From positions 372,001 to 436,000 of the forward strand of contig CM039003.1 of the NCBI GenBank assembly GCA_017499595.2: a stretch of DNA of 64,000 nt, read 5' to 3'. The notes beneath the pieces are model-generated. The model worked only from the letters and a program-made list of their open reading frames with translations. It was not told the DNA's origin and did not search any database. This DNA comes from Psilocybe cubensis (taxonomy: Eukaryota). Each line of letters begins with the position of its first letter. Position 1 is the stretch's first letter. Of this stretch, positions 1 to 64,000 are shown one piece after another. Position numbers and translations under genes: made by a program.

Positions 1-161
1 ATACCTCAACCCTTCTTGTCGACCTGGCCACACCAGACTTCAGCATGCCTTACAATGTGATCATCTTCACTTGTTCCGTCATTGCATACATATTTGGCAG
101 TATCTTCAATTTGTTAACTCGGCGGTTTGTAATAGTGCACATAGAACCCACCAAATCCTGA
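1..161 (+). CDS. GPI16: GPI transamidase subunit Gpi16/PIG-T, 3' end (partial)
   Basis: Frame from nt 3 reads [42 protein letters not shown]...KS*. The PDFSMPYNV motif plus TM helix is characteristic of the PIG-T C-terminus. Confidence 0.9.
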
Positions 162-1585
162 CGATACCGTTTGTAATAAACATAATTTATTCATCCATCT
201 GGTCCGCGGTTTGGCAATAGTATTACCGGCTTTGCGTCCTGTTACGCAATGGTGGCGACAGATAAAGCCCTGCTATGGGTTTAACGAGGTATCGCCTTTT
301 GTTGGCCTGTTCTTTGAAGGCCACACACCGGTAATACTAATCCAATCTCAAGGGCACTACGAGACACGTTTATGACAGATAAGGATGAAGAGCGGTATAT
401 CACCTCTTGAATGGTCCCCGAAGTCCGCGAAGCAGACATCACGGATCTTGAGTGAAGAGTCGAGTCGCTATCGCTATCGTCCTATCGCCCAGACGCCCTC
501 GTTCTCATCCCTAGTTTATCAATGCGCAATCAGTGAGAGCGGAAGCTCGGAATTTCTTTTGCACGGTCCTCCCCTTTCCACATGCGATAGCTCCTCAAAT
601 ATCGCTTTTAGAAGCCATGTTATAGTCCAGTTTCACACGATTTAGGTGTGGCACATCGAGCTACATGATCTTACCGCGCATCACCACGCACCACCTTGGT
701 GTTGTGTTCCTTGACAAATACGTCGTGATAGAAAGGCCGGGCGACGTATGACGAATATAGATGGCCTTGTTAGGATGATCTCGATCTTCGCTTTAACAAA
801 CGGCCAAGGATTTGGTTCCGTTTGAGAGATACTCTAGCACTGTAGCTTCCTCGGGAGAGACGGTCCCTGGCGGTCCTCGATGTTATTGTTTCAAATACCG
901 TCATTGACTCGGTGAGCCCATGATGCCATCCCCTTTTCAATATCATTACGCGGGTTATTGTTATCAAATGTGATATTAATGCAAATAAAGAATGAAAGAG
1001 AATGTTGAAAGGCCGTCGCTTAGTGCCTCTTAGTGCGAGGGTCTTTACCTGCGCTGCCGAACTACCTTTAGCTCGTTAGGATCCTGACGACAGCCTGTTA
1101 AGTGAATAGAAGCCCGTCAAACCATCAATGAACGTTCAAGTGTCAGATTCAGTCGAAAGAGAATCTAAAAAGAAACATATACAAGCCCGAGTCACATGTA
1201 GAAATGGGCAATCAATACCTCAGATGCCATAAACATCGGAACGGAAGGAAAGGAGATCTTATAAAAAACATTATTTACACATGTGGGTAATCCCACGGCC
1301 CTGCTATGAGCGTTGGACGGATGTTGATGGAAGGTTTATGATGGACCAAAGTGCTACGCCCCATCTTGGCCTTTATCCTATCTCTCATTGGAGCTTCCCG
1401 AATTCGCATAAAGTACTTAAGCACCCATGTTTCTTTAGTCTCTCTCCACCGCCCCTTGCTCGCCCCCACTACATATTTCCTCCTCCAAGTCTATTCTTCT
1501 CCCCCGTCTCCCTTCCAAGTACTAGACTTGGCTTTATATAGGAGCCCCCCCAAGACCATCAACTTCTCGAATCACTCGTCATAAC

Positions 1586-2103
1586 ATGTGCCAACAGATC
1601 GCGTATGTCCTCGTTTAACCATGACGTTGTTGCCGTCTCCTAACTTTCATTTGTTTCCAGTGAAGGGACGCGGTGGACTCGTTGTGGGGTATGTTCCTGA
1701 GACCTATTGGCGCCCATATATCCCTGGACCAACCTGCTATATTCATATACAGCACTTCCAACGCCACCTTGTCGTGGCTATCCTCGACTGCAATAAGGCG
1801 CGCTGCGAGCGCAGCTACTCTCACCCCCCAGCGTGTCGGCTGCCAACATGTTATAGTGTAAGTTGGTATCTACCTGGGACGACCGCTAAGGGACCGGCTC
1901 ACAGCGGCGGCGCACCAGTCCCTTGGCGTTTCTCCGTTCCGTTCCAGTCGTGACACTTCATCTAATCTGTTATCTCGATTTGCAATTTTTTTTATCCGCA
2001 GGACTTTGGCCAGGAGATTCAACGTGATATCGACAGAGTGAACGAATATTGCTTCGCCTGTCGCGCAGCGCAAGCTAAAGCTGCTGGAGTTAGACTTACC
2101 TAA
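1586..2103 (+). CDS. Small (~83 aa) Cys/His-rich hypothetical protein, 4 exons
   Basis: Splicing at canonical GT..AG sites gives [83 protein letters not shown]. TATA-like TTTATATAG at ~1532-1541. Confidence 0.8.
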
Positions 2104-3914
2104 GGCGCGGAGGACGCCCAGAACATATATGATACCCCCCTTCGATACTAAACTAATATTCCCTGTCTCTGCATCCCGAGTATCCCCCGACAACGACCAG
2201 ATCAGACCAGTCTCAGCTTTCCCGTGATTCGACGATACCACTCAACCGCATTTCATGTACTATATTATAATTGCATCTTCGTTTTGCTTTTTTTCACATC
2301 TTGTGTTCTCTTGGTTCGTGGAACGTGCTAGAGCCTGAAAGGGTCTCGTTCATGCCATGGCCAACACATCTTTGATTTGGAATATGACGCACTGCCAGGG
2401 CATGCCAGGGTCTGCAATCCTCGCCTCCGGAAAGAAGTCGCCGGGCAGATGTCGTGATCAGCGAGAAAACAGAACAGAAAAGGAGGATATACGCCCTTGC
2501 GCGTGTGTGTATGGAATCGTACGAGAATCCCAGTTTCCGCAGACAGTCCTGCATGCTATACAATGTCTAGTCCTCGGCAGTTACATCCAGTCAGGCTATG
2601 AGTATGATCCTCTGAGATAGAACCCATCGGTTAGAGATAATGCTCCAATATCCGATTGAAAGCCTTCCTTTCTAACACCCGAGCGATAGGTACCCAGGAA
2701 GAAATTTATGTGGCGTTCTGGCAGATTCATATGGACTTGAGAATCCTGATAAGCCCCAACAGTTGGTACACATAGAAGTTTGAGAAGACGCACATATAAA
2801 ATCTTCGAATACCTGAGGCTTCCCGATGTCATTTTTTCAAATATCGTTGTCGAATGATCGAATTTGCTATCAGTTTAGGAAAACTGAAATGTTAATGGAC
2901 AGGCGTCATATTTGCGTTGCATCTATAAACAAACACAGAAGAAAGGTAGATTGCCATCATCTGTATCGGAAAAAAGGAGAGCACAGATAACGACTGAATA
3001 GTCTCTATCGCAAAGAAAGCATCGGCAAAAATACCTTTTGCTCGACATGCATCAGATGGCATAGAATCTCCTGGGTATACAGGCACTCGACATCGCAAAA
3101 ACCGCTCCTGTGACCATCAAAAAAAACAAACCATGGAGAGATGGTAGGTTGAAGAGAACCTCACTTTGGCAGCATGGAAGCCATTTATCGGCCAATAAAA
3201 TGCACCACGACATCGCAATAAAAGATTCGTGGGCCGCCGTCAGAAAATGTTCAGATGACCACAGAATTCGGATTCCGACTTCCGAGAGCACTGCGGAGCA
3301 AAACGGTTGAGCAGAAATCTGCATCGCGTGAGCCGAATGGCTAAGTAAGTGTTCTGCATGGTGGAGAGATTACCAGACTTTTCTGGCCTTCTAAAGTCTA
3401 AAGTTGACGCGTGTGGGTTGGTTGAAGTTGTGTGAACACCACGAGTACTTGTTTTCTTGGCCTTCGGTGGACGAACTTAACCTTCCAGCTACACCTAGTT
3501 ACCAACTCTAGGTTGCAATAGATATGCCAAATGGTGTTTCGCCTCGTTCAAAAACCAGAGACTAGACAGGAACAGAAGGCTGAAAAAGTTGTACAGAGGC
3601 CTCCGACGGTGGATAAAATATAACAAAGAAGGGAATAAACCGCCTTTGAAAATATTCAGGTGCGCAAGTCAAAGTTCATCCTTCGTCACGGTATCCCTTG
3701 GGGAGTAAGCCCTTGCTCACGCAGCACGAGTGGGCCCTCATTAAAACTCTTGGAAACACACAAGACCTCTTCCTGGGTAAACAAAGAGATGCAGTGACAG
3801 AAGAACGACAGCACATGTCGATACGTGGGACGAAGCGTTCAAGAGATGCAGGTAGAATATTTGAATCGGGTACTCTATTCCACAAAGTTGTATCCTCTAA
3901 TACGGCAGATAACT

Positions 3915-4373
3915 TTAGTGGTGGCTGTTCTTGTGGTGCTCTAGGGCGGGATTCAGAAGACAAAGCGTGCTGGAAAGTAAAGAACGTACTCAAGTGCACT
4001 GAAAGGATATATTAGGTCATGAAACCAAGTCACAAACGAAGCCAACTCACTGTTGTAGTCAATGGTATATCCAACGGCGAACAACCCGACAATGAGAGCA
4101 ACGATAGGCTTTCCCGACGCGTTCTTTCCAGAGAAGTAGCGTCCCTTGATACCGCTGACACGCGCTGTTGACTCGCCCTTGGGAAGTTTCGAGTAGAAGT
4201 CGACGAGAGGTCCTAGTCCAGCGCCAGATCCACCTGACTTAAAACCCCCCAAAAAATTGGTAAAAATGAGAGAAAAAGCCCTGTTAAATATAGCGACGCA
4301 CCACAAGTTTAGGAGTAGCAATTTTGGGAGGGATCAGACCCCCGAGCTGGCGGCGGATGAGGGAGGCGTGCAT
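3915..4373 (-). CDS. ATP17: Mitochondrial ATP synthase subunit f
   Basis: Spliced product MHASLIRRQLGGLIPPKIATP...LVDFYSKLPKG...RYFSGKNASGKPIVALIVGLFAVGYTIDYNMHLKHHKNSHH*, matching fungal subunit f motifs. Confidence 0.93.
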
Positions 4374-5723
4374 GGTGAATGTGCTGGTCAACGTCGGACG
4401 GTGTCGGAGACAGCGGGTAAGTATTTGGTACTATTTGCAATTTGGCGTGACCGTCATCAAATCACGCGTATTGATTCCAATAGTCACACAAGTCACATTT
4501 GTTCTTAGTCACGCTACAGCTTGACTTCTTTCTCCATCAAGTTCTTAATCGGACGCACCAGTCAAGAAATAACGCTACTGGTAAGGTTTAGAATGATAAA
4601 AACACATAACTTTTATGCTTACTGGAGCTAGTGAAATGTTGCATGACCAACGTTCTAATGCAGTCTAATGGGAGAACTAAAAACTCTGCCAGAACTTGAT
4701 GGAAACCCTTCGGAATGCGATGGCGGCTAACCCACAGGCAAGTTTCTTGTCCAGTCCTCTTCTAATGGTCTGTGATTCTTACTTCTCTATTTAGCAGACA
4801 ACTAACTTGCAGGTCCGTACATTTTCAAGGTAAGCTTCGCCGACAATCACTTGCAATACTTTGTCGCTATAAAAGGTATTATAGAGATTATATATTTCTA
4901 TAGACTATTCGTTCATGTGGGTGTCGGCACAAAAGAATACGTCTACATTCCCAACAAAAACAAATGATACAAGGCCCGCTTTCTTGGGACTAGATCGAAT
5001 ATTATTTCTGGAAATGACGACAACCATTGCTAACAAATGACCTGCCACATACGATTCACAACCTCTCTGACATGAATCAATGTGGGTATCATTTTCCCTT
5101 TTCCTTATGCCTGAATGGACAAACCCCGCGCCCGTGAACCAGGTGATCATTGCTTTTCTGCCGTTTTCGGAGAGGAAACTCGAGGCTTTGTCAATCTCCA
5201 CTCCACCCCCACACACAGATACGAATAAACCAAATAATCACCTGGTTGTTTTTGATCTGCGGCAGAGTGAACCGAGATTACCAACTCACGGAGTGAATCA
5301 AGCCTCATAGTTTAGCGTATTTGACAAGTTTACCCCACTGCCTGGCGTTTAGCTCTACTTGGGATCAAGGCCCTACGACGACTAATAATAAACAAGTCAC
5401 TTACACAAAGAATCGGACATTGAGTATGGTTAAGTTACTCAGTCTTTTGTGGCGGAAGGTTGTACCTGGAAGATTCCGACAACAATGAGTGTATTACTCG
5501 TCGAGGTCTTATCCGGACGGATCCTGGTGTGTATAGGTACTACAACATAAAGGGGAAAAATGTTTGTCGTAGACACCGGTAGATGTAGTGGAGTGGGAAG
5601 TACTATCACGGAAGGAACTTTCAGGGCAAAGAATAACGGAAACTCCTCTTCGGCAGTGAGTTCATCCCCGACTAAAATCTATTCTTTAAAGCCTTGACAT
5701 CATACTCTAGACTCAAAAAAAGC

Positions 5724-8700
5724 TTAAATCTGAAGGCTTCTCGACTGTATGTCATGTGCTTTTTCTCGTCCAAAATACGCGACTTTTACTCGCCTCCCTT
5801 TCAACCCCCGTGCAAACACAATCTGAGGATCGTCAGGGACCAGATCGAGAGCGTTATCGCTCCAATGAACAACGGGTTCTACGTCTCCGTCCACCGATAG
5901 CACGACACATTTAGCTGGACTCTTCACGCTCAGTGCAAGCGTCGTCTCATCGTCAAATACACTTTTCACTTCCACTAGCAATCCTGGATCAGGCGGCTGC
6001 AGAAACCTGTACGGCTCCGGCCAGTCCGAATAGCGAGCCAAGACCTCTCCCGATTCGACGTCCAGAAGTCGGGCGCTAGCGACCACATTCGCAGAAGACA
6101 CTCCTAATGGGTCACCCGGCGAAAGGCTTTTGCGGTGGGCAGGCCCGGGACATTTCATTTCCAAAAGTTCCGTCGTCTGGTTTGGTTGTAACACGACGGT
6201 ACGTGTTTCCACCAGGCACTCGTCAGGTGAGCGCAGATCGAAGAAGCAGAGTTCTAACTTTGCGGGCCGTGCCTTGAGTGTGTTGTTGGTGCCCCACACC
6301 GAGAGTGTGGCGTACAGTGTTTGCATAGCTCCAAACTCGTAGAACTGATATATCGAACAGTATGTCAGATGTGCAAGAGGTTCAAAGCTGACTGTGTTTA
6401 ACCCTACCTGACGAGGTCTATCATTATCCCGATTCTTGACGACCTGTAAATAATGATTTCAGTCGACTGTTAATTAGATACAGGTATATCGTTACATTTC
6501 GGAAGATTCCGACTGTGATGGGCGCTAATTGTCGGGCAATGGTATAATAGACAGGCTTTGGGCGCAACTAGAGAAATATGAGCATATCATATCTGCCAAT
6601 TAGACCACTACCAGGCTCACAAAATAGTCAGCAATTGCCCATGATACTACCGGCCAACAGTCGTTTGATTGCCATACGAGTACACCCGCCGTCTGAGTTT
6701 TTGTGACGGTTCAGAAAATGACTGATCCAAATGGACATAGTCACATACATATTCGCGACCTCGACCGCGCCATTCACGTCTCCAAGAACGGTATGCGAAG
6801 CTCACTGCCTCAGACTGCATTAACTGCGTGGTATACACGTGGCTGTATAGAAGCAAACATCATTAAAAGAAATGTTGCCGTTGGATACACTTACGTCTCA
6901 AAGTCGCTAGTCAACCGAAAATTCTCGTTCATGACAATCGCAAATCTCCTCTCAAAACTTCCAGCTTTGGTATGCTGCGCCATAAGCTGTGATTGAGAGT
7001 AGAACTGATATTTATCTGCCCCTTGCATCCAGTAATTGATAGTCTGCATGGAGGGCATGCCAGGTATACCAAATTCACTGGCGTAAAAAACAACAGTTCG
7101 TTGAATTGAAGGTAAATATTTGATTGACCGTACCTGACAAAGCGACCTCCGAGCTTATCATATTCTTGATATTGCAGCTCCTTCCCTCCCCATACGTTCC
7201 ATTGGTGGACGTCCCCGATTGTTGGATCAGCAGTGTCCCAGCCTTTTCCGCCATATGGCGATCCTCGATGATATGGGACAGGTGGATCCGTCAGCTCAGA
7301 CACAATCTCCGGAAATACATGCTCATATAGTATTCGCGCTGGGAGCTCACCAATGCCTGTAAAGTGGGAACATTAAGATGTAAATGACTGACTAATACTC
7401 AATTTCAAAGCGCACCTCCCCACTGTAGAACCATTTGATAATCTTCGTTATTTCCACAAAAGCATACAATAGACGGATGGCGGCGTAGTCGTGTGACATT
7501 GTCTATGGCCTCCTGCTTCACGCTGGCCACAAATGCGTCGTGGGCAGGATAAACGCCGCAGGCAAACTGGAAGTCTTGCCAGACGAGTAGACCAAGTTCT
7601 GTCCAGTTGAATTCGTGAGAAAAAGTCACCAACTTGATTTGGGGATAGTGCATGTACCGTCGCATATGTCGTAGAAGATGTCTGGCTCGTATACGCCTCC
7701 TCCCCAGAGACGAACCATGTTCTGGTTTCCATCACGAAGAAGAGTGAGCCACCTGTGATAGCGGTCGTCCGATATTTGGGTAAGGAAATTGTCAGCCGGT
7801 ACCCAATTAGAGCCTAAGCGATGCAACTTCATTCATGCGCTGGAGCTCCACCAAGGGTCATCTCACCTCCCATGAACATGCGAACCCCATTGATCTCAAA
7901 CAAAAATGTTGTTCCTGTGCCATATTGGTCTGGCTCCAGTAGAGGCTCCTGGATAAGTTGAGCAGTCCGGAAACCAAACCGCTGACATCTTTCATCGATT
8001 ACTGCGTCATTCTAGAATGACTCTTAGTTCTATAGGATTTTCGGAGTAATGAAAAGCAACTCACAGGGGTGACTAGTACCACTTTGATATTGTATAAATT
8101 TGGCTTGCCGTAGCCGACCGGCCACCACAGATCGATGGTATCGTTTTGTAGGTTGGACCATTCCACAGCTGACTTTTGAACAAAATTCGAATGCGATTCA
8201 CCACTGTCCCATCCATTAACTTCTACACGTTCCAATTTAATTACCTGCCGCTTGCTATCTTCCAATGTGATGACGAGCGCACTTCCTGGAATCTGTGTCC
8301 CTTCCAGGTTTATGTCGACTTTGAGAGCTGCAGTAAAGGTTCCGTCGGACTTGATATCAACAGCCGTGCGCGTATGAAAGTCCAAAATGCGAGAGGTGTA
8401 AGTGACGAGCGTTATTGGACGGTACGGTCCACAAGTCATCAATTCTGGACCCTGTCCTTTCGTGAATACTCTAATATTATTAATTTCAAACTGCATTTAC
8501 CCAGTCCCATCTGAGATGTCATGAGAACGCATCAAGTTGAAATGAAGAATGGCACGCCCACCTCCAGTCATATTGTGCTTTACGGACGTAGACGCGGCTT
8601 GGGTCACCCAAGTTGGTTGATCCTGCTCGCACCTTTCCGTATTTCGCCTCCTCAGCCTTGGCAAGTGCCTTTGCAGATTTGAAATGCAACAGAAGGGTGT

Positions 8701-9248
8701 GGGTGCTCCTGGCTGACGAGAATGGTAACAGCTGATGGATATAAGTGCGAAACATGTTATCTGTGGATAGTATCTTCTCTTGATCCTAAAGGTGACCCAT
8801 TGCACTTTTCATTCAAATGATAAACCGTGCTCCTTGTTGCTTACCAGGTATATATCGCATATCGTATCCAGCCCTTCAAATACGAGCTTTGCAAATTTAC
8901 CTGCGAAAGCACTATCCACCGTAAAATCACATTTGTATAGCCATTCAACGTCCCCAATCCCTGTAACAAAGACGTTGAATCATATCAAACTTGACAACAT
9001 ACGCAAAACTCACACTGAACGGCATGTTCATTGAAGCCAACGTATGGGTCTGGTATCGCACCTAATTTCAGTAGCTCGACATGAACTTCGGATGGAAATG
9101 ACGTTGTTTTCTTCCAGCTAGCTCGAAAGTCTGCCTCTGGTGCGTTGCCTTGATTTGATTCGTCACGGACATCGATGATGGATGCATCTCGCTGCTTCCA
9201 CCACCAATCCTGCTTGCCAATATCGAGATAAGTGCTCGATGGATCCAT
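5724..9248 (-). CDS. Glycoside hydrolase family 2 beta-mannosidase-like enzyme (no signal peptide seen), multi-exon
   Basis: Motifs IPDPY, RKAQYDW.WDWGP, LWWPVGYG, GSNWVPAD, NMVRLWGGG, VWQDFQFACG, FCGNNE, GDVHQW, SEFG, LVWQ.NDCWP across exons. Confidence 0.93.
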
Positions 9249-9471
9249 GTCGGATAGATGGGAAGGGAAAAGATTCCGGCGCGCTTTATTTACGCTTCGT
9301 GTGTGTCGTTGTTGTGGACCGCGAAGATCTGTAAAGTCGGCTGACCTCTTCGTGATGACTGTCGGGTGCTTATGGCCCGGCTTCGCACAAGTTGCAACAC
9401 TAGAGCAGCAACGCCACAGTATGATTATTATTATCGCCCGTGTCGAAAATAAATTCCATTAATGATTATAG

Positions 9472-10668
9472 CTAGTATCTGAAAACCGCATACTTGGTCT
9501 CTCCTTCTTGTAACCAGTAAAGATTATCCTTCGTCTTGGTCCACTTCCCGAGTGTATAAACGAAACCGATAATCCCTGCTAAATACATTGCTTTGATGTC
9601 TATGTGGAAAATGAATATAAAATACGGAGAAGCAAAATAGAAACTCACAATTTCGATATTTGGCATGCCTCCGCAATTCATATCCTATCATTGGAATACC
9701 CATCACGTTACAGAATATGTGGGCAGTGATAGGTGGCAAAATCGACCCAGTCCGAAGAAACAAAAATGACGCGTAGAATCCGAAAAGAGATGTATACGAA
9801 AGCTGGAATACTGTGCAGGATATGAGCTGAGAACGTCATGTACAGTGGAGTACGTACAAGTGCCAAACAGTGCCACCTTGGCCGCGTCCCAGTCGCCGCC
9901 TTTCGCATAGAACGTGTCGATCGCGTGGTGTACATGCGCCAGTCCAAATAGGAGTGGGCTCCAAAAGATCATGCGCATGTTAGATGCGCCTGACATGTGG
10001 TAAACAGCGAGAATGCAAGCCCTGAAGACGACTTCTTCAGTTATAGGACCCTGTAGAGAATAAGCTAACGATTTGTGAAGAAGAGAAGACACATACGATC
10101 CAATAATTTCGGATACCATGAAGACTGAAGAATCTGCCAACAATGTGAGACTGCCACCTCCAGTTCCTCTGTCCTGGGAGTTCGTGGCTAAGAAACCCGG
10201 CAAACAGGGGTCCGAGAAAAAGAAGAGGTGTAATGAGGTGAGGTAATATACTGGGTATGTTGGTGGTTATAGGACCAATAGATGCGATGGGGAAACCAAG
10301 TCGCAGCATTACGGAATCGAGTACAATGTCCAAGGACTAAAGCGTGTTCAAGGTTTGAACTTAATCAGCAGGTTGAACGAACTCACCGTCATCCTCCAAG
10401 ACACACTCTCCCAGACCACACCTAGCACAGCTAGGCAACATGCAACTGTTGCAATGCTGACTGCAAGCAGTCGTGCCCTAATGACATCTGGCTCGTCACG
10501 CATTGCCACGTTCGGTCTTCGAGGCTTCGCTCCCTTCCCATTGAGCGAAATGCGGGCATTCTTCGACAAGTATAGGGATCCAACATAGATACAGGCAAGC
10601 CCAAGTGATACGTAGTGAGCAAATGAAGTCGTAATGAGTGGCTTTGGAAACAAAAGATGGTTTAACAT
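9472..10668 (-). CDS. RCE1: CAAX prenyl protease 2 (Rce1, Abi/CPBP family)
   Basis: Motifs [29 protein letters not shown] and HIFCNVMG; multiple TM segments. Confidence 0.92.
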
Positions 10669-11332
10669 AGTGTCCTGAACAGAAACAGTCAGAGTTAGGT
10701 GTTGTCCCATTCCCACTCTGTTAGCCTACCTTCTTATATTTTCAAGTCAGTGCCCCGTCTGGGTGCCACCCACGACGCAAAATGAGAGTAAAGGCCACAA
10801 CGGCACGATAATGAGGGTAGAAGACAAAGTTCATGGTGCCGGTGCCAGCGCCGGCCAATTATTTTCGGCGCTTCAGGGGGACCACGTGTTCTACCGGTGC
10901 CATTATATTAGGCAAAAATTAGGCTGAAGTTTCAAAGAAAGAAAAGATATTGATGACTGATCATTATTAACATGAGTGTTGAAGGTGACGCCTAATTTGA
11001 AGCCTTTATTTTGAAAGAATTGCATTTGTACTAGTAGTTGCACCTCTTTAAGATCGTCCGAAGGCCAATGCCTCAAACATGTGCTCAGCACAAATACAAA
11101 CAAGGGCCACGGTTATGATGAGACACAATGAGTACGTTATACACTTCATGAATCTTGGATGTGTGGCATTTACCAATGGCCAAACCAACTAGACAACAAT
11201 CAGAAAATCGTTGGAGTACTGCCTAACCAGGACGACAGTTATCAAAGAAAGTTTGAATAATCTATTGCTCGATTACGAAATAAAAACGCAGCTGTTAACA
11301 TTTGTATCTTTACGGGAAAGATATTTTCAGCA

Positions 11333-13123
11333 TTACGCAGGCAAGCGGAGGCCTAGGTTGTCAGGGGAAGCCAATGTATCGTCTGCAGCACTGGCGAGAT
11401 GTCCACCGAAACCAACTGCACCGTTCTTGGCACGGAACTCTGCGATACGGCGTTCGACTTCAGGTCGGAAATGACGCATGAGACCCTGGATGGGCCAAGC
11501 AGCAGCATCTCCCAAAGCGCAAATGGTGCGACCTTCAACTTGTTTTCTGAAAGAGAAGAAGAGCTATGTAAGATCATATTGCCATCGAAAGTGAGCAAAA
11601 AAATCGTACGTGAGCTCAAGGAGCATGTCAATCTCGCGCTGGTGACCGCGACCCTCAACCATGCGATCCATCATGTTCATCATCCATGTTGTGCCTTCAC
11701 GACATGGAGTGCACTGACCACAAGACTCGTGCTTGTAGAATTGAGAGAATCGCGCAATGGCCTTGACGACGTCGGTACTCTTATTCATTACGATGACGGC
11801 ACCAGTTCCAAGACCAGATCCAGCATCCTTAAGTGAGTCGTAATCCATCCTGCACGGACCTCAATGAACCAGGGATAACATGAAGAATGAAAATACTTAC
11901 AGGACTTCGCTGCACATGTCAATGGGGAGTATAGGGACAGACGAACCGCCTGGTACGATTCCGAGGAGGTTGTCCCATCCTCCAATAACACCACCACAGT
12001 GTTTCTCTATAAGGTCTTTCAAAGGAATACTCATTTCCTCCTCAACGACGCAGGGGTTGTTGACGTGTCCACTGATGCAGTAAAGTTTTGTCCCCTGATT
12101 TCTGGCGCGTCCGAAGCCGGCAAACCAGCTAGCACCACGCCTGCAAATGGTGGGAGCAACAGCGACAGTCTCGACGTTGGCCACAGTGGTTGGGCAACCG
12201 AAAAGACCAACGTCAGCAGGGAATGGAGGCTTGAGACGGGGTTTTCCCTGCTTTCCCTCAATACTTTCGATGAGGGCAGTCTCTTCACCACAAATGTATG
12301 CACCGGCGCCGCGGTGAACGTAAACGTCGAAAGAATATCCAGAGCCGCATGCATTTTTTCCGAGGAAACCAGCAGCGTAGGCTTCATTGATAGCTTGCTG
12401 GACGTGCGACGCTTCTTGGTAAAACTCTCCACGAATGTAGATGTAGGCGGCCGTGGCGTTCATACCACGACCAGCGACGAGGCATCCCTCAATAAGCTTA
12501 TGAGGGTCTCCGCGCAAAATTTCACGATCTTTGCAGGTTCCAGGTTCACCCTCATCAGCGTTGATAACAAGATAGCGGGGTCTTCAAGCGCATCTATGAG
12601 AGAAACCTATGTGGAACACTGTTGAATTACTCACCGGGGGTCCTTCTCCCATCCTGGTTTGTTCATGAAACTCCATTTCAGTCCACTGGGGAAGCCAGCT
12701 CCTCCTCGTCCACGAAGACCTGAGTCCTTAATATTCTGAATAATCCATGAGTCTCCTTTGAGAATAATGTCTTTTGTACGATGCCAGTCGCCACGAGACT
12801 ATGGTTGTAATGTGTTACTCCCTACATGTTGTGTGAATAATATTTCCATGCTCACCATAGCCCCTTTTATGCCATGGTCATGTCGACAATATGCGTTGGT
12901 GAAAATTCGGTCTTGATCCTTCAGGCCACCATATCTTCGAACAGGGGGTTCAGCAGCGGTCGCCAATGAGCGGCTGGTTCGAAGTTTTGCGCGGAATTGC
13001 TTCGAAAATCCTGACATATAACCGTAAGTTAATTAGATATATTAAAGGTATAAAAGTCTTACTTGTCGTGCGCAACAACGCCTGAGACGACGAAGACGAG
13101 GCCTTCAACATTGTGCTCGTCAT
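11333..13123 (-). CDS. NDUFV1: NADH:ubiquinone oxidoreductase 51-kDa flavoprotein subunit
   Basis: [64 protein letters not shown]. Start is ATG 13123 or 13111. Confidence 0.97.
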
Positions 13124-13427
13124 CGTTGGTAGCGATGAGCTGCAGCGGCATTTCTCGGGAATGGTTCTCAATTGATTATGTAATTTTACTTCTAAGTTGC
13201 TGTTTTTGGCTTGCGTGATTCGGGATTTAGTACACGTGACGGAACAGCCTCTACTGACGCGTCGCGTTCTCAAGGAAAGAAGGGGCCAACGAAATGCTAC
13301 AAGTCTCCTGGCGTATTGAGTATCATTTTAAAACCTTTCAAATTTTATCTCTGATACAAGTTGTTAATTTTATTGATCTAATGTTGGTGTACAGACATTT
13401 AGCCTACTAGTACTGGTGGCCCAACAT

Positions 13428-15759
13428 CTAAATAGACTCCAAAATGCAGTCAACAACAGCACATCTCTTCTCCTCAAGCACAATCTTTATCGCTTTGTCA
13501 ATAGTGGACGTTAACGTATCCTTTGGTGAATTCGTCACTACATCACCTACGCGTGCACCCCATGCCCAACCAGCCGAGGCGGCAGCAGCAATCTGAGGAT
13601 AATCCGGGGGGTTTGGACCAAAGCCAACAGTGAGTTTATCGCCTGATAGAGTATTTCTGCCATGTCCTGCTGGATGTACACCAAGCATAGACAGCATTGG
13701 TGACTGTTTATAGATCAGTAAATACTATCTATATGTTAGTGGCAATACGAATGTACTGCTTACCCCCCAGCCGCCATTGTTCAAAATTATTGTCAGAAAG
13801 GGCTGAAAATAAAATATTGAGTACCATTTCTACTCAGCGTAAGGCAGATATTACTCACCGTGTTATATTTCCTTGCCATCCAGTATGCGGAACTTGGAAC
13901 ACCAAACATGAAGGAACCATCTCCGACAATATAAACTATCAAATCGTATTCTTTCCCTCCAGAAGATGCGTTGCTCATTGGTCCAAGCGTACGTGCTCCA
14001 ATAGATGCACCTATAGCTGCTCCTAGTCCCCATCCCAAAGAAGATCCTCCGCTTGTGATGACGCTGCCAGGAAATTCAGGCCTCAAATGAGTCCACACAG
14101 GAGCGAAATTACTGATCGATTCATTGAGAAATAGAGTATTAGCGCCCTTCGAGGGCGTCAGGGCCGCAACCGTCTTCCGAATGACTCCAATTAAATTTGG
14201 TACGTTCATAACGACTATGGGGTTTTGCTTTTCACCTGGTAGCGATGGTTTGCCCACCAATCTGAATTTATCTTCTTCTGAGTCAAGCTGAGAAACGAGT
14301 CGATCGTGATTCTTCCGAAGTGTCTCCCAGCGGAATCTGGTTTTTTCCTCCAGCGAAGAGTCAGCGAAATAGTCACCCAAGCACCAAGCTTCGCCTTGTG
14401 GGCGAACGCCCATTGTCCGCAGTGAGTGTTCAATTTGCTCTAGTGCAATGGCCGGTTCCGCTCGGCATACCAGTTCTGCATCGACATGCCATTGTCCAAT
14501 CCCTAGTTTCAAGGGGTCGCCTCCGTCAATAACAAACACTCTGGCATCATCGACAGGCTTCTCATTTACCGGAATCCAAGCAAGATCGCACTCAAGCACC
14601 AAGATCACGTCCACGCCTTGAAGCTTTTCCCAATGTGTCAAAGGAAAGAGCCATGTATTCCCAATGTAGCTGGGGTGAGAGAAGGGAATATTCACTGTAG
14701 ATGGACATGTGCTGATGACGGGAATTGCGAGAAGTGTGGCGAGTGATGATAGCGCTGCTACTGCTGCAGGCGAGCGTCCTGCATGAGAAGTGATTATCAA
14801 GGGTGATGACGCGGTCAGTAGTGCCTCGGATATTTTCTTCAAGGCTGCCACTCCAATCATTAGTCTTTTTACTTAAAAAAGAATGTAACCAGACGCACCA
14901 GAAGGCGTGAGTGACGTTGGTTCGATGGAAGGCCACTTTGAAATGCCGGAAATATGATCGAGACTTTCTGGATTCACTTCTTCCTCCATAACCTCACGTC
15001 GCGCCCATAGATATACAGGGCCTTTCGGCTCACTGGTAGCACTAGCAGGGAGTCGTTCAGAAAAGGGAAAATACTACTAACATTAGAACACACATTTGTA
15101 AAGCACGCTTCACACTCTGTTCAATAGTCTTCGCACTTCCTAACTGGGCAGTATGTCGCATATATTGGCGAACAATTGCTGATTGGTCCGGGATGTCTGG
15201 TGAAGATGGTGTAAGTTGATGCGTGCCGTACCTCAAAACTGGAAGTTCACGCCACCTTGTAGCCACATAATCCACTCATTTCGTGTTCCCTTGTGCTCAC
15301 CGTTCGAACTGAATGGTGACGCTCCTGCAAAAATTAACACAGGAGTACGGCTACGATCCACATTATGCACCGCTCCAGCTAGGGCCTGCAATAAAATTAT
15401 CAACCTCAAAAAAATTCAGGTCATTGGCAGATAATATGAAGGTTCGGATTCTTATTTCAGATGAAAAGATATGCTCTTACCTGCGTGCCCACATCGACAT
15501 GAATAATAACGGCGGCAGGTTTCCCAGTAACCTGTGCGAATCCTTGTGCTGCACTCAATGCGACCATTTCGTTCGGACATGTCACAATCTTAGGCTGCGT
15601 TTCTCCACCTTCGTCTTCAACACGTTGCCTTGCTAGATCTTCGAGAAGTGCAGGATGATCAGAGCCCCAATTAACGAATGCATGCGTTATACCGGCACGG
15701 GCGAGTGTGCGGAGCAATAAACTGGAGCCGGTGTACGTTGATGGTGGCCTTGAATCCAT
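13428..15759 (-). CDS. Thiamine-diphosphate-dependent enzyme (acetolactate synthase/decarboxylase superfamily), substrate unknown
   Basis: N-terminal FVNWGSDHP...PNEMVALSAAQG..HVDVGTQ and ThDP-binding GGSSLGWG / GDGSF...NNGGW motifs. Confidence 0.9.
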
Positions 15760-16492
15760 GTAGTGAACAGAAAGATACCAGCAGGGATGACTCGAAACCT
15801 TTCGATATTGCTGACTCTATTGCGTGAGAGTACCTCATATTCTGCACTTGCAAGTTGGTTGTACATGAGAAAAAAACTGAAAAAATTAAACAACGATGAT
15901 TGTATGAGATTGAACTTTGCCTTGATATATTCATAACTTCTTCTGTACAATTTCTCACAATTTTCACCCTACACAGTATACCCTTTCTACCCATACCAAG
16001 TTTCGTTCCCCTCCCCTGCTTTCCTTCTAATCTCGCGCCTGGAGCGACCTCCCATAGGCCATTTCTTCAACGGGCCGAAGTCTGCTTTACGTGTGAATCC
16101 AACAGTGATAGCGGAACACATCAGCCGTCCTTGGCCGGTTCACACGATCAAGAGTCGCGCGGCGCGCCGGCCATTTGTTCGCAATCATAACCCTTTAAAC
16201 CCGTCGCACAATAAGAGCACTGACACGCGTTCTTCACGGCGAGCATTGGCGAGACACCAGGTTGGCAAGGTACTACGCGGCACAATTTACCTTTTGTTCA
16301 CTTGTCAGCGACGACAATAACAGATAATAAGTACAGGTCTACCACGCCGTTCTTATTCATGCGATACTACAAATTACTACAAAACAGACGAGATCACAAC
16401 CCCTGGCTATTCCCCCGAAAGCTTGATGTCCGTTATAACTTTAGACCTTGGCAAGGGCAAATTTTGCTATTGTCTGAAGCTCACCTGCTGTG

Positions 16493-16502
16493 TATATATA
16501 AA
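16493..16502 (+). promoter_or_regulatory. TATA box of the pheromone precursor gene
   Basis: TATATATAAA about 105 bp upstream of ATG 16607. Confidence 0.6.
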
Positions 16503-16606
16503 GTACTGTTACTAGATATCGTAAAGTCTCAGTAGCATTCGTTCGTTTCTTCTGCCAACAGTGCCTGCGACCATTACTCGCACTCGACACTCATTACATC
16601 AATTCA

Positions 16607-16762
16607 ATGGACTCGTTCACCAACCTTTCCGCTCTTTTTGTTTCTTCGTCATTCTCTGCTGCCCAAATTCCGACCGAGCAGGAAGCCAATGACGTTGAAT
16701 CTATACCAACTGACGAGGAGAGAAACGGCTGCGCTGGAAATGCGTTCTGTATCGTGGCATAG
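16607..16762 (+). CDS. Lipopeptide mating-pheromone precursor or pheromone-like peptide (51 aa, CAAX)
   Basis: MDSFTNLSALFVSSSFSAAQIPTEQEANDVESIPTDEERNGCAGNAFCIVA*. It has the MDxF start, the P-x-D-x-E-R processing motif and a C-terminal CIVA CAAX box. It falls below the ORF-track size cutoff. Confidence 0.88.
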   Translation: MDSFTNLSALFVSSSFSAAQIPTEQEANDVESIPTDEERNGCAGNAFCIVA

Positions 16763-17520
16763 TTCCAGATACTCTGGCATTTAAGCTTGCACGACATCAT
16801 TCACGATCTAACTTATCGAACTGTAAGCTGCAACATATTTATATCCAGGACGTATGCTAACTCTTTGAAAGCAGTATCACGATTTCATTCGATTTCGGCT
16901 CATCTGACACATGCAACATTCGACTTACTCATACCCATGCACGTTACCTCGAGATACCAACTCTTTCCAGGCTGAGAGGGCTAAGAAGAACTTGGAAATC
17001 ATTTACTTTACACCATAACATTTCACAATCACTTTCACTATACATTTGTATTCATCGCCATTTCCAAGCCATTCAACATCACATTCAATCTTTTGTATTC
17101 TTTTTGTATTCGTTTCTTCCTGAGTGCCTAGAGTACTTCAAACTTTTTGAAATGGGACCTTATTTTCCCCAAAGGAACTACGAAGTTAGCAGAGTGTATT
17201 TCATTGGGTCTCATCAAGCCATTTCTATTGGACCGTTCACGGCCGACTTGCGGTCAATGTCGGTGCCCCTGAGAAGAAGAGATAGGGTTTACCTCACGTG
17301 GACACCATGCGAGGCGTTTAATTGGTCAGTCATTGCTTCCGTGTCAAAAGACTCAGAAGAGAAGGCGTCACAATCTCTGATCACAAAGATCGGCCTGTTA
17401 GACATTACCGTATGAGACAAACCCATGCCGATGCTCCAGTATGGGTTTAAAAGATCGCTGACCTCACTCCTTTCATCTACCACAACAATTGTCATCCAAA
17501 ATCGACCTTACAGACGAGTC

Positions 17521-20500
17521 ATGAACCTCATTAACCCAAGGGACGAGCGCGAGTACATCCCCATCGCCGACCATGGCTTGTGAGTACGAAATGCTACATC
17601 ATTTCACTAGCTGACAAGGGAACAGGATTGGGAACCTGAGGACAGCAGCTTTAGTCAGTGTCGATGGATCCAGTGAGTATTCCTTTGCTACGTGGCTGCC
17701 TATGCTCACAGAATATCATCTAGTCGAGAGCTACTGTGTTCCGAATTTCGATTCGCCATCCGTATTTGCAAGAATTCTTGACAAGGACAAGGGTGGACAC
17801 TTTTCCATTATGCCAACAGTCCCGTTCACTACTAAACAGAATTATTTGGCAAGCTCCAATGTGCGTGGTCGTCGGTGACTCGTGTGTTCGTGTTAATCAT
17901 AGGGTGTAGGTTCTCCAAACCAAATTTATGAACGATGATGGAGTGGTTAGTGTTACAGGTATGCCAATCACAGTATTTGGTGAACATTATTGTCCTCATT
18001 TGTGCTTAGATTATCTGCCTCGACCTCGGAAAGAGCTTCGCACCACACCGAAGCCCCTACTACCCTGGCTCGTTCGGAAAGTAGAATGCGTACGCGGAAA
18101 TCTCCCCATCCTCATGCAATGTGCACCTGCATTCAACTATGCTCGCTCGCCACACACTACCACCATCGTGGACGACGACAGCGTGCTCCCGAACGTTCAA
18201 AAGAAAGCTGTCTTTGAATCCGATGAACTGACACTCGACCTCCGGTACGTCGTGGAGAATAGCATGGAAGACCCAGATGCTGCAGAACCCGAAATCTCCC
18301 TGGAGTTCTTGGATTTGTCGGCCAAAGGACACAAGGGATTGGCTGTGCAGAGTGTTTTGAATTTGACGGAAGGTCAGGTAGTCACCTTTATCCTGAGGAC
18401 TCCGCCCACTGTGACGACGAAGGCGATAACCATACCGGATGAAGCAGCTCAGCAAACCGTGAGAGACGAGACCAGAGTTCTCCGTCGAGCTCCCGAAGAT
18501 CCGTTGTTAACGAAGGAATTGATGGCCTCTGTCTTGCATGTGCGCTCATTCACAATTTTTGTTCCAAGCGCGTCATTAAATAAACCAACAGGCCACTAAT
18601 CGCTACTGGTATGAGTGGATTAGCCAATCAACCTATGATGGGTCGTGGAAAGAGGCTGTTATGCGTAGTGCGCTCGCCCTCAAACTTTTAGTTTACGAGC
18701 CCACCGGTGGGTAATTCGTACTATACCCACGCTCTTTTTTTCTCATGTTTCAGCAGGTGCTGTTGTGGCCAGTCCCACGTTTAGCCTACCGGAGTACATT
18801 GGCGGCGTAAGGAATTGGGATTATCGGTTAGTCTAAGCCTTTTAATGGCGTTTTTGTTCATGTTGGACTGTCGAGATAATAACTGCAGTGCCTCATGGAT
18901 CCGAGACTCTTCGTTTACCCTCTACGCCCTTATTCGATTGGGCTTCACCGACGAAGCTAACAGTAAGCATCCTATATTATTCAGGACATATCCTTTCTTT
19001 CTAATCATCAACGCGGTCGTCAGGTTATCTTGAATTCATTTTTGAGCGTCTCAGAAACAAGAACCCAGATGGGAGTCTTCAAATTATGTATACCATACAT
19101 GGTTCGCCTTTAAATTTTGCTTTTTAAAGGTTAGCCTTGACCACATTAAAATGCAGGGGGAAAAGATCTTGAAGAAATTGAACTACTACATCTCGATGGG
19201 CACAAGGGATCCAGGCCTGTTCGTATCGGAAATGGTGCTGCAAATCATGTTCAATTAGTCAGTTATCAGATCTAGAAAAACTTAACACTTCTTACGAACT
19301 CTCTCTAGGACATTTACGGTGAACTGTGGGCGGCATTCTAAATTTGTAGTACGTGCTGTTAGTTCCAGTGGCTGACCTGGTCATCTAATGATTTATATCT
19401 CATCCAGAAGTACAGAAATCTGACCAATGTATCTTCTAACAGTATGGATTGCATTTACCTTGGCCAGAAGGTAAGTGTCAAATAGCGTCTTGTACCTTCT
19501 GTACGTCTGATAATTCTCTAGTTCGGAAAACCTCTGGTGATGCCTTTGATCGTGGGAATCACCCCTATCTTTACTGACCTTCGTCGTTTTGTTGAAGGCG
19601 TATGATGATTGGTTTGTTTGTTACCCTTTCCTAACAAAAGTTAATAACTTAAATTGCTGTTCAAGGTTACTTGTCAGGGAATTGTACGTGAAACGATGCA
19701 TTCCTTGATATTTTGTTAAGAGCTTGTGGCTTTTAATAGGGTTGACTGTACGTTTGTCCCCTTCCTTTGACTCCATGCATTAGTTAATCGTATATGGTTA
19801 GATGTGGTCTCCATAATTAACGAACCAGACTTGTATGGTCCCTCTCTTTTATTCTGTAAGGGATCGCCTTTATTTCGCATCGTTTTTTGCAGGTCCATAT
19901 GGGAGGTCCGGGATAAGAAACGTCATTTCACTGTAAGTCTAATGCCAATAGCTTTGGTGAACAATCTAATGTTTTTTCAGTATTCAAAGGTAATTGATAG
20001 TCATGGATGCAATTTTAAACCCCTCATTATTAGAACCATCATTGTCTAGGTCATGTTATGGTCAGTTTTTCTTGTATTGATTGTTCAGTTTGACGAAGAC
20101 TTATATGGTTTAAAATAGGGTCGCAGTAGACAGAGGTACCCGTGTTTTTTTTTTAGTTAACATTTGGGACTCACGGTAAATTTTGCAGGCCTACGTCTCG
20201 CCGATAAACGGTCACTGCCGTGTCCCAATCGCAATAAATGGTTGGCTGCCCGAGACAATTTGTACGAGGAAATTATGGAAAAGGCATGGAATAAGGAAGA
20301 AAAGTACTTCGGACAAAGTTACGAAGATAAGGATGTTCTTGATTCCGCGGTATTAATCATGCCTCTCGTATTCTTCCTACATGCCGTGAGTTTCTTGTTT
20401 GTTCAATGCCGATGTAGAAGCAACTTACTTATATCATTAGTCCGACCCAAGATTTATGAGCACGCTCAAACAAATCATGAAATCTCCTGAAAAAGGTGGT

Positions 20501-21106
20501 TTGACTTCCAACGTACGCCTCTTTCTTCATGGATGGTTGTGCGGTACATAATGCCCCAAGTGAACAGAATTTGGTCTATCGCTACGACACGTCGAAAGCC
20601 GACGACGGTGTCGGAGGGGAAGAAGGAACCTTTTGTTTATGCACACTCTGGTTTGACATTCATTATGGATAATTTACTCATAAAAACTGATACATAAATT
20701 AATACGTAGGTGCATTGAGGCGCTGACACGCGCAGGAGAGGTGGATCGTACCTTATTACCCAAGGCTGTGAATATGTTTGACGTAAGCTGGTGACTTTTT
20801 GTCTCCGTCACTGTTACAATTTTTGAGCATGAATCCCAGGACTTTTTATTGTATCTCAACCACGTAGGCCTGTGCACTGAAGAAATTTCGGTTGCTGGAG
20901 AAGCGTAAGCCGTGGTCCCCTCAGACCCAACTTATACTTATTTTCTACCTACAGCTTGGGCAATGCCGTTCAAGGATTTACGTACGCCCTCTCTCAATTT
21001 GTTCATACAGTAATATTTCCTAACAATTCTGCTGATAAGACATGTCACACTAATTTCAGCGGCCTATAATCTGTCGCGGACTATGCGGAAACGAAACTCG
21101 ATGTGA
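17521..21106 (+). CDS. Glycoside hydrolase family 15 protein (trehalase/glucoamylase-like), highly fragmented by introns
   Basis: [112 protein letters not shown]. Confidence 0.93.
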
Positions 21107-21786
21107 TCTATACTAACTCTTGAATATCTATCTGTTAGACACATTTATATCAGTTACCCCGGAATTTATGTTGAACTTACTGGTAGAACACGACCATGAT
21201 AAGCGCAGTCATGACGTTTAAGACATACCTCGGCGAATCGGAGCTTTGGATCGAAATTCTATCAATGTTGCTTACTACCATAGAAATAGTCATGGTACTT
21301 GTCTAATTGTCACTCAAATCACTTTGAACAAAATTATTTTGCCTCTGTCTGCCAATGGCGACTGAAGTACACTTTGTCGTAGGATACTGCCGGCGATTTT
21401 TCGGCAAGTTTGCGACATGCCTACTGTTGCACAGGCAAAACATTGATTTTGGGAGGCAACGATCCTCAGGCTAGCATGCGATGACATACCAAAGCAGAAA
21501 AATAGGGAGACTTTCTCAATGTGAATGATTGCCATATTAATAAATTATGCAGCTGGAGTACTTGCATAGGAGTGATAATATACGCGGCCTACTGCCGTGC
21601 TGCCAGTGGGTTTTAATAATAAATGCGAATATAAGACTTTGAATGATAAGTTGTCCAAGATAAAAATAGCTTTGACATAACTAATGATTATTAAGATGTT
21701 ATTCAGGCCTTGCTTGTGTTGAAATTGTGGACATGGAAGCGATGAATACATACCACATTGTTTGTTGCTTCATTCACAGTTCAGCT

Positions 21787-24385
21787 TTAGAGGCAGCTCA
21801 TGTAGCGCTTTTCGATATCTTTCCTGTAGTCGTCAAGGATAAGTGATCGCTTGGGGAGACCCTTTTCCCCGAACTGGAATGGCCTGTCCTTATCTGCTAT
21901 CATGAAAGCCTAAAATCGGGTATTAGCTTACTTGGGTGATACTTGTTTCAATGGGTCAAGTTATACCTCTTTTCGAATTTGAGAATGAACAGGAAGCATG
22001 CTATTTTTAGCTTCAATAATGGACCTACACAGGACGCCCGTCAATCAGAGAATATCACTATATATATTATTTCCACTCACCAGATGCGCTCAAATGAATC
22101 GTTATTGCTCTCGGAGACAGGCTGCCATATGAAGCCGCCGACATATGACCTTAATGTGTTGTAATCCGTCAGCCTACAGACAAGGTCTCCAAATAACAAT
22201 TGAAAAGTACCAGATCCGTTGAAGTATAGTAGGCGTATCGTTACCAGCTTCTAACGCATTCGGCCATATGAGAACTCCAAGGAAAGGCCTTCCGTGTCCG
22301 AAAACCACAGCAGATTTGATTTCTTCGTGTTCACGTAGTGAGTCCTCTTTTAATAATATCGAACTTAACGAAGCTGCATATATTCTTTTGGTGAGGGCTT
22401 ACCTAGGAGCATTGGATCTACCTAGAATAGCAGGTTTCACAGGATTCTGTTATTGTCTTGTTGTTTAGGGAAATAACTTGAAGTGACTAACCACTTGCCC
22501 GGAAGAAAGTAGGATCTGGTCTTTGTTTCTTCCGATGACTTTGTAATAGCCTTTTTTGAATGGATGAGGCACCAAACCATCTCCTGTGGCATATGCTGGT
22601 CTGCCATTCCACTCAGCATTGCGTATGGCAGGTTCATGGAACCCTTTCTGAGACTAGACGATTGTATTTAGTTACATATAATGCACATCAGCCTGATAAT
22701 CAAATCTTACAATAATGTATGGTTCAAAGGCCCCATTCTCGCGCGGGACTAGCTGGCAATTAATACCCGGATTCAAGGAAAAATACTCCCAGTCTTCGGA
22801 TTGCGGTTCTGAGGTATTTTGTTCAGTCAAAAAGAGCAGCTCGAATAATTGAATGCTTACCTGAGACAAATTTACTGATGTAACCGCACTCAGTTCTGTG
22901 AAATAAAAGATCGTATTTAATAACTTCCAGGGGTTACAATCTTTTAAAGATGCAACATACGCTCCGTAAACGTTGCATATCTTGACGCCGTGCGACGTTA
23001 ACCTGTCGCCTGCTGCTTTGCTGAGTTGACTTCCTCCAAACACCTGTAAAACGTCGTCAGAACATATATCTCCAAGTAGGCACATCTACTTACAATGCAT
23101 TCTCTCTCTGCCAGGAACTTGACTTTCTCCGGGTCGTTCGACCATGCCTACCAGAGCGTGTTACTTTTTAAACCGTCTGTATGACCCTCTTGGCCATGAC
23201 GACATACCTCAAAGAAACGTGGAGAAGACCATACAACGGACACCTGACTGTTCACGAATCCCTCAAAGGCTATATCCCTGTCTGCAGGTATGACCGCTCT
23301 CGGATCATCGGGGGACAAAATAGCCATGATAAACCCAGCTCTGGGCTGAATTAATAGATTCCAACGAATCAACGCGAATCAGGAACTGAAAATAGATTAA
23401 CCTACCAGCCAAAATAGGAAGCATAACCCGGCAGTATGGAAAAACTCTGCAGATTGTGCACCAAACAGCTTCCCTTCCATGAAAATGTCGGAGTAATCTA
23501 AAGCAAATTTGACCATCGTCAGCACCTGTGATATCCGAATGCCTTCAATATGGGCGAATCTATTTAACCTACTAATTGCCAGTGAGTTGGAAGTGATGTA
23601 GCTAGATGGCCATTCAATTATTTTTGGGCAAGTCGAGGTAGAACCTAGTGGAAAATGTTTTAACACTGCATAACATTTATAGGACCTGTGCAACATACAT
23701 GAGGAGTGAAGGATGAGTGCACGTTTGGAAAATTCCTCCGCATGGCGTGGAAGGGGGTCAAAGTCGTTGTGTCCTGGATATAGATCACTGTGGAGAGGAG
23801 CATCGATTACTGCCGGCATAGCATACGACGGGGTCTTCGATAGCTCATGCAAGGCGAGCGAGGTCTTCTCTCGAAGACGATCGTTGGTGAGAATATGAGA
23901 AGGGCCGGCCATTCTTAAAAGTTCTGCAACAACAGAGGGATGGAAACGGGGTGAAATTAGCAAAGCTGTCACACCAGCTCTCAAGCAACCCTTGACGCCA
24001 TTGAAAGTCAGTATGCATACTAGACTGCGGATATACAACCTGCGGAACATACCAGGATAACAGTCGCATATGTCATGTTATCTGTAAGGAGAGTCAACTC
24101 TACATAATTGCCACAGTTTATATCAGACCAACTCATTTCAGCAAATATAGCGACCAGAGGCGTTGGGGAGCTTGAGGAAGTATTCGTCAATTTTCTGATG
24201 CTTTGACCTGCTCTATGTATCCCTGGAACAATGTCTGAGTAGGTAATTAATCGTTTGTAACCGCCAGTAGAACCCTCAGGCCGAAGAAATACTGGATAGT
24301 TGGGATTGTGGGCAAGGTGGAAATCGAAAGTGTATTCAATTTCCATGTCGGAAGGTGGGGCAATGAAGGATTCTGTATGGGACAT
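21787..24385 (-). CDS. Stand-alone adenylating enzyme (A domain of the fungal NRPS-like/adenylate-forming reductase type, lacking T and R domains)
   Basis: Spliced motifs ISPR, ILHSSCSTSTCPK (A3-like), NVYGATEC, YATGDGLVPHP...VIGRNKDQI and FQFGEKGLPKR. The gene stops at YRKDIEKRYMSCL*. Confidence 0.85.
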
Positions 24386-25783
24386 CTTTGGAGGAAGAAA
24401 TCTGTGGGGGTTGTAGCGAGAAATTTACTGCTAATTTGTACTTTTCCCCCTCATTTAACTAATCTATGTAGCTGAAAATACATACAACTCTCTGGCCGAT
24501 ATCGTGATCATCCCAGGCTGTCATGAGGCACTACGGATAAACCTGGAGTGTTCAGTACATAATTAAGCTGCGCTCCCCGAGTGGTAACTGACACAACCGG
24601 AGATAACTACAACGGTTAGCGCCTTGGATATGTGTATCGTTGCTGAAATCGCTCTGAATCTTATTATAGAACTTTAACACATTGTAGATCATGATCTTGA
24701 AGCTTACATTGCTGGTGACCCTATTCAAAACTTCAATGATAATTCCGCCAACCTTCCAGATTTGTTTGGTTGTATTTTAAACAAATTTATTGATTTTGTT
24801 TGACAGTAGTATGCATATGGGGCACAAAGCTACCGAAGCCGATGGTCTCTGAGTGTGCATTATACAGCCGAGGACATACAGACGTGGGTCAATGCCAAGT
24901 GCACAACCAAAATAAAGTGGGTTTTGAAGAAGGTTTCATTGTTTCGATGTAGTATCATCGAGGATTTAATCTCACAGTTGTTCGTTAAAAACTGGAATTG
25001 ATATAAGAGTAAAAAAACCCCTATGTCTACTATGCTGCGGAGAGTGCATAATTCCCATTAATTCAAGTTAACAGCTGCTTTCTATTGAAACGCATGGCCA
25101 AAGAAGCTTTATGTGGAGAAAGGAATTCATGTCGATGTGGTTCTGATTCTCTGAACGTCGAGCGCTATAGAAGGTCTCCCCGATGTGCCCGTCTAACACT
25201 TCTCAAGGTCTTAAACTTGCCCGAAGCAGAAAATGTAGCCTTGGCTTACTGGTAGGAAACAACTTGACCAGAGACCACATAAACTAGGACATCGTACGCT
25301 GGGTCTACGTGTCAAATTGGAAATCAAAATCAAACTTTGGGAGGTTGCCTAAAAGTTCAAAATAGCTTCTAACGGCAAGGAACTCCAGGTAAAGGTACAG
25401 TACGTAATCGGGAAGGGGATAGGAACATGCTTCAGCCATATTTATATTATAAATAGACAGAATGTATGTGCGATGCGCTTCGCAGCGTGACAACCTCCAA
25501 AAGTAATTGACATAGTAGAACAGTTTCACCAGCTTGGACGTAGATATTATGATGAAGTTTGAGTCTAGTGACTGGATATCGGGCGCTCTTCGGAGAATCA
25601 AAACCAGAACTACTGCAGCGGAGCAGAGTTCAACTGACCATTCGCCGAACACCTGTATCTATGATCTATACATAGACTCAGACATAAAATGGAATTTATC
25701 CGTATGCGAAGATATCTGCTTTCAAGATCTATTCTCTAACCTATTCAACTTCGATATCGTCAAAGCTAGCTCCTTAATCTCTC

Positions 25784-27503
25784 ATGTGCGCTTCACCCGA
25801 CTTTTTCTCGTTTCCCCCTCCACAGTTTGGCAAGGATGCAAGGAAACTATTCTTTTTGGAGGAGGGGTTCGTTAACCTTAACCATGGTAATAAAACCGTC
25901 AATCTCACAACATTTACAATGTTGCTCACAAAGAATAAAAGGTTCATTTGGGGCCCTTCCTATCCCAGTTCAGGATGGTTGTTTCGAGATAACCAAAGAA
26001 ATCGAGCGAAATCCAGATGTTTTCATGCGCCAAAAGCTTCTCGAACGCATCGACGATGCGCGTGAGCTAGTTGCTCCCATGTTGGGAGCCGATCCTAGCA
26101 CCTGTGTCTTTATCCCCAATATATCTACAGGAATTAACACAGTCCTCAATAATTTTCAGTGGACATCTTCCGACGTGATTGTACACAGTAAGCCAATCGA
26201 AATTTTAGCAGACTATGTATAGCTGACTTGGTACGAAAAAAAGCTGATTCTGTGTTTGATTCCGTACTGCTTTCAATCAACCGTATGCAGACCCCACAAA
26301 AGTCTGTCTTCAAGCTTCCATTTCCACTCTCCCATGCTGCTATTCTGCAAGACTTTCGAAAACATTTGCAATCTGTGAAAGGCAGCGGAAAAGTTGTGGC
26401 CATCTTCGAGACAATGATGCCTCTTCCTGGAATAATTCTTCCATGGAAAGAAATGGTTCGAATATGCAAGGAAGAAGGGGTCTGGAGTGTTGTCGACGGT
26501 GCTCATTCCATCGGGCATGAACTCGACATTGACCTTTCTTCGGCAGATCCCGATTTTTGGATGACGGCAAGTTCTATTTTGCAGAAAAACCTTGAGTTTA
26601 GACTCTTATCGTCATGTTAGAACTGCAGCAAATGGCTCTTCACAAAGAAAGGATGCTCGATACTCTATGTCCCTTTACGGTGAATTTGATGGACATGTTC
26701 TCTTATGGGCGGCTACACTGACTTCGAATCCTAGAAATCAAGAAATAATTAACTCAACCGTTACTCCTCCCTTGACTTACCCAACCCCTGGAAAGAGGCC
26801 GAGTAGCTTTGTCTCAAAATTCTATTGTACGTTCCAGAGGTATTTGTTCATTGGTGATTCAGGCTAACTACTGTTTCTTTAGGGAATGGGTCAACCGATC
26901 TCATGTCTGTTCTTAGCATTGAATATGGTTCGTCCATTGCTATTTTCTTCAGCCACAGCTTTTCTGAAAACAATGGTTGGCATAGCAATTGCGTTCCGAA
27001 AGTATATCGGAGGCGAGAAAAAGATCAACGACTACTGCCACGAGCTAGCATTGAAAGGGGGCCGCTGCGTCGCAGCTATTCTAAAAACGGAAGTCATGTC
27101 CTCCGATAGAATTGCAGAGGAGTTGATCGGGAACATGGTTAGCACCATTGCATTTTGTAGTATGTTTTAAATACACCACTAACTCCAACTCAGGTTAACG
27201 TATCACTTCCAATTCATCAAAGCATCAAACCCTCCGGAGAGATCTACCTTTTGTACCAAAACACGTTCCTAAGTACGTACAAGATGTTTGCTCCTATCTT
27301 CTACTACAGAGGAAAGTGGTGGGTTAGAATCAGTGCCCAGATCTATAACGATGTAAGTTTACACTTTGCAAAGCCCGAATGACGCTCACGCCGGGCCTCA
27401 GATCGATGATTTCAAGAAATTGGGGGAGAATTTAGTTGTGTTTTGTCAACAACTGGAGAAGTCATCCAATATCATGGGTTTCCCATCTCCACACAGCCTT
27501 TGA
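25784..27503 (+). CDS. Class-V PLP-dependent enzyme (Egt2/hercynylcysteine sulfoxide lyase-like fold; divergent)
   Basis: FVNLNHGSFG, VVDGAHSIG, PDFWMTNCSKWLFTKKG (catalytic Lys), W.GSTD, WWVRISAQIYND. One GC-AG intron at ~26567. Confidence 0.88.
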
Positions 27504-27871
27504 TCTTATCGCTGACGAGATATCCTCTATCACCGAGGCTGTTGTGTAGTTACTTGTTATGCATCTATTTATAGGTTTAGTTATCTATTAATAGCCTTCC
27601 CTTGTTTGTTTAAACTGCGGTCCAGATCTAATTAATATGTACAAGAAATCCGGAGAAATATCATCTTCTTGTTTTATTACCTCGTGTGGACCGAATGTCA
27701 CAAAAAATATGGGTAGGATGTCTTTTGGATCACGTGTACCTCGGTATTACTTTCGAGTTTCGTGTCCCCGACCCACAGACTGTCACTTGTTCATCAGTGG
27801 TTTATATAGACATATCTTGTTGATCAAGAAAGAACCTCTTAGAACCAGCAACAGCACCCACATTCTTAGCC

Positions 27872-30551
27872 ATGGATCCCTTCCTTCCCAAATTCCGTAT
27901 CCCTACCATCGAAAGACTCGGGGTAAAGACTTGTATGCCCGATGTAACAGAAAGCACGGCCGCGCAAATTGCAAAGGATTGGTTCGACGCTTTCTCCTCC
28001 TTTGCCCAGGAACAGAATGTTTCCGGAATACAGGGACTTATTTGTGAAGATGCGCTGTGGAGGGATCTCTACGCACTCACATGGGACATCCGCACGTTCG
28101 ATGGAATATCACGTATTCAATCTTTCCTCAACGCCCGCATGCAAACCATGACAATGCATTCATTCACTTGGAGGAACTTCGCTCGATTGCAGAGGCCATA
28201 TCCTGATTTGGTGTGGATTGTCGTAATGTTTGGATTTGAAACATACGTGGGACGCTGTAGCTTTATTGCTCGGCTTGTCCCAACCCCTGGCGGGTGGAAG
28301 GCCTTCACGTTATTTACTAACTTGGAGAACCTGAAAGACTTCCCAGAGTCTATAGGCCCTTCGAGACAGAGTGTACGTGTCGCTTCGAGCGCATGGAGAG
28401 ATCACAGAGAACAAGAAAACCGGTTCACAGAGTCTAATCCGGCAGTACTGATCGTGGGAGGAGGCCAGAGCGGGTTGAGCCTAGCAGCACGATTAAAGTA
28501 TCTCAATGTGCCCACTTTGGTCATCGAAAAAGATGGTAGGATTGGGGATTCATGGAGGAAGAGATACGACTCTTTGTGTCTTCACTTCCCAATTTGTGAG
28601 CACTTCCCTTCTCATTAAGAACGGTACACATCCTCAATCATCGATTCGCAATTTCACCGATAGGGTATGACAATATGCCGTATATTCCGTATGCGTTTAT
28701 TTTGACCAAATTCCTATTGTAAAACTTACGCAAGACTAGATTCCCCCCAACATGGCCGAAATACTCTCCAGGTTTCAAGGTGCCGTTTCAATTCGTAGCT
28801 TCGTCTAGAGCATCGACATGTGCTGATAGTTCTGTAGATGGCGGATTGGCTCGAACACTATGCTGATATCTTGGAATTAAACATATGGACTTCATCAACT
28901 GTACTGGATGCTGTGCAGCATCAGGATGAGACCTGGACAGTCCGAGTAAAGAAACCGGATGGGGTCATTCGCGTATTCAATGTTAACCACTTCGGTAAGA
29001 CGAAAACTTTGTCACTTTCTAGTAAATTATCATCAACATCACTAACTGCGTTTTTGTCTTCAGTTATTGCCACAGGGCAAGGTGACGGAGTTCCACGGAT
29101 GCCTTCTATTCCCAAAGCCGTAAGTATCGTTCTCATTTCATATATGTTTATCTACTTAAAATTTACTGACTTACTGGTAGGACATTTTTCGAGGAGAGAT
29201 TTTACATTCGTCGAAATACAAACGACCAACCAACTTCGTCGGCAAGAAGGTTGTTGTTATTGGAACGGGTAACTCAGGTGCGTTTCCATTCTGAGTCTAT
29301 CACACTTGCAGGTCTGAATGCTGTTTCTCTGTGACTACAAAGGCCACGATATTGCGAGTGATCTTGCGAGGGCGAAAATAGGCAAGTGACATCGGAACCA
29401 AACTCTTTCAATACTTACAGACTGTGTACGTACAAATAGATGTGACTATGTACCAACGATCAGCTACTCTCGTCATGAATCTCGATAAATGCTGGGATCT
29501 TTTCGCTGGACGTATGCAGACTGTTTTTCGATTATCCATTATGTGAAATGCCGAAACTAATTACGTATCTTAACTTCAGCCCTCTACAGTGAAACCTCGC
29601 CACCTAACGACCTATCTGATCAGTTGTCTCAATCCATACCTCATCTCCTCTTGGAGGGAGGATTGGCTCAACGTAACACCGCAGCCATTCTTGCCAGTCA
29701 GAGGTACGTTATTGACGTTAGATCTATTTTTGGATGTTATATTTTGCTGACGCAAATATCCTCGCGGGTTAGAGAGATGCAGGACGCTCTTAGGGAAGTC
29801 GGGTTTAAGCTTAACGACGGCGTCCTTGGAGCTGGAATATTGTTAAACCTAAAACAAAAGGGAGGTGGACATTACTTCGGTGAGCTCCCCGTAACATTCG
29901 GAATCCTTGCATCCGTGACAACAATGTCATTATAATAGACGTCGGCGCGTCCCAGTTGATCATAAACGGAGACATCAAGATAAAGAGCGACAGTGCTATA
30001 CTTGAATACGAGGAGCACGGGCTAAAATTCGCAGACGGAAGTCGTCTTGACGCCGACGTCATTATTTGCGCCACAGGGTAAGTCTTCTTATGTTTCTATC
30101 AGACCCGAGGTGACCAATTGTGGATCATACAGAGGTGGCGATGTCCGTCAGATTGTATCCCAACTGTGCGGTGAATCCGTAGCTTCAGAATGTCCACCAT
30201 TTTTTGGCGTGAATGAGGAAGGGGAAATGACATGGTTCCGACCGTTCCCTAGGAAAGGATTATGGTATATGCACGGTAAATGGGTCTACTCCTGACTGCT
30301 CAGACACCCATATTCTGACTCATTTTTTACTATAGGCAACCTTTCTCTTACCAGGTTCCATTCCAAGCACGTTGCCATGTGTAAGTGACTTACTACTCGA
30401 CATGGCTTCTGTGTGTTCATAACTAACATTTCATAATGCAGACATTAAGGCTATGGAAGAGAAACTAATCATATCCCGATACCCCTCCGACATGAGCCCC
30501 AAGTGCATTCAGCTCAGACAGCTTGAGTTGCCTCCCAACAGTGAGATTTAG
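27872..30551 (+). CDS. Flavin-containing monooxygenase (class B FMO with N-terminal extension)
   Basis: WRDLYALTWDIRT, GGGQSG (FAD), IGDSWRKRYDSL.LH, ATGQG, F.GEILHSSKY (FMO fingerprint), GTGNSG.HD (NADPH), GGGHYFDVG. Confidence 0.92.
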
Positions 30552-31281
30552 ATGCTGGACATACTATATAATTTTTCGTTCAAGGGTTAAATAATCTTCT
30601 ATTGAAATTTATTCCATTATTTATGCAGTGCTAATAAACTTGATATATGTACCGTAGAGGTGTATTAGGAGCATAACGTCGCCTCAACATTGAGGAAACT
30701 CGACAACCGACCTTAAACTGACCATCGATGATGATGAACATAATCTCATTGTTCACCGGCACCCTTCATTGAGGGCTTTGAATAACCTTCCTGTCATCGC
30801 GCAATGCGCTGTAATAGATCCAACTTTTAACACTGCAGCCAACGGAAATGACAGATCCACCTAACACAGTTACACACTGACAAATTCATTGTGGGTTCGG
30901 TATGTTGTGGTCATGGATGGCAAACATTACGCGGACTCTAATCGGACCACCAAACGCAATGTTGTGACGCTGTTCGGACTTCGAAAAAGTGATTAGTCAG
31001 AAACGGCTGAGTAACCAAATCATGAATGATTCAAACTTCAATCTTGCTTCAATCACCCCAAATCATCCTGCGACAACCCTGCGATTGTGAGCGCATTAAT
31101 ACTCAGCAGTCGTTAGTCACTAGTCACTAGTCACTAATATCCATTATGATCACGGCACTCTCACGTCTGACACAAGTCAGATAGCTTTTGCTTCGTACTC
31201 TCACTCTGCAGTGCCGCTGGCCTAGTATCCGCGAACTTGACATTGGAACTTCTTTGCATATTCACGGTGTATGCCCACGTC

Positions 31282-34200
31282 ATGGAAAGTAACAACTCTG
31301 AGAGCGACTCTGGAGCATCTCGAAGATGGTCTTTCAGACAACCTTTAAAGGCAATGGGTGCCAAATCATTCGACAAAAACAGTTAGTATATCCATACGGA
31401 AAGCGTTCTAGCATCGTCTTATTAGGCATCCCGTAGATTCATTGAAGCATCAATCGAAGTCAAGTTCAAAAGAAGGTAAATGGTGATTTAGCTCATGATT
31501 TGAAAAATTACCCTCAATTTTTAACCAGGTCAAACAGAAGTCGCTTCGAGATCTACAGGTTTAGATACCAGTACTCTGACTAATAGCCATCCTCATATAG
31601 GTGAAGGCAGCATAAAATGAAGCCAGTAGTCACGAATTCTGATACACATACTTACAGGCAGCGATGATACAAAGATTTCTGGGCGTAAGTTAAAGTTGAC
31701 AGGCAGGGTACTCCAAACCCTCGTGACGAGGGCGTTGGAGATCGCGGACCCTAACCCAGTGAAGGTCGCTTTGGGCCTTATCAAAACTATCATTGATGTG
31801 GCTCAAGTTAGTACTGCTTGCTTTCGGTGCTTTTGCAACGCTCAAGCATATTTGTATAGATAATTAAACAAAATAAGGATACAATAGCAAGAGCAATCGT
31901 CAAAACCGGGCAACGTCTGGAGCTGGTTGAAGCTACGTTGTCACAAATTACGCTAGGAAGGAAGGAAGAGGAAGCATTATGGTTAAATCATTTCAAAACG
32001 TGGGTCTCTTTTGACGCTATATCTATCGTTTTTTATAAAAAGTAATTTTATCCGTGCAGAGCTCTCCTTGATTCATTGAATGAATTGAAGGAACTTGACG
32101 ACAAGTCAAAACTGGTATCAGCTCTGGACCACGAAGATATTACAGTCACCATTCGAGGCATCTTTGAGCGCATCGACGATTCCAGGGTGGAATTGGAGGT
32201 GTGTCTGAGACCTTAGACTCATTCCGTCAATTTTAATGCTCACAAGGTTTTCCACAAATAATAGTTGGCATTAGGGATAAGGACCTTTAAGGCTATCTAT
32301 CAAGTAGACAAAGCGTTCAAGGTTAGTTGTTTATTCCCTTTTGACTTTGATTCGTCTAAGCGGCATCCTCCTACCCAGGATCAATTTCTGGAACGCCTCA
32401 GGCCTTCCAATATTGCCCACCATGATTATAATCTCGAAGGTCAAGAAGGGCAGATGTTACATCGTCGCGTTTGTACCCCAGGAACACGTGTTGGCATCCT
32501 GGGACATATTGTAGCTTGGGCTAAAGATATCTCGGAAACCAGTCCAAAGGTCTTTTGGCTTTTCGGTCACGTTGGATCAGGGAAGACCACAATTGCATAC
32601 TCCATAGCTCGACGTTTTGAATTTGCCGGAGATTCTGATGACACGATCGTCCTTGGAGCAAATTTCTTCGCTTCTCGACAATTTGACGAAACACGACTTT
32701 CCAAGTACATTGTGCCTACGATCGTATACCATTTGGCACTCAAATGTAAACCCTTTGCAGAAGCTTTGTACCATTCTGGGCGGTTGGAAGTGATCAACCA
32801 TAACATTGCCACTCAGCTTGACGCTCTCCTTTTTGGCCCTTGGAAGAAATGTGAATCTGCTCGTCGTGCAGATACATCGATTCCACAGCACTACCTCATA
32901 GTCATCGATGCCCTTGACGAAATAGAGCGAAGTGGAGGTTCACAATTTCTGCTTATTCTCTTTGATATTCTCAACAGGTATCACCAAAACGACCTCTACG
33001 GTCTAAAGTTCTTCTTAACCAGCAGGACAAACAAGGAAATCGTAGACCACGTAAATTCTTTGCTGCGCAAAGAAATATATCATCTACAGGATGTCAAGGA
33101 AGAGGATGCCCGTGAGGATATCTCCAAATACCTTCGTTCTTGTCTCCCGCACTTTGTAGGTCGTCCGGAACTGGATGCGCTCCAAGAACACGCGGCTGGA
33201 TTGTTCATTTACGCTGCCACATTTGTAAAGCTCCTGGAACACCGTAAACCAGCAGAACAGAAGAGGGTGCTTAACAACCTTCTTTCCAATCAGAAGGCGA
33301 GACAATCGCAATCCTCATTACAAGACTCGCAGATGTTACTCAACCGTTTATACTACGATATTTTGATTGATGCCTTTGGGAGTCACAGTGGAGATGAACG
33401 CATGGACCGGCTCTCGATATTGTACACTTTTCTCTGTGCTAAAGAGCCTTTGACAATAGCCGCTGCTGCTGATATTCTGTTCGAAGTTGACGTAGAAGAA
33501 GAAGATCCCGAATTCTCCTACCTCCCAGTGGCGAAGGACGTCGTAGAACGTCTTCACTCTGTCATATATGTCAAAGACGACAGAGTTCTTTTCTACCACA
33601 AGTCATTCCCAGATTTTATGATGGACAAGGCCCGCTCTAGGGACTTTTGGCTTGATCTACCAAATCATCATCGACGTCTCACCAATGATTGCTTCCGGCT
33701 CATGGAAAACATGTTACGTTTTAATATTGCCAACATACCAACCTCCTTCTATTTCGACGAGGAAGTTGGAACGATTAAAGCAGAAATTGAACGCAATATT
33801 CCACCAAGCTTGCGGTATGCCTGTCGGCATTGGGATCATCATCTATGCTCTACTGTTCCAATAACTTCTTCTGAGCCTCTGAACCAAACATTATCTTGTT
33901 TCTTAAAGCTCAAAGCCCTGTTTTGGATTGAAGCCATGAACTTGCTGGGGTTCCGTGGCCATTGCTACCCCATGCTTCAGGCCGCCAGAGATTGGACTGC
34001 CACACTGTCTGATACCAGTGCCTTATTAAGCCGACATTTTGCCGAAGCAGCTTATTTTGCCGTGTATTTTAGTGGAAGCCCTGCTTCCCTCTCAACTCCA
34101 CACCTCTATATCTCTTCATTGGCGACCTGGCCACGTAGCCTCCATCCTTGCGGGAACTGGAAGGCGCACTTCCCTCGAATTCCTCGGTTTCGCAATGCTT

Positions 34201-36597
34201 TACAGGGCGGGACTACCGTAATGTCTTTCCTGACAAATGGCGAAGTCATTTCAGTCGCTATATCTGCTGATGATACACATATTGTGGCTGGTTTATCAGA
34301 TGGGTCAGTGCGAGTATGGCATGGTTTGACGGGTGAGGTGGAGCATCTTTTGGAGGGTCATGATGATCAGGTCAACTCTGTTTCGATATCTGGAAATGGA
34401 GGATTGATAGCCTCAGGTTCAACCGATAAATCGATTCGATTGTGGGATACTTTGACCGGGGAGGCAAAGGGTCTGATCAAAGGTCATAACAGTATAATCA
34501 ACGCCGTCGCATTGTCGAAGGATGGAACTCAGGTTGTATCTGGTGCCAGCGATAAATTGCTTCGAATTTGGGATACGTTAACTGGCACATTGAAGGCGAC
34601 TCTCTTGGGTCACCTCGCCATAGTCAAGTCAGTCACTTTCTCCAGTGATGGGTCCCGGATTATATCTGGTGCGGCAGACAACTCGATTCGGGTTTGGGAT
34701 GTGTCCACAGGCACGGAGGTTTATTCTTTGAGTGGTCATACGGACTGGGTATATTCCGTTGCGTTCTCGGATGACGGCACAAGCATAGTCTCTGGCTCAG
34801 CGGATGGGTTAATCTTAATTTGGGATACTTCAAAGCGGGAAGTGACGAAGACTCTGAAGGGCCATATAGGGTTGGTAAAATCAGTGGCGTTTTCATTGGA
34901 CGGAACCCGTATTGTTTCCGGTGGAACTGACTGTTCGGTGAGACTGTGGAATGTCTCCACAGGCAAGGAAACCAACCTATTCAAGGGTCATGTCGATTAT
35001 GTGTATTCGGTGGCATTCACTGGAGACGGTACCCGCATCATATCCAGTTCAGCGGATAGAACTATAAGAATGTGGGACGCCGTAAGAGGAGAGGAAGAGG
35101 TGCACATAACTCAGGGTCACTCAAGTGCCGTCAAGTCAGTCGCTATTTCTCGGGATGGTTCTTTGATTGTGACTGGGTCAAGCGACAAGTCAGTTCGAGT
35201 ATGGAGCGGAGCGGGCCAGGTCATGCATGTGCTGATGGGTCACAAAGGCTCAGTAAACTCAGTTGCTATCTCGGAAGATGCAACTCTCGTCGTTTCCGGC
35301 TCTTCTGATAATTCAATTAGAGTCTGGGATGCTCTTACAGGCGAGCAAAAATGTTTGCTGGAGCGTCACACAAGCTCGGTTCAGTCGGTCTCGTTTGCCG
35401 GAAATAGCACGAGTCGGATTAGGTCTGGTTCGGGTAAAAAAATTATTCGATTGTCCGACGACTGGGACTTTGTGATGGAACAGGAACACAAGTTTTCGTT
35501 GAAATCCAGGGATAGTCGTTATTACAACCCCAGTCCGGCGGATTGCTGCTGGAATCGACGTGAAAAACCTTGGGTGAACTCAATAGCATTTTCACCCACT
35601 GCCATAATTGCTGTAGCGGGCCTGGATAACGGATTGGTGCAATTGATCACTGTCGCAAACGGACACCTGAGGAAAGTGACGAACTTACAGCGACATAGTG
35701 CATCAGTAAATTCTGTCACATTTTCGAGAGATGGGTGCAGAATTGTGTCAGGATCGGATGATGGGACTGCCCATGTCTCGAGCGTTAACCTTACCTTTGA
35801 TAGAGGAATAATTTTAGCGAAATGTGACCTCATTGGAACATTGGAATGTCACTGGCAAGTCCAATCAGTTTCCTTTTCAAACGACGGACGCCGTATAGCA
35901 GCTGGTCTAGCTGATGGCTCAATTATAATCTATCATGCGTCGAAATTCTATGCTCTGTACGGAATGTATGGCCACAGAAGCTCGGTCAGATCACTGACGT
36001 TTTCGATGGATAACACCCGCCTTATATCTGGATCCGACGATGCATCAGTCCGAGTTTGGAATGTAGCTTCGATAGAGAAATGGGAGCTGCAGGTACTAGT
36101 GAACCCTTTTCTTCGAGACCTTCAGCTAAAAACTTGCTATACCGCCTTAGATGGAACTCTGGTGTAAGCTGGAAAATGCGACGAATGGTGCACCGCCTTA
36201 CTCCATTTCTCCGGACGACAACGATCGCTTGGACATGATGAAGTTTTCCAACTTCAAAATGGGCGAAGTCATGGGCGAAGAAAGATTTCAGGGTCTTACG
36301 GACACCCTGAAACTTCCCCTAAATGACTGTTCTACATTCGAAGTAGAACCTCAAGATATTCGCTATGTTCATCAAAGGGCCTTGGTTATGGACAGTTTAA
36401 ATGTCACTGGATGGCTTTACATGCCACTCGACGTCAAATATGGCAAGTATCTCATGTTCGTTCCGCCAAGTGACCAGCTTCCAGACGACAGCAATATCAT
36501 AACAATACCCGAATCTTGCGTTTCGCGGGTTGACTTCACAGATGCGAAGATTGGGGATGAATGGTCATTATGTTATTCTCCGAAGCCTATGGAATAG
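31282..36597 (+). CDS. NACHT-WD40 (NWD/HET-E-like) fungal NLR-type protein
   Basis: CTPGTRVGIL, Walker A GHVGSGKTT, Walker B LIVIDALDE, AAGLFIYAAT, FYHKSFPDF, then roughly 13-14 WD40 repeats (GH...VAFS.DG..IVSGS.D.SVRVWD). Short 5' exons inferred from ATG 31282. An intron at 36093-36150 joins the last exon. Confidence 0.92.
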
Positions 36598-36819
36598 TGC
36601 AAGTGAGTCTTTTTGGAGTCATTAATTAACTCGCCCAACATACACAATAAATGAACACTTATAATCCGTCCAGAAGTATGAATGTATGATAGGTGCAAAC
36701 TTTACAGGGTGCAATGCTCGCCAAAACTAGAAAGGATACACAGGAAAGGATAAGAATACAAGGAACACTGTTGTACCTACGCAACCACAACGATTCATAT
36801 ACTCAATCACAATTAGGGT

Positions 36820-38329
36820 TTAAATGCCACCTCCACTGAAGATATAGTCTATGGCGCTTTGCACATTCCCCCCAGTAGCCAGCAGTGCACGTACATTCTG
36901 CTGGGCGTTGGTGAATCCCATATCCTGTAGTTGCTATTTGTATGAACTTGCATAAGCTAAAAACAAAATGCACAAAGACCAACATTACTTGCCTGAAGTT
37001 GTACTTGGAATCGCTCCTCGGGCGGTCTAGTATCAGCGGGTGCAGCAGGGGTGGAACCGTACGCGCCTAGTCCACCTGCACCTGGACCAAAAGGCGATCC
37101 CAGTCCAAGCATCTGTTGCATCTGCTGCATCATCGCAGGGTTGAACGCGTAAGGATTGGCACCTGCACCTGCCCCTGCACCCGTCCCTGTACCAGCGCCA
37201 GCGCCGGGAGCACCAAACAGGCTGAATGGATTCACAGGGGGAGCCGTTGTGGAAGGGGGAGTCGTTGGCGTTGATGATGGGTTCGAGGTCGAGTTTGTGG
37301 GAGCGTTGGGATTACCTGGGGCTGGGAACGACGGCGGAGGTGCACCGAAGGGCGACCCGAACCCGCCACCGAGCCCCGCGCCCTGGAACATAGACGCCAT
37401 CCGGAGCATCTGTTGGAATGATTCCGGGTTGGATCTGCACGAACACGAAAATCATAATTCAATGAGGATCATGTTGTGTGGATATTAATGATGGTGGAAT
37501 GTTCGAGAAAACACGTACAGCATTTGTCTGAATCCCTCGTCTTGGAATGCTGCCCGGACCTGAGGCCCCATCGCCGAAAGCTGCGGGCTTGAGGCGATAA
37601 CTTGGTCTATGACCGCAGGATTTGAAAGCATAGAGGACATTTGTTGAAGGAATTGTGGGGAATTCAGCATAGATTGCATCTATCGAGTGCGGGTTAATAC
37701 ACTGATCATGAGTGCTCGAAACGAGGGACGCACCATATTGGGGTCATTGGGATTCAAACCCATCTCTCCGAACGGGTTCAGACCAGCCATCGCGCCAAAG
37801 CCCATGTGTCCGTTGAGCTGCGTGAGTGGATCGTGTACGTTCTGGCCGGTTTGCATTGTGGGCAGCTGTTGGGGTGCAGGGCCTCCAGACGACGAAGATG
37901 GTGTTCCTCCGGAGCGCGAAACACCTTTCACCATATGAATGGTATGCGATGACTGAATCTTGTATACCGATAGCAGGTCTTCGTCCTGGTGAATGTAATG
38001 AGCTATACTATGATACGCAAAAGGGGTATAATTCTGCTCACCTTTAACACACGCCCTGTAGACGACATAAATGCATGAATAAACTTCTCCTTTCACATAT
38101 GATATCCTTATCACGCACCTGAATAGATCAACCTCTGTCTGTCCGCTTCGACATCCGATTTCGCAGCAATCGCTTGCTTGAGCTCCAACACAGTTTTATC
38201 AGTCGTTATCGATATCTGCAGCTTCAATTCACTCGGTCCTAAAGCACCCTTGTAAGCGTAGTCCTAGAAGACATATTCCAACATACCTTTGACATTTATT
38301 TGGATTTCTGGTGCTTGTTCTTCAGACAT
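36820..38329 (-). CDS. DSK2: Ubiquilin/Dsk2 UBL-STI1-UBA proteasome shuttle
   Basis: N-terminal UBL (IQINVKGPSELKLQISI...RQRLIYSG...HTIHMVK) and C-terminal UBA ([46 protein letters not shown]). Confidence 0.93.
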
Positions 38330-38975
38330 GGCGGTAGCGGTGTAAGCGTTGTTTGGTGTTGTTGTTTCAACCGCGTCATAATAGGGATGGTGCCGAAGAT
38401 GCCGAATTAGGGGCCATAGGCGCGGCCGCAACTTCAAGTGTAATGATTAAGCTGCCTGAGTAGGTGTGGGACTTGCAGTCAAAAGTAACGGCGTTTGATA
38501 TTTGGAGTATCAAGCTCATGCGAGCTGAAATCAGCATTTCTTGAACCTTTTGCAATGGTGACATTGGTGCTAAATCGGAGCCCAAACCATTACGCACAGA
38601 TAGCACGCAAAATATGCAAGAAAATGACTCAATGGCAGTCAGAATACTGGAGGCAGCCAAAAGAACGCGCAACCCGCCTGGGAAATTTCACGGCGCTTAA
38701 TTTGAATTAACACCCTGCCCAGTGGCACAGCCATATTTAACACCAGTTGCCCTAGTCCTCCTGTATGTTGGCACAGTTTGACAGGAAGTGTACCAAACCC
38801 TTAGCCAAGAGCAAGATCCCATGGTGTCAACCGCAGCCACTGCTTTCAGCATAGCATTCAATGTGGAAAGTCTTTCCAGCCTTTTAAGAAGCAACAGTGC
38901 AACCGAACAAAATTCATCGCACTTACTATCTCACTGCGTCTTTGGCCTTGATCTCTTGATCGCAAGTCTATCCGT

Positions 38976-40451
38976 ATGGTCAACAAGCGCACTATGCCTA
39001 CACAGAAACCACAATTGTTTCCTCGGGCGGAGAGGCCATCGTCCATCGCAGAACTTGTAGAGCGTGCCAATCTAGACGAATGGATACACGCTCAGGCAAG
39101 TAATCTGGAACTGACAAATTCCGTTAAAGCAGTTGCAGACCTTATCGACGCATGTAGTCATCTGGAGCTGGAGGATCTAATAGAGATATACACTGGTCAG
39201 GTGGATGAGAGGCTGCTGGAAGAGAAGTTTCTCCAGCTCATTCGAGTGGCTGGCCTGCTGTTCGACGTCTTTCCAGCACACAGTCAATACAAAGCGATAC
39301 TGGAGACTGATGAATTTGAAACGGCGAGCCTACCATTCCATGCTATACTAAGTGTCCTTGTTAATCGTAATCAAACTTGACAGGGAAGTAAACGTGTCGT
39401 AGAGTACTTGTTGGAGATCAAATCGTATCTCATCCTCAGATACAATACCTGGATGAACAGCCACAGTGGAGCAACAGCGGGAGCACCAGCGCCCAGTACA
39501 AGTACTGCAACGTCCAAGTACCACTCACTGACAGTCAAACAGCGCCACTATGGTACTCAGGGGGTATTGTCACCCGTCAATGACTGTATCGAACGATCGG
39601 CGACAAATTCGGAGGACCTAATCCGCAGGATGCAAGATCTCAAGTTGCGCCGGCTGTTTGTTAGCAATCCGGACGATACGGAGGACGCCCCTGATCGCAT
39701 TTTTAAACAGCACCGCGCTGAGGCAACTCCAGATATATCTACAGGTAGAAAAATTGGAAGTTTAGTTGACATCTTACTTGACGTGAGCCACTCCGAACTT
39801 CGCCATATTCTCGAAATCACCCTAAAGTAAAGAAAATTACTCAACAGGATACCATTATCTGCGAACCGATTGTATCAGCAGGTCAGGAATACAAGATTCC
39901 CCGGAAAAACCATTCATCTCATAGAAAGGAGACTTCGATTCGACAGCTCTTGCACTAGTTATCCGCAATTGCAGACCCTGTATCTCATGGAGAAAAGGCC
40001 GATAGCACAGATGAATTCGGAGACACCAGTGATGCAACGATATACTCCGAGGCTGCATCGTACACCGAGTCTACAGATTACGGGTTGTACTATAGAAGGA
40101 TGGCGCTCAGCTCAGACGAATCTGATGCATTCTTTTGAAATCAAATATCGATACGCACAATGGACGTAGCCATCATATCAAAGCGGTCCCTCGAAGCTTC
40201 CCCTCGATTAATGGCTCGCTGAAGGGAGTTGTTGGGACTTCCAACACACAAGTCCAATAAATATGAGACGACTTGCCTCCTCCCTGAAAGTTGTCTTCAA
40301 GCGCGATTGGCATCATATAAATAATCTGCTTTCAAACTCGGATCAAAGTACCTTCATCGAGCTCAATACACCGCGGAATAAGCCAATTGACTGTTTAATA
40401 CATATGAAAGTTGAATGGTATAACTTAGACCTCACAGATAGCGCCACATAA
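38976..40451 (+). CDS. Hypothetical protein with an N-terminal USP8-dimerisation/MIT-like domain
   Basis: RPSSIAELVERA...EEKFLQLIRVAGLLFDVFPAHSQYKAIL resembles the N-terminus of fungal AMSH/Rfu1-type proteins. Downstream exons and the 3' end are uncertain. Confidence 0.5.
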
Positions 40452-40576
40452 ACGCGAGTTTCGCATGGGGAGCCACTATATGGTATGTATGCCGTGTAAA
40501 GTGCATGATTATGGTCCGGGAGTGAATGCAAGGGTATGGTATGATGAAAAAAACATGTGCGTTCCATTCATTAGTT

Positions 40577-41696
40577 TCATGCAGCTTGGATGCCAGCCTC
40601 TTTGAGCTTCGCCAATAGCTCGTCAACATTGGAGACTTTCCCTCCGCCCACGCGCGTGGGAGGCTCGGTGACTTTGAGCGTCTCGAGCTGAGGCGTGTAG
40701 TCAACACCAAGATCCGAAGGGGAAAGTTTTTCGACTGGCTTCTTCTTGGCCTTCATAATGTTCGGTAGCGTCGCATAGCGGGGAACTAGAAAGCAAGTGA
40801 TTAGTGAATTCGCTAGCATTCATAGGCGATGAACGCACCGTTGAGACTATTTAGAAGGAAAGAGTTGAGCATGTCCCTGTACCATAAATACACAAAACTT
40901 ACCGAAGATCGGTTGTAATAACCATGGGAAGCTTGCATCTAATCTCCTCCCCACCGCCATCGATCTCCCGAACCACAAGCACTTCATTCTTCGCTATATC
41001 CACATCAACCTTGCTCGCAAACGTTGCCTGACTCCATCCCAACAAGCCCGCCAGCATCTGACCCGTCACACCAAGATCGTCATCAATAGCCTGCTTCCCG
41101 AGGATCACTAGGTCAATCTTATCTGCATCGCTAGCGGCGGCTGAGTTTTGGCGTTCAATGACTGCACGGAGAGTCTTGGCCACGGCAAGGGGCTCTGGTG
41201 ACGGTTGTGATTCAGGGATTTCGACGTGAATGGCGGAATCAGCACCCATTGCGAGCGCTGTACGTAGAGTATCCACAGATTTTGAAGGTCCGATTGTGAT
41301 AGCTTTTATGGTTTTCACGGCGTCCTTGTGCTTTTGACGAAGGATCGCAGCTTCCTCAACGGCTGTGGGGCAAATCGAAATGAGAAGGCATGAGCAGTGG
41401 TGTCCCATCTAACGTTCAAGACACACCGATTTCGTCAAAAGGATTCTGTTGTTTTATGATGAGTTTCATTAAGATATAGATATATTGCAAGTTGAACATA
41501 CCATCGAATGTTTGACATTGGTGTCAATTCCAGTTTGCTGAGGATTGACGCGGATCTTGACAGCATAGTCCACAGACCTAAAAATCGCGTTTTTTCACAT
41601 TATATGCTTAGCCTAAGCTAGATAGAAGGCTTATATGCTGTCTCACCGCTTCACTGGGACCAGGATATTGAGCAAACGAATAGCTGACGGTCTCAT
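40577..41696 (-). CDS. ETFB: Electron transfer flavoprotein beta subunit
   Basis: [83 protein letters not shown]. Confidence 0.96.
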
Positions 41697-43677
41697 GGTG
41701 GTGGATGGAAGGGAGCTCCGGATGCGTTCAAGCCGCCCTCTGCCGGTGTTTTCGTCGGAGTTCAATTGGTACAGGCACGTGATATTTCTAAAATTGTGTT
41801 AATTGTGGGGATCCTTCTGGATCCTTCAATAATAACATCACCCCTCGAGCCAGAAGTATCATTGAAAAAATACGGACTTAAAAAGGAGAAAAAAAGGATT
41901 TATTGCTGTTTCTCACAAAGATATTCCTCTGAATGAATATTACGAGAAAATAAACCACGTGATTGTTCGATGCGGCACCTTGGAAGCTGCATTGATCTGC
42001 TTCTTTTTTCTTCCTCAATGGTGCTTTGCTCCCGCTTTCTGTTTTTTAAACGCCAAGTTCCCAGATACATCCGACGAGCATGCTATATAAACCCATTTCA
42101 CTAAGGAAATCAGCAAGATCGAAACACCCTTAGATTCCTACTCGACTCCGGGATCCGACAGCAATTCCATCGCAATTCCACAGAATTCCACGGTAAGGCC
42201 AGTAATATGTGTCTGTTGACTTAGCTCTCCTTTACCATAGCCTACGTTTACCACTTTAAACGCATAGGCGTGGGAAGTGCAGAGGAATTGAAGCTGAAGT
42301 CTCGTCCTGAACGGCTACATCAAGGCAGACTACTCGTCAGTGACAGACTATTTGCCAAGGTGTTAGGTGCACCATGATGCTGATAATATGTGCCTAATGC
42401 TTCGGTTTAAAACGAAAAGGCTGACTCCTTCTAGTTATCCTTTTATTGATTGCCAATCAATCCTGAGCTTGCTGCTTGATTGCGTATATAAAGACCTCGA
42501 GATGTGCACGGCCGAGCCTCTCAGCAATGCATTCACCTCGTGATGTCCAATGAACCACTCAGCACTCTATCGGCCTATAGCTCTTATCAACGCTTTTGAT
42601 GCATTGATGTTTGGTACTCCGGTTTCTGTGAAGCACTATCTAGCCTTGATTTATTTCTTGACAGTTTGACCCCTTTAGTTCGTCAACTATATCTTCAATA
42701 AGTCGCTTATGATCAATTATCCAGTATCTGGATCCGCTTGCTCCACTCATCGCTAACCAACGATATCAGAAATTTATTTTCTGAATCGTTTTGCTCCAGG
42801 AATCCCGGAACAATGTATCATTTTCTGATTCTAACCCACTCTCTGCCTATGTTCCATCGTTCGATGCTTTATCCGTTTGATGACATGTTCTGATACTTCT
42901 GATTCTCAAGCTCCATAGTTCATGTTTTCAGTGACCAAGCAGTGATCTCTGTTTTATTAAATCTGCAATCAACAGACACAGATGTTTGCTCTCACTCATC
43001 AAATAGGAATGGATTTGATGGAACAAAAGTAGAACACGTCAGAGAATTCTCACAGTATACTGAGTTCAGATAAAGTTGTTAGGTTGAGAAGATTTCGCTA
43101 CCTTCAACGTAATATGACTCTCGACCTTTTGACTGTGCGTGACGTTGCGTGTAGTCCACTTTAGAGCACCTGTGATCCTTACAGGTCCCATTAATTGTCC
43201 ACCGCTCTGCACGCTTTACATCTATCTTTCAGGCTGTGGTTACCATTTCCTGCGTTCAAATCTAGACCAGTGTTACACAGTGTATACATAGCAGACTTAA
43301 CTACAATCCTTTAAACCTGTACCAAGACTACACCAAAGAAATGATCAATGATCATAACGACCACAAAAGGACATCCTCCTCCTGAGGGGTTTAGTCCCGA
43401 ACGGGTTGGTACAGTCTGCCACAATCATTCAAGAGGCTGGGTCGAGATTAAGACGCAACATTTGGCTCACAACTATCAGAAAAATGACCAATCGGCCATC
43501 CTGTTCGCAAGACAAGATGTGATCTTTGCCAGTACCTACTAAGCGAGATTCCCATAATTACCCTTAAATTAAAAGCCATCCAATTCCTATGCTTCTCTTC
43601 CCGAGTCCTATCATCTTGTTAGAATGAATACTATACCGAATGGACTGACCGGAGGTCCACTTGAAAGACCACTAAAC

Positions 43678-45190
43678 ATGGAGCATCCAAGTCCAAAGCA
43701 GGGACAAGCGATGTTGATATGGGCAGCCGGAGCGTTAGTAGATCCAATTATGATGTATCGTGAAGTATCTAATGTCGCTAACTTCTGTACTACAGATTCT
43801 GCATCTACGGTTGGGAGTTTTTTGTATGCTTGCCAAAAGAGCGTTCGTTGATTTGGAGCCGGCCAAAGAATGTATGTAAATCACCCTGGTATATCCTCTT
43901 TCAATCCATAAGGCTAAAAGTACCCGCTCCCTTTGTAGTGGTTCAGCATTTTGTATATAGGTAAGCCCATCACTGCCCTTGAGTTTCAGTCATTTGTTGA
44001 CTTCATAGGTACTCAGCCAACAGATACTTCGGGCTTATCCAGTGAGCTTTGATCCTAATGAACGTAAAGGGTAGCAAGTGTAATTTCTTATTTTCAGATT
44101 TGCGTTAGTTGTATCAATGTCAACTGACGTCTGGTCTACTTCCGCGTGTCGTCGTATGTTTTTCGCATGCGATTTATCACGATTCATAAATTTATGCTTT
44201 TCTAAAACAGGAATTTATCTCTTTGAGCCTATCGGCGGCCTCATTAGCATTGTCCTCTCTCAGGTGATTCTTGGAGCGAGAGTGTACGCGGTAGGTCGTC
44301 TCGGAATTATGAAACCAGAATACTTATTGTCGCTGTAACCACACTAGCTATACTCCCAAAGCAAACTTCTGGCCCTCATCCTTGTATCCATCCTCGTTGG
44401 ACAAATCATTATTGGTGCTATCGCGACTAGTGGTATCGATCCTCCACCGACGATACCACTTGGGGTCCCAGGACTACCTCCCGATTTTCAACCTCCCCCC
44501 TGTGGGTCGCTTTCTGCACAGTTTAGATGGCAAGTCACCTATTGGGTCAGTAACTATTACTTCCTTCATAGAGAGCTTATATCTTATTCATTCACTGTTA
44601 TTAGACAGTACCACTATTCTACGACACTTTGACGTTCGTGTAGGTTGATTCGGTTTTTTCTGCTTTTAAATCTATACCGAAGCGTTTTTAAAGGTTGACC
44701 GCATGGAAGGCACATGGTCTCTGGAGGGAGCAATTGAACACTCGATTATTCGACATAATTTGGCACGATGGCTTGTTGTACTTTTTTGCAATACTCACCA
44801 TGAACATTGTAAACGTGATTATCTTTCTCGCGGCTCCCCCGGGCATACGCGATGTTAATCTTGCGTACGTTTTCCATTCATCATGGAAATGTTACATCTC
44901 TTACTGACTTTGAATACAGTCCGACGATTATGTTGGAGATTATCCTATCCTGCCGGCTAGTACTCAACTTGAGGGACACACAGAATCAGTCCCAATACAC
45001 TTCTAGAGTGCCGAAGAGACGTACCACTCTGATATCACCAGTGAAATCTGTGAGATGGGAGTCATCAGCAATAACTGGTAGTCAGAATTTGAACCAGTTG
45101 GAGACACCCGAAATTAACCTAGAAGTATATGGGAAAGTCCCAACATCCAAGGACATGGTCTTCAACATAGACGCCACTCATTCTGTATAA
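43678..45190 (+). CDS. Basidiomycete multi-pass membrane protein (DUF6533-like)
   Basis: WEFFVCLPKERSLIW...LYIANRYFG...QVILGARVYA...IIWHDGLLYFFAI...SCRLVLNLRD pattern. Start is ATG 43678 or 43624. Confidence 0.75.
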
Positions 45191-45576
45191 TTAGATATAT
45201 TCACACACTATATTTTTTGTGCAAAGAATTTTCTATGTAACACCTTATAGGTATACATCCCATGTATCATTTGATAGAACAAGTCAACACAAACTGTTGA
45301 ACTTTTAAGAAGAGCGCTTGGGCCAATACCACTGCAATGTAGAATTTGGGGTGTGTGCATTCATCCAGCGCAGAGAATAATCTCTTACGCTGCCTTGACT
45401 TGAGCAACCATTACCAGACGCAGTGCAAAAATGTGTTGCCAGGATCGTTCTGCTACGCGTGCGCTCACGATCACGTGAATGTGTGACAGCATTCTCACCC
45501 TTGTTTTGGGCCTTTCATCCGAACGAACGAGTATATTCAAGCATAGAATTGCAATTCTTTCCTCTATTAATACCAA

Positions 45577-46702
45577 ATGTCCTGTCCTAAATGTATCGAA
45601 GGCTTTCTTCTGCCAGGGGATCCAGCAGGAACAATTGAAAAAGACTTCCGAGGCGCCTACCATGCATGTCCCAGGTCAGCCGATGCAAATGAGGTTGCCA
45701 CGTCTGCAGAAGACGCACAACGCGCCATCATTCTGCTTACAGATGGATTTGGCTTGCCATTGAAGAACTGCAAGATAATCGCGGATAACCTGGCCAACCG
45801 GCTAAACTGCGACGTTTGGATACCTGATTACTTTGATGGTCCGTGTTTATCAGCCACGAAGATGCAACGCTGACCCTAGAAACTTTGTGCTTAGGGAGGC
45901 CACTTGTTCCAGTTGATGACCTGAGAACACCCGATCGCGCCAGCAAGACAATGAGTGTACTGGACTGGATCAAGTTCATCTTGTTCACCGGTATTCCTAG
46001 TCTCCCTGCCTTCATTCATAGCAGGCCAGCTGTGGCTGATAAGCGAGTCACCTCGGTGAGCTACCTTTATAAGCCGTGTGCAGTTCAAAGTCAACGACAG
46101 TTAATTCTTCATAGTTCATAAATGACTTAAAAGAGAAGAAACATTATACTAAGTTAGGAGTAGTAGGGTGAGCATTTTCTAACAAGCATATGAAACGATG
46201 TTTGGTACAGCAATACACGTAGGTACTGCTTTGGTGGCGCCACGGCTGTCCGCTTTGCGGGCACAAACCTGGTTGATGCCGCTGTCATATGTCATCCCGC
46301 CGGATTCCCGATACGTGAAGCACAGGCTATCAAGGTACCCACAACTTGGGCATGCGCAGATGGTACGCTACAAAATTCGTTGCATCTAGAAGTTTACCAA
46401 CCCATCATTACTGTGCCAGTCGATATATTCTGGCCCCGCTCAAAGCGCTTGCAAGTCGAAGCAATTCTATCCGCAAAGAAAGGGAAGGAAGATTTCAGAG
46501 AGTATGAATTCAAAGATTATAAAGGTTAGCACCTTTAAATATCTTTATGACTTCTGGTTGAATACTTAGCTTTTTATCTTCATTGGCAGGAACTGCACAT
46601 GGATTCGCTGCACGCCCTAATCTCAACATTCCGGAAGTTAAAGAAGCCTACGAGCAAGCATTTGAGCAGACAGTCGAGTGGTTCAAGAAGACACTCGTCT
46701 AA
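45577..46702 (+). CDS. Dienelactone hydrolase family alpha/beta hydrolase
   Basis: MSCPKC, LLTDGFG, VWIPDYF, VGYCFGG (nucleophile motif), ICHP, YKGTAHGFAARP. Confidence 0.93.
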
Positions 46703-48489
46703 TAAGAAGCTAGTCCTCGTCATTTCTCGTGTCTTCTTAATGTCACTCTGTGACCTGCTCATCATTAGCCCATATCGGCCATATACCGCTAATATAAGTA
46801 CACATTTCCATGATGTACACGAGTCGAGTGGCCTAATATTGCCTTATCGGTCCAGAAACTCGCTTCTTATCCCCGTTTAACAATTGTGCTTTTTTGATAC
46901 AACGATGGGATTGGATGCAGAGTCACAATCGACTGCGCAATGAGGTAGGGACCATAAGTCCGGCTCCAGCCACGTTCCACAGGTGACAGTTTATGACGAT
47001 ATATATGTCTCCGGCCGAGAAAGAAATATCTCAAGTGGGAGAGCCTGCCTGTGAAAACGCACGATGATGAAGCATGGCTGCGTTCGGATCAGGATTTTCA
47101 TGCGATAAGTAGTGAACACCGCTATTGTGAAGCATTTATCAGAAATATTTGCGTGCGGTAAACCAGTGCGATGCTCCCAGAAGAACAGTGACATGGGTAA
47201 ATGAACGATCTGGAGCTCTTTAAATTGACAAATGACTATGTGGTGATCACAGGCCAGGTTCTCGCTCTAAATCAAAGGTACAAGAACAGAGTTCGAATCA
47301 TAGCAATAAATGTGATAAAAATACATAAGTAGCAAGCGGAGATTGCGGCTTTAGTTCTTAGAAAGGCATGGACTACAATACACACAGACTTGACATAGAC
47401 CTGAGGACCTTTGGAGGTTTGGAACATCACCGTACGTTTGAAAACTAGGCAACTCTCAACCCAGACTCGTGGATTGTGATATATATAGCATTTATTGCCC
47501 ATGCCTATCTCATGTTTACGACGCACCTGATTAGCCTTGCTTTAAATAATCTTTCCAACCTTATCCGACGAGAAATTTGGTCATTCTATGAGTTGTTCAA
47601 TTTTCAACCAATTTATGAAACTAGTGCGACTTACATATTTAGAACAGTGATACTTTCCTCTTGTTTTACCGTATTGGAATCCAATGTAGCTTTTAAGCCT
47701 TATTATCATATTGAGTGTGGGGAATATTGAGTAATGGACTATTCCCAACATCTCCAAATTATTGGTATATATCGTAGGCTTAAATAGCAATTGGTGGACT
47801 TGTAATCTATGGCGCACACATCTGCTTAAATCGTGGAGACAATACCGAAGCTGGCAACGCCAAATTACGGCATTTTGACGATAGTGGACCGTAAATAATG
47901 GGATTTCTCACAATGCATAGTCGCTGGGACTATATGAGGGTGGGTTACATGCACATCTGACCACATCCGACGGCTGTGCCACGTTCATCATCGCTGAAGA
48001 ACACCCCCTCGGTTCCTGAACAGTCAATTGCTAAGCGATTCAATATAAATTCTATATTCTCGAGACTCGAGACCAATATTATGGTGGAACGGTGGACACG
48101 GATGCTACCAAGTCAGGAAGAATTAACCTTGGTAGCCCAATGTCTTATGACCGCAGATGACAGATAAATCGCAGGTGTCGGGGACCACATTACATTGGAT
48201 AAGAACAGAACAAAACGCTTAAGGCTACACAATAAAAAGCGACTGGCTATAATGTTACATCTGGGGAAAGTATAAGGCTACAAAAGTCAGAATTTATCAA
48301 TATATACGAACGACTTTACGAATAACAAGAATGAGCGAAGTATGATAGGAATAGCAGAAGGGTGAAAGAGATCGTGAGGGGCATGAGTGTATAAAAGGAA
48401 TCGTGATGGAAATGGAAATCTGAAAGGTTGCAAAACACTCGGATCCAGGCCAAAGGCAGAACACCGCGTCTGTTCGCAGGTTTTTGACG

Positions 48490-49722
48490 CTATTTTTCTC
48501 TCCATAACAGATCCGTATTGATCTCTGGATCCACTCGGCAGATACCTTTTACCGCTGTGACCACACTCCGGTCAAAGTCGTGAACAAAAACAATTTTGGT
48601 GACCGTGGGGTTGTAGAGGCGCAACTCGCTGGCGAGCGCTCTAAGGGCAGCTGGAGAAGATGGTGGTGGTTGCCAATTTGAGACCTCCAGCTCAATAGAA
48701 CGGATCTGGGGAAATCGCATAAGCAGACCATAGAATTGGAGGCGCTGAAAGAAGACGGGCAACGTTTGTTAGCTTCATTAAAAACTCACGAACGAAGATG
48801 CAAAGCGTACTTCTCTACCGTCTATGGGAAGAACGAAGGTTCCCAGGTGCCGCAGCTCACGCACTAATGTTCGTCTTTCTGAGATGGCTGAGAGCAAGAT
48901 TGCCGAAAATCTCTCGGTGTAGGATGAATCGGCGATATCGAGAGATCTCATGGGGCAAGTGGATGCTCCTGTGGAGGTCAAGAGGTCGTTCATTTCCTTT
49001 TTCTTGGCATCGAGTTCTGTCCTCGAAAAACAAGTTTTGAGGTGCGTGACAGGGCGACCGGGTACCAGAGCCATGGCTGCCTCGGAGAATGTACATTCCA
49101 ATGTAGAGAGCTGGGGGATGGATGAGGATTCCAACCTAAGAGATCGTGATGGCAGGGGTTCCGATGTGGTTGGCGTAGCCGAGTCGTCAATATCCCTATA
49201 ATCTTGTATGTACAAGTCTTCTAGTTTGCCTTGTTTGTTGAGGAAACGTACAAGGCCTTGGTCCCAATCGAAGTCAGAATGAAACCGACGCAGTTGGAAG
49301 GTGGCATGCTCGAGAACCCAGGAAACTGCAGATGTCGTACCATTGTTGATATGTATATTAAGATATCGAAGATACACCGTCTTCTCCAAAGCTCGAGCAA
49401 CTGAATGCCAATCCATATCAACAGGGGGCAGTTTCTCATCGTCGGATTCGTCGATATCTTCGTCTTCACCCTCGCTGTCGTCTCCTTCTTCGTCGGATAA
49501 CATAATTGTAAGAGCATCAACGTGGACGGCCAGCTGCGGCGAATTGGCCAGAGTGTTGCATAGAATCACCGTCTCTTCGTCGTTCCGCATGAAAAGCGTA
49601 TTATACAGGGCACGCTCTGCAACACGCTTGAAACCTCTGGATACTCTACATAAGGAAGCGATATCGGCGCGATTCCCAACATTTTTGACAATGTTTCGAT
49701 AGGCCTCTAATGTCAGTTCCAT
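48490..49722 (-). CDS. F-box-like hypothetical protein
   Basis: MELTLEAYRNIVKNVGNRADIASLCRVSRGFKRVAERALY resembles an F-box N-terminus, followed by LRR-like segments. One intron at 48745-48810. Confidence 0.75.
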
Positions 49723-51332
49723 ACAAAGTGGAGCATTACCTGGATTCGTAGCGTCGAGAATCGTCAACGAAATGAAATGTGACAAAGCTGATAAGACGTA
49801 CCAACTCCACAATGAGAAATATAAACCAATCGGAGCTAGAAATGAACTATACGAGTAAACGTTGACTGAGAGAAGGGAATAAAAGACGTGAAGTATATCA
49901 ACCGAGTGAAGATCTGATGGGAGGCACCAAGTACCTCGATAGACTGAAGATAATTTACCTTTGACCTTTTTATACGCCACGCCGTGCGATGACGATGGAA
50001 AGAAATAAGCAATGGTCAAGGAGAAAGTCAAAATAGAAGTCGTAACAGACAAATAGACTGTAGCGACTCGCTTCCGAAGGTAGTATTTATGTGGAAGGAA
50101 CCATCGTGGAAATCCGAGACGGGGGCATTTCGGAGTCTGAGGGGGATCTCCGGGTTGATCATGAATATTCCCAAGGCGAAGGTCTTTTCGGCAACAACAC
50201 TCTCTCGTTCGTCCGTCAGGCGGTAAACAGGTTACCTGGTGCGGTAAGTACGTTTCTGCCAAAAACTGAGAGATACGGATGTAGCCACGTGGGTGCCATG
50301 CGCAACTCGGGGACGATGGCGGCGTTGTCGGCGATGGTTGGCTCAACGGTGCAACTGGTTGCAAGTTTCTACGTCTTGTCAAACTAGGGTTCGCAGGATT
50401 GCACTTTGCGTATGGCAAAGACATGTAAGCGCATCGAGAACCAACTTCGGCACATTTGAACGGCGGGACTGTTGCTTTTGATAACCGTTCTTGTGATGTT
50501 CCGCAGCTTACAGAAAGCCCTATTCTGGTGCCTAGACCGATATCTTTAAGTAGCTCGTGAGACATCTAGATATATGGATAAAATTGAGCAGAAAAAAGGC
50601 TATAGAAAGGTTGTGGAATTTGATTATCCTGTCTTTGTTTCGCAAGAAAAATAGTTAGGTCGAGGGTTGTCCCTGATGACGACAGAGAACAAAAATGCAT
50701 ACATTTACTAGCGAAGCATGATTCAGTCACGTAAGTCGTTGGGGATGGGTTGGTAATAAGCAGCAACTGGATTCGAAAGAAATAAACTTTCGTTTCGTCA
50801 TGATCAGTTCATTGCTTCCCGATGTTTCTCCTGTCAGAAGTAACCAAGCTTTCGCATTGTACCCCCTAATTTAGAACGAAAGTATGAGTAAAGGTTGCCA
50901 TTTGGTACAAGTAATTGCACAGACTCGAGAAAATTTATTCCAGGGGTTCATAAACGTGCACATATTTTTCCTTTATTGGGCAAGTGCGCGCTCTCGAGAC
51001 CAGGTGTAAAATTAAAAGGCAAGATACGATGACATTGTGGTGCATTCGGAGCAACTTAATGACAATGCCCATGTTCCACCTAACTGAATGAAAAAATATC
51101 TCCTGAGCTCCTATCGAGAAGAACGAATTGCGGGAGGATGGGAATGGGATGGACATCGGTCGGAATTTCAACGGCGGATTCAAGTTCCAATTTCATCGTT
51201 ATAAATTGTCAAGGCTAAGATCTCGCACGGGTAGAGATGTAGTTGCTTGGTGGGCTCAAATAGCCTGGGTATTCATTTCAGAAATATATGATCGAAAAAT
51301 CCACGGAAGATAACAAGACGAACTCCATTTGT

Positions 51333-52004
51333 TCACTCCAATTTCTCCAATTCTTCCAGTCGTGATAGAACAACATCTTTGCTTGTTTCTTCGACTTCAC
51401 CGGCTAGGAATATTTCGTCGAGGATAGCATACACCTGGTGCGAATAAGTCAAAGAAAAGGTAAATTTAAAATAATCCACACCTTGTAAAAATTGAAAACC
51501 AAGTCCAGTTCACACACATTATCGAAAAAGGTATCTGACGCAACTATGTAAGGCACTGACTTGACTAACATTCGCATACGCACCTAGAATTTCGACGAAA
51601 AGATGGATGGCTTCAAGGTACGCCAATTCATTGTCGTTGTCGTCGACGCATAAGCAAAAGAATAGACCTGCATATCGCCGGTAGACCACTTTGTAATTGC
51701 GGAACTAAACCGGGGTCAACGATTGTTTTGACGATGGTGGATTGAGCCAAACCTCAACGAAATTCGACTGATATTTCTGGTCGCGCGGTGCAACTAACCG
51801 GTGCACTTCACCGCGAAGTCTGACCTTTGCACGTTCAGTACCAATAAATGAAGATGCAAATCTGGTGCTCACTTTCTCATCGTCATCGTACGGAACATAC
51901 CACTTTGACAGTCTTGTCTTCCCTTGGCGATTCTGGCACTAACTGTCAGCGCGTACGCCATGATGTGGAGTGTGACACACCTGAACGAGGATAAACCTGA
52001 TCAT
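51333..52004 (-). CDS. APS2: AP-2 clathrin adaptor small (sigma) subunit
   Basis: Spliced [28 protein letters not shown]...[21 protein letters not shown]...[31 protein letters not shown]...LEKLE*. Absent from the ORF track because all exons are short. Confidence 0.95.
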
Positions 52005-52378
52005 ATTAGATGGTTCATACGGTGGCTTTGCGGCGGTTGAGTTCCAAGTCGTCGTCGCGTTTGTCAGCGACGTCGGAGACACCTTTGTTTGGCAATATCC
52101 CCTCATGCAAATAACAGATTACGTATGCACTATATATATTGACCCGGCCTACTATACTTAGACTAACTGACCAAAAATAGAACTCAGAATCTCGGCGTCA
52201 TGTAACACCCCCCGCGGCGTAACCATACACAGGCTATTTCGAAATCCAAGTCTTACACTTGATATCGAATTGGTCATGAAAACGAGTTCATTATTAGAAT
52301 CTTTGGCATGAGAAATGGAGGCTTTTAGAAGCTATGGTTACACTTGCCCCTGGAGATAGTGAACTTGTGGAAGGACAC

Positions 52379-53580
52379 AGGACCCCTGACAATAGGCCCA
52401 GAGGACGTTCCGTCGGACGGACAAAAATTTTGAAAATCGACCCCTTCGGACGTTCCGAAACCGGACAGAAATCCCAGATTTTGAGCAAAATGTCGTTCCA
52501 AAAATCCGGACAGAAAAGTTGCAGGACCGCCGAGGTCGATCCAAAAACCGGACATATATCGTGATCAACGACCCTCAAAATATAAGTCATCGGTTAGTAT
52601 AGAGGCTGAGCGTGTAGTCGCTCCCGCCCTTCGTATTGTGATACTACGTCGTTGTTTCTAATCTCAATATCGCCTTTTTAGTATTTTGCCCTTAGTAAAC
52701 CCATAGTTCAAGAGAATAAAAAAGGCAATGAAAATGTTTGCAAAGCGAAATTTAGATATTATTACATAGATTTTCTGCATCACACATTCAATTGTAGTTC
52801 CTTTTTCTTGATGATAGGATTCAGATTGGCAAAGGTAAAGTGGACTATCAGTTGGAGCTGTTTCGATGTAGTGACTAATGATCACGCCGTACTTTAGTCA
52901 TTGCTTTGAGTGAGAAACCAAACGGAAAGCACTCACGAAACCAGCCGGTTGCGACTACTACCAATGTCTGTGCCCTTTCAAAAGCATCTTTTCAAGTCTT
53001 CGAGCACAGTCATGGCCTCTACTTCACTGCAAGACCCATCAAAACTGCCTTGCTCAATGTATCTGAATTTGCACACCTGCCTTCCTGCAAGTTACTCACC
53101 CTCCTCTATCATAAACCCTTGTCTGTCACTGCAGCAGGTTTTGAAGTTCATGCGCAAGATATTTCGCTTTACAAGACATTGGTTGAGGGAGTAGGGAGCA
53201 TCAAAAAAGCGATGAAAATGTTTGCAAAGCGAAACCTAGATAGTAGTACATAGCTTTTTTTGCATCGCATACTCGTTTTATGGTTTTGTATTGTACTAGG
53301 CAGGTTTTTTTTTATTACAGTGATTCTTAACATTGTTCTGAAGCGTCCCATTTGCGACTGAACTCAGCTGAACGCGCGCAGCGGCGAAAAAATCGATTTT
53401 TAGGCCTGTCCGGACACAAATTGGGCCTCCCGAGGGTTGTTCCCGATTTCCGGACAAATTTTTGAAAAAATTGGTAGGTCGTTCTATATCCGGACAGAAA
53501 TTTTGAAAATCGCGACGGACAAAAAACCCAAAAATCGACCTTTTTCGGGAACGTCCTCTGGGCCTATTGTCAGGGGTCCT
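52379..53580. mobile_element. Non-autonomous TIR DNA transposon (1202 bp, 33-bp perfect TIRs, 8-bp TSD AAGGACAC)
   Basis: Left end AGGACCCCTGACAATAGGCCCAGAGGACGTTCC (52379-52411) has its exact reverse complement at 53548-53580. AAGGACAC lies at 52371-52378 and 53581-53588. Subterminal CGGACA repeats occur at both ends. Confidence 0.95.
52906..53253 (+). pseudogene. Coding remnant inside the transposon (probable C-terminal fragment of the element's protein)
   Basis: Open frame ...NGKHSRNQPV...FQVFEHSHGLYFTARP...FAHLPSCKLL...IKKAMKMFAKRNLD with no proper start. Its 3' ~70 nt are duplicated at ~52716-52785. Confidence 0.6.
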
Positions 53581-54968
53581 AAGGACACCCATAGTATAGA
53601 TCCGCACCTACTATCCGGCAGCATTATTCGTATGTAGTAGACTAGGAGTAGATTGTCTATAAAAGTCGGCCAATATGTTCCGTTGCCTTAGTGGGTCATA
53701 CCTTTTTGAATATTTGATCAATATTAAGCAGATAGAAATACTCTACGTTCGATAGTTAAGGAAGTTATGAAAATGAGCAACCCCATTACTCAGTGCTGAG
53801 TCGGCGTTCAGCTCCGAATGCTCAAATGGAGCGTTCATACGTTTAATGCATCGAATTCCGCCCAAACCTGTAGAATTCAAGCAGCTTAAGCCTACCCATC
53901 GTGCCTTGACTTTGATCAAACATATGTTGTGTTGTTAAATCCATGAAGGTAGTAACCCCATAATGTATTTGCGGCTAATCGCGGTGACTACCAAATAGCT
54001 TAATATGAATAATCCGTTGCACGAATAACCAGAGACTGAGATTCTCCCTTTCAACCATGTATCGGTAAATAAGAGTCCAAGCTTGCACGTTTTGTCAGAA
54101 TCCACCGGGGACCCAGACGCAACAATTTAAAATAAGTGATTATATTCCAAAGTGCACATCTAATTTTCTGGCAAATATATTCCTGTGACAAATAGTGAGT
54201 GATGGCTCATAACTACTATTTTCTAAATAGACCACACGTTATTCCCACAACTTCTCCGTACCTAGCTGCATATCTTCTGTCAGTCAAGTAAATTCTCTTT
54301 AGAAAGGGTCTCATTGCAGGCGGAGGCTTAAGGTAGAAGCAACTCTTCAGAGGATCTAACGCGTTTATGTTAGTCGTTGTTACTGCATAGGCGAATCAAA
54401 GAAATCCTTTATCTCGGTCACACAACGAGTGATTGCTAATCGAAGTAGCTATGTTCATAGTGATTGAGTTTGCAGGAACCTTAAAGAGGACGTGCTAGCC
54501 TTCGCACGTAAATTTTAATTATTTGGAGGAAACGATCCCAAAGATTCGGGAACCTGGCGGGGTGGGTAAGGTCGTGGCAAGTTGAGAATCGAAATTCCAA
54601 TTGCCGTTTGGGCCATTTTGCAACTCCGCCTGAAAACGGAATTCACTGATAGAGTGATTTTGGCAGATTTGACGTCTATAGTATAGGTTGCCTATAGGGT
54701 AGTTTCCCGTGGCCTATCGTGTTGGGTTGAGCTGCCCATCAGATCAACTTTTTCTCGACATTTACATGACACACAGACAAAGCCAAAGAGCACTGCACGC
54801 TAAGGTGGTTAGGATAGTTAAACTGATGGTATTTTCTATTTCGCTCATGATATTCCAACATCATGATCATATAGTTGTTTTTCTTTTTCTTTGTAGCCCA
54901 AGACCTTAACATATCCTGGTATTATGCTCCGTCTCTGCACAAATACCGAAAACTCGTCTCATCATCTC

Positions 54969-55649
54969 TTATGCGCCAGAATGAGGTCCTGGAATGGACC
55001 AAACACCGCTTCCAGATGCACCATAGTTGTCGTTGTTTGCTGTGTATATTCGGTAAGAAGGTTGGAAAAAGCAATACACATAGATAACGTACTCTTAAAC
55101 TGATTCATTATAATAACGAGCGATAAGTACCATGAGCATCAGCTATCCGGCTTTGACATTATTAATTACTCACAACTGCAGTGATAATTTTGTCGGTGTA
55201 GAACTCAACCACTGTACGACCAACTTCTCCGGGGATGGTGCTTGGGTATTGTTGGATCCAAAATTCACTTTCTCCAAGGGGAGGTGGATTGGCATTCTTA
55301 GCCGTATACAAGGTGCCTTTGACATTATGAAGGTCCTGAATTAAAGCTATAAACAGCACAGCAAGGTTCATCAACGCCATGACAGGTGAGGTATACAATA
55401 ATCATACTCACTCCCAGGGCGTTCGTACGTCCAGGTGGACTTGTTTACCGCCCCTCCAGGAAGTGATATACCGACAGTGAAGGATTTAGTTTTCGCGTTC
55501 AAACTAATGGTGGCATTCAGGTCGGGTGCAACATGCTGAGCCACAAATTCTTCGTTATTGAAGAAGGCGACGGCCTCATGGTGCTCGTTGGCGGAGATAA
55601 ATTTGAGAATGTAGGCACTAGCAAGGTTGGCGTCCTGAGCAAAAACCAT
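54969..55649 (-). CDS. Small (~160 aa) hypothetical beta-rich protein, 4 exons
   Basis: Spliced MVFAQDANLASAYILKFISANEHHEAVAFF...KGTLYTAKNANPPPLGESEFWIQQ...VVEFYTDKIITAVFKTNNDNYGASGSGVWSIPGPHSGA*. TATATAAG lies ~50 bp upstream. Confidence 0.75.
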
Positions 55650-58039
55650 GTTGGTAGTTTAGTGTGTTTCTGATGAATACTACGCAGAGATGGACTCCTT
55701 ATATACAAATTGTACATGCCCATTTTTAAAAGTCTGTCCCAAGAGAGAATCCCAGAAAAATCTTTCTAGTAAATCATCAGAACCCTTTACACGTTAGGAG
55801 TTCACATGACAAAAAACGTTCAAGAACCAACGGCGATTTTTCCTCTCCAGCCATGTACCGAGTAATGTAACGAGAGACATTTACTTACTGTCCGCCGCCA
55901 ATTTCCTGGGCGCTAAAATTAGATACCATATTGAGTTATTCCGCATTAACTTAGCTGGGAGTCGGAATCATGGAGAAGAAGAGCACAAGTCGAACCTAGT
56001 TATCCGTGTGGAAGAATTATTCAACATCTGTGATATATGTCACTTCTATGCAGTGAATGCTACTTGGGCAAAACATCCTCAAGTTCCAGTTAAGATACCA
56101 CAAATCCATAATTCTTAAGGGTAGTCAAACGGCGATGTAAGTGTCCGATACGTGTTACACTTCACAGTGAGTCAGCCCTGGATCGCACGGACATTTACAA
56201 AAACGAAAAGCTGATCGATCTGATCTCCCGAAATTAAAGCCCCGTTCAGTGCCGAAATGTGTTACATTGGTAAACCCTTTCTCTAAGATTCCGGCATTCG
56301 TGTTTAAATCCAGATGCTAACGAGCATATTTGCTCTATAAGTATTGGCGAAATTGTGTTTAGAATGCTGCCAGATGTGTTCTCCAAACCTGAATTACTAA
56401 GGCATTTTGGATTTGAGGAACACTTTTAGTTGAAATCAGTTCAAAGCAGATGATGCTGAAGTCAAGTGTACCTGTTATATCCTGGAGTGTAATGCAGAAT
56501 AGCTTCAAATTCTAATGATACTCTAGACTCTGCATACTATACACCGACGCAAATAGCCAGTGAGAATCATTTGAAAATGGTCACTATAATTGGAAAACCA
56601 GTCTAGACCGGTTTTCTGGTAATCTTCATTGTCCGTTCCAAATCAGTGCTATCTGATTGAAATTTTGACGAAGTTGTAAATATTCATAACGCTGACCTCC
56701 TAGAGAGTTGTCAGAGCCACGATAAAACCATCCACTATCAACCGTGGACTTTTTTCTTCCTAAATCATGTACCAGCCTTTCAATGGAAGTAATTCTCAAT
56801 ACTACCCTCCATCACGGGGCCTAAGATTTCATCTAATGGAATGTTTTGCTTTCGGTTCCTTCCATGGTCTACATCGTTGCGCGAATGAAGATTTTGTCAA
56901 GCTTCTTCTCGGAAATTGAAATCACATAGGTTCTGGTCCTGGGAACAAAGAAAGATGCTGCTTGGGCTACGTCCTGTTCTTTTTTGGCAACCGGATGCAT
57001 CATGAATCCGAAAGCTACTTAGGACTGAACGCTAAACCCGTGTCAGTCTTCAGAGTTAACATTTACCTCTGACAATGGTCGGTGGCATATGAAATGTTGA
57101 CTTGCCGACTTGCAAAGGACAATGCTGTACGTTTTCCTGTCAAGTAGTGACCCCTTTAACGCCCTTTTCCACCCGAGGTACTACATTGCTATATTGAAAG
57201 TGGGGTTCGGGAGGATTCAAGTACTAGCAGGTGTTCTTTCGAAGGGATGAGTTGCTTCTTTGACATTATCCACTAATCATGATTCTGACAGAACACAGTC
57301 GTGGTTTTTTCTGAGTTGAACCTGACTGATAAATTCGAAATGGCTTATGTCGTCCAGATTTTTCAGCCGGTGTCACCGTTTTGCGGGGAAGTAACCGAGC
57401 CATGTGGCTGTCACTGTTGTTGCAAAACTTCCAGTGAGCCATCGACATTACGCTATAGTACCTGGTCCTCATTGCTGTTTTATCATTAATCAGAATCTTT
57501 GATCAAGATCGACATAACTTATTTGGACAAGCGCCAGACATCAAAGAAACTTCGTTCTTGACATCAAACAAAAACCCACGGATATCTATCGAACGCTGTC
57601 TATAGAAAAGTTCGAACTCCCTACATGGTTGCTACTATTACGTGTTTACACAAATCCCTCAAAGACGACCCGTACATTTTGTATTCGATACGATGATAAT
57701 GACCACAATGACGACGAGGAGAGAAGATAGCGATATCAAAGCACTCCACATCGAACAAAATATACACAATAAAAAGGACATTGGTGAACAAGAAGTAGAG
57801 GGGGAAAATCTGAATACGTTATGTATCATAAAAATCAAGAAAAAGAAGAGGGAAAGGAGAAATGAAGATAGTTCATAGTGCCGAGCACGCTTCGTAAATC
57901 ATTAGAGAGATGGAAAGTAATAGGAGAAAAGAAAAAAACCCTGGTAGGAAGCTGTTGCTTCATACCAGAGCATAATGATATAGAGCACGATTGAGGAAAA
58001 CCAGAATTGGATGAAAACCTTATCAATTGACGTGAAAAC

Positions 58040-61000
58040 CTACTCTCCAGCAAACAAACGGACGATCATGTATGTCGATGCCCCAACAAACCGAATGACT
58101 GAAGTGCGAACGTAAGACATAACAGCTGAAAGTCCAGACGAGGGATAGAGACGTACAAGCAAGTCCAGCCACGGAGGCTAACAAGAAGGACATATAGCCG
58201 TTCACGGCCTTATTTGCCCCTCCGTCCGATGCCTTCACATTTGTCGACGTGATCGCAGCGCCCAACAGTCCATTCGTTAAAACCCATGCCAATAGCACAC
58301 TGCACATAGGCGGCACACATTAGCGAAACATCGGAAAATAGGACCGGTGAACATACTTGGTTCTGAAGGACCTGTAATAGTCCTCTTGCTGTGTGCCCTT
58401 GTCAGGTTTGCTCTCTACCTTGGGTGGCTTCGAGTTCAGCACATGAATCGCATCTTCGTATAGTGCATTAATATCCTTTTCGTCTGTCGGTACATCCGCC
58501 TCGACTTCGCCTGCCTTTTTGCCTGTGGCGACCGTCCCCAAATCTTTGGCAACGGTATTGTCACCTTTGGTACCCCATGAAACGTCGTGAACGTTAGCAA
58601 ACTAGAGCAGATATGAATGAGAAATGGAAGTCAATGTCATGACGTTATACTGTGTGAACATACGGCGTAGACATTCAAGACGTTGATGTACGAGGGAGCC
58701 ATGAGCATGTACTGCACAAACGAAGTGATCATGTGCCATGGCTCGAACTGCAGAAATAGATCAACCGGCTGACCAGAGAGTTAAACGAACAAGAGGCAGC
58801 GAGGACTTACGAATATGATGCTAGCAATCACATACAGCCCGAGCGTGGCCAGAAGGGAAACAACAATATTCCTGAAGATAGGGTTGGTGAAGATATCCGA
58901 GAACTGGAGAGGTCCATCCGTATGCGCAAGATTCTCCAGACCCTTGAACGCAAGCAGGAACGCAGCCACCTGATTCAAACCGTAAAGTCAACACGACAGA
59001 TACGGGAACGAGATTCGGGAGTAAAACGTACAGTCATGTAAATTGTAATGACCGAGAAACCAAGCATGGCAGCTGTATACCCCCATTTACTCCCCTGCGG
59101 TCTATTACCCAGAGAAAGAATAAAGCACATGAGGAGGAGGCCGAGATAGAAATAGTTGAGAATGACGTTGACAATGTGAATGCCTTTGAGGTTGAAACTA
59201 TGGTCTTCCATGGCTTCGGAAAGAATAGCGAAGGCGATATAGTAATTGGCCTGCGTATGCAAAGGTGGGGAGAGGAAAGATCACGTCAGCAAGAAATTTG
59301 GTAAACATTCAAGGTCAATATCAGTTGTCCCGATTCATGATCTCACTGATTTCAACCATACGGGAGAATTAAAGAAACATCTGACGCAAATGCTCACCAA
59401 GGCAAACCAGGAAAAGATGAGGTTAAATAACTGATACAGCATCTCCACGTGGATCCACGCCTTTCGTATAAATGTATGACTCGACCTATAGATGTAGTGG
59501 AAGTGCACTGTCGAATGCACGGCGGCAAAAAATGAACCATTGAGCCAGCGACGACGTTGGGAGATTAGTTCGGGGACCTATAAATATGGGGAGTGAAGGT
59601 GGAAGACGATGTCAGGAAAGGGCGTGGAGGGGAAAATTACAAAGGTGGTGAAGGCGCACAAAAAGATGAGGTTAGTAAACTATGTGTCAAGGGTACAGGG
59701 AGAGGAATCTGCGGACCTGATCGGGTACATCAGTCACTGCATACGCGGATTTGACATAATGCAGAATCCACGACCCGCCACGTTTGGAGACAAGTTCCCA
59801 GCATAGAATCTAAACAGACCAATAACATTCGTATGTGTTTAGTGTTTAGGGTCCAACAATGAAAAAGGGGCAGCGTACGCGATCCTCAGCAAGGTACATG
59901 TTCGCTGTGAAAATATCTGCTCCTGCGCCGTGCTGTTGAAAGACAGTCAGATTGAATAGAACAAGGCCATGGCAGAAAAACGTAAGAATGACGAGGGCCA
60001 AATCGGGTAGAATTAGCCAGATACAGAAGAAAGAAAAGGTCGTAGAGAATAGACTGAAAAGGAAATAACTACACCAAGACACCAGCGAATCAAAAATAGA
60101 ACGACACGAAGCTCGCGTGGACCAAAAAGGAAAGGTAAGGGCCCAAGATGGAAAGAAGAGAAGAAAGAGATTGACAGCCAATAAGCGCGATACAGATAAG
60201 GAAATAAATACATATGCAAGGCATTTGTACTAGAAGGTAAAGAAAACAGCGAAGTGAGAGGCCTATAACGCACCATGGTTTCACCCAGGAAATATTTCTG
60301 TAACGGACCCTCGCCTTGGGAATCGTTTTGCAGCGCAATGTAGCGGTACGCACTGAAGGCACCAGGAAGCACGGTGATGTATCCAAATACAGATTCTCTG
60401 TGTCGGTGATTTAGTTGCAGGTGATTCAAAATCAAGGAACAAAGTCTGATCAATACAAACTCGAATGATCGGAAATATAACATGTACTGACAATGGTTTA
60501 TCCAGGATATTCGACATTTTGTACTCAAAGTTTTGTGCGGCAACTGTTGGGCCATGAGTAAATAGATACGTTTTCCTCACTCACCAGCAACGATAATAAA
60601 AATGTAGACTTACCAAGTGGGTTAATCAAATTTCTTCCGTACTTGCCCTTGAGCGCTACAATCTCACCACAGGCACCGCCTACATTGGAGTTGATATCAA
60701 ATGCCTTCCACAAGTGGTAGATGGACGTTGGGCCAGGCATAGTGCCCACGTCAAGGAGAACGCAGACGTTGGGTTGAAGAATAGCACCGAAGGCATTAAA
60801 GAACCACCGATGGGAATTGATTTTCTTCTGATTCTTTTCCTTGAGACAGAAAATAACTTGCACAGGAACTGTGCCCTTTTCCGCGCCTTCGATTTTCAGA
60901 GATGGGGTAACAGAGACTGATCGCAGCTTCAACAATATGGGAGAAAGACAAATGGACAGGAGGACGTACTTTGAGTGGTATATTCATATATATGAGCGGT

Positions 61001-62172
61001 GACCTCCTGGTTCCCGATCTTCTGCTTTGCTACCCCTTCCTGATAGGCGCCCATAGCAGCGATAACGCTGAGCGTCCTCGAATTAATCTTCCCTCGTCCA
61101 TCGCTCACGATACATACAACGACTTTTTTCCATCCATCCTTGCCCCAAGTCTTACTCCTATCACGCTTGCACAGATGCGCAACGTTCTTTATTACACCGT
61201 GCATAGTACGGCAGAAAAGCTCCTCGTCTTCATTATACATCGTCATCACAATGAACAACTCCGTGCGCCGTGGCGGGTCGTAGTGCACCTGTCGGAGAGT
61301 GAAGCCCGAGTCCTTGAAGTCATTTGGATCGCACGTCGCCGCTGAGTACCGCATGTGCGTAAATTCGCGCTCGGTGCGGTTCGCGCACATGTCTAGGAGC
61401 TTTTTCGGCACCGCGTTGTCCAGCACAAAGTTGCCGTGGAACAGCCTGCACACATGAGACGTAATCGTCACTACAACAGTCTAGTACACTCACTCGACTT
61501 TCTTGATCGTCTTGTACCGCCTTGGCACACGCTGTGGGATCCGCCCGTATCGAATGTTGTTCTCCTCCTGCACGCTCTGCTCGCCGTCCTCCTCCAGCCC
61601 GCCTGGGAAATGTGGCGTGAACGCCCCCGAAGACGACGGGTCCCTCCGCAGCAGTGGCATGTCGCCCGTATCGATGCCCATGTCGTCGCCTTCATTCATG
61701 TCGTACGCGGACCTGTTGTACTGCGGTTGCAGTCCTGGTGTCCTCGATGGCCCTGGAGGTGCTAGCAGTGGGTTTAATGAAGGTGCAGGCGACAACGCGT
61801 TGTGCGGTGGGGGAGATGCAGGGTGCACGACATTTGGCGGGCGGTAGGCGCCATATCCGAGATCTGTGGGCGGTGGTGGTGGTGGGTATATATTTGAGGT
61901 CACTCCTGGAGGAGGAGGTGGTGGTGGTGAAGAGTATGGATTATGTGGAATTGGGTTGAATGGGTCAGTCATCGAAAGCGGGGTTCCTGCCCCAAATTGT
62001 TGCTGTCTTGGATGGGCTTCATATTGTTCATAAGGGTTCGGCGTCGTTGTCTGCTGATAGGGCGAGTATCCATCGTTGTAGTGTCCTCGCTGTGCCTCGT
62101 CGGCCTGTCGTTCGAATATTAGCTTCGTCATCGTCACCTTGATTATCCACTGACCTCTGGATATCGAGACAT
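58040..62172 (-). CDS. Chitin synthase, division 1 (class I/II type)
   Basis: [65 protein letters not shown]. Pro-rich N-terminus. First exon MSRYPE inferred at 62172. Confidence 0.96.
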
Positions 62173-63906
62173 TGTCAAAGTGAATATACGTCTCTTTTTT
62201 CCTCTTTTTCTACTGCTGCGGCTTCTGATGTATCTGGCTGTGAATAAGCTGTTCGCTGCCAGTCGCAACGAGCAAGGCTGTGGTCGCTGTCCATGCCGCT
62301 GAACACTCTAAAAAGGGTATTCATTACGTAAATTTTGATCGTTCCTGACTGAAAACCTTTAAGTAAAAAAATAAAGGCAATCTAAAGTGCTGAGGAATAG
62401 AAGAGAATGTTACGGACAAGGCATGGAGTCCAGAACTTGCTGGATTAAGTGGAGAATATAATACAACTGTCGTGAGTAGAATTGATATCACGATTCACGA
62501 GGCACGGAAACTCCTATCCCAGGAGACTTCGAACTGATCATGTTGGAACTTGGTTGGTTGAGATTAAATCAAAAGAGTTACTTAAATCCAATGATAAGAT
62601 ACAAGAGAACTACGCGAGAAGTTGAATAGCCTAGAGACATCTACACATGTTCGGCCTTGCGCCTCGAGACATGTCTTCCAAACCAGTACCAAAAACTATT
62701 TCCTAAAATAACTCAATCACCCTATGTCTCATTGAGAAACCTTGGTCTTCGTTCCAACCTCGAATCTCTAGGACACCTCGTCTCGCTATTCAATCACTCC
62801 ATGGTCTCGTCGAATCATTGGAACATGTTCCCAAGACATGCAGTCATTCGACTCCGCGGTTAAACGATGCTTCCAGATTATCATTGGCTTTGACATGGTA
62901 TTTAAGTTGTTTAAATTTATTGATAAAAAACCGCTCACTTAAATAATTCCTTGGGAGAACATTCAACATTGTTAATATCAGTTAATGTATTATCTTTCGA
63001 TGTTCAACGTTCAATGCCGATCATTTTGAATAGTAATGGGCAAACATAGAATCCAAGATGTAATAGTATAAGAAATTACATTATGGTTTCTTACTAAATG
63101 ACCTACGATGCCACGCAGCTTTAAATTGGGAAACGTCAAGATAGAACCACCATGAGAGGGAGGTAATTCTGAACTTGACAGAATTTTTAGGGTAAGGAAC
63201 CTACGGGTCTTGTGATTCACCCGGCTGATTGGAAAGAAAACTCATCCATCCCTTATAAAGTTCAAATAGCGGGAGTTTGAGTTGCCCGCTATCAATTTTG
63301 GAGACGAAAAGTTATGTTTAGCATACCAAATATTGATGTGAAACTCCATTATAGCTAGGAGACGGTGGCGGCTACTATACCGCCATTGCTGTGGTTCTTC
63401 ATTCAGTGTCACATCAATATGCCAGCCACTGGGAGGGAATATTACAACTATACACCTTCTTGTCGCACTTGTTACTCCGGCAGATAGGAGCATAAACTCG
63501 TAGCATCTCCATTCCTAGCTTGAAGAAATGAGTAAATATCACTGAGAGGAATTGCTATATTGGAAACTCATAGCCAGGTTTGCTTTTATTTAAACACATA
63601 ACTGCCTCTAGTGAGCACCGGGAATCTGACTGAGAGACGTATAGACACCACAGAGTGACAGTTCTTGACATCTGCCAGTGGGTGTGATACGACGTTGCTT
63701 GCAGGGAATGAAAATCGCGTCGTTATGTGGCGCCTTTTGTGTGAAGGAAAAATCAGCCTATATACCACCAATAGAAAGTGTCGGTTCAACACATATCATG
63801 TGGGTTTTAAGAGGCTATATACTGATTGAAATACTAACAAATTTAGTATAAAATGTGTCTTCCAGTACACATATCCTACCCAACTTTCAATACCTTTCCC
63901 TACAAT

Positions 63907-64000
63907 ATGGCAGTCAAAGACAAAGAAAACCTTGCCTCCGCCTACGTTCTCAGTTTTCTCGCTGACCATGATCGCGAGGAAGCCGAAAAATTCTTTGAGA
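63907..64000 (+). CDS. Paralogue of the 54969-55649 protein, 5' part (runs off the window)
   Basis: MAVKDKENLASAYVLSFLADHDREEAEKFFE aligns with MVFAQDANLASAYILKFISANEHHEAVAFFN. TATAAAA at ~63848. Confidence 0.75.
   Translation, partial: MAVKDKENLASAYVLSFLADHDREEAEKFFE

Follow-up and report, generated by a model that had tools for sequence, protein, structure and literature searches.

Oxygenation of sulfur followed by PLP-dependent C–S cleavage is known from the alliin/alliinase system of Allium and from GliK/GliI of gliotoxin, and these systems also provide precedent for the coupling of gamma-glutamyl removal to a C–S lyase. Neither alliinase nor GliI is a class-V, Egt2-like protein, and both are unrelated in family to the PLP enzyme described below. 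Within the class-V family, Egt2 relies on a catalytically important tyrosine, Tyr134. Cysteine sulfoxide lyase activity has been measured for a canonical-type relative from Lentinula edodes (Lecsl; 497 aa, His250-Lys251; PMC4460571). Another member, LolT, is described as a PLP-dependent Mannich cyclase (PMC13351049), and therefore membership in this family does not fix the chemistry. The ibotenic-acid (ibo) cluster of Amanita muscaria encodes an adenylating enzyme, an FMO and PLP enzymes. Its PLP enzymes, IboG1 and IboG2, are reported to be 38–39% identical to a cystathionine gamma-synthase, and its FMO, IboF, is 21–24% identical to heteroatom-oxygenating FMOs (PMC7383597).

The locus examined here lies within a 64,000-nucleotide stretch of Psilocybe cubensis DNA, referred to below as the window, which matches proteins of this species at 100% identity. 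The original prediction described three neighbouring, apparently intact genes, and this arrangement was upheld when the start and stop codons were checked and the public proteins were found to map collinearly. Gene 1, for an adenylate-forming (ANL) enzyme, occupies positions 21787-24385 on the minus strand (ATG at 24385-24383, TAA at 21789-21787). Gene 2 encodes the class-V PLP enzyme on the plus strand (25784-27503; ATG at 25784, in-frame TGA at 27501-27503), and the FMO gene follows in tandem on the same strand, starting 368 bp downstream (27872-30551; ATG at 27872, TAG at 30549-30551). Genes 1 and 2 are divergently transcribed, as had been proposed, and the 1.4 kb region delimited by their ends (24386-25783) could be a shared promoter. 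The flanking genes are likewise those expected. A GH15-type gene is located upstream (a TREH_N match and weak Glyco_hydro_15 matches at 17.6-20.7 kb) and an NLR-type gene downstream (an ORF at 32265-36164 with NACHT/NPHP3_N and WD40 domains), and the locus is without any NRPS or PKS, in agreement with the earlier description.

Spliced transcript contigs from run X1, with GT..AG joints, cover the PLP and FMO genes, the latter over 27722-28595 and 28836-28993. Another X1 contig is unspliced over 27402-27626, spanning the splice donor that the public model places at 27440, and the unspliced reading yields the C-terminus characteristic of the family (DFxxLGxxLxxxC). The PLP gene is separate from the FMO gene, and the public model P0001 (1032 aa) wrongly fuses the two. 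This model also omits a 39-nt micro-exon on the plus strand (29343-29381), which we recognised by reading the sequence. The micro-exon is predicted to encode the tail of G-HDIASDLARAKI, thereby completing the second GxGxxG motif of the FMO, and a putative GC..AG intron (29382-29439) follows directly. Its residues are also found in P. cyanescens model P0002 and in Collybiopsis confluens model P0009.

The product of gene 1 corresponds to a public P. cubensis protein of 570 aa (P0126; collinear map 24385..21790), which is only 77% identical to our ORF query on account of intron-derived residues in the latter. Its assignment as a stand-alone adenylating enzyme was correct, given Pfam matches to AMP-binding (6e-21) and AMP-binding_C_3 (3.5e-24) that represent the superfamily core and C-terminal subdomain (PF00501 and PF23562). 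Pfam calls no carrier (PP-binding), reductase (NAD_binding_4) or Condensation domain in this protein. The sequences NVYGATE, YATGD, GRNKD and GEKGLPKR are present, which we take to be the A5, A7, A8 and A10 motifs of ANL enzymes, and the P-loop is unusual in being glycine-free (SSCSTSTCPK). Amino-acid-activating A domains carry an Asp that binds the alpha-amino group of the substrate. At what is presumably this position, within A4, the window protein reads FFHTAG, and the Asp is absent. The protein scores 55 bits against TIGR01733 (cut-off 317) and has only weak matches in the PDB (3nyq, 2.1e-6; 5oe3, 6.8e-5), and its nearest clusters in the Atlas are fungal stand-alone proteins with AMP-binding and C_3 domains. 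The enzyme looks like an activator of carboxylic acids, with an acyl-adenylate as its product, rather than of alpha-amino acids in the manner of an NRPS.

Gene 2 had been classified as a class-V PLP enzyme, and Aminotran_5 (3e-14) is indeed the sole Pfam match of its product (E<=0.001). The closest solved structures are Egt2 of Neurospora crassa (PDB 5UTS/5V12; 7e-62, residues 12-356 and 363-404) and LolT (PDB 8DL5; 9.3e-55, full length 9-406). Like Egt2 and Lecsl, the protein retains the Schiff-base Lys and the VDGAHS motif. However, Phe and Ser take the places of the Egt2 active-site Tyr134 and of the His that precedes the Lys; the Lys therefore lies in N-C-S-K-W rather than the N-C-H-K-W of relatives. 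The Phe found in Psilocybe is the same change as that carried by the Y134F Egt2 chain of 5V12.

The serine is characteristic of a distinct set of sequences. In an IQ-TREE analysis of 38 sequences, 11 rows of this derived type form a single clade (support 100/97) that is nested among canonical Agaricomycete rows and has N-C-S-K-W as its signature, and the P. cubensis gene is placed within this clade, paralogous to canonical Egt2. The corresponding clade of a 137-row tree has 12 members, of which nine read S-K, one A-K and one N-K, with one unreadable, whereas H-K occurs in 113 of the 125 rows outside it and neither S-K nor A-K in any of them. Both L. edodes and Schizophyllum commune possess a derived copy alongside a canonical one, which makes the two clades paralogues. 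An L. edodes protein named ‘cysteine sulfoxide lyase’ by its source (P0136) sits in the derived clade; the characterised Lecsl noted above is of the canonical type. The clade's missing His next to the catalytic Lys, together with the Tyr-to-Phe change in Psilocybe, could signify loss or change of lyase activity.

Gene 3 was also assigned to the right class, that of class B FMOs, and its product matches FMO-like, Pyr_redox_3 and Lys_Orn_oxgnase in Pfam, which does not call a SnoaL domain in it. It is a type IIb enzyme whose N-terminal extension is homologous to the one in JsFMO, and it aligns with JsFMO over both domains (PDB 8ACS; 3.2e-94, chain residues 44 to 604). The FAD-binding GxGxxG (GGGQSG), the FMO motif FRGEILHSSKYK (pattern FxGxxxHxxx[YF][KR]) and the NAD(P)H-binding GxGxxG (GTGNSG, with the micro-exon) are all present. 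The residues equivalent to His-216, Asp-217 and Tyr-458 of JsFMO, matched on the assumption that the PDB chain and the published numbering differ by 16 residues, are not kept as a set: Asp-217 is replaced by Phe and Tyr-458 by His. The protein falls in a 24-row Agaricales clade (local support 99), and H-F-H occupies these columns in 21 of the 24 rows, the window protein included, versus H-D-Y in 73 of 92 rows that belong neither to the clade nor to its three sisters. The published account of JsFMO states that the Tyr is retained by every type II FMO with an N-terminal extension examined to date, and reports sulfoxidation and Baeyer–Villiger activity for enzymes of this type (PMC10028610). According to the same source, the D217A and Y458F variants lost only about half of their activity, and thus the signature of the clade need not alter function. 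Judged by sequence, then, the PLP enzyme and the FMO each fall in a derived clade of paralogues from mushroom-forming fungi, with predicted active-site substitutions. Our literature search found no reported substrate for any member of either clade.

Co-location of the trio extends to a second genome, that of P. cyanescens, where the genes bear consecutive tags (CVT25_005457, 005458 and 005459) on a contig of 49,316 bp. The ANL gene is linked to the other two, by position, only within these two congeneric species. The PLP–FMO pair, on the other hand, recurs outside Psilocybe. A single gene model of Collybiopsis confluens (D9757_001270) spans both proteins collinearly with 48% identity over 922 aligned positions, and in Paramarasmius the PLP gene (VNI00_011083) and FMO gene (VNI00_011087) are four tags apart, and each is reported to lie on a 426,038-bp contig. 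Psilocybe, Collybiopsis and Paramarasmius represent three different families, and across several mushroom families the PLP and FMO genes have remained together as a pair. Adjacency is not universal: the two tags are 92 apart in Marasmius tenuissimus (PM082_019967 and PM082_020059), and the copies listed for Fomitopsis serialis and Leucoagaricus are on contigs of different size. For comparison, tblastn was used to look for relatives of the FMO and of the ANL enzyme in the flanks of canonical PLP genes (H-K or Y-K type) at 76 metagenome loci, 38 with at least 1 kb of downstream and 39 with at least 1 kb of upstream sequence, and none was found at any of them. The same search recovers both genes in the window.

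We propose, with a probability of roughly 40%, that the conserved core is a two-gene module in which an Egt2-like PLP enzyme and a type IIb FMO carry out heteroatom oxygenation and then beta-elimination on a cysteine-type conjugate. What the enzymes act on, which step comes first and whether the ANL enzyme takes part are all inferred here. Both steps would act on one amino-acid-type compound. With NAD(P)H and O2, the FMO would add oxygen to a soft heteroatom, for which sulfur is the likeliest candidate, whether in an S-substituted cysteine or in a gamma-glutamyl-cysteine conjugate. The PLP enzyme would then act on the oxygenated product by beta-elimination, as a C–S lyase, to yield a sulfenic acid or thiol, pyruvate and ammonia. 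The ANL enzyme, tied to the pair by its position in Psilocybe, may supply or amidate the substrate. A gamma-glutamyl cyclotransferase (GGACT) domain is fused ahead of the PLP domain in 10 of 30 scanned family relatives, an arrangement that can be compared with the gamma-glutamyl removal of the Allium and gliotoxin systems. The putative C–S lyase step is extrapolated from canonical paralogues, and one account describes recombinant Lecsl1 of L. edodes, which may belong to either clade, as being without C–S lyase activity (PMC11677154).

The original prediction likened the trio to a minimal ibo-type module, wherein the ANL enzyme would make an amide, the FMO would N-hydroxylate it and the PLP enzyme would displace a beta-leaving group to form an N–O heterocycle. 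Part of this proposal stands, in that the three broad enzyme classes are those of the ibo cluster, the trio is syntenic, and the window FMO is of class B while IboF resembles FMOs that oxygenate heteroatoms (PMC7383597). The likeness to ibo itself does not stand. An enzyme of the IboG1/G2 type is ruled out for gene 2, whose product is Egt2-like with Aminotran_5 alone whereas IboG1 and IboG2 are cystathionine gamma-synthase-like, and therefore the two loci have in common ‘a PLP enzyme’ but not a family. Genes of the IboH, IboC and IboD types had been noted as not visible in the window, and Pfam detected neither a 2OG dioxygenase nor a P450 or decarboxylase domain in ORF pieces of the flanks (12-48 kb), a survey from which short exons could escape. 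The input comprised 121 pieces of at least 90 aa from the whole window and 111 pieces of 55-89 aa from 12-21.5 and 30.6-48 kb. In addition, the listed Amanita FMOs (A. thiersii and A. brunnescens) fall in another clade of the FMO tree, no A. muscaria protein is among the best 120 of 801 matches, and the ANL enzyme, from its motifs, appears to be acyl-activating. By its PLP enzyme, the locus is not an ibotenic-acid-type pathway, nor a cut-down one, and the amide-to-heterocycle route is very improbable.

It is also conceivable, but unlikely in our judgement, that the genes are neighbours by descent only, with the PLP enzyme being either Egt2, the ergothioneine C–S lyase of this fungus, or a lyase for cysteine conjugates in general, the FMO one of many paralogous detoxifiers and the ANL enzyme an unrelated acyl-CoA ligase. 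Neighbouring genes can remain adjacent without a common function, the flanks hold housekeeping genes, the pair is apart in M. tenuissimus, and the FMO family is multi-copy, with at least one further P. cubensis paralogue (P0028). The public record calls gene 2 a hercynylcysteine sulfoxide lyase, and no canonical Egt2 copy of Psilocybe is among 30 named representatives, although these, at one per 50% cluster, are a non-exhaustive base for seeking a second copy. Against an absence of any shared pathway stand the occurrence of these two derived clades side by side, or nearly so, in Psilocybe, Collybiopsis and Paramarasmius, the lack of such a neighbour at all 76 canonical loci, the clade-specific signatures in both enzymes, and the loss from the PLP enzyme of both Egt2 residues. 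A different shared chemistry, C–C bond formation, is more doubtful still. By the logic of loline (LolT) or of ustiloxin and kaitocephalin (UstD, KpbH), the FMO would generate an electrophile (imine, oxime or aldehyde) from an amine, a quinonoid nucleophile formed by the PLP enzyme would undergo Mannich or aldol addition, and the ANL enzyme would add an acyl or amide group to give an unusual amino acid or alkaloid. The LOL cluster also contains an FMO, LolF, the match of gene 2 to LolT nearly equals that to Egt2, and the missing His and Tyr would be consistent with a shift away from lyase chemistry. Fungal clusters are reported to hold native PLP-dependent Mannich and aldol enzymes (PMC13741828), and LolT indicates that the fold is capable of chemistry beyond C–S cleavage (PMC13351049). 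However, LolT retains D-C-H-K-W and the Tyr, and therefore these sites do not place the derived clade closer to LolT than to Egt2. Moreover, LolT comes from an ascomycete cluster, whereas the derived clade branches from within Egt2/Lecsl-type sequences of Agaricomycetes, and among the flanking ORF pieces Pfam detected none of the LOL-type companions (a gamma-type PLP enzyme, a decarboxylase or a 2OG oxygenase).

Returning to the oxygenation and elimination module, a broader interpretation can be offered tentatively, as a possibility that we hold to be somewhat doubtful. The pair may represent an undescribed two-enzyme system of mushrooms whose partners were remodelled together (His-Lys to Ser-Lys and Tyr to Phe in the PLP enzyme, Asp/Tyr to Phe/His in the FMO), and whose coupled oxygenation and PLP reaction would be new to both families and would yield a small S- or N-oxygenated amino-acid metabolite. 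Psilocybe, in turn, may have recruited an ANL ligase with a variant P-loop as a third step.

On sequence grounds, we judge the real feature of this region to be a conserved pair of genes, one for a PLP enzyme of the Egt2/LolT family and one for a type IIb FMO, with a derived signature in the clade of each partner. The window comes from a fungus and its introns are short. All three genes noticed in the original prediction were confirmed, with gene models obtained by back-mapping proteins with tblastn. The PLP gene lies on the plus strand and runs from an ATG at 25784 to an in-frame stop at 27501-27503, and the FMO gene occupies the same strand from an ATG at 27872 to a TAG at 30551. The gene for a stand-alone adenylate-forming enzyme (ANL) is on the minus strand, with its ATG at 24385 and its TAA at 21787.

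Transcript information comes from two sequencing runs with contigs matching the window, X1 and X5, which we guessed to be RNA although neither is on record as such. X1 behaves as RNA, given the GT..AG spliced joints that its contigs exhibit elsewhere in the region. Spliced X1 contigs cover the PLP gene, the FMO gene and the upstream GH15-like gene, and X5 contributes a small partial piece of the ANL gene. X1 lacks cover of the ANL gene and X5 lacks cover of the PLP and FMO genes, but such contigs cannot rank expression, and blank cover in either run is not evidence either way.

Among the best 120 of 801 matches to a 264-aa ORF piece of the FMO gene is a public P. cubensis protein (P0001, 1032 aa) named ‘hercynylcysteine sulfoxide lyase’, to which the piece is 100% identical. 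This public model is wrong twice, because it uses a supposed intron at 27440-27830 to merge PLP and FMO into one gene and because it skips a micro-exon of the FMO gene. We consider PLP and FMO to be two genes because an X1 contig is unspliced over 27402-27626, crossing both the supposed donor and the in-frame stop, because the unspliced PLP reading yields a C-terminal pattern (DFxxLGxxLxxxC) that is common to relatives, and because the two are separate models in P. cyanescens. A second X1 contig starts before the FMO ATG is reached, at 27722. The micro-exon, recognized by reading the sequence, comprises 39 nt at 29343-29381 on the plus strand and is directly followed by an intron of the GC..AG type (29382-29439, plus strand, read in the same manner). 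P0001 is missing its 13 residues, with which the GxGxxG motif for NAD(P)H binding in the FMO becomes complete; homologous residues occur in the models of P. cyanescens and Collybiopsis. Pathway reconstruction would be misled by both errors, by a merged gene that bears the name of an enzyme of ergothioneine metabolism and by the loss of part of the NAD(P)H motif.

The PLP protein carries only the Pfam domain Aminotran_5. Its relatives were drawn from the best 150 of 3681 representatives that matched the P. cyanescens protein in an exhaustive HMMER search (E<=0.001). In a FastTree phylogeny of 137 rows, with 18 rows shorter than 330 aa left out, the window protein falls within a clade of 12 rows. 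The residue preceding the catalytic Lys in this clade is Ser in nine rows, Ala in one and Asn in one, and is unreadable in the twelfth owing to a faulty model. Outside the clade, His-Lys is found in 113 of 125 rows, and Ser-Lys or Ala-Lys in none of the 125. The position aligned with Tyr134 of Egt2 is also affected, with nine Phe, two Tyr and one Trp within the clade. The derived clade, here with 11 rows, returns at 100/97 in an IQ-TREE analysis of 38 chosen rows, in which it is nested within the canonical sequences of Agaricomycetes. Given that Lentinula edodes and Schizophyllum commune each hold one derived and one canonical copy, the two groups are paralogues. The characterized L. edodes enzyme Lecsl, for which the published account gives 497 aa, a His250-Lys251 pair and activity on S-methyl-cysteine sulfoxide and cysteine (PMC4460571), is of the canonical type, whereas the window protein belongs to the derived clade. 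A 432-aa L. edodes protein, likewise named ‘cysteine sulfoxide lyase’ by its source, falls among the derived sequences.

The FMO matches the JsFMO structure 8ACS across both domains (3.2e-94), and belongs to a group that was named type IIb in a phylogenetic study, where it is described as common in fungi (PMC7570161). A FastTree phylogeny was built from 119 of the best 120 of 801 matches, with one kinase fusion left out. In it, the window protein resides in an Agaricales clade of 24 rows (local support 99) that includes the Collybiopsis and Paramarasmius partners, while the P. cubensis FMO paralogue P0028 and the Amanita sequences lie outside. The alignment columns of JsFMO His-216, Asp-217 and Tyr-458 were located on the assumption that the numbering of the PDB chain and that of the paper differ by 16 residues, and sites were counted from the alignment because regular-expression motif counts missed many rows. 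At these columns, 21 of the 24 clade rows read H-F-H, with Phe and His replacing the Asp and Tyr of JsFMO, and the three sister rows of the clade read H-W-H (two) and H-F-H (one). In contrast, H-D-Y prevails in the remaining 92 rows (73 rows, with H-D-F in a further 8). The JsFMO paper describes the Tyr as conserved throughout the type II FMOs with an N-terminal extension that had been studied, and reports that the D217A and Y458F changes halve activity rather than abolish it. Since these changes only halve activity, we treat H-F-H as a mark of the clade and not as a proven functional change.

The original prediction placed all three genes together, and this arrangement holds in P. cyanescens, where consecutive tags denote the FMO (CVT25_005457), PLP (005458) and ANL (005459) genes on a contig of 49,316 bp. 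Beyond Psilocybe, the PLP-FMO pair recurs in Collybiopsis and Paramarasmius. A single 908-aa model of Collybiopsis confluens (D9757_001270) contains both parts and is collinear with P0001 (48% identity over 922 aligned positions). As in P0001, the fusion is probably an artefact of annotation, and the model shows the adjacency and orientation of the two genes in that species. The Paramarasmius palmivorus relatives, VNI00_011083 (PLP) and VNI00_011087 (FMO), are on a contig of 426,038 bp and have three genes between them. Marasmius tenuissimus counts against adjacency, its two tags being 92 apart, apparently on one contig. Adjacency was judged from locus tags and contigs among the best 120 FMO matches, in which several paralogues per species occur and Lentinula strains differ and are thus uninformative. 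Within the same matches, no adjacency was evident in Fomitopsis serialis or Leucoagaricus, whose listed copies are on contigs of different sizes.

Scanning metagenomes with the derived-clade PLP alignment yielded 76 loci that served as a control, with 71 of the H-K or Y-K type, five in which the site is uncovered and none with S-K (N-C-S-K-W). No FMO or ANL relative was found in the flanks of these 76 loci, which extend at least 1 kb downstream in 38 and at least 1 kb upstream in 39, and the same flank search run on the window recovers both genes. A search of a limited literature collection found no description of the locus.

The link of the ANL gene to the pair is one of position only, in two species of one genus. 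An ORF piece of this gene leads to a 570-aa P. cubensis protein (P0126) publicly named ‘adenylate-forming reductase Nps10’. Its Pfam content is AMP-binding (6e-21) plus AMP-binding_C_3 (3.5e-24) and nothing else, its matches to solved structures are weak (malonyl-CoA ligase, 2.1e-6; anthranilate-CoA ligase, 6.8e-5), and at 55 bits it stays below the cut-off of 317 set for an amino-acid adenylation model. The nearest ESM Atlas clusters are fungal stand-alone proteins with the same two domains, followed by NRPS-like A-R enzymes. By our reading, the A5, A7, A8 and A10 motifs are presumably kept, the P-loop (SSCSTSTCPK) is free of glycine, and FFHTAG presumably takes the place of the Asp with which A domains for amino acids bind the amino group. 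The domain content, the 55-bit score, the weak relatives and this reading of FFHTAG together make ‘NRPS A domain’ too specific a name, and what survives of the original assignment is a stand-alone adenylating enzyme. Its role may be to activate an acid that is then turned into an amide or thioester. A word-based search found three matches among 2230 candidates, all from Psilocybe (P0126, its P. cyanescens orthologue and one paralogue), and a metagenome scan with the three proteins gave 240 pattern matches, none of them confirmed. The P. cubensis paralogue (P0128) is on another contig, is 58% identical and has the same glycine-free P-loop; P0128 and the FMO paralogue P0028 sit on contigs of differing size.

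Several neighbours of the three genes merit mention. A TPP enzyme gene (13796-15816, minus strand; TPP_enzyme_N, M and C domains), about 6 kb from ANL and past the GH15-like gene, is probably housekeeping. An ORF piece at 16502-16759 on the plus strand matches the fungal mating-type pheromone family PF08015 (E 7.9e-5; 24.1 bits, cut-off 22), and no receptor gene was noticed nearby. An NLR-like ORF of 1300 aa (32265-36164, plus strand) with NPHP3_N/NACHT and many WD40 repeats is uninterrupted, and this lack of introns is unusual for the surrounding region.

The proposal that the three genes form a minimal version of the Amanita muscaria ibotenic-acid (ibo) cluster is very improbable, and a likeness beyond enzyme class is not supported. 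In the published account, IboG1/G2 share 38-39% identity with a cystathionine gamma-synthase, IboF shares 21-24% with two heteroatom oxygenases and IboA 21% with an A domain (PMC7383597). The ibo PLP enzymes are thus of the gamma-synthase type, whereas that of the window is from another family. The stated lack of IboH-, IboC- and IboD-type genes was borne out, in that Pfam scans of 121 ORF pieces of at least 90 aa (whole window) and 111 of 55-89 aa (12-48 kb flanks), from which short exons may escape, detected no 2OG dioxygenase, P450, decarboxylase or gamma-synthase domain. Housekeeping functions appear instead, including ATP synthase subunit F, a GH2 mannosidase, Rce1, the complex I 51-kDa subunit, a TPP enzyme, ETF and chitin synthase.

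At roughly 40%, we tentatively favour a sequence in which the FMO would oxygenate a soft nucleophile, most probably sulfur, and the PLP enzyme would then act as a C-S lyase, cleaving at the beta-carbon of a cysteine-type substrate. This preference derives from family evidence, namely PLP enzymes that act at the beta-carbon, flavin enzymes that act on soft nucleophiles, and fusions of GGACT (gamma-glutamyl cyclotransferase) N-terminal to the PLP domain in 10 of 30 Egt2-like relatives scanned (P0130, P0137, P0145, P0147, P0160, P0163, P0173, P0179, P0195 and P0198, all outside the window). These fusions would fit a family habit of using cysteine conjugates derived from gamma-glutamyl compounds or glutathione. 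Other relatives carry a heme-oxygenase domain (P0153) or a DM9 domain (P0146). The best solved relative of the PLP protein is Neurospora Egt2 (7e-62), and it is conceivable, if somewhat unlikely, that the protein is simply the Egt2 of this fungus and has no functional link to the FMO; its place in a derived paralogous clade and the recurrence of the pair in other genera are to be set beside this. The next relative, 8DL5 (9.3e-55), is LolT, described as the Mannich cyclase of loline biosynthesis (PMC13351049). C-C bond formation of the LolT or UstD kind on an electrophile made by the FMO appears less likely still.

A description such as ‘adenylase + PLP + FMO’ is too coarse for inferring chemistry like that of ibotenic acid. 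Should the two genes work as a unit, they would mark a small metabolic module without a known product, not flagged by cluster finders, that many Agaricales possess, cultivated Lentinula and psychoactive Psilocybe among them. It would also offer a handle on two sub-families, the Ser-Lys C-S lyases of the Egt2/Lecsl type and the H-F-H type IIb FMOs, the latter belonging to a group of enzymes of biocatalyst interest.
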